From the NCBI RefSeq assembly GCF_037893015.1, contig NC_133658.1:742338877-742402876 (forward strand): a DNA stretch of 64,000 nt, read 5' to 3'. The stretch comes from Macrotis lagotis. Its lineage: Eukaryota. The notes beneath the pieces were generated by a model. It worked only from the letters and a program-made list of their open reading frames with translations. It was not told the origin of the DNA and searched no databases. Below, piece after piece: positions 1-64,000 of the stretch (positions are counted from its first letter, which is position 1; every line of letters begins with the position of its first letter). A program made the translations under genes and the position numbers.

Positions 1-510
1 GGCAACTCTTCAACACAAGAGAATATTCAGTTTAATATGATAGACTATTTGATAGATTCAGTTATGCAAACATTAGGTGAATATTATATACAAGGTACTA
101 TAAGAAGTGCTGAAGAGAGAAAGATGGAAAAACTGCCCCAGGTTTAAGGAATCCATAGTATAATATTAGAAAAAAAAATGACTTAATACACAGATAACTA
201 TTATATGAGTAAGAATATGAAATAATCATAGGAGTGGTCAATCTAAAGGGATAAGCTATTTCAGAAATAGTTCTTTTAGTGGGGATTCAGAGGAAGACTT
301 CATTTTGGAGGTGACACCGAAAACCTGTTTTGAAGAGAAAGATTTCAACAAGCATATGAGGGGCTGGATGCTTTCCATTATTATAGCTTTAATTGATGTT
401 TTTCTTTCTGCAGGTATTAAATATCAACAGTCAGATGTAACAGCTGTCAGCCTCAAGAGCTTTGGCTCTATTTTAACTTATTATTAGTGCTTCAGATTAC
501 AATTTTCCTG

Positions 511-927
511 ATGCCCACTTCTTCAGAATTAAATAGTGGGCAAAATTTTTTAGCTCAGTGGATTTCCAATCCTTCCCGTGCTGGTGTGATACTGAATCGT
601 GGATTTCCTAGTTTGGAAACAGGGAGAGAGAATCAATCAAAGGCAAATATTTCCTCCAGTTTTACTGTTAAAAGTACAGATTTTTCAGACAGTTGCAGCA
701 TCCTAAGTGACGATTCACTTCATGAAGACCAGAGCTTGGACGCATATAGAGTGCAGTCAGAGACAAATCAAACACCTGCAGTCTTTCCTCACATGAAAAA
801 GACACAGTTACTGACGTGTAAAGATGTTCTGGGCCACTGGGAAAATACCAAAACTGATGTTGAACCTGATGTGGTCAATGCCAAAGAAGCAACTTACAGA
901 GATCCACTTTTCAAGAAACTTGAGCAG
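511..927 (+). CDS. CENPJ: CENPJ coding exon (human exon 2 equivalent) containing the start codon; exon begins at about 414 after acceptor tttctttctgcag, so 414-510 is 5'UTR
   Basis: Translation [33 protein letters not shown]...YRDPLFKKLEQ matches the CENPJ N-terminus (human [20 protein letters not shown]...DPLFKKLEQ). First in-frame ATG is at 511. Donor CAG|gtaaac at 927/928. ORF-track entry 487..1080 reads through into the intron. Confidence 0.85.
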
Positions 928-2407
928 GTAAACAATATTTGGCCAGATATATGGATTACTGTAGGTTTTTGTGGACGTGATTTTTCAATGTATTCCCCCC
1001 CCCAAGAAAATTTAAGTGTCTTTTTTTTTAAACTACAAAGAGTATTAATGTTTGTCCTTCATTTTCAAAGGAGACTATGACATCAGGGAGGTGATGCTAT
1101 GAAAAGCACATGAAGAATATTAAACTTACAGGGTTACTATTTACTTCTTCCTCTTTTTTTGTTAATTGAAATTTTATTTAATTTTTCCAATTACATGCAA
1201 AGGTAGCTTTTAACATTTGTCCATTTGCATATAAATGAGTTCCACATTTTTCTACCACTCTCCTCCCTTCCTTTCCCCCTCATCATAGTAGTGAGCAAAC
1301 TGTAAAAATTGTTGTACATGCACAATCTTTACTTATTTTTTTACTTTAGTTTTGTTTTCAGTTATGAATTCTCTTCCTCATTCCTTTGAGAAAGAAAAAC
1401 AAAACTTATTACAAATATGAATTAAGCAAAATAAATTCCTATATTACCCATCTCTAAAATAATGTGCTTCATTTTTGTTCTGAGTCTATCACCTCTCTAT
1501 CTGGAAGTGGATAACAAGCTTTAAAATAAGTAAAGGTCACTAGAAAATTGCTATACTTTTTCAGAGCAAATGGTATCAAAAATTTAGTAATTTGTAATGT
1601 ATAAGTTATCGTATTGTTTTTCTCTATTTATTCTTGAAATAAACACTCAACTATTAGTCATTGTCCTAATAGTCACTAGATCTTTTCTAATTATTTTGAC
1701 TTGTTAGCTTTGGGACAGTAATTCAAATAATTACAGCATGATGCTGCTTACAACAAGGTCATAAACTTCCTACTTGTATGGTCCAGATTGATTTATTCAA
1801 AGGAAAGACTGCCATGGACTTTTAAAAATATATGTGTTTTTGGCTCCAAAGGGTATGGTATACCTTTAGCATAGGTATACTTATTGCTATAGGTATAACC
1901 TATAGCAAATTGCTTTATCTTTCTTGTCCTTAGTTTCCTAATCTGCAAAATGAAGGAAATGGATTCAGTTATCACTAATACCTATTAGCTCTGATGATCA
2001 ATGCCACTATGATTCTATAAATAGGAAGAATTAAAACAAAATTATAATAATTTCTAAGACAAAAATTTAAGACATTAAATAACTAAGGAAAAGTTGGCAA
2101 AAATTGTATTATAGCATGGAAAATAATTAAAAGATAGGTGACCGCTGTACTTGGACCATTTTAGCCGTAAGAGAATGGATTTTGGTCTGCTAGACTAGAA
2201 TTGACATAGCTACATTATTGTTAAATTGTTGCTTTGTTTTTAAAATGATAAAGATACACTTAAACACTTGTTGAACCCCCCTTTAAAAAAGCTTTTTTTC
2301 CTGAGAATGGGGAGGTTTGGGAAGGAATAGAAGAGGATGAAAGAAGAATCACCAGGGCTCTGTGAAGTAACATCAGGTTAATTGAACCAAAAAATGTATT
2401 TGAAAAG

Positions 2408-2531
2408 CTCAAAGAAGTCCAACAGAAGAAGCAGGAAGAGTTGAAGAGGCAGCAATTAGAACAGATCCAGAGGCTCCTGGAAGAGCAAGAGAAACTATTG
2501 ACGATGGTTTCTGGGCAGCAGACACACTCAG
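2408..2531 (+). CDS. CENPJ: CENPJ coding exon 3
   Basis: [41 protein letters not shown](G) matches human [37 protein letters not shown]. Acceptor ag at 2406-2407. Donor G|gtaaca at 2531/2532. Phase 0 in, phase 1 out. Confidence 0.85.
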
Positions 2532-3725
2532 GTAACACTTAGCAGTCATGCATGTGGCTTAGTTACAAAAATGTTTTATCACTTATTTTCTTTCCATTAT
2601 AGTATTTTGATAAATTGTTGTCAACATTATTTTCCCATATATTTAGCTGGCAAAATAGATTATTTTGGGGGGGGTCATAGTGGGATGGTTGTGAATTAAC
2701 ATCTCTTCAGCTACAGTAGGGTACTGGAATTAGGTTCTGACAGTTTTTCTATTTTAAGTTAAAACAGATATTAGACATTTACCTAAAGAAGGTAAATAGC
2801 TTCACTATAATATATTGTATAATGTCTAGCAGAAGGTAACTAGGAAAATGACAGATCTGGAATCAAGTTGTATTTAAAACAGTTAAGTAAAATGGGAATG
2901 TTTAATTAATGTGAGATATAAAAGTGACTCAGCTGTATGAAAGGTTATCAGAATAGCTTAAACTTGTGTTTTTCTTGAGAGCAACTAAAATTAATGGGTC
3001 ACAATTATAGAAAAGCAGATTCTTGCTCAAAGTAAGAAAGAACATCCTAATAAAGAAAGTTGTCTGGCAATTGGGTGAACTCTTAGCCATCTGAATTGTT
3101 TAAGAAGGAGCTGGATGTCAAGTTGCTGATTAAATCCTTTAAAAGTCCCTTCCAATTTTCAGATGGTACAAATAACAAGGGACATAAAGTTGGTAGGGTA
3201 AATTTGAGGTTGGTGTTATTACCTTAGGTTTAGAGCACCTCCCATTTTGACTTCCAGATGCCTGTGGGGTGAGTTGAGATCCCAGGAACAAGGGAAGTGA
3301 TTTTGATAAGGTTTGCCTAGTATTTATTTGACATATTCCTGGGTTACTAATATGACCCTTGTAGGGAATCTTTAATCAACCTTATATCTTTTGGATCCTC
3401 AAAAGCACAGAAGTAGGAATTTTGGAATTAATACTTATGAAATGGAATAATTTTTGATGCTTCAAGAAATGATTAAGAGTATAAAGAACTAAATGTATTT
3501 TCAAGGATGTGCTATTGGGGAAAAATGTACCTTATTATTGAATAATGCTTATTTTTCTGGAATGTGAATGCCAGCAAATATGTCTCTAATTAAAATCATA
3601 TAGAACTTTGTGTTTAAAATTCCAGCAACATTGCAATTAGTTTATGTTATTAAAATGTCACTTTATCTGTATTTCATTTCTGGGGATGTACATGGGTGGA
3701 AGGGACAGGATAGTAGATATATATT

Positions 3726-3888
3726 AATAAAATGAGGGGCAGTTAGGTGGTGCAGTGGATGGAACACTGCCTTGGAGTCAGGAGTGCCTGAGTTTAAATC
3801 CATCTCAGACACTTAATAATTACCCAGCTGTGTGGCCTTGGCAAGCCACTTAACCCTGTTTGCCATGCAAAAACCTAAAAAAAAAATA
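3726..3888 (+). mobile_element. tRNA-derived marsupial SINE copy
   Basis: gggcagttaggtggtgcagtggatggaacactgccttggagtcaggagtgcctgagtttaaatcc...ccacttaaccctgtttgccatgcaaaaacc followed by an A-rich tail. Confidence 0.8.
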
Positions 3889-3947
3889 GCAATAAAATGA
3901 GAAGATTTTTCACAAAATGCTCATTTTGTTTGTATTTTTCTTATAAG

Positions 3948-4253
3948 GCTTGACTTTATTGTCTGAAGATCAGAGCCCCAAATTTGGAACTTCCATTAGT
4001 TCTACTGTTGTTCATACAACCATGCCTTTCTTGTACCAGAATCAAACCAGAGAAAAAACTCATGGTCCTGAAATTTTATCTTGTGCTTCTGTACAAGAAA
4101 GAGAAATTAATCCATGCAAGACCATGAGAGAAGAATGTGTTTTATCTTCAAAAGGTGGTAGTACTTCTCCAGACTTTTTTCATGAGGCACAATGTCAAGA
4201 AGCATGTGTAAAAACACAGAATGATTTGAAAGAAGAAAATAAAAATAATACAG
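3948..4253 (+). CDS. CENPJ: CENPJ coding exon 4
   Basis: Acceptor ttcttataag|gc at 3946-3947. Translation (G)LTLLSEDQSPKFGTS...KEENKNNT(G). Donor CAG|gtgagc at 4253/4254. The phase links exon 3 to exon 5 (1 nt in, 1 nt out). Confidence 0.8.
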
Positions 4254-4326
4254 GTGAGCTAGCTTTTGAAATTAGTGCCTTTAATTCTAAACAGTATTTT
4301 GAATCTCTTCTAAAATTTCTGTTTTG

Positions 4327-4490
4327 GGGCGGCTAGGTGGCACAGTGGATAAAGCACCGGCCCTGGAGTCAGTAGTACCTGGGTTTAAATCTGGTCTCAG
4401 ACATTTAATAATTACCTAGCTCTGTGGCCTTGGGCAAGCCACTTAACCCTATTTGCCTTGCAAAAAAACTCCAAAAAACCAAAAACCTAA
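4327..4490 (+). mobile_element. tRNA-derived SINE copy (overlaps the false extension of ORF 3950..4336)
   Basis: ggggcggctaggtggcacagtggataaagcaccggccctggagtcag...ccacttaaccctatttgccttgcaaaaaaa. Confidence 0.85.
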
Positions 4491-5275
4491 AATTCCTGTT
4501 TTGCCTCCCCTTTTCTGTCTGTCTGCTTCTCCCCTTCCTATTCCCTCCTACTCCGAGACCACCCTCTCATCTACCCCCTCCTGCCCTCCACAAGATTTGA
4601 TTGTTTACAGTAGCAAGGTCCAGTAGGTGGCCAAGTCACAAAGTTTAGGCTGGACACCAGAGCTGGCTACAGGTTTTTTCACTTTTTTCGCTGGCATTTG
4701 TTAATTTTAAACAATTTTAAACTTTGTGTAATATAGACTTTTCCAAGTGAGATAAAAGTTTCTAAGCTCACTGGGAGAGAATAGGCACATTTTGAATATA
4801 TGTAATTGTTTTTTCCTCTTAACCACATAATAAGACAGTGTGGTAGTGTGGAAAAGACTTTAATTCTAGGCCCAGCCCTGCTCCTTACTAGCTATATATG
4901 TCTTTTAAAGAATCAAAGTCTCTAAACTTTGGTTTTGTCATATCTTGCATTATCTCCAATTCATATTAGGATCACATGAGAGAGAGGATATATATGTGAA
5001 ATCACTTTGAAAACTAACATGCTATTACTAAAACTTTGAGAAGTCTGGTTTCTTTGGTACTAATATTATGTGATTTATTTTTGGTTTGATTTGTAGCCTG
5101 AATCCTTTGGTCTCCTGCTTTTGAGCCTATCAAGCTTTCAATGTATCGCACAACTATACTTGAATTTTGTACAGTTTTAGAATTTTAATAACCTTTATTT
5201 TGGTTTTATTTGAATTTGAAAGTTTGTGACAAGTTTGCATATCTCCAACTAAATATTTCCCAATTCATATCGTAG

Positions 5276-5417
5276 GGGGAAGTATACTACCATGTTGGGA
5301 GAAAATGACAGAACAGTTACCAGAAGGGAAAGAGGTTACAAACTCAAAAAAACCTGGTGATTCCTCTGATATTAACAATGGAAGAAAACTGTTAGCAGTG
5401 TCTAGTATTGAAGAAAG
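5276..5417 (+). CDS. CENPJ: CENPJ coding exon 5
   Basis: Acceptor atatcgtag|gg at 5274-5275. Translation GGSILPCWEKMTEQLPEGKEVTNSKKPGDSSDINNGRKLLAVSSIEE(R). Donor AG|gtatct at 5417/5418. Phase-consistent: ends with 2 nt. Confidence 0.75.
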
Positions 5418-8400
5418 GTATCTATGTTGATTAACAGATATTACATGTATTTTTATTTGTATCAAGGTACTACAAGCTGAATATGAGTTATTTGTTAAGA
5501 GGTAGGCAATCCTTTTACTTAATCATGAAGATTATTTTTTAGTTCAATTAAAAACAGTTAGTATGTACATACTTTATACAAGGTATTATGCTGGGTATGT
5601 AAAGATTAAAAAAATACTCATTCTGTTGGAGAAATAAAATCCATAGACGTAAGTATAATGTTAGGTGAAGTATCATAAGGGCTTGGGAGAGAAGACTTTT
5701 AGCTGGGCTGTTAGGAAAGGGCTATTGAGAAGAAGTTGTTAGTTGAATCTTTAAGGAAGAGAAAAATCCTAAAAGGTGAACATATGGAGGGAGTATACTC
5801 TTAATTTGGGGGGAGGGGCAGGACAGACTGTGTGGATGTACTTGTGGGACATGGCATTGAAGTTCTGGGAACAGTATGTAGTGCAATTTGGTTATTATAT
5901 AAACTGTAAAGGTCAGTAGTGTGAAAATAAGAAAGAATGGTAGGGTCTAACTGTGGAAGAACTTAAATTTTAGAATAATGAGATTGTAGCTTATCCTCTG
6001 GGCCAAAATTTTTTGGATCATACAAGTTAGCAAATTAACTTTTACAGAGAAAAGAGAAGAGAAACCAGGACAGAGGTTTGATGGAACACCCAAATTTAGG
6101 AAATGCAGTGTGAATGATGATCCTGCAAGGGAGTGGTCAAATAGCTAGCAGAAGGAAGGGAGAAAGCAGTTTCAGAGCAACATAGAGGGGAGAGGGTGGT
6201 CATTTATGTTCAAATGCAGCAGAGAGACATTGTTAAAAGGATGAAGATTAAGAAAAGGACATTAGTTTTAACAATCAAGATCACTGCTAACTTTGAAGAG
6301 AGAACTTTCATTTGGATGGGGAGTTAAGGATAAGAGGATTGTGATCCTGGGAGAACACATGGAAAGGTGCTTCCCTTTCCTACCCCTAAAGAAATAGAGA
6401 CATTCAGATGAGTATTGGCATCTGGGGAAAATATGGCATCCAGCCATATTTAAATATCCTAGGTTATTCCTTTCTATTGAAAAATGAAAATTATGTATAT
6501 GTGGGGAGGGTTGGTAGGGGTTTATTGTTTTCTGCTGTGAAGCATGAAGCCTCCTTCTGTGGTGTTCTAGGGGAATTGGGTATGGGGTCACTAGGGACAA
6601 TGGTATTAGAATTATTCTGTGCAACTTTTTAAGTTGCTTGGGATAGAATATACATTGTCTACCCTTAAAGGTCCAGTCTCAGTGAAGTCACAGGTCAGCT
6701 GTGAGAAGGAGGTATAGAAGAGTCATGGTATTGTGTAAGACACAAATCCATTATTGATTATGGCAGGGGAGGATAGAATGCAACACATATTTCCACTCTC
6801 TTGTTGATCATCCACCCTTTAGGACCATTACATAGTTTTTACTTTGGCCTTCTATAGGCCAAAGTTTGAAAGCTTTTGAGCAGAGGAATCAAGATATTCT
6901 GAAAGGATAAATACTGGAGGTAGGGAAACCATTTGGGAGGCTAGAGAGTAGAGATAGATGTATACACTTAATAGCTCTATTTCCTTCTTTCTCACTGTCT
7001 CCTCAGTTCTTTGCAATCTAGATTTTTGACTCTTTGCAGACTAGATAATAGCTCAACTGAAAATACTTTCTAGTATTTTTTTCAGTTTTTATAACCTCTG
7101 CTGTTGACACTGTTGAATACCCTTTCCTCTTGGTTACTCTCTCCTCTTTGGAGGAATTTTGATCCTGTTCACTTCTGGTTCTCCACCTTGTATAACCATT
7201 CTTTCTCAGTCTCTTTTGCTGGCTCATCCATATCACAACATTTAACCATGAATATGTCCTGGGCCTTTTTTCCTCCCTAATCTCTCTGGCTAGGCAACTT
7301 CATTGGGTCCCATAGACTTAACTGTCAGCTCTAAGTTAAGGACTCCTAGATCTATATTCCTGCTCAGTCCCCTCATCTTCAGTTCTGTATCATTGCTTGT
7401 TTATTATACATTTCAAAATGGATGCTCCAGAGGCATCTCAAACTCAACTTGACCAAATCAGAACTCCTTGTGACCTCCATTTTCCTTTCACAGACCTATC
7501 CCTCTTCTAGTTCTCTTTATTCCTGCTGAAGATGCCACCATTCTGACAGACACCTAACATAATCTTGTCAGAAAATTCAATTCCTACCTCTTCCTCACAT
7601 ATTCACTCAATTGACATATTTTGTCATTCTTCCTTCTACAACATCTCTCCTCTCACATGGTTACCACCAGACCTCCTTACCTCTTGCCTAGATTATGGCA
7701 AAGGCCTCTAACCTCTTTCCCTGCCTCCAGGTTAATCTCCATTCTGTTGCTAAAGTGTTGTTCTCTTAGTGTAGATATCTCTATGTCCCTCTCCTATTCA
7801 TTCTATTGCAGTGGGTGCTCTAGGGTAACAAACTTCACTATTTAGCTTTTAAAAGCACTTCGCAATGTTGTCCCAATCTATGGTCCCTTACAGTTTCTTA
7901 TTAGACATTTTATTTCCTCCTGCACCCAGCCTTTGTAATGGCTATCCCCTATACCTGGAATAGACTTTTTGTTTCCATTTCCCAGATACAGCTCAAGGAC
8001 CTTCTTCTACATGAAGGCTTTCATGATCCTTTCCAACTCTAATTTCCTCTCTCCCCTCCCCCACCCCTTCACTTGCTTGTCTTTACTACTTTGTAGTTAT
8101 TTCATCTATTTGACTGTACACTGGTTTGTCTTCTTGGAAGATTAGGATTTTTTCATTCCTTGTGTTTGCATCATCAGGTTTTTGTATAGTTCCTAGTATT
8201 TAGTAGTCAATAAATACTTATTGATTGGGTGGATGCAATTAGATGTTATCAATGTAGAAATGGCAAGATACAGTAACTGAGGGAGAGGAAAGATGCCTGA
8301 GATTCTGGCCTGGATGACTCACTTTCCAAATAGATGAGGAAATTGATCCTTACAAAGAAGAACTTGACCAAGGTTGCATAGTAAATGCCAGTATGATTCT

Positions 8401-9880
8401 TTGCATGATATTCTTGGGGAAACTGTCAGTAAAAGCTGGTCCAGGGTTGAACAACTGATAAGTAAGAAGCCTGTAATTAGGCATAATTAACAGTGAGGAA
8501 GCCCTCCTTTCCCACTGAGTTGTTGGAAGGTAAAAGTGAGAACATGGGTTCCCCAAACTTTGAAAGCTTCATAGTGTTTTACAAATAATGGTTTTTATTT
8601 TTGTGATGGTTTTTGTTTTCAATCATTATTGTTGTTACTATTATCATTTTCTAAAGCAGGGGCTTTTAGATTTTTTTTTTGTGTCACAGACTTCATTGAC
8701 AATCCAATGAATTCTATCCTCAGGATGTTTTTTAAAAACTCATAATTGTAGGAAATACTAAATTTCAGTTAGAGCCTAGAAAAAATAAAGACATTATTTT
8801 GTTCCCATTCTTGTTTACTGAATCCCTGAAATCTATCCATGAATCCCAGTTAACCTCAGCTCTTAAAGACTTGAGTATTTTAAGAATAACTCAGCCAAAA
8901 TAGAATAAATAAATGACAACCATAACAAAAATATTCTGGGAGACTGAGAGGTTCATAGTGCTATCAATAGAAAGCGTATGAGTTTATTCAGTATTAAACA
9001 AGAATGAGTTTGAAGAGCTGGTGGAATATCCAGAGAGATCCAACAGGAAGTTAGAGCTCTGGGACTGCAGTGAGAGGAGAGATTAGGACTAGGTATATTG
9101 ATTTCACCATATATAGAGGTGAGAATTGAATCCTTGGAATCAGATGAGACTATCAAAGGGAGAGGGGATAAAAAAAACAGAAGAAGACACCAGGAAAGAT
9201 AATTATATAAAGAAGAATGAGGAGTATTCAGATAGGTGGGAGGAGAACCAGGTTGAGAGCAGAGGTACTGGAGCCCTTTAGAGGGAGGAAGTCAGTCTTG
9301 TTGAATATTGCAGCAAGGAAATCTAATTCTGCTATTTTTTCCTTACTTGATTTAGCTTTTTTGGCATAAAGTTGAATATGAAACTTGATGCTTAATGATT
9401 AGCTTGTAAAGGAGAGCTAGCAAATCTGATAGTTTTGGTGATAAGTGCCTAAATGAAATAATCTTAGCTGTACAATTTCTGTCATAAATTTCAGACAGAA
9501 TCTTTCTTTGGAAAAAAGAAAAAAGCAAAAATACAAAAATTCACATATTTGGTAGCATTTTCCAATTTTAATTGACTAATTAGCTATAAATCCTAACAGG
9601 GTGGATGATTTAAAAGTTTTTATCACATTGTTAAATGTTAATGGTTTTTTATAAAGCTTTTTATATTTCTAAAGGTAATAATTATATGAACTTTTTGTGA
9701 TCTGTTGTGTTAGAGTGTTAATATATTAGATTTATTTGCTTAGATTTTTGTTTCTTAAAAATGGTTTATTAAATAGAAAATAACGTTTTAAAGTTTTAAA
9801 ATTATTGTTTTTAGAAATCTCAATGTGAAATGTTTTACCATCAGGACTTATTTGCATCATAATTTTATTTTCATTATTAG

Positions 9881-9983
9881 GCCAATTAAAGCTGCTATCA
9901 GAGAAAGAAAACAGACATATGAAGAATTCTTAGAGGAACAGATTCAGATAGAAGAACAAGAACTGAAACAGAAACATCTACAG
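9881..9983 (+). CDS. CENPJ: CENPJ coding exon 6
   Basis: Acceptor tcattattag|g. Translation (R)[34 protein letters not shown] matches human [32 protein letters not shown]. Donor CAG|gttagc at 9983/9984. Confidence 0.9.
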
Positions 9984-10120
9984 GTTAGCATTTCAGATGT
10001 TTTGACTAAAAATATTCCAAACCTTTAAAAATTGAGCATTATTATATAACTTACTTTAAATGTACATTGAGTATTACTCAGTAATGTGAAAAATTAATTA
10101 AAATATTTTTTGATTTCTAG

Positions 10121-11741
10121 GAAGCAGAAATGTCATTGCTGACTAAAGCAGTACCTAAACGACCATTTTTAAAACGAGGAGAAGGCCTAGCTAGGTTTAC
10201 TAATGCTAAATCTAAATTTCAGAAAACAAAAGAGAGTAAATTAATGATTCATCAATGCATGCCAGAAGAACAATCTGTATTTAAAGCAGACAGACAACAA
10301 ATGCAGCGGAAAACTGCACTTGTAAATAAGGAACTAGTTACAGAGATGAAAAAGAGTAACCACATCAGAGCCAAGACCAATTCTGCTGCACTTTCTCAGA
10401 AATCAAAAGTACTTAGGAATAATAATGGAAAAATTATTTCTCCATCAAAAATGAAAATACAAATTGGGAAGAAATTTGATGGACAGTTTAGTAATCAGAT
10501 AAAGTTAGAGAAAACCAGTAAGTTAGAACCTAATAAGGAAAATATACCAGAGTATACCAAACCCTTTGAAATTGGCTGCAGAGTCAGAAATAAGTCACAA
10601 TGTATTGAAAAGCCTCTTGTTTCTACAGAACTGAACAATTCCACTTCTGTTAATAAAAGCTCTATGGGTCATATTGTAAAAGAGCCTGAATTTTCCTTTG
10701 AAATTTCATTTCAGAAGAAATTAGATAATTGGGAAAAGGAAAAAGAAAAGGAAAATTTGGAGTTAGATGAATTTTTGTTCTTGGAACAAGCTGCTGATGA
10801 AATATCATTCTCTAGTAATTCCTCATTTGTATTAAAAATCTTAGAAAGAGACCAACAGACGAGCACAGGACATCGAATGTCTTCTACCCCTGTCAAATCA
10901 GGGCAGCAAGTGAAAACAGATGTAACAGATATTGTTACTCCATACAATCAAAATGAAAAATTGGACCATATCAAACAAGATAAGAATATGTGTGAAATAA
11001 CAAAACCTCTTGAATTGGAAGCATCACCTCTTAATTTAAAGGAACAGTCCAGCAAACTCAGCAGAAAAGCATTTCAAACTACTACTTCTGAGAATCAGAT
11101 TGAATGGAATTTAAGTGAGGATGAAGATGATGGCAATAGTGCTATCAGCAGTGACTATGAAGAGCAACTGGATAGCACCATAAAAGCAACAAATGAAGAT
11201 ATTAAAAAAATTTTCAGCAGCAGCAGAGAAGATAAACCAGAGAAGGGTGATGATAAAGGACCTTTCAGAGATACTAGGAAAGAGGGTAAAAGTAGGGATA
11301 TTGATCTGGATTTGTCAGATAAAGATGATAGCAGTGATGAATCCATTGTGGTAGAAAGCATGAATGTTAACATTCCTGAGATTTCAAGAAGGGCATCAGG
11401 TACAAATATGAATAAAATTGACTTTGATGATGAGAGAACATGGACTGACCTTGAAGAAAATGAAAGTAAACACGATATACTTGGGAGTGAAGATGTTAAT
11501 GGGCTTCCACTGATAAACTGTTGTCGTAGAATTGAAATGGCTAATATGGATAAAGCAATAAAAAGGAAGGTTGCGCCCATAAAGAAGGGTGATGATTTAT
11601 GTAAATCCAATAAGAGTGTAAGTCCTCCTCCTACTTCTGATCTGATGATGAAACTCTTTCCTTCCCTGAAGCCTAAATCTCAGTCGGACTCACATTTAGC
11701 ATCTGAATCTGAATTAAATAAAAATCAAGAACAACCATTTG
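10121..11741 (+). CDS. CENPJ: CENPJ large coding exon (human exon 7 equivalent, 1621 nt)
   Basis: Acceptor tgatttctag|gaagcagaaATG. Translation EAEMSLLTKAVPKRPFLKRGEGLARFTNAKSKFQK...DEFLFLEQAADEISFSSNSSFVLKILERDQQ...FDDERTWTDLEEN...SDLMMKLFPSLKPKSQSDSHL...QPF(G) closely matches human CENPJ. Donor G|gtaagc at 11741/11742. The 540-aa ORF 10130..11752 in the track is this exon. Confidence 0.95.
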
Positions 11742-12358
11742 GTAAGCCTTAATATTATAAGAAACTAAAGATTTATCAAATGCTACAAAGCCTAAATTTG
11801 TTGTGATTTCTGTTTAGAAAGATGAGCTATTTGAAGCCCCAAGCTTTCCTTTCACTGATGCTTGAAAATCATATTTTTATTGCATACTCCAATGTAAAGT
11901 TCTATTGAGGTACCTCCTCACCAAAGATGTACAAGTTATAATCTGGGCCCTTGTGGAGTTTACTGTTCAGGAGGATACATACCATGTATACAAATCCATA
12001 TAGTTAGATGTAGTCAGGCATCAAGAAAGTGGTCCAGGAGCATAGTGGAAGAAAGTTTATTTAGTAGAACAGTGTTATACTCTAGTAAAAGGATTTAGAA
12101 GAAAATAAGAGTGATAAGATCTGTCACTTTTTACTTTTCTGATCCTATGTGTCAGTCATTCATTTGCAACCCAATATTCTAATACCTTTCAAAAACAAAA
12201 AGTATTCAACTTCTGGTTTTTGCCACTTAGAGAAAGTTTGAAGGAATACTTGCTTATAAAGCCTCATTTCATCCCATTCTCTCTTTGGAGGAGCAGATTT
12301 TTAATTTAATAACTGAAGATTTCTGCCTTTATTCAGCAAATTTGAGAGATGAAAATGA

Positions 12359-12360
<2 letters not shown>

Positions 12361-12447
<87 letters not shown>
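12361..12447. repeat. Compound microsatellite (GT)23(GA)20 in CENPJ intron 7
   Basis: gtgtgt... run at 12361-12407 abuts gagaga... at 12408-12447. ORF-track entries 12285..12497 and 12301..12609 are artefacts of it. Confidence 0.95.
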
Positions 12448-12450
<3 letters not shown>

Positions 12451-12740
12451 TCTGTTTGCCCAGCACATTAAATTTGCATTGTTCAGCTCATAATTAGATT
12501 TTTGACTGTATATAACTTTAAATGCCCTGCATATGGTATAAGTAGTTAATGATAGAATTTTCAACATTTCAAGGTGGAGTAATATTAAGTCAATTTTTAT
12601 TATTTTCATTAACTGGAGTAGATTTTGTAAGTCAATTTAACTCTCAAGTGCCTACATAATGTTTTCATTTAATAATGGCAATATATTACAATAAATTTTC
12701 TAATCAAAGCTCAGCATTTATATTACTTAATATGTTGTAG

Positions 12741-12876
12741 GTGATGATGGTATTCGCTCACAAGTTTTAAGAGAGAAAGTTGTTGAGTTGGAAACAGAAA
12801 TTGAAAGATTTAAAGCTGAAAATACTTCATTAGCTAAACTCCGCAATGAAAGAGAAAATGCCTTAGAAAATCTCAG
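12741..12876 (+). CDS. CENPJ: CENPJ coding exon 8
   Basis: Acceptor tatgttgtag|gt. Translation (G)[44 protein letters not shown](R) matches human [44 protein letters not shown]. Donor AG|gtatgt. Confidence 0.9.
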
Positions 12877-13220
12877 GTATGTTGTGGATCTCTAGAGTAT
12901 AATCAGTGTGATGCGTTGACTAAGGGTGGTGCATATGATTTTCACTAGGAATAGACTTAAAAGCAATTAAATACTGCAGAGCTCTATGTTTGGTGGCCAA
13001 CAAAAATGTCAAGGTTTTTCCATAAGGATCTAGTGATAATTGAGTTTTTCAATTAAGGCAATAGTTATCTTCAAGCAATTCTTAAGGATTCTTAGTACAA
13101 TTCTTTCATTATGAAAGGCAAGGGTCAAAAAAGTTTATAATAGCTCACATAATACTTGAAATCAGTGTATGGCTTCTTAAGTTTCATTGTTTAACTTCTA
13201 GCATAAAGAATCTACTTAGG

Positions 13221-13380
13221 GGTGGCTAGGTGGCTCAGTGGATAGAGCAGCGGCCCTGGAGTCAGGAGTACCTGAGTTCAAATCCGGCCTCAGACACTTA
13301 ATAATTACTTAGCTGTGTGGCCTTGGGCAAGCCACTTAACCCCATTTGCCTTGCAAAAAAAAACTAAAAAAAAATCTACT
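13221..13380 (+). mobile_element. tRNA-derived SINE copy (CENPJ intron 8), followed by a MIR-like element at about 13420-13620
   Basis: ggggtggctaggtggctcagtggatagagcagcggccctggagtcaggagtacctgagttcaaatccggcctcagacacttaataatt...ttgcaaaaaaaaa. Downstream, ttacagatgaggaaactgaggc is the MIR core. Confidence 0.85.
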
Positions 13381-13861
13381 TAACAGCTAATGTATGCAGT
13401 GTTGCTTACTATGCGCCAGTATCTTACAATTAATATCTCATTAATCCTCACAATGACCCTGGAAGATTGGTGCTCTTATTACCCCCATTTTACAGATGAG
13501 GAAACTGAGGCAGAGGTCAAGTGACTTGTCCAGGATCACACAGCCCATGAATATCTGAGGCAGGTTTTGAAATTCAGGTCTTCCTGACTCTAGGACTAGA
13601 GCAGTCTACTGCTCCACCTAGAACATGTTTAATCAGCTTTACAGAAAATGTAAACAGATAGTTTTCAGTGGCAACTACACCCATTCTTAATTCCTTTATA
13701 TCTTCTGATAGTAGAATAACAGATTTTTTTAATATAGTTGTACTCTGTGCATATTCTTGTGCTGCTTTTTTATTGGGCAATATTTTATTGACACAGCTAT
13801 GTTTCTATATATTCATTATATTCAGTAATTTTTATGCAATGTGTATGAAATATGTCTTTTT

Positions 13862-13995
13862 TTTTTTTTTTTTTTTGCGAGGCAATGGGGTTAAAGACTT
13901 GCCCAAGCTAGATAATTATTAAATATCGGAGGCTGCATTTGAACTCAGGTTATCCTGACTCCAGGTCTGATGCTCTAACTGCGCCACCTAGCTGC
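13862..13995 (-). mobile_element. tRNA-derived SINE copy, inverted relative to the copy at 13221-13380
   Basis: ttttttgcgaggcaatggggttaaagacttgcccaagctagataattattaaatatcggaggctgcatttgaactcagg...gcgccacctagctgc is the reverse complement of the SINE consensus. Confidence 0.85.
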
Positions 13996-14828
13996 TCCTA
14001 TAGTATTATCTTTATAATTATTCTGTGCCATGTACTGTACACAAGATAACACAATGATCTCCATTTCTCAGGGAATTTATTATCAACTAAGGGCAGAGAT
14101 TAATCCGTTTAGTGATTTCCTGATCATAAAAAATTTAGGTTGTTGGCAAGAGTTTTATGTTATTAGAGTGAAAGCTTATCGTTTTTTTATTTTATTTTTC
14201 TCAATTATGTGAACAAAAATTTTTGTTTTTAAAAAACAAATTCAAATTTCATTTGAATTCCAAATTCTCTCCCTACCTCCTTTCTCTCCTCTGTCCTTGA
14301 GAAGGCAAGCAATTTGATATATTTTATACATGTGCAGTCATATTTAACAATTCCATATTTATTATATTGCAAAATAAATGCATACTATACAAAACAAGAA
14401 AAATAAAGTAAAAAAGTTTGTTTCAATCTACATTCACACTTCATCAGTTCTTTCTCTGCAGTTGGATTGCATTTTTCAATCCAAGTCCTTCAGAATTATC
14501 TTACATCACTGTATTGCTTAAGAATAGCTAAGTCATTCAGAGTTGTTTATCATACAATATTATATTGTTTTAGTAAATGATATTCTAATTTTGCCCTCTT
14601 TGCATCAGTTCAGAAAGTCTTCAGAGAAAGACTTCAAAAAGTCTTCCCAGGCTTTTCTGAAAACATCCTGCTCTTTCTCCCCTTCCCCCTCCTTGAGAAG
14701 ATAAGCAAATTGGTTATATAAGAGAAGTCATGCAAAAAATATTTCCATATTAGCCATATTGCAAAAGAAAACAAAACTAACAAAAATAAAGGAAGTATAA
14801 AAAGTATGATTCAATCTGCATTTAGAGT

Positions 14829-14832
<4 letters not shown>

Positions 14833-14887
<55 letters not shown>

Positions 14888-14899
14888 CCTCCCTCCCTC
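14833..14899. repeat. (CT)n followed by (CCCT)4 polypyrimidine microsatellite
   Basis: atctctctctctctctctctctctctctctctctctctctctctctctctccctccctccctccctct. Confidence 0.95.
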
Positions 14900-15547
14900 T
14901 AGTTCTCTCTTTCTAGTAATATATGACCATACTGAAATAGTTCTTTCAAGGAAATCAAATGAAATTTTTATTTTGAATTATGAGGATGTGAAGCACACAA
15001 TGGGAGTAGAAATAAATTAGCAGGTACTGACCGAGATTTAAATAAACCCTCATATTTACAAATAGTTAATGTAATTTAGACTTTGATGTGAATGAAAAGC
15101 CAAATTAGACATACAGTAGACCTTTAATAACTTTCATATTGTCTATTTCTACTAATGTAGTTACAGTTACAGTTAGGTCTTTATTTTTAGATTGATATAC
15201 TGTGAGAAAAATAAAAATTAAAAAAAATTTGAAGTATGATTCCCTCACCTTTCAAAACATATAAACTAAATGCATAAATACTAATACAATAAACTATAAA
15301 ATATAGTCAACTTTTATAGCCATGAATTAGAAGGTCAGAGATTATCTAGAGGGAATGTATGTGTGCTTTGTGTGGTAACTGTTATAAGTAACTGTAGCTC
15401 ATTGCCATATTTAGGTAATGTTTGTCTCATACTAGTTCTCTGATTTTGACAGTGAAGGTTGTCGCTTAAGATTCCTTACTGATTTTGGATTATTCTAATT
15501 GAATATTTATTCTGGGTGATAAGAGGTTTTTGTTTTGATCAATTTAG

Positions 15548-15713
15548 AAAAGAGATTGCAGACTTTGAACAACAGAAAATGAAAGAATTGACTCGAATTG
15601 AAGAGTTTAAAAAGGAGGAGATGCGAAAACTACAAAAAGAACGCAGAGTTTTTGAAAAATACACTACAACTGCAAGAGCAATTCCAGATAGAAAAGAACG
15701 TGAAGAAATTCAG
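15548..15713 (+). CDS. CENPJ: CENPJ coding exon 9
   Basis: Acceptor caatttag|a. Translation (R)[55 protein letters not shown] matches human [55 protein letters not shown]. Donor CAG|gtatga. Confidence 0.92.
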
Positions 15714-16261
15714 GTATGAGAGGTCTTGGTAGTGCAAACATACAAGTTATGCAAAATGAAAGAAGTTGTATTTTTATTGTTATGGAATTTTTCTTATATA
15801 TCTACGACAGGATTCATTTGCTAATCTCAATTTTAAGTGTATTGTAAGCATGATGTCAAAATTCTAACTGGATATACTTAATGCAACATTGCACTTACAA
15901 GAATCATAATTATCTCTAGCACTAACTTGGTATAATTATATACTATTTAACTACTATATAAAAACCAGAAAGATGTTATACCTTCAGAGTAGGTAGCATG
16001 CAGAGTAGGTAGCAAATAAGAACTGGTTCATTTGGTTTTCATTGTGCAACTGTCATCAAGCTGTAGATCAGTTTTTAATATCTTCATTCTGATCTCATGT
16101 ATATCTGATATAACTGAGGATACTGTCATATTTAATTCATACTTTGGTATTATTTTTACTTTTATTAGAAATATTTTTCCATTGAAATTCTATTTCTGGA
16201 CATGGGATTTTTCCATTGATTCACTGGCTATAGTGTCTTATATTTTTTTAAAATTAAAAAA

Positions 16262-16412
16262 AATTTTTATTTAAGGCAATGGGGTTAAGTGGCTTGCCCA
16301 AGGCCATAAAGCCAGGCAATTGTTAAGTGTCTGAGGTCACATTTGAACTCCAGTCCTCCTGATTCCAGGGTCAGTGCTCTAACACTGTGCCACCTAGCTG
16401 TCCAGTTTCTTA
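16262..16412 (-). mobile_element. tRNA-derived SINE copy (CENPJ intron 9), followed by a MIR-like element at about 16615-16790
   Basis: aaggcaatggggttaagtggcttgcccaaggccataaagccaggcaattgttaagtgtctgaggtcacatttgaactccag...gtgccacctagctgtcc. Confidence 0.85.
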
Positions 16413-18786
16413 TTGGATTAAGAAAAAAATTCCTTTCCTGTTCATTTACTAATCTGAAATAGAGCAGATTTGGGAACATTTTCTTTCTTCTGCCCTTTAA
16501 TCTGCAAACTTCATTTTCAAGCTCCTATTGGACATTCAGTTGTCCATTGGACATTTTTAATATAGATTTTATATCTCAAATTATGTCTAAAACTTGAATT
16601 TCTTATTCCCAGGTCAGTATGGTATAGTGGAAAAAGAGCAATGGTTCTGATGTTAGAGGACCTGGATTCAGTTCTGACCACTGGCACAAGTCATTTCACC
16701 TCCTTTGGCCTCACTTTCTTCATTTGTAAAATGAAAAGATTGGAATAGATGATCCTATGAAGTTTCTTTCAGCTCTACACTGATGATCCTATGACTTTTT
16801 AAATTTTGATTAATGATAATTGTTTTTCTCTTCAAGTGCATTCAGGCTTGAAATTGGTCACTTTTTCTTAAGTCTCCTTGTCATGCCTTCTAATTGTGAA
16901 TGTACATCTAGGCTCTGTTCTGAGCACTCACTTAATTCTTTTTGTATATTATCTCATTTGAGGATCTTACCAGTTACCTTAGGTTTCTTTATTGTCTTTA
17001 TGCAGATGACTCCCAAATTCAGGTGTGTCATCTTTCTCCTGAGGTCCATTGGCACATCTCTAAGTACTTGTTGGGTATTTCAAAATAGAGATTCCTTAGA
17101 CATCTCAAATCCATTATATCTCAAACTGAACTTTTTTTCCCCCCCAATTTTACTGTTTTTCAAACTTCCTTATTTATTATTGATTGTATCATCCTCCTTT
17201 AGTCACACAGGCTTGCAACTTTGGTGTCAACCTTGACTCTTTGTATTTGTGGAAGGACAAAGAACAATCAGTAGCCAAATCTTGTTGTTTTTACTTATAC
17301 AACATCTCTTGTATCTGTCCCCCTTCTTTTGTTCATACAGCCTTAGTTTAGCCCTCCATTACCTTTTACCTAAGCTAATCTAATAACTTCCTAATTAGTT
17401 TTCCTTGCCTCAGGTTTCACACACCTGTCAAGTGATTTTTTTCCCTTATGTGCAATTCTGATGTTATTTCCTTGCTCAATAAATTTAAAATCTTCCTGTT
17501 GCCTCTGAGATCAAATGCAAGCCTTTCAGTTTTAGCTTTTAAAGTCTCTAACCTTTATTTCCAGCTTTAGACTATATTTTTCCATTTTTTTTTATGCATT
17601 CTTGCTATTCTCCCAAACTGCCCTTCTGATGTTCTCATAGGGCACTCCATCTCCCATCTCTGTGCCTTCTTTTACTGGCTATCTCCCCATATTGGAAAAT
17701 GCTGTCCACTTCTTGTACTTACTTGTTTCCTTCTAAACTCTTCATACATGCCACTTTCTTTGTGAAGCTTCTTAAGATTATCCCGCCAGTGTCCTTCCCA
17801 TCAAAATTTTATCACAGATTTTATGTATTTGCTACTTCACCCCCATTACAATGGGGCTAGGGGACGCCTTCATTTTTGTTTTTCTTTTCAGCAACTAGTA
17901 TCTGCACTAGTATCTTTTCAGTAACTAGTATAGTTTCACTAAAGTGCTTTTTGATTGATTTTTTGACTTTCCTCATTCACTCAGCCCTCTATTTGGTAAT
18001 CAGGTTAGGTCTTCATGTCTTGCATATCTCTCTGTCCTTTTCTTTTCCACTGTCACCATCCATAGTTTATGACTTGACTATTTCAGTTCTCTTGTAACAA
18101 CTCTTTTTGTCTAGTCCCTTTCCTATTACCTCTCCTAATTTCTCCTCCCAGATTTTTCTTTCTAAAATTTAAGATTTGAATAGATTGATTATAAAACAAA
18201 ACTGCCAGTAATATACAATTTGATCCTTTATCCTGGTGTTCAAAGCCTTAATTAACTTAACTTTTCTAGTTTATGTTATATAATGTTTCTACAGAATCCT
18301 GCTTCTCTAGTCAAAACTCATTATACCTTAATTTAGTTTGTGCTTTGTCTCCTTGGACCTTTGCTCAAACTGTTGCCCTTACTAAAATCTCCTCTTACTG
18401 ATCTGCTGATCAGTCTTTCAGGGAATTAGACTTGGTTTTTGTTAAGTGTTCTTGTTTTTCTACTGTTTCACTATTTGTTTGATATTTACTTCTTGTTTCA
18501 TTACTGTTTGATATTTAATATATACAACACTTTTTGTAGTAGTTGCTTTTGTTTGTGCTTTCTCTCCCTCCCTAACTTAGAGATACATGGCTGGCAGGTT
18601 CCATTTGTCCTAAACATGTTTGTGAATATCCACAATACCTAACTGAGCCTTGGATGTAAACAAATGTTCAATTTGTTTACCTGCATGTCTTTGTCATTTA
18701 GGGCTCTATTCATACTATAGTAGCTTGATAACAAAAATGTCCTTTGATTTATTGAGCACTTCTGAATGTTTGCTTCTCTTTTGAAG

Positions 18787-19029
18787 GCTTTAAAACAACA
18801 AATAGCAGAGTTACAGGAAGAGTTGAGGAGAAAAGAGACAAAGTGGTCAAATACACATAGTCGCCTTAAAAGCCAAATAGAAGCATTAGCTAAAGAGAAC
18901 ACAGATCTTCGAGAAGAGATAAAAATAATGGAACGGTTTCGACTTGAAGCCTGGAAAAAAGCAGAAGCCATTGAAAACAACTTAAAGAATGAACATCCCC
19001 TGATTTCTATGAAGAAAGAAGAGTCTACA
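18787..19029 (+). CDS. CENPJ: CENPJ coding exon 10
   Basis: Acceptor ttctcttttgaag|gct. Translation [67 protein letters not shown]...ESTV matches human [63 protein letters not shown]. Donor ACA|gtgagt. Confidence 0.9.
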
Positions 19030-19520
19030 GTGAGTTTATAGTTATTTTTATGTTATTCAGACTTTAATTCAGATACAATGAAAGTTTTTAAAAATAGATT
19101 TTTATAATTGGTACAAACTTTGGATTCCCAACATTGCTAATTATAATTTGTAGTTAAAATGAAATTACAGTTTTGTGTTGAGCCTAATATAACATTTTAA
19201 AAATGAGTTAATTTACATGTTTAAATCTTAAAATTGATTTACAAATTGAGGGCTTTATTAATCAAGTGAATAATCTCCTTTCTGGTATGTTGTGAAAGCA
19301 AAAAAAAAAAAAATCAAACTGCTTTTGTACTCATCTTAAAGCATATTTTCTACTCTGAATGGATTATTTATCTGGCTTGAATAAATCCTTTGGGAGGAAT
19401 AAACACTAGATATTGTTTTTTGAAAACAAATTAAACAGAATGATGCCTAATATTTTTGTCATAGATTGCTGAATATTCTTCTTTTTTATTTAAAATGCCC
19501 AATATATAATATCATTACAG

Positions 19521-19605
19521 ATTCCATTGTTAGGTTTTCAGAAAAATCCAAACTTATCTTCAAATCAGATGGAAAAATACAAGAAAAGTCATTCACCAGG
19601 ACAAG
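19521..19605 (+). CDS. CENPJ: CENPJ coding exon 11 (5' boundary ambiguous: an alternative in-frame acceptor would start the exon at 19542)
   Basis: Translation IPLLGFQKNPNLSSNQMEKYKKSHSPGQ aligns with human [25 protein letters not shown]. Acceptor ag at 19519-19520 (atcattacag|att). A second ag at 19540-19541 (ggttttcag|aaa) is also in frame. Donor G|gtatta at 19605/19606. Confidence 0.6.
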
Positions 19606-20230
19606 GTATTAAATTGTTTATGGGGAGGGTATAAGCATACATGTATATTTAGGTGTTTACCTAGGAATGGTTTATTTTATGAATTAAGTTCTCAAATTTT
19701 TTGCAGAACTGAAACTCTTCTCGTCTGAGTTTGAGTTTGGATTATCTTATTAACAAATATTCAGCTCCCATTTTGTAAAATCTTTTGAAATGATTTCTTA
19801 TTGTTTATTAGAAGTACACCACAAGACTGATTTAACAATTTAAAAAATTTCATCATTTTCATCTCCATCTTTACATAAGCTACCATCTTGAAAAATTGTT
19901 ATTTTTTACTTCAAATTTCTTTTGCTTAGATAATTTGAGAGCTTCATTTTAAATCTGGTAGATCACCCATATAGTCATCATCTTATTTTTCTTCTTTGGG
20001 ATTTAACACTTTTTTACATTGTTTCTTGAATATTTTAGATTTTACCCAAATATCTGTAGCAGACAAAGGTAGTAGAGTATCTACAGTTAATAAGATAAAT
20101 ACTCCCTCTCCCCTTTAACCTGACTGAGAGACATAAACACTTTTCATTATGCCAATATAATCAATGCTTAAATATATACATTCATAATGCCTGATTGAGT
20201 CAGATCTTTTTATTTTTATTTCATTTATTT

Positions 20231-20395
20231 TTTTTTTTTTAGTTTTTTTGAAAGGCAATGGGGTTAAGTGGCTTGCCCAAGGCCACACAGCTAGGTAATT
20301 ATTAAGTGTCTGAGGCCAGATTTGAACTCAGGTACTCCTGACTCCAGGGCTGGTGCTCTATCCACTGTGCCACCTAGCTGCCCCTTGAGTCAGAT
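20231..20395 (-). mobile_element. tRNA-derived SINE copy
   Basis: poly-T head then gaaaggcaatggggttaagtggcttgcccaaggccacacagctaggtaattattaagtgtctgagg...gtgccacctagctgcccc. Confidence 0.85.
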
Positions 20396-20659
20396 ATTTG
20401 AAAAACAACTTTTTAGTAATATAATAGTTTTTGAATTTGTTAAATGTTGAAGTTGTGTATGAACTATGCAGACAGAAAAGCAGAAAGATCGACTGTGAGC
20501 TCCACAGAATACAGTTTAAGAAATGCTAGTCTTTGGTATAAATCTTAATTTTTTTTCCCATTAGGAAGCAATTAATTGAAATCACAAGGAGATATCATCA
20601 GTTGCATGACCTGATGATATTTAAAATGGGTAAACAGGATGGTTTATACCCAGTGATTT

Positions 20660-20812
20660 TTTTTTTGTTTGTTTTTGCAAGGCAATCAGGGTTGAGTGAC
20701 TTGCCCAACATCACAGATAAACATCAAATGTCTGAGGCCCAATTTATCTCAGGTCCTCCTGACTCCAGTGTTGACTATCTACTGTACCACCTAGCTGCCC
20801 CACAGCGCTTTC
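20660..20812 (-). mobile_element. tRNA-derived SINE copy (diverged)
   Basis: ttgcaaggcaatcagggttgagtgacttgcccaacatcacagataaacatcaaatgtctgaggcc...gtaccacctagctgcccc. ORF-track entry 20602..20826 is inside it. Confidence 0.75.
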
Positions 20813-22335
20813 TTAACAAGGTGTGAATTTTGATTGGATCAAGTAGGGGATAGCTAATTGACCAATGAAATAGGCTGAGCATGCCTCTGAGGGCTTTAAA
20901 TAGATGGAGTAAATCTAGAAAAAATGTTTATCCTTCTGGCCCTGATCACCAGACCCCTACCCTAATAGTGACTGATAGATTTCATTGCTTCCTTTACAGT
21001 TTTGAAATCTCTCAAAGCAGAATGGAGGCAGAGCTAGGTGGATAATGGCTAGAGTGCTTGGCCTGAGTTTAATTCTTCCCTTTTAGACACTTTCTTTTTT
21101 GCTGTGTGACCCTGGGTAAGTCACTCCATGTTGTCTGCCTCGGTTTCCCTATGTGCAAAATGGGGATAATAATAGCATGTGCCTCCCAGGATTGTTTTGA
21201 GGCTCAAATGTCCAGCATTTAACACAGTGTGTGGCACATAGGAATGCTCTATCGCTGTTTGATAAATTTTATATTTAATTATAATAATAATAGTAATAAT
21301 AATAATAAGTAATTCAGGTTAAGGCCCAATGGAAGATCATCATTTTACTATTTTCTGCCTTATACCAACTGCCTCTGGAAATTTGTTTTCAGTTCCATAC
21401 TTTATGAAATTTGTGAGCTAGAGGAGACAGTGACTAGGATGGCAAAGGGCTATCTAAAGATTATTTTAATTTTAAATAATTGTTTGAAGCAGAGAAGACT
21501 TGAGAATCAGATCCATTCAAGAGTGGAATGAACTCCCTTGGGAGAAAATGGTTTTTAATGGTTTCCCTCTCACTGGAGGCTGTATGGCCCTTGTCAGAAG
21601 GGTAGTATTTTTTTCAAGTATGGATGGTTGAAATACATGGCCACTGAGTAACTCTTTTAAATCTAAGATACTGTAAGAAGATTTTGTATTGTAAAGAAAT
21701 GAGTAGGTGCATCTGCTTCCCCTCCACTGAAGTTCCAATTTGGCTTCAGACACTTACTGGCTTTGTGACCCTGGACAAGTCACTTTTGTCCTAATGACAA
21801 ACCTTTCCATTGTCTGCCAAGAAAACCTCATGGACTGTATGGTCTGGGGTCACAAAGAGATGGACATGACTGACCAACAACAGAGACAGGGTGGGGAAAA
21901 GATGAGCAGGTTTTATGATGAGCATGAGCTCATGCCCTTTGCATAGAAGAGTCTGGGTGAACCCCAACTCCATTCCACTGCGGCATAAAGCATCTAGGGA
22001 TGGAGTCTTGCTATCTATGTCACTCTAGGCAAGTGGTTCAACTTCTTAATTTCCTTGTTAGAGACAACAGCATTTAGTTCACAGAGTTTATAAGACTCTG
22101 AGCCTCAAAAGGTTTATATAAAATATGAGCTGTTACTTGATATTGCTATAATTAATATTTTCCCCCCCTCTTAAAAAAGTATTGCTAACAAATGGACAGC
22201 TGATAAAAACTCATTATTTGCTAAGATCTAAGTGTTCTGTTTTGAGAATTTTGTAAACATGGGTATCTAAGTTCTAAGGTGTCTAACATAAGGAAAAAGT
22301 AGATTTAAAAAAGTTTAGCTCTCTCTCCCTTTTTT

Positions 22336-22492
22336 TTTTTTAAGGTTTTTGCAAGGCAAACGGGGTTAAGTGGCTTGCCCAAGGCCACACAGCTAGGTAA
22401 TTATTAAGTGTCTGAGACTGGATTTGAACCCAGGTACTCCCGACTCCAGGGCCAGTGCTTTATCCACTATGCCACCTAGCCGCCCCCTCTCT
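22336..22492 (-). mobile_element. tRNA-derived SINE copy
   Basis: ttgcaaggcaaacggggttaagtggcttgcccaaggccacacagctaggtaattattaagtgtctgagactggatttgaacccagg...gccacctagccgcccc. Confidence 0.85.
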
Positions 22493-23267
22493 CCCCTTTC
22501 TTTCTAACGATTTGAACTAGGAAGAGACCTTTGATTTTATAACTGGAAAGTTTTAACAATGATAAACTTTGCATTTTCTTTTAGTTTTTTTCAGATGTAA
22601 GCCATCTCTCCTTCTTATATTTACTAGTTAACTAAATTACAAATTAAGTTATTCACTAAAGGTAAAAATTCAAAGTAGTCACAGTCAAGAGAATTAAGAG
22701 TTGGTTCTTGTTCTTGTTCTCTGTGTATATTGACAATTATAGTTCATTTTCCAGTTAAAGACTTGAATAATGCTTTAAAAGAGACTGCAAGAAAAATTTA
22801 ATATTTTTATGCTGGAAAGTCACCATATCAACTTTTTTAATATACTATTACAATAGTCAGTGAATTTTAGTGCTGGAAGGGACTTTGGTGATCATTTAGT
22901 TCAAATCCCATCATTTTAGAGATATAAGAAACTGAAGCCTTAATGTGGTAAAAAGAGCTTTGCAAAAGGTTCCAGAGGTAGTAGTTTCAGTTCCAAGTTT
23001 CAAACTCTTGTCATCTTGCTCTAAATCAAGTGCTAATTTCCCCTACACCTTCCACTATTTGTGACTATAAGCTCCATTAAGGACAGAGACAGCTTTATCC
23101 CCTACATTTACACTATAGCGACTGGTCTAGTGCATTGTACACAATAAGTTCTGAGTAAATGTCTGTCCAATAAATTAGGTGTAAATTGATGTTCTTATTT
23201 AACTAAATCATCATCACATACTCGTAGTGTACAGTATCTCAGTTTCTTTAGGTTAAAAAATGGTCAT

Positions 23268-23410
23268 GGGGCAACTAGGTGGTGCAGTGGATAGAACACT
23301 GACCTTGGAGTCGGGAGGACCTGAGTTCAAATTCTGCCTCAGACACTTAATAGTTACCTGGCTGTGTGACCATGGGTAAGTCACTTAACCCCAAAGAAAA
23401 GGGAAAAAAA
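23268..23410 (+). mobile_element. tRNA-derived SINE copy about 230 nt upstream of CENPJ exon 12
   Basis: gggcaactaggtggtgcagtggatagaacactgaccttggagtcgggaggacctgagttcaaattctgcctcagacacttaatagttacc...cacttaacccc. Confidence 0.85.
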
Positions 23411-23636
23411 AGATGGTCTTAAATGTTGTGATTATGTGGTTCATTTCATCTCAAAATCTATTTCTATGTCAAATGCTAAACTTTTAAAGATGCTTAAGCC
23501 AACATGTCATGTTATTAAGACAACAAAGTTAATTTTAAGTATTTGTATCTGATATGAGCCTATTTTAATTGAAAGGAGAATTTTATGTTACCAACTTTAT
23601 TTTTAATGTAATTTTTTTTTTTTTGGATAAAAACAG

Positions 23637-23701
23637 GAAATCTGCCACGGAGACCAAAGTCAGCATCAATTCAGGATCTAAGTAATTCGGATAAAGGACA
23701 G
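23637..23701 (+). CDS. CENPJ: CENPJ coding exon 12
   Basis: Acceptor ttttttttttggataaaaacag|ga. Translation (G)NLPRRPKSASIQDLSNSDKGQ matches human [21 protein letters not shown]. Donor CAG|gtgaat. Confidence 0.88.
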
Positions 23702-23999
23702 GTGAATTTTATAGTAGCTTCATATTTTAATGTATGTAGATATAATTTAAATGTTATTACCTACCTGCCTTGAAAGTTAAAAAAAAAATTAGTGGCTAGA
23801 AAGATACATGATTAGGTGATTAAGTGAATAAAGGATTCTGCTGAGACTTTTTTAAAATTTAGCTTTAATCAAGAAAATTTTTTTGAGTTCTTACTCTGTT
23901 AAAAGTATTGTGCTAAGCACTGGGGAAAAATAAGGCAAAAATAGAAAAATGGTCCCTTTCTTTCAGAAGCTTAATATCCCAATGTGGAATTAAATGCCT

Positions 24000-26900
24000 A
24001 TAAACAATTAACTATAGAGAGACAGGTTTTGGTGACTGGGAAGACCTGTTTGAAAAGTTGACCTTTGAGATAAATTTTGAGAGGAGCTAGGAATGTCAAG
24101 AAGTAGAGATGGAGGGGGAGAACATTCCAAGAACAAAGGATACCAAAGATGGGAGATGGAGTGCCATATTTGAGTAACATCAAATCAGTATCACTAGATT
24201 GTTGAATGTTGAAATGGAAGTAAGGAAAGTCAAAGTGTGAGAATATGTAAAAATAGGAAGGAGTCAGCTTAAGAATAGCCTTAATTACCAAAAAAGGATC
24301 TTTTGGAGGTAATAGAAAGTCACTGGAGTGTACTAAGCTACAGGGACCTAGATAGACCTACACTGTAGGAAAATACTGGCATCTGACTGGAACACGGGAA
24401 GTAGGGAAGAAACTTGAGCCAGGGAGATTGATTAGAAGATTATTGCTGTAGTCAAAATGAGAAGTGATGAGGACTTAAAAAAATGTGGTGGCTCTGTGAA
24501 TAGAGGGAAAGGGAGAGATGTAGGTACATGTAGAAAGGAAAAGATTTGTGACCCCATTGGATATGAGAGGTCAGTAAGAATAAAGAGTGGCTGTGAATCT
24601 GAAAGATCAAGGACAGTACTGCTTTCATTAGTAATAGCTAAGTTCAGAAAGGAGAGGGTTTTTGGGGGGGAAAGATAAGTTCTGTTCTAGACATGATGAA
24701 TTTGAAATGTCCAGTTTGGAGGTCAAAGACTAGAGTTAGATAAACAGATCCAGGAATCCCCTGCTTAGAGACTAAATGAATTGGAAGTAATGAGGTCACT
24801 AAATAATAAAATGTAGACTCAAAAGGGTTATATAAATGTAAGTTGCCATTTGACACTATAATCAGGATTTTGAAGAATCCCCAAGTATTGCTAACAAATG
24901 GGCAGCTGAGAAAAATGCCTAATGATTTTAATGATATAGCTGGGGCAAAGGGTCCAGGGCAGAATCCTGGGGTACATCCATAGTTAGAGTTGTGACAAGG
25001 ATGAAGAAACAGCAAAGAGAACTGAGGAGTGTAAATTTGGATTAGGAGTGGGTTCAAGAAAAGCCAAAGAGAGTATTCAGCAGGGGTTGAACAGTTTCAT
25101 ATGCTGCAAAGAAGTCAAGAAGGAAAATGATTTAGAAATATTGAATTAGAAAATGAAGAGATTATTGGTAACTTTTGTAGAGTGCAGTTTCAGTTGAAAG
25201 AAGAGGTTGGAAGCCAAATGGCAGAATTCAGGAAAGTGAGAAGAAAAGAAATGGAGATAGTATAGATGAATTTATTAAGAGTGTAACAGAGGGGCAGCTA
25301 GGTGGCACAGTAGCTAGAGCGCCAGCCTTCGAGTCAGGAGTACCTGAGTTCAAATCTGGCCTCAGACACTTAATAATTACCTAGCTGTGTGGCCTTGGGC
25401 AAGCCACTTAACCCTATTTGCCTTGCAAAAACCTAAAAAAAAAGTTTAACAGAAAGGGGAAAGGGAAAAGGGCTATTTTGCTAGGATGGAAGGATCGGGT
25501 GAGGGTTTTTTGGGAGGATGGAGGAAACACAAACATGTTTGTAGGCAGAAGGGAAGAAGCCAGTAGAAAGGGAAACATTGAAGATTTAAGAACATGAAGA
25601 TGACAGGATAATTTGCTAGACAAGATGGATGAATAGATGGGCTTAAGAGTACATGTGGAAGAATTGGTTTTGGCTTAAAAGGCCTAGTCTCCATCAGAGA
25701 GAATTTATGAAGGGGGTGAAGGATTCAGTATGAGGGAGAAAGGGTTTTGGGGGTAAAGATGAGTTCTGCTCTGGAAATGGTGAAATTGAAATGTCTAGTT
25801 TAGACAGATTACAAATAGGATATTTTCTTGACAGCAGACCCTGTTTTTGCCTTCAATGAAATATTAGGTGAGGTTGTTGCCTGAAACAGTATGGAGGAGG
25901 ATGTGTCATGGGGAGATTAGTAAGAGACAAGGTTTGGAACTGCCACTGTGATAAATAGGGTCCTATGTGATTATACTAGAAGGATCACCTTGCTACCATG
26001 AAGGCCTTACACAAAACAGAGAACATAAAATTTATAGTGGACCTAATTAGCTATATAGTATTTTTTTAAAAACTTTTTTCAGTTCCATTCAATACTACAT
26101 GGATAGTCACAAAGGATACAAAAGGGGAGTATAATCCAAGGTTGGCATTTTATAAGGCAGGACTGGTTATAGGGAAAGATGGAATGATAAAAGATTATGG
26201 TACAAATAAAGGAATTTCATTGTTCATCCACATAGAAATAGAACATTGATGGTGATATCAGAAGAATTGAGCATGTGGCCCTTTTCGTGCAGCCAGGATG
26301 GAGTGGAGGAATCAGTTAAGGGGAATGAGCATACTGAGGAACTGGGAAATTGAGCATTTAAGGGAACAAAACGGACATCAGTAAGAGAAGGTGTAGTGTC
26401 CTAAAATGATGAAAGGAGATGGAAAACATTATAATAGGAAAACAATATAATAGACCCTGAATTCAATGAAGAGGGAGGGATGACCTAGGGTTCATGAGAT
26501 ATTGGCTACCAGGCGTTAGATTGGGGCATAAATTTGGGTAATTATTGAAAAAAATATTTAGTACCTACTTGTGCTGCTACTGAGCCAGTATCTGTAAGTA
26601 CAAGTAAGACAAAAGAAATAGCTGCTCTTAAGAATCTTAGCCTAATGGAGGAGACAGCATACAAACAATTATGTGCCAATGTACTGTTTACAGGATAAAT
26701 TGGAGATAATCAAGAGAGGAGACATTAGAATGTGAAAAGCCATTCTGTTGAAGGCAAGAATTTAGCTTTGAAGGAAGCTTGGTGATGAGGCAGGAATGTT
26801 CTCTTCACAAGAACAATTGGTGAAAATGCAGAACTGCAAGAAGGCCAAAGTCATTGGATCACAGAGTTACCTGGGGGGTGGGATGAAGTGGTAAGTGTGA

Positions 26901-27420
26901 AGTATAAGAGTGGAAGGAGGGGGCTAGGTTATAAAGGACTTTGAAAACCAAACAAGACCTTATATTGGATCTGGAAGTGGATAGTGTAAGAAGAGAGGTT
27001 GTCAGTTGATGGTTTTAAATTCTGAAAGAGGCAATGGCAATGAATAATCAGACTCTACACCATGACAAATGAGAAAAGAATATAGCCAGTGTTGGAAAGG
27101 CCTAGGTATGGATGCAGTGTTACCAGTCTCAGCAATTTCAGAGGGAAGGAGTGAGAAGGAAAAAGGTTAAAGGAAGTTCCAGTAGATCTAGAGAGGGAAG
27201 TTGAAGAAATCAAGTTGATGAAAATAAGAAAACAACTGGAGAAAAGAAAATGGTTTTGGAAGTATTCAAATCCTTTAGAAATAAATCCAGGTTATTAGTG
27301 GATGGGGAAGGGTCCCTTGAGGGAGTCAGATAGATGTTTCAAGTTTGTCCTGGGAGGCCTCCGAAGAAGGTAGTGAGGTAGGTCAGAGCTGGAACTGATG
27401 TTGACCCAAGAGTCCCTCTG
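24000..27420. repeat. Cluster of an unclassified high-copy interspersed repeat family; a shorter copy lies at about 5560-6420
   Basis: Blocks such as gaatttgaaatgtccagtttggaggtc / ggtgaaattgaaatgtctagtttagacag, ggaacacccaaatttaggaaatgcag, and ggtgagggttttttgggaggatggaggaaacacaaacatgtttgtaggcagaagggaagaagccagtagaaagggaaacattgaag recur within the window. I recognise this motif set as one abundant repeat; its class is not assigned here. Confidence 0.45.
25294..25440 (+). mobile_element. tRNA-derived SINE copy nested in the unclassified repeat cluster
   Basis: ggggcagctaggtggcacagtagctagagcgccagccttcgagtcaggagtacctgagttcaaatctggcctcagacactt...ttgcaaaaacctaaaaaaaaa. Confidence 0.85.
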
Positions 27421-27927
27421 TGGAATTCACTTTATCTTTGCAGCATTGCATTTGGACTTGATTTTAACATGGTGCTATCAATACCAGGGACATGCTATAT
27501 TATCCTTTATAGGATTGCCCATGGTTTTTGTTTTAGTAATCTAATGTAATATGATCAGTCATGAAATCATATATGATCATGGTCAATCTGGTTAGTTTAG
27601 AGCATCTGCTCCCTGGACCCATGTTACATTTTCTTTTGCTGGGATGCTGAGAACTTCCTGAAATTTCAGTGAAACAGTGACGAGCAGAACTGAGCTTGCT
27701 AGATTTCTTTGCATTAGAGTTAGTTATATTCTGAACAAACTTGGAATTTATATAGCAGTTCTGTTAAAGCAAGTCTGGGGCCAACTGTGGGGGTGGTGGG
27801 GAGGAATAGGAAGAGATTGAGTATTTTTATAGTGCCTGCTATGTCTCAAGCACAGTGCTGAGGGCTATGCATTATTAGCTCCTTGGATCCTCACAACTCT
27901 GGGAGGTTTTAGAATGAAGTTAATGGG

Positions 27928-28065
27928 GCAGCTAAGTGGCACAGTGTAGTCAGGAGTACCTGAATTAGATTCTGGCCTCAGACACTTAATAATTACCTAG
28001 CTGTATGGCCTTGGACAAGCCACTTAACCCCATTGCCTTGCAAAAACAACAACAACAAAAAATGG
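27928..28065 (+). mobile_element. tRNA-derived SINE copy with an internal deletion
   Basis: ggggcagctaagtggcacagtgtagtcaggagtacctgaattagattctggcctcagacacttaataattacctagctgtatggcc...ttgcaaaaacaacaacaacaaaaa. Confidence 0.75.
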
Positions 28066-28908
28066 AATGAAGTTAAGGGATGTGCCCAGGGTCATGCAGC
28101 TGTGAGTATCTGAAGCTGACTTCCTGCTCTGGTTCTAGTTTCATTTTTCAGCCAGGGGTGGTCTATGCCAGAGCTTTATGTCTAGTTCAAGAGGTAAACT
28201 GGATTTTTGGGTTGAGGTGGTTAGAAGGTATAGTCTATAAGATAGACAATCACAGTGTCTGCAATATTAAATTTTTTCTAAAGCAAGTCAGGAATTCTTA
28301 ACCTTAAAAAATTTCTTATTAAAACATTTTGATGACTATGTTTGGTTTTTCTTTATAATGATATGTATTTACTTTATACATCTAAAACATTCTGAGAAGG
28401 GGTCCACAATCCATGTCACACAAAAAAGTTCATAACTCCTGTCCTTGGTAATTAAGAAGTTAAAATACATCTGATATTTAAAACTTAATATATATCCAGA
28501 TTATAGTACACCCAGGTAATTTTAATCTCTAAATTACCTAAACAACCCCCTCAGGGGGATATGGAATAACATAATTTAATGTACTATGGCAGCTAGGTGG
28601 TTCAGTAAATAACATCTTGGATTTGGAACCGGTAAGACCCAAGTTCATATATAGCTTCAAAGACAATTTGTGACTGTGTTGACCCTAGGAAATATGCTTA
28701 GTCTGTCTCGACTGCAAAGTGAAGATGTCAGTAGCTACATCCCAATGAAGATCAAATGGGACATATGTAAAATGCTAAGTAAAGTCCTGGCCCACAGTTG
28801 GTGGTGTGTGGGTGGAGGGCTGTATTGGTGTATATACTTACTCCCTTCTTAGGAGATGTTTTCTATATTCACTAGATTACTCATAAAGTATTCTTTTCCT
28901 TTTTTTAG

Positions 28909-29010
28909 CTCGTAACCAGTGAAATATTTGAACCAGTGATATGCCCTGTTCCTGATTCTAAAGTACATGAAGAAGAAATTCATGGAGAAATCAGCCATCC
29001 TGATGGAAAG
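28909..29010 (+). CDS. CENPJ: CENPJ coding exon 13
   Basis: Acceptor ttttcctttttttag|ctc. Translation LVTSEIFEPVICPVPDSKVHEEEIHGEISHPDGK matches human ...DIQGEISHPDGK. Donor AAG|gtaaaa. Confidence 0.88.
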
Positions 29011-29539
29011 GTAAAACTTTATGAAACTTATTTTAATCTTAAAGATCTGAATCTATCCATCTGCTGCTGAAAAATGAGAGCAAATTACTATATTCCATCA
29101 TCTCCCCTTAATAAGCTGTTCTAATTGTCGCTGGTAGCTTGTTGAAATATGTGAAGAAAGCAAAGAGAATAGATATCTCTGAGAATAAAGAATTATAAAG
29201 TTGTACCCAGGTTTTTAGTTCCTCTTTTTGAAAATTGAAACATGAATATTGGTGATGGAGAGAAACAATATGATTTCAATATAAGAAGGCCCTTGGAGAT
29301 CTAGACTTCCATTCAAAGTAGGAATATTATCTTCTTATAATATCTCTTTTTTTAAAAATTTTTTTAAAATTTTATTTTTTAATTCTCATTTTGTACAAAT
29401 GGTTTTTTTTGCATTAATAAAATATTCTTGTTTAAGAGTGAACAAAATACCCCTCCCCCCATGAATATAGATAGACTTGCTTGGGCGAAAAAGTAAAGGG
29501 GAGAGAAAAAAATTAAAATAAAAAAAATTATAGTAATAA

Positions 29540-29890
29540 CTGTAGGTATGGTCAGGTGGCACAATGGACGAAGCACCAGCCCTGGAGCCACGAGCATCCA
29601 AGCCCACATCCAACCCTGCAGACCCAACAATCACCCAGCCGTGTGACATGCAAGCCACTCGATCCCCACTGCCCTGCAAAAACCTAAAAGAAGAAAAAAA
29701 AGACCCAAAATAAAATAAAATAAAATAGTAATAATAGTAGGGGTGGCTTGGTGGCAGACAGAGCATTGGCCCTTGAGTCAGGAGCACCTGGGTCCAAATC
29801 CGGCCCCAGACACCCAAAGATCACCCTGCTATGAGGCCCCAGGCAGGCCACCCATCCCCATTTGCCCTGCACCCTCCCCTAAATAATAAT
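29540..29890 (+). mobile_element. Two tandem, strongly transition-skewed (C-rich) SINE copies at about 29540-29695 and 29738-29890 (see findings)
   Basis: ggtcaggtggcacaatggacgaagcaccagccctggagccacgagcatccaagcccacatccaaccctgcagacccaacaatcacccagccgtgtgaca...ctgcaaaaacc and ggggtggcttggtggcagacagagcattggcccttgagtcaggagcacctgggtccaaatccggccccagacacccaaagatcaccctgctatgagg... both align to the SINE consensus with many T>C substitutions. Confidence 0.7.
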
Positions 29891-30716
29891 AATAAAAAAT
29901 GTGCTTCAGTCTTTGTTCCAACACCAACAACTCTGTCATGGGTGGATCACATTCTTCATGATAAGTCCTTCGCAAAAGTTACTTCCATATTTTTCCAACA
30001 TTGCCATTGCTGATCGCAACTCCCTCCTTTCTTATTTCTCCACTACCATGTACTATATTTTCTCTCTCCTTTCACTCTGACTCTGCTGTAGGGTCACTGA
30101 GTGGCACAGCAAACAGATCCCTGGTCCTGGGGCCAAGAAGCCCTGAGCCCCCATACCACCCCTTAGGCCCAGAATCCACCAGGCCCTATGGTCCTGGACA
30201 GGCCTTCCAATCCCAACCCCTTGCAAGAAGTAAAAAAGAAAATGTGTTATATCTGGCCACTCTTCCCCCATGATCCATCCTCTCCTCCTTTATTCACATC
30301 CCCACCCCTTCCCTCTGCTCCCCCCTCCTTCTTACTCCAGATGTCTATACCCCATTGAGTATATTTGCTGTTTCCTCTCCTAGCCACCTCTGATGAGAGC
30401 AAAGGTTCCCTCATTCCCCCTTGCCTCCCCCCTTCCATATCACTGCAATAGTTCATTGTAATAATAAAAAAAATCTTATTATATGGAATATCTTGGCCTA
30501 TTCTCCCCTCTCCTTTTTCTTTCTCCCATTACATTTCCCTTTTTTTTCTATTGACTCCATTTTTACACCATATTTTATCTTCGAATTCAGCTTTCTCCTG
30601 TGCTTCAACTATAAAAGCTCCCTCTACTTGCTCTATTAACTGAGAAGGTTCATATGAGTATTATCAGTGTCGTTTTTCTATGCAGGAATACATGCAGTTC
30701 GTCATCATTAAGTCCC

Positions 30717-32550
30717 TTATATTTCCCCCCTCTCCTCCAATCTCCATGCTTCACCTGAGTCCTGTATCTGAAGATCAAACCTTCTGTTCAGCTCTGGCCA
30801 TTCCAAAAGGAACATTTGAAATTCCCCTGGTTCATTGAAAGTCCATCTTTTTCCCTGGAAGAGGACATTCAGCCTTGCTGGGTAGTTCATTCTTGGCTGC
30901 ATTCTAAGCTCTTTTGCCTTCCAGTATATTGTATTCCAAGCCCTATGAGCTTCCAATGTAGTTGCTGCTAAGTGCTGTGTGATCCTGACTGCAGCTCCAT
31001 GATATTTGAACTGTGTCCTTCTGGCTGCTTGTAATATTTTCTCTTTGACTTGGGAGTTCTGGAAATTGGCTATAATATTCCTAGGGGTTGGTTTTTTGGG
31101 ATCTCTTTCTCGGGGGGATAGGTGGATTCTCTCCATTTCTATTTTGCCCTCTGCTTCTAGAATATCAGGGCAATTTTCCTGTAGTAATTCTTTGAAAATG
31201 ATGTCAAGGCTCTTTTCCTGATCATGACTTTAAGGTATTCCAATAATTTTTAAATTATCTTTCCTAAGTCTGTTTTCCATATCAGTTGTTTTTTCAATGA
31301 GATATTTCACATTTTCTTCTAATTTTTCATTTTTTTTTGGTTTTGAAGTATGGATTCTTGATTCCTGGTAAATTCATCAATCTCCCTGAATTCTATTCTT
31401 TGTCTGAAGGATTTGTTCTCCTCAGAGAGTTTTCTTATCTCTTTTTCCAACTGGCCAATTTTGCTTTTTAAGGCATTCTTCTCCTCAATAACTTTTGAAC
31501 TGTTTTATCCATTTGACCTAAGCTGGTTTTTAGCATGCTATTTTCTTCAGCATTTTTTTGGATTTCCTTGACTAAGCTGCTGACTTCATTTTCATGTTTT
31601 TCCTGCATCTCTCTCCTTTCTTTGCCCAGTTTTTCTTCTAACTCCCTCATTTGATTTTCAAAGTCTTTTTTGAGCTCTGTCATAGCCTGAGCCCAATTTC
31701 TGTTTTTCTTGGAGTCTTTAGATGCAGGAGCTTGTGCTTCCTCATCTTCAGACAGAGTATTTTGATCCTTCTTGGGCTCATGAGCAAAATATTTCTCAAT
31801 GGTCTTCCTCTTATTTCTCTGCTTGCTCATTTTCCCAGCCTGAGCCTGGTTTTGGGGTGCTTCCTGAGCTTTTGGGACACTCCCACAAGGGTCTCAGTGT
31901 GTGAGGCTCTGTCCTCCCCCTGGTCTGTGAATGACCATAAGCACCTCCCTCTGCCAGGTGGCTGAGGTGGGGGGGCCCTGTTGTTCTGTGGGGGGCCTAG
32001 ACTGGGATCAGGATCTGAATGTGGTCAGAGCCCCAGAGTCCTGTTCCAGAGGCAGAGGACAGAGCTCTGCAAGTCTCTCTCTCTCTCCACTCCCCTCCCT
32101 AGGTTCAATGGGCTCATGGGGGCTCCTGCTTCTGTTTCCTGGTCTGGGGGAAAGACCATGCTGCTTGCTGTGTGCCCTGAGGGCTGGGCTCCACGTGCTT
32201 GCTCTGGCAGAGGTCCCCTGTTGTTCCCCCACTTTGTGCCTGGTGCTCCCCGGGGTGCAGCTCAGGAGACTCCCCTGCTGCTGTGAGCCGCGACTCCCAG
32301 TGCCCTGGGCCTGCCTCCCGGAGGCTGAAGTTCTTTTGCTTTGGCGGGCCACCCCTCTGGCCAGCTGCCCCTCCAACCCTGGGAGCAGAGCCTTTCTGCT
32401 CTTTTCCAGGTTACCTTGAGTAGGAGAACTGCCTCACTGGGTCTCTTTGTGGGTTCTGTCTCTCGAAAGTTTAGAATCCTTAGTTTCACGTTTTATCAGA
32501 GAGGCCTAAGACTTGATCCCTTCCTGTAGCCATCTTGGCTCCGCCCCCTA
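30717..32550 (-). mobile_element. L1 (LINE-1) 5' fragment on the - strand: GC-rich 5'UTR (about 31831-32550) plus disrupted ORF1 (30717-31830), antisense in CENPJ intron 13
   Basis: Minus-strand ORFs 31468..31830 (MSKQRNKRKTIEKYF...coiled-coil) and 30717..31136 (...NFQNSQVKEKILQAARRTQFKYHGAAVRITQHLAA...RWTFNEPGEFQMFLL) look like the L1 ORF1p N-terminal coiled-coil and RRM/CTD. The two are separated by a frameshifted gap. The region 31900-32550 is GC/CpG-rich like an L1 5'UTR. No ORF2 follows. Confidence 0.7.
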
Positions 32551-33792
32551 TAATATCTCTTAATAAGTAATTGAATAGCCTCTCCTCAACTTCCCTAACA
32601 GGGAGTTTATCACTTGTGTTTCAAAGCTCCTCCTCTTTTAATTTTTATGCATTTCTTCCAATTTTGTCCAGCTATCTATTTAGGATGTCTATTACCCTCT
32701 TATCTTTCATAAAACATTTTAATACATTTTTAAACTCAAGGTGAGGTATCAGAATATGAGTTTATAAGATATGCTACCTGAATACACAGTATGGTCAGTT
32801 CTACCACACTGGAAAAATGTGTGGTCATGGCAAGATAGCTAGCTGAGTCTTCAGAAAAGCAGACTTAAGTATGGAGTAGCATGGCACCAGACTGGCCAGT
32901 TGGTTATATATTCTTTGGCTATAGTTCTCCACACTATATGGCCTTCAATCCTGTTAAAACCCCCTTCTGTTACTGTATTGATGGTAGTGGAAGCAGGCAA
33001 CCAAAGGTGCTAATCAGCAGGCGTTTATTAAGCATCTACAGATGCTGAATAAAGGCTTTAGGAATTAAAAGAAAAATAGAATTTTCTATCTTTTAGGATC
33101 TTAGAAGTTGGTACTCTTCAACATGAAATTCTTTTCCAGTGACCAAGAGCCATAACTAATAGAGGAACTGAATTAGGTCAATCTTGATTTTGACAATAGT
33201 CAGGTAAAAAGAATAACTTACAAATTTTTCTTAGAGCATTGACATAGTTGATTTTATCCTGCACCCAAAAACCACCAACATAGGTTCTTCAGTATCTTAT
33301 GATCTTGCATGTTAATGCTTATTACTAGAATCAGAACAAAGACTACCATAAATAAATGGTATGTATTTAGCTATGATGAAATGGCAGAGAAATTCTATAA
33401 AAACTCAGACCCCAAATTTAATTTATTTTTTGAATTCAAAATAAAAATAGAGGGTAGGCAGGATGAGAAATAAACTGAAAAACAGAAATTAGAGAAAAAT
33501 AATGTAGCTTCATATTTGAACTGCTGAGTGATGAACATAATCATCAAATATCACAAAAAAAAGCTGATTTCATTTTAATATGTAGTAAATGCTTTGTATT
33601 CATTATTGATTCAGCTGACTAAAATTCATATTAAATCTATAAGAATAGAAATGGATAAAAAATTATGCAATCTTAACAAGTCAAGACAATTTTTGGATAA
33701 TGACAAATTGATTGTATCCTTCCCATTTTGAGATCAGAGGAGTGATCAGCAAATATTTGACCTATTTTCCAGACTTTGATGAATATTATCTT

Positions 33793-33915
33793 GTTGATAG
33801 AGCAACAGCCCTTTAGATAGGAGGACCTAAGTTCAAATCTGGTCTCAGACACTTAATACTTACTTAGCTGTGTGACCTTGGCCAAGTCATTTAACCCCAT
33901 TGCCTTACAAAAAAG
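33793..33915 (+). mobile_element. 5'-truncated tRNA-derived SINE copy
   Basis: cagccctttagataggaggacctaagttcaaatctggtctcagacacttaatacttacttagctgtgtgaccttggccaagtcatttaaccccattgccttacaaaaaagg. Confidence 0.7.
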
Positions 33916-34454
33916 GAGGATGGTTAAAGGTTGAAGACTGAACACTGTCCCAGAAAGGCAGAAAGAAGCAGCGTGGAATCATTTAAAGAAAGTTTAGCAA
34001 GAGATCCTACTAAAACAAGGTCATCAAAGGATAAAACTAGAACAATTTAGAGAGCTGCAGAGATTTTTTAAAATTTATTTTTATTAAAGATATTTGAGTT
34101 TTACAATTTCCCCCCCCAATATTACTTCCCTCCCCCCACCCCCCCATGGAAAGCAATCTGTCAGTCTTTACTTTGTTTCCAAACTTTGATCCAAATTGGG
34201 TGTGCTGCAGAGATTTTTAAACAAACTTTTTTCACCATCAAAAATGGCAGTCACTCTTCTTTGACAATAAAATCAAATTATAGATGTGCTTACAGAGGTA
34301 GAAATAACACTGAGAAGAAAAGCAACTTGATTAGAGCTAACTTTCATAAGAGATCTGCTGAATGGGATTGATTCACAAAATTTATCTATGATGATGATGA
34401 TTCTGAAGACATGGAAAAATCAGACTTCACAGAAGACAGCTCAAATTACACCTT

Positions 34455-34610
34455 TTTTTTTCTTTTTTGCAAGGCAAATGGGGTTAAGTGGCTTGCCCAA
34501 GGCCATACAGCTAGGTAATTATTAAGTGTCTGAGGCTGGATTTGAACTCAAGTACTCCTGACTTCAGGGCCGATGCTCTATCCACTGCGCCACCTAGCCA
34601 CCCCTCAAAT
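34455..34610 (-). mobile_element. tRNA-derived SINE copy (first of a same-orientation tandem pair)
   Basis: ttttttgcaaggcaaatggggttaagtggcttgcccaaggccatacagctaggtaattattaagtgtctgaggctggatttgaactcaag...gcgccacctagccacccc. Confidence 0.85.
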
Positions 34611-34709
34611 TCCACCTTCTGCATGGGGTCTTTTGATCTATTTAGAAGATCCTTACCAAAGATCTTCTGATTCTTCCCCTTTCCTTCTAAAAACTTTCCT
34701 TTTTTTTTT

Positions 34710-34860
34710 TAAGGTTTTTTTTTTTTGCAAGGCAATGGGGTTAAGTGGCTTGCCCAAGGCCACATAGCTAGGTAATTATTAAGTGTCTGAGGCCGGATTT
34801 GAACTCAGGTACTCCTGCTTCCAGGGCCAGTGCTATCTACTGCGCCACCTAGCCACCCCA
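34710..34860 (-). mobile_element. tRNA-derived SINE copy (second of the tandem pair)
   Basis: ttgcaaggcaatggggttaagtggcttgcccaaggccacatagctaggtaattattaagtgtctgaggccggatttgaactcagg...gcgccacctagccacccc. Confidence 0.85.
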
Positions 34861-35027
34861 AACCTTCCTTTTGAGGTTACCTGTGTGTATATTTTATGTG
34901 TATATAGTTGTTTTTCATGTTGTCTTTCTCAGGAGAAGTAATCAATTTCTTGAGGGCAGGGATTGTGTTTTTTGCCTTTGTATCCTTAGAATAGTAGCTA
35001 GTAAAGGCTTAAATGTGGCTTGAGGGG

Positions 35028-35150
35028 GGCAGCTAGGTGGTGCAGTGACTGAGCATTGACCCTGGAATCAGGAGGACCTGGTTTCAAATATGACCTCAGA
35101 CACATAATATCACTTAACCCCATTGCCTTGTCAAAAACAAAAAAAAAATA
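35028..35150 (+). mobile_element. tRNA-derived SINE copy (forms an inverted pair with the copy at 35265-35410)
   Basis: gggggcagctaggtggtgcagtgactgagcattgaccctggaatcaggaggacctggtttcaaatatgacctcagacacataatatcacttaaccccattgccttgtcaaaaac. Confidence 0.8.
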
Positions 35151-35264
35151 TGAATAAATGCAGCTTGATCAGTCTTATTAATATCTAAGAAGTTATTCAT
35201 TTTCCAGCCAGTTGTGTGGTCAAGATGTGATTTTTTTTTAAATAAAGATTCTGTTGAATGAATT

Positions 35265-35410
35265 TATTTTTTTTTGCAAGGCAGTGGGGTTAAGTGGCTT
35301 GCCCAATGCCACACAGCTAGGTAATTATTAAGTGTCTGAGGCTGGATTTGAACTCAGGTACACCTGACTCTAGGGCTGGTGTTCTAACCACTGTGCCACC
35401 TAGCTGCCCC
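35265..35410 (-). mobile_element. tRNA-derived SINE copy
   Basis: tttttttttgcaaggcagtggggttaagtggcttgcccaatgccacacagctaggtaattattaagtgtctgaggctggatttgaactcagg...gtgccacctagctgcccc. Confidence 0.85.
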
Positions 35411-36507
35411 CTGTTGAATGAATTTAAATAGAAAGATATATAACAAATAAGAGAACATGTTTATTCTCTAATTGTCAAAATTAGGAAAGGATAAAAATAC
35501 CAAATTGCTTGCCAAAGACATAAACTCATTGTGATGGACTATGCAAAAACTCAAATTTTGAAGCACTTCCTTTGGATGGTAAGTTCAAGTGCTATTTGAA
35601 GATTCAAGTTGTGCTGACTGCATCAAACCTTAACCTACAACAATGCCTCCCCTAAAGAGAACCATAATTACTCAAGCATTTGGGCAACCATATACCAGGA
35701 AAAACAAAATGAATTAAGACATTTTTCTCTTAGCTTTTGACAATCAAATGGAAGGATAACCTAAATAATGTGTGTCCTACCATGTGTAAACTGGGAAAGG
35801 CAGAACAAATTATCGATGAGTTTAGCCCCATGATTAAATAGGGGAAGAAAAGAGAGGTGGGAAAAATTGCATAACTTTTCTAGTGAGCATTCTCTATAAA
35901 TTCTACCAGTGCTTTAGGACAAAACAAGACTTAAAAAACAGAACAGTGAAGTACATGATGGATGTAAGTATGCTAAAATAGAAATATTAAGGAAACTAGA
36001 TAATTAAAAGATAGTAATAGATGTTCATTTCAACATATATGAATTTCTCTTCCCTAACTCTCCAAGAATTGCCCTCCTTTTTTACCTAAGAAATACAAAC
36101 CAAAAACACTAAAAAATAAACAGGCTAAGTTATATAAAGTTTTTCAAAATTATAGTCCCTTTACTTTGGTAAATAATGGAGAGAAGTACCTTTTCAAATT
36201 TTTTACCTTGGTCTAAGCTTGAGCATTATAATTGTTCCATTTAAAAATTGTTTTAATCTATCCATTTACATTGTTCTAGTTATTGTGGATGATTTTTTTT
36301 TGCTTACTATTTTACTTTTCCATCAGTTCATGACATTCCCCCAACTATAATTTATTCTACTTCTAGTAGTTTGAACCTTGGTTTTGATATCCCTCCCAAC
36401 CTAATCATCTTCCCTTTCCATTCTTAACTATTAAAATTATGTGAAAAAAGTTGATTTCCATAAGTAGAGAAAGAAGAAAAATATCTTTTTACTTAAATAT
36501 CTTTTAC

Positions 36508-36660
36508 AGGGGGCGGCTAGGTGCCTTAGTGGATAGAGCGCCAGCCCTGGAGTCAGGAGTACTTGAGTTCAAATCCGGCCTCAGACACTTAATAATTACC
36601 TAGCTGTGTGGCCTTGGGCAAGCCACTTAACCCCATTGCCTTGCGCAAAAAAAAAAAACC
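36508..36660 (+). mobile_element. tRNA-derived SINE copy (inverted partner: truncated copy at 36841-36933 on the - strand)
   Basis: gggggcggctaggtgccttagtggatagagcgccagccctggagtcaggagtacttgagttcaaatccggcctcagacacttaataattacc...ttgcgcaaaaaaaaaaaacc. ORF-track entry 36589..36789 on the - strand is inside it. Confidence 0.85.
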
Positions 36661-36840
36661 AAAAAAAACCCCAAATAAATAAGTAAATAAATAAATATTT
36701 TTTTCAAATGAAGTGCTTGGGAGATTGGGTAAGGGAAAAATCTGCTTGGCCAGGTATTCTAGATAAAGCAAAGCAAACGACAGTCTCAAACCTTACCAAA
36801 ACAAATTTTTTATTTTAAGAACTATAATAAAAAAAATGTA

Positions 36841-36933
36841 TTAAGTGTCTGAGGCCGGATTTGAACTCAGGTACTCCTGACTCTAGGGCTGGTGCTCTAT
36901 CCACTGCACCACCTAGCTGCCCCTTAAATTTAC
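36841..36933 (-). mobile_element. Truncated tRNA-derived SINE copy
   Basis: ttaagtgtctgaggccggatttgaactcaggtactcctgactctagggctggtgctctatccactgcaccacctagctgcccc. Confidence 0.75.
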
Positions 36934-37720
36934 TTTTTTAATAAAGATTCAGAAGGTAAACAAAACAGGAAGTAGGAACAGTTTAAAAAGCAATAAAGGG
37001 GAAATGACCATACAGCTTCCTTTTCATACTTTCTGTATTATTTCTGGATTCCTCTTTTAATAGTATTAATCAAAGGATATGGCATATATAGAAAACCATA
37101 TACTTTAAGAATATTGTGATAATTTATTATGCATGATAGCCAGGGGGACAAATCATGTCCCTTCTGCTCTTCATCCTTGGGAACCCATGGGCTTTCCTGG
37201 ATCAAGGCAACCCAAGGCTGATGGTAGGGTTCATTCCAGTCTGGCCTTTAGGCGTAGTAGAGAGACCACAGAGCATTACATAGAATGAGGGAAAGTACTT
37301 GGGAAATGTGAGTCACAGAAAGAATCTTAGAAATAATCTGGTCCAACCTGTACATGAACATATTTAATCTCCAAAATCTTTCTTAAAATGTTTTAGTGAT
37401 TGAAAACTAACTCATTACCTTTGGGGCTCACCCATTACAATTTTGTATAGCTCTGAAAACAGGAAATAACCTGAATCAATAAGGTCTAAGGCTGATACTT
37501 TTTTGATATCTACTTTTATATAACTTTTGTCATTTATTGTGGGCTCACAGCCAAGTCACTCTTGGTGTCGAGATCCTTTCCAGTTCTAGGTCTTATGATC
37601 AGAGAATGATGAGAACTGCAGAGTAGGTAGTTTGTTTTTCTATAATTTCAAATTTAGGGTATTACCATGATTATCTATACATGAATAAAAATCACCTTTA
37701 ATATTACTATTGTTTTTTAG

Positions 37721-38097
<377 letters not shown>

Positions 38098-38427
38098 TGA
38101 CAATTCAGGTTCATGTGTATATGTATATACATATATATAAATAAAATTGTCCTTGGTCATAAACTGCTAAGAGAAACTAAGTCCTTATCACTAGTCGATC
38201 ATCACACAATGTTGCTATTACTGTGTACAATATTTTTCTGGTTCTGCATACTTCACTTAGCATTAGTTTGTGTAAATATTTCCAAATTTTTTTGAAATCA
38301 GCCTGCTCATCATTTCTTTATAGAACACATTACACACACATACTGCAACTTGGTTCAGCCATTCCGAATTGATGAGCATCCCTTCAATTGCCTATTCTTA
38401 TATGTATATATAATTTTTTTTAACTAG

Positions 38428-38548
38428 AAAAGCATTTTCCAGATGGAAGAAAAGAAATTATATTTCCTGACCAGTCCATTAAAAATTTATTTCAAGACGG
38501 GAGAGAAGAGAGCATTTTTCCAGATGGCACCATTGTTCGAGTACAACA
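38428..38548 (+). CDS. CENPJ: CENPJ coding exon 16 (G-box)
   Basis: Acceptor tttttttaactag|aa. Translation [40 protein letters not shown](Q) matches human [41 protein letters not shown]. Donor CA|gtaaga at 38548/38549. Confidence 0.92.
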
Positions 38549-39518
38549 GTAAGACTTGCTTAAATCCAATAGTAGTTTAAAAATTATACTCTTGCTTTTC
38601 TTACTACACAATTTCATGCCTATTTCATCTAAAACAAATTTTCAAATTTGTATTCTGAGTGTCAGATGTTGATTGAGTTGTTAGGTAAAGTTGCTATTTG
38701 CAATAAAACAGATTTAGTTGACTGACAATTTATTTGAAAAATTGCATATATGTGTGTATATCTATATATCTCTATATCTATAAAATAATTACTCTGTATA
38801 AACAATGCATGAGCATTGTATGACAGTGGAAAAGGAGAAATTCCAATCAGTGAATGCTTCCTTATTATTTTAGTTTGATATTAGGTAGGAATGAATATGG
38901 TTTAGGAGGAAGGCTTAGATAGAGGTATGTATGATTAAGTCAGCCAGCCTAGTGATAGGATGGCCTAATAGCTGGCATAATTTAGAATTTGGTATGATAA
39001 ATGATAAGGCACTATTGTAAAGTTTTGTAGTAGGTATGGACTAGATTGATGTAATGTCAAAATGTGACACTAGAAGAAAGGTCTAGATAAGATAAGAATT
39101 GACCTTCCCTTTAGAAATAGAATTTATTAGTTGGGTACAGCAGCCTTAAAACTGCTCACTGCCCTTTGAGCCTAGTACAACCTGTGAACTTGTGGTGAAG
39201 GAGATAAGAAAAATAAACTTAGTGTAACATTGAATTTCAGTGGCACATCAAGCACAGAGGAAAAAGGATCTGTAACAGGGACACTTATAGCTAAATAACA
39301 GGAAATTATCCATTGCTTATAATTTAAATAGTGAAAAATACATGCATATAAGTTTGTGGAGGGAAGAGAGGGCTGAATCTTGACTGGGTATGGATGGACT
39401 AAGAGGAACCACCCACTGAAGAAAAACTGGGAATATTGTTATTGGTTTGAGGTAGTGGCAACTTCCATACATAATGGAAAGAGAAATATTACTGAATTCC
39501 ATTTTTTTTTTGAAACAG

Positions 39519-39711
39519 AGATGGCAACAAAATAATAGAATTTAACAATGGCCAAAGAGAACTTCACACTCCTCAGTTCAAGAGAAGGGAATATCCAGAT
39601 GGCACCATTAAGACTGTATATTCTAATGGTCACCAAGAAACAAAGTATATATCTGGTCGAGTAAGAATTAAGGATAAAGATGGTAATGTTCTGGTGGACA
39701 CCAAATTGTAG
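39519..39711 (+). CDS. CENPJ: CENPJ terminal coding exon with stop codon TAG (39709-39711)
   Basis: Acceptor ttttttttttgaaacag|a. Translation [63 protein letters not shown] matches human [63 protein letters not shown]. All 16 exons sum to 4050 nt (1349 codons plus stop). Confidence 0.93.
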
Positions 39712-39771
39712 CAAACTGGGTTTTTTTTGAAATGAAGTGATGCATATGAGATATGCGGTGGGTGCTTTGAC

Positions 39772-39777
39772 AATAAA
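39772..39777 (+). promoter_or_regulatory. CENPJ: AATAAA polyadenylation signal candidate for CENPJ, 61 nt after the stop; a second AATAAA lies at 39885-39890
   Basis: Hexamer AATAAA lies in the short 3'UTR downstream of the TAG. Which site is used cannot be decided from sequence alone. Confidence 0.45.
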
Positions 39778-40124
39778 TTTCTATCCTTTCTTTTAAAAAT
39801 GTATATTTCTGTAAATTCTACAGTATCTTGCTATTTTGTATATAGTGTATAAAATGAAAAGTTTTGATGTTTTCAGATATCTAAAATAAACTTTAAATTT
39901 GATGGCCTGTCCTATCTGTGCTTTGATAGCTTGCAAAATGATGAAATGGAAGACAAAACATATTACCATGAAAATTAAATCAGCTAGCAGAAGATAAAAT
40001 TTATAATTGACTTTTTTTCCTAAATGAAAATTATTAAAACACGATGACAACAGTATGTTTAATTATATGGAAGTCAGTTTCAGGGTAATTGCAGCATGTG
40101 GAATAGGGCTGAGGCTAGTATTTG

Positions 40125-40422
40125 TTTATGCAATGGGGTTAAATGACTTGCCCAAGGTCACACAACCAGGCAATTATTAATATCTAAGGCTGGATTTAAA
40201 ATCACCGCCTCCTGATTCCAGGACTGGTGTGCTAGCCACTGTGCCCCCAGCTGCCCCTCAAGTATTTATTTTAGTTTTTTTTTTGTAAGGTAAATGGGGT
40301 TAAAGTGGCTTGCCCAAGACTACACAGCTAGGTAATTATTAAGTGTCTGAGACTGGATTTGAACTCAGGTACTCCTGACTCCAGGGCCGGTGCTTTATCC
40401 ACTGCACCATCTAGCTGCCCCT
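40125..40422 (-). mobile_element. Tandem pair of same-orientation tRNA-derived SINE copies (about 40125-40262 and 40272-40422) in the CENPJ/RNF17 3' intergenic region
   Basis: ...gcaatggggttaaatgacttgcccaaggtcacacaaccaggcaattattaatatctaaggctggatttaaaatcaccgcctcctgattccagg...gcccccagctgcccc, then poly-T followed by gtaaggtaaatggggttaaagtggcttgcccaagactacacagctaggtaattattaagtgtctgag...gcaccatctagctgcccc. Confidence 0.85.
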
Positions 40423-42184
40423 CAAGTATTTATTTTAAAAAACAATATAACAATGAGCTAAAAATATAACTAGCCTAAAGTATATTCTCATAGACTGAAG
40501 ACTTCTATCAAATAAATAGAAGGATCTTTTTAAAAATTATGACTCAGTTTGCAATAAGGAGTCAAATGTGTTGGAACAATCTAATATTTTATGCACTGCT
40601 TCAAATTTTACAAAGTGCTTTCCTCAAGATATTGTTTGAAGGTTAGTAAATGCAAATTAACATCATAATGATTGTAATTTAAATTGTCTCTTGGAATCCT
40701 TTACTCCCTTCAAAGCTCCTTGACAGCTGGGGCTCTTTCATTTTTGTCCTTGGATGCCTCCTCCAATGTCTTGCATGTAGTAGGCACTTAAATACTTATG
40801 AACTATATTTCTACTTCATCACCCTGTACTTTGGGGGAAACATTTTCAAAGAATCAAGTAATGGATAAATCAAGTCCTACGAATCAAAATGGCAAGATTA
40901 AGGGCTACTCAAGAACTAAATGCTGAAGAGTTAGAGATAAGAAACTCCAGATGAAGATACTCTTCTAAGTCCAAGTAGACTGGAACTTTATCTACAACTC
41001 ACAGCCTTAGGAAGGATGTTTCTAAGAGCACTGAAAGGATATGTGACTTTTCCAGGGTCAAAGCCACTTTGTGTCATAGAAACTTGAACCTGGCTCTAGC
41101 AGAGTATTCAAGTCTTTTCTTTATTCTGTATAGAATGACAAATGCAAATCTAAAAAAAGGACAGTGGTAAGTTGTCCCTTTTCAAAGGACAATCTTTTGG
41201 TGATGGGATTCCCAAATCAAGTTATACCAGTATTAAAATAATTAGGTACAAGATTTTAGATGATAAATGGACCAAAGATAAATGATAGTTCATAATGGAA
41301 AAAATATTACTTCTCAAAAGTGAATGCAATCCTAAAATAGACTAGCCTGCCCCAAGAGATAATAAATGAAGGTTTCATTTCTTAAGATAATCCTATAATA
41401 TAGTAAATAAATGAGATGTTATTTCAATAGTTACTAAAACTAATGATAAAAAATCATCCACTGTTTTTCTTGTGTTTTGACTTATTTAGGAAAGTATAAA
41501 CAAAGATTTTCACTTTTTATTTTCCTCATCAATGAATGGTTAGCAAAGGGTTGAAAATTTTATATATGACTCAACTTACATAAACTGTTTTGATTTCAAA
41601 GAGTTTCTTAAGGTTGACAATTATTACCATTCCATTTATTTACATGGTTGAGATTGTACCATACTACAAGAAGAAATTTTCCAACAAAAGATTTTATACA
41701 TGCTGAAATAAAAACATAACAAACCAGGGAAGTTTACACAGAGACTCAAAACAAACATTTATTAAGTATTCCTAACAATCAAACACAGAGGACAATATAT
41801 GAAAATTATGTTGAAAAACTAAACAAAAATAAGCCTGAACCTACTCTAAACAGAACTAAAATGTTTCTTCTGGGCTGCCACATGTGATCAGCATGTCACA
41901 GATTATACCTGAAAAACAAAAGCTCTGGTATAATAGTACATTTACATTTTAAAGCCTAGATTTGTGGATGTTTCTTGATTGAAACTTTAAGACTAATTCC
42001 AAAAATTTGTAAGATTCTCTATGTGAAGTTTTGTGGATTAGCTTGAAATTAGCTTTTACTTTTGATGGCTATTATTATAACATTCAATTTTCTTTCAAAG
42101 AAAAGATGGTATATAAAATGATTTATCTTAAACATTTCTGAATTGTTGGAAATATCTAATACAAATAGATTAAAAAGAAAAAAC

Positions 42185-42187
42185 TTT

Positions 42188-42190
<3 letters not shown>
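42185..42190 (-). promoter_or_regulatory. RNF17: Candidate RNF17 polyadenylation signal (AATAAA on the - strand)
   Basis: Top-strand TTTATT sits about 615 nt downstream of the RNF17 stop codon, next to a (TG)n tract. This is tentative; an alternative TATAAA-like hexamer lies nearer the stop at about 42466. Confidence 0.25.

Positions 42191-42218
<28 letters not shown>
42191..42218. repeat. (TG)14 microsatellite in the RNF17 3' region
   Basis: tgtgtgtgtgtgtgtgtgtgtgtgtgtg; it produces spurious ORFs 42049..42270 and 42143..42343. Confidence 0.95.
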
Positions 42219-42220
<2 letters not shown>

Positions 42221-42803
42221 ACACAGCTCTGGATTTTCTCAGATGCCATGACTTGTCCAATTGCTTGCAAATGGGGGAGAAAACCTCTTGATGAAGATGA
42301 AACCCTAGTTTCAAACTCTGTCTCTGAAACTACCTTAATGTGACTACAGGAAAGTCTTTTTCCCCCAATTGATAACCACTAGTATTCATTCTTGTTCTAA
42401 TATTCTGAGTTCAGACATAGATGCAACTGGACAAGTCAGTAACCTACACACATTCATAGATAGATTTATACATATATAAATTTAATCCAATCAACCAGGA
42501 TTTCTCCCTCAATATTATTACCAGTCTCGATTCCAGTAGGTATTTGTATAGGTACCCCAAATAGCTGCTAAAAGCTACTGGTACATTCTTCTAAGAAAAG
42601 GTTATCTAGAGATTTGAGTGCTGGCACTACCTTTTTCAAGATAAAGGATAGGGAGAGCATCTAAGAGGAATTATTTAGGGAAATTTTTCCTAAAGCTCAC
42701 TTTCTACTTCTGTGATGCAACAAGGGAAAATCATGATGTATGGCATTGATGTCTGAAACAAAGTTATGCTAGTTACATCAAAAGTATTATATATATACTT
42801 ACA

Positions 42804-42902
42804 TCATTCATCTAAATCTGCAAGTCCCATTTCTATCAATGACATATGAACTGGATATTGTTCATCTTCATATAAAGTCACTACATATTCTGGTGACTGA
42901 GT
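42804..42902 (-). CDS. RNF17: RNF17 terminal coding exon (stop codon TGA = top strand 42804-42806); end of the C-terminal extended Tudor domain
   Basis: Reverse strand has acceptor tttacttttgttttag|ACT. Translation [32 protein letters not shown] shows the typical Tudor C-terminal V.L.D....GLA pattern. Phase 0 continues from the exon at 43723-43912. Confidence 0.7.
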
Positions 42903-43722
42903 CTAAAACAAAAGTAAAGTTTGACCAACAAGTTAATCACTTCCATCCCTTCTCCTTTATTCTAGTCCAGGCTATTCACAGCTTTGTTAATCCATTCTAG
43001 CCATTCTTGAAATTCTCAAGATAAATTCTCTCACACACAGTCACCTTGGACAGACTTCAGCACTGAAGCCAACAATGTGTATGTGTATAGATTTCTCTAT
43101 ATGTGTGCATAATAGATAACTAGTACCTACATACATGTATAAATGTATTTACAGATTTATTTCTAGATACCTAATTTTAATTATCTTTGAGAACTTCTAT
43201 CCTAAACAGGCCTATTTTATACTCTTAATAAATGTCATAGTTCTCATATATGTAGAGAAAACTAAACACTTGCTGAATATAATGTTTCAAAGGAACTATG
43301 GGCATTTATCTTAATAAAACCAAACAGATTATTCTTATTTAGGATCTCTAATACTATTTCTACTATAAAGATTTCAAAGTTAGTTTTGTGCATATTGTAT
43401 ACTTAAAAATGGATTCCAAGTCTGGATAACTAAAGATTGAAACATGACTATAAACCTTACGTCTCTTTTATATGCTATATCAATGATGCCAAATTCAAAT
43501 AATAAGGGATCCCTGTGATATGTATACTGACTCAGTAACTCACAAATTAACACTATATTAAACATTTCCCAATTACATATAAATCAGATTCCAGTCACAG
43601 GAATTTGATACCCTTTGTGTTTTATAATTATGAAAAAGGTAACTGAGAAGATCATTTAACAATACCAATTACCATAAAAAAATTCTGAACTCTGAAGTAT
43701 TCTAATTAGCATAAAAATTTAC

Positions 43723-43912
43723 CAATGAAGAAGCATAAAGTTGTTTTCCTTGAAGACAATCTATCATAGCCCACATGGCTTCCATGCTCCATTTGGGGCA
43801 ATATGGAATTCTTGTCTTTTCTGAATCTTTTAATGGAGGTTTAAATCCAGCCAAAAGAACTTTTACAGCCCGGGCAGGATATTTCATAAGGTGAAGAGGA
43901 ATCTGACGCAGT
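43723..43912 (-). CDS. RNF17: RNF17 coding exon (extended Tudor, post-core segment)
   Basis: Reverse strand has acceptor tgttttaatgtttcttctatttcag|A. Translation (R)[63 protein letters not shown] carries the P.qA..C.L.g..P...W...a motif of extended Tudor domains. Donor TTG|gtaaat. 190 nt, phase 2 in and phase 0 out. Confidence 0.75.
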
Positions 43913-44059
43913 CTGAAATAGAAGAAACATTAAAACAGCATGTAATGATTTAATGATTTAAAAAATTTTAAAGAATTATGAACAACAAAAATATTCTTGG
44001 AAAAAGGAAGAAAGATATGTCCTTAATAGATCGCTAAACATAATTATGTTGAAATTCAC

Positions 44060-44195
44060 CTGCTTGTTGGCAATTTTTCAGTTGATCCATAATCAACAAA
44101 TTGAACCAGGATGGCAAGGGGATCAAATTCTTTGATGGAAAGAATCTTTGCTCGATACCATAAACCATCATTATATTCTGCAAGACAAGGCATTT
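44060..44195 (-). CDS. RNF17: RNF17 coding exon encoding the Tudor core
   Basis: Reverse strand has acceptor ttttattctctcttcag|AA. Translation (E)[44 protein letters not shown](R) carries the canonical Tudor signature C.A.Y..DG.WYRA.I...V.F.DYG. Donor AG|gtgaat. The ORF-track entry 44056..44250 on the - strand overlaps this exon. Confidence 0.85.
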
Positions 44196-44339
44196 CTGAA
44201 GAGAGAATAAAAGAGAAATTATAATATAAACCTGATATTTTTACTAACAAAAATAAGACCCTCTATATTTCTTTATATTAGCCTTGATTTCCGTTACTTC
44301 CAGAAATAAATTCCCACTTTCTCAATGCCCTTAAAAATT

Positions 44340-45070
44340 TTTTTCTTTTATTATTTTTCCAATCTGATGTGAAAATAGTGTTCAACAATCATTTTTTTGT
44401 AAAGTTTTCTCCCTTCCATCCTGTTCTCCCACCACCCCAAGATAGCAAGTAATCTGATACAGGTCAAACATGAACAATCATGTTACACATATTTTCTCAT
44501 TAGTCATGCTGTAAAAGAAGAATCAGAGCAAAAGGGAAAAAAATGACAAGAAAGAAAAAATAAAAAATAATTGAAAATATTATGCTTTGGTACTCTATAG
44601 TTTTTTCTCTGGATGTGGATGACATTTTCCATTACAAGTCTTAAAATTATCCTTGGTCATAACCTGCTAAGAAAGATAAATCCCTATCATAGTTGATTAT
44701 TACACACAATGCTGTTACTGTGTACAATTTTGTCCTGATTCTGCTCACTTCATTCAGCATTAGTTTGTGTGTTCACAAATTTTTTTTTGAAATCAACCTG
44801 CATCATTTCTTATAGAACACATCACAAATACTACAATTTGTTCAGTCATTCTGAATTGATGGACATTCCCTTAATTTCCAATTCTTTGCCACCATACAAA
44901 AAGAGCTGCTTTAAATATTTTTTGTACATGTAGGGTCTTTTCCACTTTTTTTGGACTTCTTTGGGATATAGACCTAGGAGTGGATATAGTTTTAAAGCTC
45001 TTTAAGGTATGGTTCCAAATTGCTTTCCAGAAAGGTTGAATCAGTTCTCAAAGGTACCAAAAGTGCTTAA
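44340..45070 (+). repeat. Unclassified interspersed repeat family with copies at about 1140-1400, 14190-14830, 38150-38410, 44340-45070 and 60290-60760
   Basis: Shared blocks are ttttccaattacatg..., tctctggatgtggatgacattttccat, catagttgattattacacacaatgctgttactgtgtacaa, and gaaatcaacctgcatcatttcttatagaacacatcacaaatactacaatttgttcagtcattctgaattgatgg. The 38150-38410 and 60590-60760 segments align to the 44620-44900 segment. Confidence 0.5.
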
Positions 45071-46703
45071 CCAGAGGGTAGAAAAATTTGGGTTTAAATT
45101 CCACTGAATATTTTTCATGACTATTGAGGTCACTTCTCTTCTTTGAACCCCACTGATTTTTCACTAGATAAAGATTAACAACTCAGAGATATTCTTGGAA
45201 AAAGGAAGGAAGATAATGCCCTTAACAGTTTATTGCTAAACATGATTATGGGGAAGCACTTTTTTCAGGAGTTGGATTCTCTGTGAGAAACTTTGGACAG
45301 GGATAAAAGACAAACAGGGTTGGTAGGCAGGACTGGGAACTTTAGCATTGGAGGAACTTATGAATCAATGAAATTACAAATCGACTGGAGTACCCACTTC
45401 ACAGTATCGTTTAAGGTTCAAAAAAATTTACTAAGTTTGGATGGGGTCAATGAGGTTTCTTAAATATGACCACCTTCTATGTATGGCTGAGGGAGTGAGT
45501 TGAGGATATCAAGGACCTAGAAAACTAGTGTTTGAAGGAAACAGAAATTGGGATGGGGGAAAGCTAAACTATTTGAGAGAAGAGAGACCTTTTTGAGAAT
45601 TCTAAAGAAGATGACATCAAGAATCTGGACAGAAGAGAGTGAACTTTATCGTTCAGTAATTTTTTTTCTCCTCAAGTCTATACTTCTGTTAATTATACCA
45701 CAGTGTTACCCTTTCACTTTCTATCTCTCTTATAGTATCTATCATAAACTGGCTTGAAATGTAACTGATTATACTGTGGAAACGGGTTTCTAAGTGAGCC
45801 TATAAAACTCAATATAGCAAATGTTGTACCAAAAAGTATTTCTGAATTAGTTTAACTTTAGTTCTACTTAGAATCATATAAATTTATTATACTTAGAAAG
45901 TCTAGAATTATTTACAAGTATACCTTCTAATCACCATCAACTCATACTTGAAGCATTTCCAGTTCTAGTAGGGTTATGTTCCCCTTTCAGAATTCAGGGT
46001 TGCCATCTCACAATTGGGCATTATTTTAACAGCCCAATAATGGCTAATTACTGAGGATCAACCTAGCAAAAGTTCAGTGATTCATTACTAAGTTGACTCA
46101 GGGTGATTTTTTTTTTTGTGGGAGACAGGTTGCAAAATTAACTCAGACTAATTAGTTGAGAGGTTGCTATAAGAATTTGTGAAGGAAGCACTCTTTTCTG
46201 AGGAATTATAGATCACTGAAGCACTAAAGTATTAAAAATTCTGTTTAATAAGTCTATCATTATTTCATATGCCAATCCACTGACAGGTTTAATTTTCTGT
46301 TTGCCTTAACGATAATCCCAAGTTAAATAAGTTGAAATAATGAGAAAGTAAAGTTAATATCAAAGCTAGTTCTGACCAACTTTAAACTTGGCTAAACCAT
46401 TCCCCCTCTTTAGAGTTTTCTGATCACTTTGTATGAGAAATAATAGAGATGCTACTTGTGGTTCTTCATAGTCATAGTAAAAAAGTAAGCTCAATGAAAA
46501 GACCCACAATACCCCAATTCCATATTTTGCACATGTGTAAAAGAGATTTACAAAACTAAGTGCTGGATCAATGCTAGCTATTTTATCTATCTATCTATAT
46601 CTATATATATGAGAACATGTAAATTATATGAAACAAATTAGAAATATAAAAATATATAAAAATATTGAATGCAAATAAAAACACTTAAAAAACCTTACAA
46701 CTG

Positions 46704-46830
46704 GGCAGTTAAGTGGAACAGTGGATAGAGCCCTGGAGTCAGGAGGACCTGAGTTCAAATCTGACCTCAGATACTTAATGATTACCTAACTGTGTTACCT
46801 TGGGCAAGTCCATTGTCTTGCAAAAAAACC
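46704..46830 (+). mobile_element. tRNA-derived SINE copy (RNF17 intron)
   Basis: gggcagttaagtggaacagtggatagagccctggagtcaggaggacctgagttcaaatctgacctcagatacttaatgattacctaactgtgttaccttgggcaagtccattgtcttgcaaaaaaacc. Confidence 0.8.
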
Positions 46831-47490
46831 CAATTAAAAAAAAGAAAAGGGGAAAAAAAATCTCACAACTAAACTCAAGAGTAAATGGAACAACCAATAT
46901 AATTTTCACAGATGATGAAATATATTTCCCTTCTCTTTGTAAAAGAGCTGGGGGACAGTAGTCACAGACTACTATGTCTCAATTAACTTAATTTTCTTTT
47001 TTTTTAAAAAGAGTGTTCCACAAGAATGGGGTACATCTATTTTACATAAAAGAGGCAAGGAAAAAGCTTTTGCCATGGAGTGGGAGGGGTGAGGGGGAGC
47101 TGGGGGAGCCTTTACTCTCAACAGAAGTGGTTCAGATAGGAATGACATATACAACTCAATTGGGTATAGAAATCTCTCTTATCCTAGTAGAAAATAGGAG
47201 AAGAAAGGGGATAGCGGAGTGGGGGGGTGTTGTAGGTGATAGAAGAGAGGGAAGATGGTAGGAGAGGGTAATCAGATACAACACACTTTTGCGGAAGGAC
47301 AGGGTGAAAAAAAAGAATAGAATAAATAGGGGTGGGATACAAGATGGAGGGAAATACAGCTAGTAGTAATAGCAACTGTGGGAAAAATATTGAAGCAATT
47401 TCTCTGGATGGATTTATGATAAAGAATGTTATCCACCCCAAAGAGAGAGCTGACAGTGTCTGAATACAGACTGAAACACACTCATTTTTT

Positions 47491-47530
47491 GTCCTCCATT
47501 TTTATTATTATTATTATTATTATTATTGTT
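47491..47530. repeat. (ATT)n microsatellite
   Basis: tattattattattattattattattgttattattaattatta. Confidence 0.9.
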
Positions 47531-47534
47531 ATTA

Positions 47535-47690
47535 TTAATTATTATGTTTTTGTAAGGCAAATGGGGTTAAGTGGCTTGCCCAAGGCCTCACAGCTAGGTA
47601 ATTATTAAGTGTCTGAAGTCGGATTTCAACTCAGGTACTCCTGACTTCAGGGCCAGTGCTCCATCCACTGCACCACCTAGCTGCCCCCCC
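47535..47690 (-). mobile_element. tRNA-derived SINE copy adjacent to the (ATT)n microsatellite
   Basis: gtaaggcaaatggggttaagtggcttgcccaaggcctcacagctaggtaattattaagtgtctgaagtcggatttcaactcagg...gcaccacctagctgccccccc. ORF-track entry 47426..47608 covers it. Confidence 0.85.
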
Positions 47691-48223
47691 CATTTATTTT
47701 TCTCAAGGTTTCTCTATGTGTGTGTGTAATTATGTTTATTTTGTGACATGACTTGTAGCAATGTGTTTTGTGGCTACATAATTTTAACTTATACCAAGTA
47801 ACTGACTTGCTCAGTGGAGGGAGGTGGGGTAGGAGGAAGGGAGATAATTTGGAACTCAAGGTTTTGGAGACTTGCTTTTCCATGTAGCTGGGATTAAAAA
47901 AAATGTAAAAAAAAAGAATGTGGTACCATCAGGAAATGACTATGGTATAAAAACCAAAAGATGCCAATAACACTATGGCATCTTCAATGAAGGTGGAAAT
48001 ATAAAATATTTCTTCTATTAAGGAAAATAGCTGATATATAAAAAAAGTGTAACAAAGTTCCTGATTAAAGAAATTATTTTTCTATTTTTTCACTTTTTCA
48101 AAACAAACATTTATTTAATGAAAGCTGTCACAAATATTTTTAAAAAGCATGTCAAAATTTCATTAAGAATAAAAATATTAGGAAATTTCTCTGTGTTTGA
48201 AGAATAACATAAAAGAAAAATAC

Positions 48224-48383
48224 CTGATCTAAAATCTGTCAATGAAGGGAGAAAATCCACATTCTGATTACAACTCAGTAGTACGTCATCTAGGCTCTTT
48301 GGTTCAGACTCCCAGCTGACTCCAGGAACAACTGTGTCATTTTGCTGGTTCAAGTTTTCTATTAAATCAAGGCATATATATAC
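48224..48383 (-). CDS. RNF17: RNF17 coding exon (Tudor N-terminal extension/linker); an alternative acceptor would start it at top strand 48358
   Basis: Reverse strand has a pyrimidine tract ttgcctttttatttttttttttggcctag|GTA. Translation VYICLDLIENLNQQNDTVVPGVSWESEPKSLDDVLLSCNQNVDFLPSLTDFRS, donor CAG|gtattt. Only the 48383 acceptor keeps the phase between the exon at 51853-51969 (ends phase 0) and the Tudor-core exon at 44060-44195 (needs a 1-nt carry). Confidence 0.55.
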
Positions 48384-49729
48384 CTAGGCCAAAAAAAAAA
48401 ATAAAAAGGCAATACATTTAAATTTTGTTATTTTTGCAATATTTGTTATTTTAATTAGCAAAAGAATGCATAAGAACCAATAGTAATTATAACTAGAATA
48501 CTTTTTGGCACTTCTGCTCTGATACCTTATCAACTTCTTGACCCTTAATATGAAGGTGTTCCTCAGGAGACTTTTTCTTTTCTCTCTCTTTTATTTTGCC
48601 ATATTTTTCCCCTGTTAGATCTCAGGAGCCATCTAGTTTAATCAATTATCTGAAACACGATTTTCAAGCACTGAAGAGGAGGGAAACCTTCATTGGGATG
48701 TTTTAATTGCTAGGGAAAAGTTTCCTTATATCTAGCCTAAATTTGTCTCCCTGCAATATTCAAAGATTGTTTCTAATTCTGTTTTCTGGGGTCAGTCAGA
48801 ACAAGCCTAATTCTTCCTTCCACATGATAGTGCATTTATGCTTTTTTCCAAATCAATGATAAAACTGTTAAACAAGTCAGACTTAAACACAGATTCCTGA
48901 AGTAGTTTGTCAAACTTTCAAGTTGAAATTGATCCTAATAATTAGTAAGTATTCTTGTGAAGTCAACTTGATCAGTTTTGAATCTAACTTATTTTTTGAC
49001 TCATTTTCCCATAAGAATAGCATGATGAGATCATGGAGACTATGTCAAATACTTTGCTAAAATAGAGGAAAACTATATAGGATTTCTTTGAACTAACCAT
49101 TGAGCAACTGGTTCAAAAAGCTGAGGAAGGAATGAGTTTAGATGTAGCTCCATAGGACAGGGAGTTGAGTTTCAAAGGCAACAAACCATTCTTTTCTTCT
49201 CCAATTCCAGGCCAAATTCGCTGTCTATTTATGGTGTCTGTCCAAGATCTACATAGAGTTGACAAGTTCCTTCAAACATACCAATATTATAATTGGGATA
49301 ACAAGTATTCTTCAACCACTGGGTTTTCCCTAAGAGGATAATTTTGTGTAACTCTTTGGTTTATGGATTCTAGGGCTTGATGCAATTGGTATAATGTCAT
49401 CTATAAATAGGTAGTTTTTAGGTTAGGGCTGTTGAAAATGTGGCCCACAGAGCAATTTTATGTGCCTCCCTGTAGCTTGACTAAATGAGATTTAGTAAAT
49501 GAAAGCGAGTTACCACAGAGTTCTTACTAAAATGGCAAATCAAAATATATTGTCTATTGCTTCAATAAAAACTTTTAAAAGTTAGGTTGGACAGGTTGGA
49601 CAGTCCTGTTTTAGATGAAGAAATGATAGCATATGAAAAAGTGCTCTAATTCATTTATTGGTTAGAGAACTATAACAAATGAAAACAACTTTGAAGTATG
49701 ACTTCACACCTATCAGATGACAAAAAAGA

Positions 49730-50460
49730 AAAATGATAAATGTTGGGAGAGGACATGGGAAAACTGATGCACTGCTGGACAAATTATGCAATGTTGGTAG
49801 AGCTGTGAACTGATGCAACCATTCTGGAAAGCAATTTGGAATTATGCTCAAAGGGCAATAAAAGTAATCATACCTTTTGATCCAGCAATAACCACTATTG
49901 TATACCAAAGGGAATAAAAGGGAAAAGGACTCATATGTACAAAAATATTCTTGGCAGCTCTTTTTATGGTAACAAAGAATTTGAAATTGAAGGGATGTCT
50001 ATCAATTGGGGAATGGGTAAATGATAAGGAGGATGCTTTCAGAAAAACCTAGAAAGATTTACCCTAATTTATGCAAAGTGAAATGAGGAGAACCAGAAGA
50101 ACACTGTACATAAGTAACAGCAATACTGTATGGTGATCATACTGTGAATGATTTAGCTATCTCAGCAACAAAATGATCCAAGATAATGTCAGTCGACTCA
50201 TGATAAAAAAACAAACAAACAACTATCTACTTTTAGAGAAAGGACTCATGAAGTCTGAATGCAGATTGAAGCATTTTTAACTATTTTTCTCATTAATTTT
50301 TTGGGGGTAGAAATCTGTTTTCTTTCACATGACTAATATAAAAAGGTTTTGCATGACTGTACATGTATAATCTAAATCAAACTACTTGTCTTTTCAATGA
50401 GAGAAGAGTGAAGGAAAGGAGAGAACTTAGAACTCAATTTTCATTTGTAAATAAAAAAAA
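49730..50460 (+). mobile_element. L1 3'-end fragment (end of ORF2 plus 3'UTR) in an RNF17 intron
   Basis: ctggacaaattatgcaatgttggtagagctgtgaactgatgcaaccattctggaaagcaatttggaattatgctcaaagggc...ttgaagggatgtctatcaattggggaatgggtaaatgataag is the conserved L1 ORF2 C-terminal/3'UTR block. The element ends in a poly(A)-like tract near 50460. Confidence 0.65.
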
Positions 50461-51399
50461 TATACCCAAAAGATGCCTAGTTGGAGAAAAGTTCTTAGAT
50501 GTTTTATTCTATTCAATCTAATTTTTAATCAACAAAAATTAGTATATTAGAATTTTTTTTATCTTTCAATAATATGCTAGTAAAGATTCAATCTACTAAG
50601 GTATACTACTTATGAAAGCTTGAATGTTTTTTTAACTACTTCATCAAGAATGACCTTTTAATCTGCAGATTTTAAGAGTTGTTCTTCAGTTGTTTCCAAT
50701 TCTGTGTCCCTATTTGGGGTTTTCTTGGCAAAGATAATTAGAGTGGTTTGTTATTTGTTTCTTCAGTCCATTTTACAAATGAGAAAACTGAGGCAAACAG
50801 GATTAAATGACTTGCCCAGGGTCACACAGGTAAAAAGTACATGAGGTCAGATTTAAACTCAGGAAGATGAATTTTTCTGACATCAGGTCCTATCCACTAT
50901 CCATATCCACTCCACCTTCTTCATGGAAGCATATCACTTTCAAATTTTTTTCTATATATAATAAATTAGATATATAGTTTAGTAATTATTAATATATTAC
51001 CAGTCTCTTTTTTTCACATCTATGAATCCCCCCCCCATTATTTAAGTGCTTCCTTCAGGAAACATGAGAATTAATTTCTCAAAATTTTGTTACAGTGTAT
51101 ATTTGGTCTCATTCATCTGCTTTTTTATGTTCTCTTCAGTGCCATTTTCACTTTCCCTAAAAGCAAATGGAACTGTGACATAGCTACAAATACGATGACT
51201 TTACTCAACTGTCCTTGATGATCATGGTTGTTCTTCATTTTTGAAGAGGACCACAACATCAGGGAGGTGATGTTATGACAAGCACATAAATTGTATTTGA
51301 GTGAGGGAGTGCTGTACTAAGTCACCAGCCTCACTTTCTCCTCCAGAGTCATCTGGGTCTAGTGGCCAGATATGAATCAGGACCACTAGAGATGACCCT

Positions 51400-51538
51400 G
51401 GGTGTGAGGCAATCAGGGTTAAATGACTTGCCCAAGGTCACACAGCTAAAGGTAGGTAGCAAGTCTCTGAGGTTGGATTCGAACTCCTGCCCTCCTGATT
51501 CCAAGGCTAGTGTTCTATCCATTGTACCACCTAAGGTG
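51400..51538 (-). mobile_element. Related SINE subfamily copy
   Basis: gaggcaatcagggttaaatgacttgcccaaggtcacacagctaaaggtaggtagcaagtctctgaggttggattcgaactcctgccctcctgattccaaggctagtgttctatccattgtaccacctaag. ORF-track entries 51349..51543 and 51362..51559 are inside it. Confidence 0.75.
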
Positions 51539-51852
51539 CTCACTGTCCTTACTGATTAAAGAGTATGTTATAAAATATTTAAAGATATTTCATCTATTTT
51601 TTGTACTCCTTCAATACTTTTACAAATATTTGCTAAATTGGGGATCCTCAAATGCTATCTCTAAAACTGGATTTTCCCTTCATTGCTTCTTGCTGTCTTA
51701 TGAGGTAATATTGTTTATAATCTTCCACAATCCTTCTCTATAAGATTGTATAAAAGAATTTATATTCTAAACTAGTGATGGTTACTTATGGTTACCATAT
51801 TACTATACTAATTAAAATTTTCATCTGCCCATTATACATTTAAATTGTTTAC

Positions 51853-51969
51853 CTCATTGGGTGAAACAACATGTTTCACTTGGACAGGATAAAGTTCTCC
51901 TGGTGGAGGGAGAGATGGTGATAGGTATGGTGGTAAAATAGGAGTCTCTGTATCAGACCGAAGTAATTC
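51853..51969 (-). CDS. RNF17: RNF17 coding exon (start of the C-terminal extended Tudor domain)
   Basis: Reverse strand has acceptor atcttatgttctag|GAA. Translation [39 protein letters not shown]. The V.V.hV.sP motif precedes the FY.Q position of extended Tudor domains. Donor GAG|gtaaac. 117 nt, phase 0 in and out. Confidence 0.65.
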
Positions 51970-52670
51970 CTAGAACATAAGATAATGATTATTAATCCAA
52001 AGTTCAAGGAAAAATTATTCATTATGACATGATTCCAAAATAGCAAAAATCTTTCTGGAATTTTCTGTCATACAGTCATAACTGATTATTTTCTGAATAT
52101 TCATTGAATCTCCCCCCAATTTACTTTTATCTAGGCTACAAGTCAAGAAGGATTGGTGAAGTTGATAAGAGTGCTTGGCCTAGAGTCAGGAAGATTCATC
52201 TTTCTCTGGTTCAAATCTGGTGTCAAACACTTATTATTAATTTGACCCAGAACAATTCATTTAGCCCTGTTTTCCTCAGTTTCTTCATCTATCAAATGAA
52301 CTGGAGAAGAAAATGGTAAACCACTTCAGAATCTTTGCCAAAAAATCCCCAAATGGGGTTAACAAAGAGTCAAGATACTACCAAAAAACAACTGAAGAGG
52401 AAAAGACTAGAAATTCAGTCAGGCAGAATAAATTTGATTTTCTGAGCTTGAATGAAAATATGAAAAAAATGTGAGATCATATATATAGTAGAATATGATA
52501 TAGAGGTAATATGAAGAAATGAAATAACTGTTCTGAAAATTTTAAAGCAGTATACAAATGTTAGATGCTATTTTATCATTAACATTGTAAGTTATTTGTG
52601 GGTTTTTCTTTGTTCTCTTTCTATCTTTATAATTAAGTTCTCTAAAACAATATAACCAGGGTACGGGCCA

Positions 52671-52720
52671 AGATACTGTCCAGTTGGGATATTTTAAAAT
52701 ATCCCAACTGGACAGTATCT
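52671..52720. repeat. Perfect 50-bp palindrome (25+25, no spacer)
   Basis: agatactgtccagttgggatatttt|aaaatatcccaactggacagtatct is exactly its own reverse complement. Smaller palindromes flank it (ggtact...agtacc at about 52730-52760; cctactgcagtagg at about 52852-52865). Confidence 0.95.
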
Positions 52721-53073
52721 TTCCCCACCAGCTTGGGTACTGATAAGGGAGTACCAACCACTCTTCCTATCACAGTGAATACATATTTTCCCAGGGTTAA
52801 TATTCTGAGCCCTCAAAAAGAGAACTATCTGCCAAAGTGACTATAACTCTTCCTACTGCAGTAGGGGGGTTCCTGTTAGTGAGATTAATTGGCATCACAG
52901 AAAATATTTGGTATGAGAAATAAAGACAAACTGCTTAATGTTGAATTTTTCATGATTATTGAATAAAAAAGCTTTTATTTAGTAAATATCCATTTCTATA
53001 AAGTAATATGTCAGGCACTTAGTAAGAAATGAAAAATATTTAACTTTAACACAGAATCTGGGTTGAAACTTAC

Positions 53074-53130
53074 CTTAAAATTTATTTCCCAATTTTGTTC
53101 TTCATACTTTTCATTTAGATCCTTTGACTT
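53074..53130 (-). CDS. RNF17: RNF17 short linker exon (57 nt)
   Basis: Reverse strand reads attcctgtattgttatttcag|AAGTCAAAG...TTTTAAG|gtaagt. Both splice sites are strong and the open frame KSKDLNEKYEEQNWEINFK is phase 0 to 0. I assign it to RNF17 by position and phase only; it has no diagnostic domain motif. Confidence 0.45.
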
Positions 53131-54399
53131 CTGAAATAACAATACAGGAATATTATTACTAGGTCTTTTCCTTTCACATCAATATCTTAATAGTGTACAT
53201 ATTTTAGTTATTTCAGGGCAGAGAGCAAAGTCACAGATTCCCAGAGATTCTAAATAGTGCTTTATGTATTTTATCCTCAAGAAATCTTAATCATAAAGTT
53301 AAAGTAAATTTCAATGGTGACCCTAAATTTTTATGGATGGGTCTTATTTCAGGAAAAAGCAGCAAGGTAATCTGGTATTTTCATTCCTATCTATAAAATT
53401 CAATATAGAGCAGGTACAGAGTAGGTAACAGCAATACAGAGCAGGTACCACTATGCACACACAGCTATGAATTTCAGTATTGGAAATTCCAAATGTCAAT
53501 GAAATCACAGGCCCTCTCCCCTCTTTCTCCCCCAAATATTATGGAGACATGAGACATTCAAGTGTTTAATATAAAAAAAGGACAAGGATCTGAAGAGGCA
53601 GATATAATGGGTTAGGGAGTGGAAAAATATAGAAGAAAAAGAGGAGGATCACTGAAACACTAGTAGTGAAATAAAAATATGGAAAAACTTCCTTCTAAGG
53701 AAGTACAGCTGTTGGTTCCCTAGGGCATGAGATACCTTTCACAGGTGAAATCAGGTAGCAGAGTACAAAGGTCAGTGAAAGAAATGAACAAGGAAGCAGC
53801 TATTAACTCCCTGCTGAGAAGAGAGGTCCCTAATTTTTGGCCTTCTAACAACTGAGAATTGTACTAGCTTCCCAGGGCATGAAATATCTGATGTGAGAGA
53901 TGCTTTTAAAAATCTGTAAAACTATTAACTTCTGGTGATGCACTTGTACATAAATGATACTGTCAGAAGGGAATACAGAAAGCATTTACAAAGATTATGA
54001 AGTCTTACAGAAGAAACCAAAGTCCTCAAGGATATAGATGGTACCTTCGCCACTGCTGTCCATCAAAGTCAAGTGTTCCAGAAAATGAAGGGACCTTAGA
54101 ATACGATTTGGGTTCCTGGGCAATCAATGGCTTATAATAAAGGAATATAGGATCCTGGCCACAGATGGGATGTACCTAGCAAGGCTTGTAAAATATATTT
54201 GCCTATGGTCTTGTTAAACTAATAAGGGGTGGGGTGGGGCAGTAACATAATAGTAAGAAAAAACACATGAGAATATTAGAAGCGAGAGAAGGGAATGTTG
54301 AACAGCATCTAGATAAACATTGATGAATACTGCCTTTTGTAGTGCAGGAGCTATCATAGTTCAATGAAACTATGTATTCTGTACAACATTACCTAAGAT

Positions 54400-56620
54400 G
54401 GACAATTCATAATGGAGAGTTCTCAGAAAAAGTAATTCACTGGAGAAGAAAATGGCAAACCCCTTCTGTAACTAACAAGAAAATTACATGGACAGTACTA
54501 AAATATTAAGAAATGACAGAGGAAGAGCTCTTCAGGTTGCAAAGAATCCAATACACTAATGGGGAAGAGTATAGATTACTTCAAATATCTCCAGTAAAAC
54601 TATCTGAGTCAAAGCCAAAAGGAAGCTCAACTATAGACACATCTATAGTGATTAAAGTGATGAAGGAAGTCCAATGCTGTAAAGAATATTGCAAAGGGAC
54701 TGGAATATAAGGTCTATAAACCAAGTTAGATGGATATGATGAAACAGGAGATGGAAAGATTAAATATTGGACAGGAGTGAGGGAGTTTAATTCAGATGCT
54801 TATTACATATACTATGGGTAAGAATCCCTTTAGAAGAAATGGAATAGCCTTCATAGTTAATAAAAAGGGTGAGAAAAGAAGTACTATGATATAAGCTCAA
54901 GAACAACTGAATGTTATCTGTTCGAATATAAGGCAAATCACTCAATTTCAGAGTCATACAAGTCTATGCTTCAACCATTAATCCCTAAGAGGCCAAAGTT
55001 GATTAGTTCTATGAAGTCTAACCACATCTTTTAAACATAATACCAAAAAAGACATCACATTTATTGTATTGTATTGCAATGTAATGGCAGAGAAGAAAGG
55101 TAAAAAGATAATTGAAACAAATTTGGTAAATTTGGTCTTTAAGTACAAAATGAAGTAGGCCAGAGACTATAATGGAGGTGTGTCAAGATAACTCATTGGT
55201 CACATCAAACACTCTTTTTCAGCTATCCAAAAAGTGACCTTTATAAATGATCATAACCAAGATGATTGATAAAAAGTTTGATTATATACTTTGCAGTCAA
55301 AGGTAGAAAAGCACTGTAAAGTCAGTTAAAACAAGACCTAGAACTGAATACAGACTAGATCATGAGTTTTGTGTTAAAAAATTTAGACCTAAATTGAAGT
55401 TGAGAAAACTCTCAGATCATATAGATATGACCTTACTAAAGTCCCTTATAAAGTGAAGATGATGAACAGATTAGATTTGAGGGATGAAATCTAGGAGATA
55501 AGGGTGCCTGAAGAACTTTATAAAGAAATATAATATTTTGGATAGGAGGCAGCAATAAATATGTTACAAAGAAAAAGAGCAGGAACACAAACTGGCTAAC
55601 TGATGAGGCTTTACAAATAGCTGAGGAAAAAAAAGAAAGCAAAAATTAAAGGAGAAAAGAGAAAGATATACTCAATTGAATGTAGAATTCCAAAGATATA
55701 ATAAAGTTTTCTTAAATGAACAATGCAAAGAAATAGAAAGTAGAATGGGAAAGATCTCTTCAAGAAAGTTAAGAGATATCAAAAGGAAGTTTCATGCAAA
55801 AATGGTCATGATAAAAGATAAAAATGGTAGAGATTTAACAGAAGCAAAAGAAGTTAAGAAGTGGCAAGGGGGGAGCTAGGTGGCACAGTGGATAGAGCAC
55901 TAACCCTGGAGTCAGGAGGACCTGAATTCAAATTCGAACTCCAACAAAAAGAGATAGCAAGAATACACAAAAGAGTTATGTAAGAAAGATCTTAACACCA
56001 CCAATAACCAAGATGTGTAGTTATTGATCTAGAGCCAGGCTTACTGCTGTATGAAATCAATTAGACCTCAGGAATCTAACATTAAGGTTAATGAAGCAGT
56101 TGAAAATCCAGTTGAGTCATTTAAAATCCTAAAAAGACTATGTTAAGATGCTACATTCAATATGCCAGCAAATTTGGAGAATACTGGTTGGATTGAAAAA
56201 GATCAATTTACATCTCAATCCTACCTAATTAAGGATAATGCCAAGGAATGTTCAAATTACTGAACAACTATACTCATTTTACACTCTAGTAAGATCATGT
56301 TTAAGAGTCTCCAAACTAGGCTTCAGAAATATATGAACCAAGAATTACCAGAACAGCAGGCTGGTTTTCAAAGAGTCTGAAGAGCTAGAGACTAAACAGA
56401 TAACATTCACTGGATTGTGAAGAAAGCAAAGGAGTTTCAAATAAACACCTTCTTCTACTTCAATGACTTCACTGAAGCTTGAGATTTCATAACAGAAAAC
56501 GAACTTGCTTACCTCTTTCAATATTTCCTCAGAACCTTCAAATGTACAATGTTTATGGTGTGCCATAAAATAAGAAAGTGACATTCCATCAAAATAGAGA
56601 TGAACAGATAATTTTCCCCA
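54400..56620 (+). mobile_element. RTE/BovB-like non-LTR retrotransposon fragment (about 2.2 kb, degenerate ORF) in an RNF17 intron, with a nested SINE fragment at 55864-55930
   Basis: Frameshifted translation on the + strand resembles the RTE/BovB protein: GIAFIVNKKGEKRSTMI..., RYDLTKVPYKV, DEALQIAEEKK, LNEQCKEIESRMGKISSRKLRDIKRKFHAKMVMIKDKNGRDLTEAKEVKKWQ, MLHSICQQIW..., [18 protein letters not shown]. The 5' region carries a MIR-like ggagaagaaaatggcaaacc motif. Confidence 0.6.
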
Positions 56621-57849
56621 TGGATTTTTTGGTAATTCCTATTAAGCACAATTAAGGAGTACAGTTAAGTTTCAAAACTGAATATTTATGCTCATTCCAC
56701 AAAATTACAATTAGGCTCTCAGCAAAATAATATGGCTATGTAATTTATAATATAAATTTTTCAAAAGTACTTTTTCTTTATTTATAAGGAGCTAATCATA
56801 ATTTGTTGCCCTATGTTATAGTATACAAATAATAATTCAAAGATGAAAATGAAGCAAAGAGAAATAAGTTGCTAAGGAGCATACTGCGATTATGTCAAAG
56901 TGAAATTCCTCACCCCAGTACCATTGCTCTCTATTACACGACGCAACAATTTCTAAAAACTATATAAATGAATCTGGAATTCAAATTCAAAAAGAAAAAG
57001 AATAAAAAACTAAATAATTAAAAACCTATGTGCACCCATTTGTTAAAACAACTAAGATGAATTAGACTTCATTCTTTTTAATGACTGTTATTATTCTGCT
57101 AATATCTCAAATTTAGAGTACCACAATATGTCTCTCCCCACCCCATCAATTCTTCCTACAGAGCTGTTTAGTTAATTTCCTAATGTACTCTTTTGAATAT
57201 CATTTCCCTATTTTAAAATGATCCAATGGTTCCTCAAGATTCTACAGGACTAAAATCCTTAGGCTGGCATTCAATCCTCTGAAATTCCTGCCCCCTTCAA
57301 AGTCCTTTCATTATTCCCCTACACTAATATTCCATTTTGGCCAAATTATACACCATTTCCAAAACAAACTACAGTGAAAATTTTACTCTGTTTCAAGACA
57401 AGCTAAAATTCTCTACCTTCCCCCTGACAATTTTTTTAAAACCTTGTAGGTTGCCCCATAGATAGCAAAACCCTCACTCTTTCATAAGTTTCTTTTTGTA
57501 TTTGAACATGCTTTTTAGAAGCACAGGATCACGATCAGAGTTTAGAGCTGGAAAACACTTTAGAAGTCAGCTAGTCTATAATAGTCTTATTTCAAAAAGG
57601 AGAATATTAAAGCTCAGAAGGATCAGAACACTTGCCCAGGATTACAATGGTATTATATGGCTCCTACCTAACAATTTCTAACCCAAATCCTTTAAATTCA
57701 AATCCAGTGTTATTTCTGCTCTACTAAGAGCTTCCTCTGACAGGGCCTAATGTTGCTACATATCATAAAGTAAAATGAAGTAAATATTTAGCAAGAGTAA
57801 ACTTAAGCTTATAAATATATTACACAACTTAAAAAAAAAACTTCACATA

Positions 57850-57995
57850 GGAGTAGCTAGGTGATGCAGTGGATAGAGCACTGACCCTGGAGTCAGGAGG
57901 ATCTGGGATAAAATCTGATGACACTTAATAATTACCTAGCTGTGTGACTTTGGGCAAAGTCACTTAACCCCATTGCCTTGCACCCCCCCCCCCCA
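57850..57995 (+). mobile_element. tRNA-derived SINE copy with a poly-C tail
   Basis: ggagtagctaggtgatgcagtggatagagcactgaccctggagtcaggaggatctggg...cacttaaccccattgccttgcacccccccccccc. Confidence 0.8.
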
Positions 57996-58204
57996 AATTT
58001 CACATATCCTAAAACTAACTTTACTTAAAAGTTTAGAATCAAATTTCTTTTTATGAGTATCAATTAGACATTCATATAAACACACATAAGAATGTTTATT
58101 ATTTTCAAAAATCTAAATTTAGATAGTAGTTATTCCCTCAATTTAATTCTTTTAAGAAGTTATGACATTATCATTATAAATACTTAACCATTTATCCAAA
58201 TTAC

Positions 58205-58285
58205 CATGTTATGAATTTCCACTTCTCTCTTTGGTAGTAGTTCTTGAAGGAGTTCTATTGCATCTGGCTGCCAGGAATTTCCAAT
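58205..58285 (-). CDS. RNF17: RNF17 coding exon (penultimate Tudor domain, W...a...f...v helical segment)
   Basis: Reverse strand has acceptor catcatttttttgttaatcccatag|ATT. Translation [27 protein letters not shown], donor ATG|gtaatt. 81 nt, phase 0. It directly continues the motif of the exon at 59185-59304. Confidence 0.7.
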
Positions 58286-59184
58286 CTATGGGATTAACAA
58301 AAAAATGATGAAAATCATTTTATATGCAAAATTCAGAAAAATCATAATGAAATTGCTTTCAGATAATATTCCAAAGAACACACAAGTGTAAATATTACTG
58401 CATTCTGGTTTATGCCTGTGATTTCATTAACATAACAAATTCTGCAATTTATCTACAATTATGGTTTTAGAGAGTTGTCTGGGGTCACCAAAGCTATTAG
58501 AGATAGAGGTGGGATTTAAACTTAGTTTTCCTGACTCTGTTTTTCCTAACTCTGAATCCAGGATTTTATCCACTCATAAAAAGCTGTCTCTCTCTTCTAT
58601 ATATGTGTTGCAAAAGTCTTCTGCCTGAAATAATCTAATGTGATTTAATTAAATCCTACCAAATACTTCTATGAAAATGATCTTCCCAAAATTGACCAAA
58701 ATGTTTAATTGTGAAAAAGAATAAGAAACATATTCAAGCAAATATAATTCTATTATGCTAAAGCAAAAAAAAAAAAGGAAAAAAACACATGAGCTGGCTT
58801 AAAACTTGAGTCATCTCATAAAACCAAAGAAATGATAATCAAAGTCTATACATAACATTATATCAGGAGAAACATGTAAGGATCTAAGCATCCCTTAAAT
58901 CTAGCAGTTCTCACCACTTGTAAATACTTTAAATCTTCTAGGCATAAACAGAAAACACTAAAAGCAAAATAAATCAAAATGTAAAATTTGACTTCTAAGG
59001 TTGTTTCTAGCTGTGTAATTAATAATATATTAGTGTGCTTATTTGTAACACTGAGCATATTAAGAGCTCCTTAGGGCAGTGAATCATGGATAACAATGCA
59101 TCTTACACAATGAGCATTTGATCAATCACTACAGAAAGAAAGAATATCTGGATTAATACAATGATAGTGCAACAAATTACTTAC

Positions 59185-59304
59185 AGGCACAGTATTAAAT
59201 AACTGACATGGAATACAAAACTGTGGTCTATCAGGATATAATACAATTGGATAAAGATGACACTGCGGAATCTTCTCAGTATATCCATGATCTAAATATT
59301 GCAC
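59185..59304 (-). CDS. RNF17: RNF17 coding exon (penultimate Tudor domain, DYG-like strand plus P.qA..C.L segment)
   Basis: Reverse strand has acceptor gcatttttttatgcag|GTG. Translation [40 protein letters not shown], donor CCT|gtaagt. 120 nt, phase 0. Confidence 0.8.
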
Positions 59305-59667
59305 CTGCATAAAAAAATGCATTCTATTACAGAATTGTTGGTAGAGGAGTGATTTTACATACCTCTGTGGTCAGCAAGTCTACAACAATATTCCCTAAAA
59401 ATTAAGTTACTATGATTTGAAAAAATCTTCAGGAAAAAATTGTCCAACTTTCTCATGAAATTGCTATAAACCCATATATGTAACTCTGAATACTGATGGT
59501 TGTTTGGCTTTTTCTTTATTTTAAATTTTCCAGGAGAGGGGACTCTGCCTTCTCTGTAGAGTATGCTACCACAAAGTGCAAAACTAGGCACTCTATGGGC
59601 AATAGAATGATTATTAAAAGTAAAATTGTAAAATGCTTTAATTAACATGAAGGTGATATGATAGAGG

Positions 59668-59800
59668 TAGCTAGGTGGCACAGTGGATAAAGCACCAGCC
59701 CTGCAGTCAAAAAAGACCTGACTTCATATGAGCCCCCAGACACTTACTAATTACCGCGTGACCTTGGGCAAATCACTTAACCTGATCATCTAGCAAAAAA
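59668..59800 (+). mobile_element. tRNA-derived SINE copy (diverged)
   Basis: ggtagctaggtggcacagtggataaagcaccagccctgcagtcaaaaaagacctgacttcatatgagcccccagacacttactaattaccgcgtgaccttgggcaaatcacttaacc. Confidence 0.7.
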
Positions 59801-60794
59801 AGAGGGGAGAGTGATATAGTACAGTTTAATTATCACTAAATTGGAAGTCAGGAGTCCTAGCTCCCAGTTTCATATCTGATGCTAACTTGTCATCCATGTC
59901 ATCATGTTAAAACTTCCTTAAGCATTTTTCTCATATGTAAGGTGAGGGAGGTTAGACTATATTCATCTTAAGATTCCTTCTAGCTCAAAAATTTTTTATT
60001 TATTAATGTTTGAAGAATAAAGGATCTCAATTTTTTGAGGGGAAATTGTAACTTTGGAATTGTATCACTCAAAATTAACAAAAGTTCATTATACCTTATA
60101 GGTTCTGTCCAAAGATCAGCAAAAGTAAAAAATAAAAACCAAAAAAAAAATCACTAAAACACAAATGGGGGGTAGGAAGAGAGAACAGATTTGGCTGCCT
60201 AAAGATTATTAGTTATTTTAATAATTTAAACTGATTTTATACATTTAAATAAGAAAAAGAAAGCAGTTCAATCCCTATTTTTTGTTTGCTGTTGCTTTGT
60301 TTTTTAAAATTTTTAATAGTATTTTTTCAATTACATGTTGGGATAAGTTTCAACATTTATTTTTGCAAAATTTTCTTCCATCCCCCCTTCAAGTAATCTG
60401 ATATAGGTCATATATACACAAACATGTTAAACATATTTTTCCATATTAGTCGTGTTGTGAAAGCAGAATCAGAACAAAAGGGAAAAACCATGGGAAAGAA
60501 AAAACAAAAATCAAATTTAAAGAAGTGAACATAGTATGTTTTGATCTGTTTTCAGACTCCATATTTCTTTCTCTGGATGTGGATGACATTTTCCATCCCA
60601 AGTCTTTTAGAATTGTCTTTGATCACTGTATGGCTGAGAAGAGCTAAGATAAGCATAACACAATGTTGCTAATACTGTGTATCATGTTCTGATTCTGCTC
60701 ATTTCATCAGTCAGCATCAAATTCATCTAATTATTTCCAAGTTTTTCAAAGCAGTTCAATCCTAATTAATTTGGTCTCACTAATATAAAATTTA

Positions 60795-61150
60795 AGGGGT
60801 GGAATGGCCTAGTACATAGCTGAGCTTGGACAGGAAGACCTGGGTTCAAGTCTAGCCTATGACACATACAGATTGTATGAACATGTCCCTTATCCTCTCA
60901 GTGTTCTGGTTAATTTCCTAAGATAGCGAGGTGGTTCAGTGGATGGAGCACATGATCCAGAGTCACTTCAGAGTCAGCCTCAACATACTTAGTAGCTATG
61001 TGACCCTGGGCATATCATTTTAGTTTGTTTGTCCCAGTTCCCCCATCCTTAACACAGGGATAACAATAGCATCTATCTCTCAGGGTTGTTTTGAGAATCA
61101 AATGAGATAATAATTATCTACACCTAAACATAGTAGGTGTTTAATAAATG
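60795..61150 (+). repeat. MIR-like (mammalian-wide interspersed repeat) elements. Similar MIR-like segments lie at about 13420-13620, 16615-16790, 21030-21235, 21700-22010, 50740-50900, 52150-52330 and 57500-57660.
   Basis: Segments contain the MIR core gtgaccctgggcaagtcacttaacctctc...cagtttcctcatctgtaaaatggggataataatagcacc and variants. Confidence 0.55.
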
Positions 61151-61837
61151 TTTCCTCTTCTTCTTGTAGAGAAAGTGCCAGTCTACAGTGGTAGAGGGTG
61201 CTTCCTCATATTGAGATTAATAGGCCTAGTTCCCATTTCTATCACTAATATACAATGCATAGTAATTTAATAAAGATTTTATCTAGGCAGGACTTTATCT
61301 TTGCATTGTCTCTTTAAACACAGAAACTATGTGAGCAAAAAATTAATCTACTTACAGATTTGTATATTTTTTCTGTAAAGCCCTGATAACCTAAGAAAAC
61401 TATTTGAGTCAATTAAAAACATAGATTTTCTAACTCACACTTCAGATAAACTAGCGCCCAAAGAAAGAATTAGTTGTAATTCTTTTAGAAATTTCCTATT
61501 TAAGTTTAGGGATTTCCTATTTAAGTATGCTTAAACCATTGAATTTCAAATTTATATCTGAAGTTAATATATTGAATGGACAGAACTTTGTTCCAAAATA
61601 TGGAAGTACAGGTCTGAATGGCTCTATAATTAATGAAAAGTTAAAATAGTCAGGAAAAAAGGTTCCTTTAATAAAGAGTCAACAGTTCAGATTAACTTTC
61701 CCTTGGTGTATGTATCTGGCTAACAAGAAAAATATTCTCAAAAGACAATTTAAAAGTTTTAAATCAAAAAGTTAATTTATGCTTCAGAATGAATGAGCTC
61801 AACTCTAAATGTGTCACCAGAGAATAAGATGACTTAC

Positions 61838-62001
61838 CCTGATAGTTCCACCAACAACTTCCATAACTTTACCTCGATACCACACAGTATCTGATCCTCT
61901 TACTGCACAGGCTTCTCCTTTTTTCCAGCAATATGGCTCCAAAAGACCAAGACATTTAAAATTACTTTGAATTTCATCCATCAATTTTCTGAGCTCAAAT
62001 T
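61838..62001 (-). CDS. RNF17: RNF17 coding exon (penultimate Tudor core)
   Basis: Reverse strand has acceptor gtgttatgcattttctcag|AA. Translation (x)[54 protein letters not shown] with the Tudor signature G..CaV...D..WYRgkV. Donor AGG|gtaagt. The next upstream exon was not found before the window ends. Confidence 0.8.
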
Positions 62002-62144
62002 CTGAGAAAATGCATAACACACAAACCTTAGGAAAATTATTTCATTCTTCATTTTTAATGTAAATAAAAGTATTACTCATATATATTATTAAAATGCCAT
62101 GAAAAAGTAACAAAATTTTTAAGTCAGTGTCTATACCTTAACTT

Positions 62145-62290
62145 GGGGGCAGCTGGATGTTGCAGTGGATAGAGCACCTGGAGTCAAGAGGACCTGGGTT
62201 CAAATTTGACCTCAGATACTTAATAATTACCCAGCTGTGTGACTTTGGGCAAGTCACTTAACCCCACTGCCTTGCAACCCCACCCCAAAT
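62145..62290 (+). mobile_element. tRNA-derived SINE copy 140 nt upstream (top strand) of the RNF17 exon at 61838-62001
   Basis: gggggcagctggatgttgcagtggatagagcacctggagtcaagaggacctgggttcaaatttgacctcagatacttaataattacccagctgtgtgactttgggcaagtcacttaaccccactgccttgcaacccc. Confidence 0.85.
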
Positions 62291-63099
62291 TTTTTTTTAA
62301 AAATTAAAAAAAGAAAGAATTTCCCTTAATTTGTTCAGTCAATCATTACTAAGTACTTTAAACATAGTTTTCACTATCTGTATGTATATTAAATATTTAG
62401 GAATCTTATATTATCAGGTTTTGAGTGTTTTGAGAAATGAAAGTATGGATCATGACTATGTAACAACTACAGAATGAAAATACTAGATTAATTACTTCAC
62501 TTCAGGGATGACAGATCAAGACAGGACGCTCTATTTTGTGTAATACTGAAATGCTGCACAGGGAATAAGGCCTTTAACAAAATCTTGTTAGAAACAATCT
62601 GTTAACCACTAGTTATCCCAAACAGTATTTTCATAATAAATGTACAGGAATAATAATACAGCATGGTACAGTTGACAGATAGTTTAGTTCTGGAATTAGG
62701 ATGAAATTAATTATTGGTTGAGACGAAAAACTAATGTACAAACACTCTCGTAATTTGTTCTCCACAGAAATCTTACTGTGATGTCTCTCTATGGCATCAT
62801 TGTGATCCTAGGTTCCCAGGTCTGCAAAGTACAAAATTGGTAGGTAATACCAAAAATGGAAATCTTCTAAGTAATGATCTAGTGATGAGCAGGGCCTAAA
62901 CTGAGAGGACAAATTTAAGCAAGTACAGAGATCTTCATCACTACCAGTTTGATCATTAGATTAAAAAATTGTTTGGCCATTGTAAACATCAAAAATGAAA
63001 ATACAAAATTGCTTCTCATTCTTAGTGATTATGGCAGGGAAAATGCTAAGAACCAAATCAATTTTAGACAGAACAGAAACATGCATTTAATCACTGATA

Positions 63100-63960
63100 C
63101 CAGAGACTATGAGTTCTTTGTCTAAATGACCAAGGAGCAGTATGGAGGAACAACCATATTCGTGCTGACATTCTTGCTATAACTGACAAAAATGGAACAA
63201 AAATATTTGTAGCTAAATATTAGCAAAATGATCTTCCAGGAGGACTGAATAAGAATTAGTGGAATTAGTTTCAGTCAGTGCCCAAAGGGGAAAAGGAAGT
63301 ATTTCACAGGACTCTCAGTCATATTGCCCTGCAGAAGTGAAAATGAACACCACAAAAATAGATGTAGCCCATTTGCCAATATTTTTGCAAAGGAGGAAAG
63401 AAGTAGATGAAATTCATGAAAAGTATGGAAAGATCTTCCAATTCTTGCTGACTTCAATGTAAAGGTAGGCAGGCATAGGAGGCTGACAAAATACATCATA
63501 AAATATAGTCTTAATAAAAAAAATAACAAGGGTTCTAGAAATAGATGGAAATGCTGGACACTATCTAGACCAAACAAAAAGACAAAAAATTTGACTTTAA
63601 CAAATGCCTATTAAAGTGGGAGTCATTTTCAATAGTTACCTCTGTGAGTCTGGACCTTTAACTAATGCAAAGGCTATGATCCAAATGAATTAGAGCATAA
63701 AAAAGACACAGTGTTCAATCAGCTCCAACTAGACTTATTTAAATAAATTATTGAGTCAGGAAAATGGATATAAATGAAAAGACTTCTACAGATGATAACT
63801 TTTTAGAAAAATCAAATAGATTTAAAAAAGCTACTATGAGACTCAGAACCTGCCTTAGTCAAGCAAGCATTTGAGCTCCAAGCTAAGCAAATACAGGAAA
63901 GATATTAATTGGAATACATACTCAGTTACAGAAGATGATCATTTAAACAATACTGTTTTC
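63100..63960 (+). mobile_element. Second RTE/BovB-like fragment (endonuclease-region homology)
   Basis: Translated ILADFNVKVGRHRRL... resembles RTE IIGDWNAKVG. The coding sequence is degenerate. Confidence 0.35.
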
Positions 63961-64000
63961 AAAAAAAACAACATTTTAGGGGTGGCTAGGTGGCGTAGAC

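What the first reader, a model, noticed from the sequence alone, without database searches (positions are those of the whole stretch)
29380..30716. Transition-skewed (T>C on + strand, equal to A>G on - strand) SINE copies abutting an antisense L1 5'UTR-ORF1 fragment: candidate hyper-edited retrocopy
Two adjacent SINE copies (about 29540-29695 and 29738-29890) align to the window's own SINE consensus with an excess of T>C changes. In the 3' half of the second copy roughly 10 of 18 substitutions are T>C, versus 2 A>G and 2 G>A. Neutral decay usually enriches C>T and G>A, so drift toward C is unusual. On the - strand this is A>G, the ADAR A-to-I signature. The adjacent L1 5'UTR-ORF1 fragment also runs on the - strand and continues downstream into this C-rich block with no ORF2. 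This is compatible with one retrotransposed, internally deleted transcript whose antisense-SINE portion was edited in dsRNA before reverse transcription. Alternatives are strong local GC-biased gene conversion or a distinct C-rich SINE subfamily.
Basis: partly seen in the sequence, partly recalled or inferred. Interest (0 to 1): 0.55.

Follow-up and report, generated by a model that had tools for sequence, protein, structure and literature searches.

The report
A-to-G skewed SINE pieces in half-L1
A young, ORF1-only ("half-L1") retrotransposon copy in a marsupial CENPJ intron carries three old SINE-derived pieces in which about half of the adenosines on the element's RNA strand have become G, most likely a fossil of ADAR RNA editing fixed by retrotransposition, which is a known kind of event.

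Summary
There are three SINE-derived modules, not two: 29541-29682, 29739-29876 and 30095-30232, all sense on +. They show T>C at 17/29, 13/29 and 15/29 consensus T sites. Thirty other SINE copies in the window show 25/870 (Fisher P = 6e-35). A>G on the same strand is only 15/104, so the skew is strand-specific.

All three modules lie inside one retrotransposed unit, 29349-32548 on the - strand. It has an exact 13-bp target-site duplication, an A-rich tail, an L1 5'UTR and a decayed ORF1, and no ORF2. The ORF1 is 96% identical to an intact bilby ORF1.

Two tammar wallaby loci have the same ORF1-only layout with their own target-site duplications. The element is therefore a HAL1-like family member, not a one-off internal deletion.

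The skew equals A>G on the element's RNA strand. It is confined to the SINE modules, and same-strand SINEs 1.3 kb away show none. ADAR editing of element RNA, fixed by reverse transcription, fits best.

Against this, the expected avoidance of a 5' G is not seen (8/12 such cells changed) and no partner in cis exists. The modules' heavy other divergence and CpG-decay footprints suggest most edits were inherited from ancestral source copies. No other bilby copies could be retrieved to test that.

The parts
29336..29348 (.). Left copy of the target-site duplication, TATAATATCTCTT
   Evidence: Exact 13-bp match to 32549-32561. These are the only two occurrences in the window.
29349..29382 (-). A-rich tail of the element (T/A-rich as read on the + strand)
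   Evidence: Read directly from the sequence. It abuts the left target-site duplication.
29383..29540 (-). 3'-terminal non-SINE part of the 3'UTR, including a GGGGGGAGGGG tract on the - strand
   Evidence: Sequence. A comparable G-rich tract lies near the 3' end of the wallaby ORF1-only elements (L001, L002) and the dunnart L1 (L003).
29541..29682 (+). SINE module S1, antisense to the element. T>C at 17/29 T sites.
   Evidence: Profile nhmmer E = 4.7e-17. Substitution tables.
29683..29738 (+). A-rich tail of S1 and linker. Together with S1 it forms a unit of about 195 bp repeated in tandem as S2.
   Evidence: Direct repeats D2, D6 and D9 with spacing of 192-195 bp. Self-BLAST 29510-29678 versus 29707-29871, 70% identity.
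29739..29876 (+). SINE module S2, antisense to the element. T>C at 13/29 T sites.
   Evidence: Profile nhmmer E = 7.8e-29. Substitution tables.
29897..30094 (-). Non-SINE 3'UTR segment
   Evidence: 75% identical to window 47365-47480, the second 3'UTR copy. C/T versus T/C differences are 4 versus 1.
30095..30232 (+). SINE module S3, antisense to the element, the most diverged. T>C at 15/29 T sites.
   Evidence: Profile nhmmer E = 6e-6 over model positions 9-172. Substitution tables. Absent at the corresponding place in the second 3'UTR copy.
30243..30716 (-). Proximal 3'UTR, purine-rich on the - strand, starting directly after the ORF1 stop codon
   Evidence: Homologous to the start of the wallaby ORF1-only 3'UTR (window 30672-30797 versus L002) and to window 47075-47175. 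tblastn finds no ORF2 similarity.
30717..31830 (-). L1 ORF1, decayed by 2 frameshifts and 1 in-frame stop
   Evidence: Three-frame translation. The stitched protein is 96% identical over 100% of its length to P0001, Macrotis lagotis LOC141499684, which carries Pfam PF02994 and PF17490. It is 74% identical at DNA level to wallaby L001 and L002.
31831..32548 (-). L1-type 5'UTR. On the - strand the element starts GGGGGCGGAGCCAAGATGG.
   Evidence: Sequence. The wallaby elements start the same way: L002 GGGGAGGCGGAGCCAAGATGG and L001 GGGGGGGAGGAGCCAAGATGG.
32549..32561 (.). Right copy of the target-site duplication, TATAATATCTCTT

Best explanation
Window 29349-32548 (- strand) is a young copy of an L1-derived, ORF1-only ('half-L1', HAL1-like) retrotransposon from a bilby-like marsupial genome. 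L1 machinery inserted it antisense into a CENPJ intron.

Its 3'UTR contains three old SINE-derived modules, all antisense to the element. In the element's RNA these modules are complementary to the very abundant sense SINE transcripts.

The proposed mechanism has three steps:
1. The modules formed double-stranded RNA, probably in trans with sense SINE RNA.
2. ADAR deaminated roughly half of their adenosines to inosine.
3. The L1 reverse transcriptase copied inosine as G, so the changes became permanent A>G (T>C on the + strand) in daughter copies.

The edits most likely accumulated in ancestral source copies of this lineage, in one or several rounds, and this insertion inherited them.

Shown here: the single insertion unit, the ORF1-only layout, the SINE origin of the modules, the size and strand of the skew, and its confinement to the modules. 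Inferred: ADAR as the agent, pairing in trans, and the timing.
For: Size, strand and confinement of the skew:
- T>C is found at 45/87 T sites in the three modules versus 25/870 in 30 control SINEs, P = 6e-35.
- The skew is strand-specific: A>G on + is 15/104, P = 5e-8. The affected strand is the element's RNA strand, as set by the target-site duplication, tail, 5'UTR and ORF1 orientation.
- The skew is confined to the SINE modules. In the non-SINE 3'UTR compared with the second copy, C/T versus T/C differences are 8 versus 7, against 28 versus 3 in the SINE parts.
- Polarised changes in the non-SINE 3'UTR are A>G 17 versus G>A 19 on the element strand.
- C/(C+T) is 0.69-0.73 in the modules, 0.43-0.45 in the surrounding UTR and 0.55 in the SINE consensus. 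The modules therefore moved away from the UTR composition, not towards it.
- There is no regional effect. Same-strand SINEs at 27925-28042 and 33793-33909 show T>C at 0/27 and 0/29.

Timing:
- The modules carry 20-40 non-T>C substitutions each.
- The insertion itself is young: a perfect 13-bp target-site duplication and an ORF1 96% identical to an intact copy.
- T>C at TG sites appears as CA three times, CG once and CC twice.
Against: - The classic ADAR 5' neighbour rule is not met. Adenosines with a 5' G on the - strand are changed in 8/12 cells. The other classes are 18/20 (5' U), 13/21 (5' A) and 6/27 (5' C). This rests on only 4 distinct 5'-G sites. The low 5'-C class may instead reflect CpG decay.
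- The 3.2-kb element contains no inverted SINE partner. Editing would need pairing in trans, which is generally less efficient than pairing in cis.
- No unedited progenitor or sister copy could be examined.
- The polarised control for the non-SINE UTR rests on a noisy alignment of about 58% identity.
- A>G on the + strand is also mildly raised: 14%, versus about 6.5% in similarly old controls.
Confidence: 0.6

Rival explanations
1. One-off hyperediting. The transcript that gave rise to this particular insertion was hyper-edited by ADAR just before reverse transcription. The progenitor locus carries unedited SINE modules.
For: The skew evidence is the same as for the best explanation. A single retrotransposition unit with a target-site duplication is shown. 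S1 retains four newly created CpGs, so some changes may be recent.
Against: - The modules are much older than the insertion. They carry 15-29% non-T>C divergence, including 8-19 transversions each. The target-site duplication is perfect and ORF1 is 96% identical to an intact copy.
- At TG sites only 1 intact CG is seen against 3 CA and 2 CC. I estimate that a burst in the last cycle, at about 30% editing with about 80% CpG survival, should have left about 6 intact CpGs.
- S2 and S3 have 1 and 0 CpGs.
Confidence: 0.15
2. Selection or drift in the source lineage towards a G-rich, G-quadruplex-prone 3'UTR, without RNA editing. A>G changes were retained because G-runs help the element, as proposed for the L1 3'UTR G-tract.
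For: - The changes raise G>=3 runs on the element strand from 2 to 7-9 per module.
- A G-rich tract (GGGGGGAGGGG) near the 3' end is also found in the wallaby ORF1-only elements and the dunnart L1.
- No 5'-G avoidance is seen.
Against: - The gain in G comes almost only from A>G. On the + strand T>C is 45, against G>C 5 and A>C 9. This points to a mutational source rather than general selection for G.
- About 50% of all adenosines changed across three 140-nt modules, far more than G-runs would need.
- The surrounding UTR is not similarly enriched.
Confidence: 0.12
3. The skew is not related to RNA. It reflects a pre-existing C-rich SINE subfamily, or a change acting on the DNA after insertion, such as GC-biased gene conversion or a local mutational hotspot.
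For: Seven T sites are C in all three modules, and sharing of T>C sites is slightly above chance (10 observed versus 7.7 expected, and similar for the other pairs).
Against: - None of about 38 other SINE copies in the window has the pattern.
- Most T>C sites differ between modules, and the pairwise sharing P values are 0.06-0.12.
- The skew is strand-asymmetric (T>C 52% versus A>G 14%), unlike gene conversion.
- Flanking same-strand SINEs and the non-SINE UTR are unaffected.
- The insertion is too young to have accumulated 45 changes in place.
Confidence: 0.05

Closest known systems
Genomic retrotransposon copies carrying fixed ADAR (A-to-G) editing clusters (Knisbacher & Levanon 2015, Ann N Y Acad Sci 1341:115, PMID 25722083). 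The reference is listed in PMC5850729; the content is from my own knowledge.
   Same: Dense, strand-specific A>G changes on the transcribed strand of a retroelement, fixed in DNA through reverse transcription.
   Different: Here the changed sequence is SINE-derived modules embedded antisense in the 3'UTR of an ORF1-only L1 derivative. No progenitor-daughter pair is available. The 5'-G depletion used as the ADAR hallmark is not seen. The edits appear to be inherited along a lineage rather than private to one copy.
A-to-G hypermutated avian retroviral proviruses (Rous-associated virus, avian leukosis virus), as summarised in PMC12925331
   Same: About 50% of adenosines replaced by G in a region able to form dsRNA, fixed via reverse transcription.
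   Different: Those cases involve an inverted repeat in cis. Here no partner in cis exists. This element is an endogenous non-LTR element.
HAL1 ('half-L1') non-autonomous L1 derivatives that encode only ORF1p (Smit 1999; Bao & Jurka 2010; summarised in PMC5753468). Repbase names such as HAL1-3A_ME and HAL1-2a_MD appear in the literature.
   Same: L1 5'UTR, ORF1 and 3'UTR with an A-tail and target-site duplications, and no ORF2. The same layout occurs in two full-length wallaby copies.
   Different: I could not compare with the Repbase consensus sequences. The bilby element has three extra SINE modules in its 3'UTR that the wallaby elements lack. Whether it descends from the same deletion event as the wallaby family, or arose separately, is not established beyond the homologous junction between ORF1 and the 3'UTR.
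Conserved G-rich polypurine / G-quadruplex tract of mammalian L1 3'UTRs (Howell & Usdin 1997; Sahakyan et al. 2017; own knowledge)
   Same: The changed modules are G-run rich on the element strand, with 7-9 runs of G>=3. They sit in the 3'UTR next to a native GGGGGGAGGGG tract.
   Different: Quadruplex formation and any effect on mobility were not tested. The G-runs here derive from SINE sequence by A>G changes.

Membership tests
ADAR-hyperedited retroelement copy | Excess of A>G on the transcribed (RNA) strand only | tested here: met
   T>C on + (A>G on the element strand) at 45/87 sites, versus A>G on + at 15/104 (P = 5e-8) and controls at 25/870 (P = 6e-35). The element strand is set by the target-site duplication, tail and ORF1.
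ADAR-hyperedited retroelement copy | Dense clustering, up to about half of adenosines, limited to sequence able to form dsRNA | tested here: met
   45-59% of sites changed per module. The non-SINE UTR is balanced, at 8 versus 7 and 17 versus 19. Flanking SINEs show 0/27 and 0/29.
ADAR-hyperedited retroelement copy | Depletion of G immediately 5' of edited adenosines | tested here: not met
   With a 5' G, 8/12 cells are changed, versus 37/68 for the other contexts, Fisher P = 0.54. This covers only 4 distinct sites, so power is low.
ADAR-hyperedited retroelement copy | A complementary partner that makes the edited stretch double-stranded | tested here: inconclusive
   There is no inverted SINE within the 3.2-kb element; the longest inverted repeats are A/T-rich and at most 34 nt. 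Pairing in trans with sense SINE RNA is plausible but cannot be tested from sequence.
ADAR-hyperedited retroelement copy | An unedited progenitor or sister copy differing mainly by A>G | not testable with these tools
The only related 3'UTR in the window (46995-47935) belongs to a diverged subfamily.
HAL1 (half-L1) non-autonomous L1 derivative | L1-type 5'UTR and ORF1 (Transposase_22 family) | tested here: met
   The stitched ORF1 is 96% identical to P0001 (PF02994 and PF17490) and 43-65% identical to other marsupial L1 ORF1 proteins. In this copy the ORF is broken by 2 frameshifts and 1 stop.
HAL1 (half-L1) non-autonomous L1 derivative | No ORF2 between ORF1 and the 3' end | tested here: met
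The same queries find ORF2 in dunnart locus L003.
HAL1 (half-L1) non-autonomous L1 derivative | Mobilised as a unit, with an A-tail and target-site duplications | tested here: met
   Exact 13-bp target-site duplication and an A-rich tail.
HAL1 (half-L1) non-autonomous L1 derivative | Several copies sharing the ORF1-only layout, meaning a family and not a one-off deletion | tested here: inconclusive
   Met in tammar wallaby: L001 9877-12650 and L002 9324-12074 are 87.7% identical, and each has its own target-site duplication. The junction between ORF1 and the 3'UTR is homologous to the window element. Other copies in the window's own genome could not be fetched.
Marsupial tRNA-like, L1-mobilised SINE (the window's abundant SINE) | Full-length similarity of S1-S3 to the family profile | tested here: met
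   Profile nhmmer E = 4.7e-17, 7.8e-29 and 6e-6, covering nearly the whole model.
GC-biased gene conversion tract | Weak-to-strong changes on both strands (T>C about equal to A>G), affecting all sequence in the tract | tested here: not met
   T>C 52% versus A>G 14%. The non-SINE sequence between the modules and the neighbouring SINEs are unaffected.

The most novel reading that the evidence does not exclude
Repeated ADAR editing of antisense SINE modules carried in the 3'UTR of an active half-L1 lineage progressively rewrote them into G-run-rich, quadruplex-prone sequence that no longer pairs with SINE RNA. Edited source copies were favoured for one of two reasons: they escape dsRNA- or small-RNA-based silencing, or they gain a functional G-tract. 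On this reading, RNA editing acted as a heritable generator of new retrotransposon UTR sequence.
Probability: 0.12. Interest if true: 0.6.

Novelty: new member of a known kind. Interest (0 to 1): 0.38.

Why it matters
If the ADAR reading holds, this locus is a clean fossil of RNA editing written back into a mammalian germline genome through retrotransposition. It occurs in marsupials, which have been little studied in this respect.

It also shows that SINE fragments captured in an L1 or HAL1 3'UTR can be remodelled much faster than their surroundings. For genome annotation, it shows that such modules can fall below standard repeat-detection thresholds; S3 was missed by a single-sequence search.

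It does not reveal a new mechanism. Edited retroelement copies and HAL1 families are both already described.

Tried and rejected
- Retrieving sister copies from the source genome failed by every route. The bilby ORF1 protein P0001 is not on record for locus look-up. The window's own 139-aa ORF1 fragment is not on record either. A 143-aa ORF spanning S1 and S2 has no protein homologues. The host-gene exon search returned CENPJ from other taxa but no marsupial entry. P0010 (Tasmanian devil) is not on record.
- Rfam search of 28000-34000 found no match at E <= 1.
- A search for an inverted SINE partner inside the element found none.
- tblastn for ORF2 remnants in the element found none. Only old fragments lie elsewhere in the window, at 49717-50019 and 44891-45065.
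- A lineage-wide mutational bias of L1 replication was considered and rejected. The modules are more G-rich on the element strand (0.69-0.73) than the surrounding UTR (0.43-0.45), so they moved away from the UTR composition.
- Transcription-coupled asymmetry from the host gene was considered and rejected. CENPJ is on the + strand, which would favour A>G on +, the opposite direction, and that effect is small (own knowledge).
- Bao & Jurka 2010 (PMC2923044) could not be read, so the marsupial HAL1 families described there were not compared.
- Target-site duplications of the individual modules S1-S3 inside the UTR could not be resolved by eye.
Full report
**What the window is.** The sequence is eukaryotic and rich in a tRNA-like, A-tailed SINE; a profile search finds about 40 copies or fragments in 64 kb. 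The host gene on the + strand is CENPJ. The 540-aa exon at 10130-11752 matches CENPJ/CPAP proteins. A small exon at about 28909-29012 matches gorilla CENPJ residues 714-745. The L1 ORF1 inside the finding is 96% identical over its full length to Macrotis lagotis LOC141499684 and at most 65% identical to ORF1 proteins of other marsupials. The window therefore most likely comes from the greater bilby or a close relative. L1 makes up 20.9% of the bilby assembly (PMC11239497).

**Checking the observation.** I built a 141-nt consensus from 16 well-preserved SINE copies in the window and aligned every copy to it.

A third, more diverged copy lies 200 bp further on (S3, 30095-30235). It shows T>C at 15/29 sites. 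A single-sequence search misses it, but the family profile detects it at E = 6e-6 over nearly the whole model.

Thirty control copies on both strands give T>C at 25/870 sites, never more than 4 in one copy, and A>G at 46/1014 sites. Focal versus control T>C gives Fisher P = 6e-35. Within the focal copies, T>C 45/87 versus A>G 15/104 gives P = 5e-8. An independent MAFFT --add alignment returns identical T>C counts.

**Anatomy of the insertion.** An exact 13-bp direct repeat, TATAATATCTCTT, occurs only at 29336-29348 and 32549-32561. Reading the - strand between the two repeats, the parts are:
- an L1-type 5' end (GGGGGCGGAGCCAAGATGG...) and a 5'UTR at 32548-31831;
- ORF1 at 31830-30717, broken by two frameshifts and one stop;
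- a purine-rich 3'UTR of 1.37 kb that contains the three SINE modules in antisense orientation;
- an A-rich tail at 29382-29349.

The same queries detect ORF2 in a dunnart L1 locus. The whole block is therefore one L1-mediated insertion of an ORF1-only element.

**This is a family architecture, not a one-off deletion.** I fetched two tammar wallaby loci through ORF1 homologues. L002 9324-12074 has the target-site duplication AAAATGAAG. L001 9877-12650 has AAAATTCCTTCTATA. They are 87.7% identical over their full 2.75 kb. Each consists of a 5'UTR, an intact or nearly intact ORF1, a purine-rich 3'UTR of about 1 kb and an A-tail, with no ORF2.

The window element is 74% identical to them across ORF1, and the similarity continues about 45 bp past its stop codon into the start of the 3'UTR. 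A second, older, 5'-truncated 3' end in the window (46995-47935, sense on +) is colinear with the wallaby 3'UTR.

This layout matches HAL1, the non-autonomous 'half-L1' that encodes only ORF1p and is said to have arisen several times in mammals (PMC5753468). The wallaby 3'UTRs contain no SINE module. Without its three modules (about 0.55 kb), the bilby-like element has the wallaby length.

**Where the skew is and is not.**
- T>C on + equals A>G on the element's RNA strand.
- In the non-SINE 3'UTR compared with the second copy, C/T versus T/C differences are 8 versus 7. In the SINE parts they are 28 versus 3.
- I polarised changes using agreement between the second copy and wallaby. The non-SINE UTR then shows A>G 17 versus G>A 19 on the element strand. 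That alignment is noisy, at about 58% identity. In the modules the comparison is 45 versus 13.
- C/(C+T) on + is 0.69-0.73 in the modules, 0.43-0.45 in the adjacent UTR and 0.55 in the SINE consensus. The modules drifted away from the UTR's composition, which argues against a general replication bias of the lineage.
- Same-strand SINEs 1.3 kb upstream and 1.2 kb downstream of the insertion have T>C at 0/27 and 0/29. This excludes a regional DNA-level process.
- The strong strand asymmetry excludes GC-biased gene conversion.
- A C-rich SINE subfamily is unlikely. No other copy in the window shows the pattern. Only 7 T sites are C in all three modules. Pairwise sharing of changed sites is barely above chance (10 observed versus 7.7 expected, P = 0.06-0.12).

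**Mechanism.** A strand-specific conversion of about half the adenosines, limited to the parts of an RNA that have abundant complementary transcripts in the cell, is what ADAR hyperediting of long duplex RNA produces. Once reverse transcribed, inosine is fixed as G. Retroviral proviruses with 'nearly 50% of the adenosines substituted with guanosines' are a documented precedent (PMC12925331). Edited retrotransposon copies in mammalian genomes have also been reported (Knisbacher & Levanon 2015; reference seen, content from my own knowledge). I take this as the best explanation, with confidence 0.6.

Two predictions fail or remain open:
Changed fractions by 5' neighbour on the RNA strand are U 18/20, A 13/21, G 8/12 and C 6/27. 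G is not avoided, although this rests on only four sites. The one disfavoured class, 5' C, corresponds to TG on +, where T>C creates a CpG, so later CpG decay may explain it.
- The element holds no inverted SINE, so pairing would have to be in trans with sense SINE RNA.

**Timing.** The insertion is young. Its target-site duplication is perfect, and ORF1 differs from an intact bilby copy at about 4% of residues. The modules are old. Besides the T>C changes they carry 26, 20 and 40 other substitutions, including 8-19 transversions each. This is comparable to the oldest free SINE copies in the window.

All but one of their ancestral CpGs have decayed or been deleted. Of the six T>C events at TG sites, three now read CA (the CpG-decay product), two read CC, and only one is an intact CG. 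S2 and S3 contain 1 and 0 CpGs.

I estimate that a burst of editing in the final transcript should have left about six intact new CpGs. I therefore think most edits were acquired in ancestral source copies and inherited. S1's four fresh CpGs allow for some later changes.

S1 and S2 are a tandem duplication of a unit of about 195 bp that includes 17 bp of non-SINE flank. They share only two non-T>C derived states, so the duplication preceded most changes.

The SINE in the second 3'UTR copy (47550-47695) is unedited, with T>C at 0/30. It is young and has an AAATGG-type flanking repeat. It looks like an independent later insertion into the same A-rich spot.

**Rivals.** One-off editing of the last transcript gets 0.15. 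Selection for a G-rich, quadruplex-prone UTR without editing gets 0.12. In favour of that rival, G>=3 runs rise from 2 to 7-9 per module. Against it, the gain in G is almost purely A>G, with T>C 45 versus G>C 5 and A>C 9 on +. A C-rich subfamily, gene conversion or a local hotspot gets 0.05.

**What could not be done.** No sister copies from the source genome could be fetched. Whether the pattern is private or inherited is therefore inferred, not shown. That is the decisive missing test. Rfam has nothing in the region.

**Verdict.** This is a real, highly significant, strand-specific A>G footprint in SINE-derived modules of a HAL1-like element. ADAR editing fixed by retrotransposition explains it best, most likely along the lineage rather than in this copy alone. 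Both ingredients are known kinds, so this is a new member of a known kind and of moderate interest.

Noticed in passing
window 10130-11752 (+) and about 28909-29012 (+): Exons of the host gene CENPJ (centromere protein J / CPAP). The HAL1-like insertion starts about 340 bp downstream of the small exon, in the intron and antisense to the gene.
   Followed up: partly
window 46995-47935 (element sense on +): An older, 5'-truncated L1/HAL1 3' end, colinear with the wallaby ORF1-only 3'UTR. It carries a young, unedited SINE at 47550-47695 (T>C 0/30), flanked by an AAATGG-type repeat. This looks like a separate insertion into the same A-rich spot where S1 and S2 sit in the focal element.
   Followed up: partly
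L001 9877-12650 and L002 9324-12074 (Notamacropus eugenii, GCA_028372415.2): Two full-length ORF1-only (HAL1-like) elements, 87.7% identical, each with its own target-site duplication. GenBank annotates them as protein-coding 'uncharacterized protein' genes. L002 has an intact 362-aa ORF1.
   Followed up: yes
window 29541-29682, 29739-29876, 30095-30232 (- strand): The A>G changes raise the number of G>=3 runs on the element strand from 2 (canonical antisense SINE) to 7-9 per module. An example is GGGGAGGGTGCAGGGCAAATGGGGATGGGTGG. The sequence is quadruplex-prone and lies next to the native GGGGGGAGGGG tract of the 3'UTR.
   Followed up: no
protein P0011: A 'Bacteroidales bacterium MAG' hypothetical protein on a 2.5-kb contig is 48% identical over 96% of this marsupial L1 ORF1. 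This is probably host DNA contamination in a metagenome-assembled genome.
   Followed up: no
window 49717-50019 (+) and 44891-45065 (-): Old, weak L1 ORF2 remnants, the first at 35% identity to the human ORF2p C-terminal region. These are the only ORF2-like sequence detected in the window.
   Followed up: no
L003 11164-11687 (Sminthopsis crassicaudata): This full-length dunnart L1 has about 520 bp between the ORF1 stop and the first ORF2 similarity. The ORF2 endonuclease match is interrupted at 12354-13350 by a misplaced fragment similar to the ORF2 C-terminal region. Its 3'UTR is short (about 400 bp) and contains no SINE.
   Followed up: no
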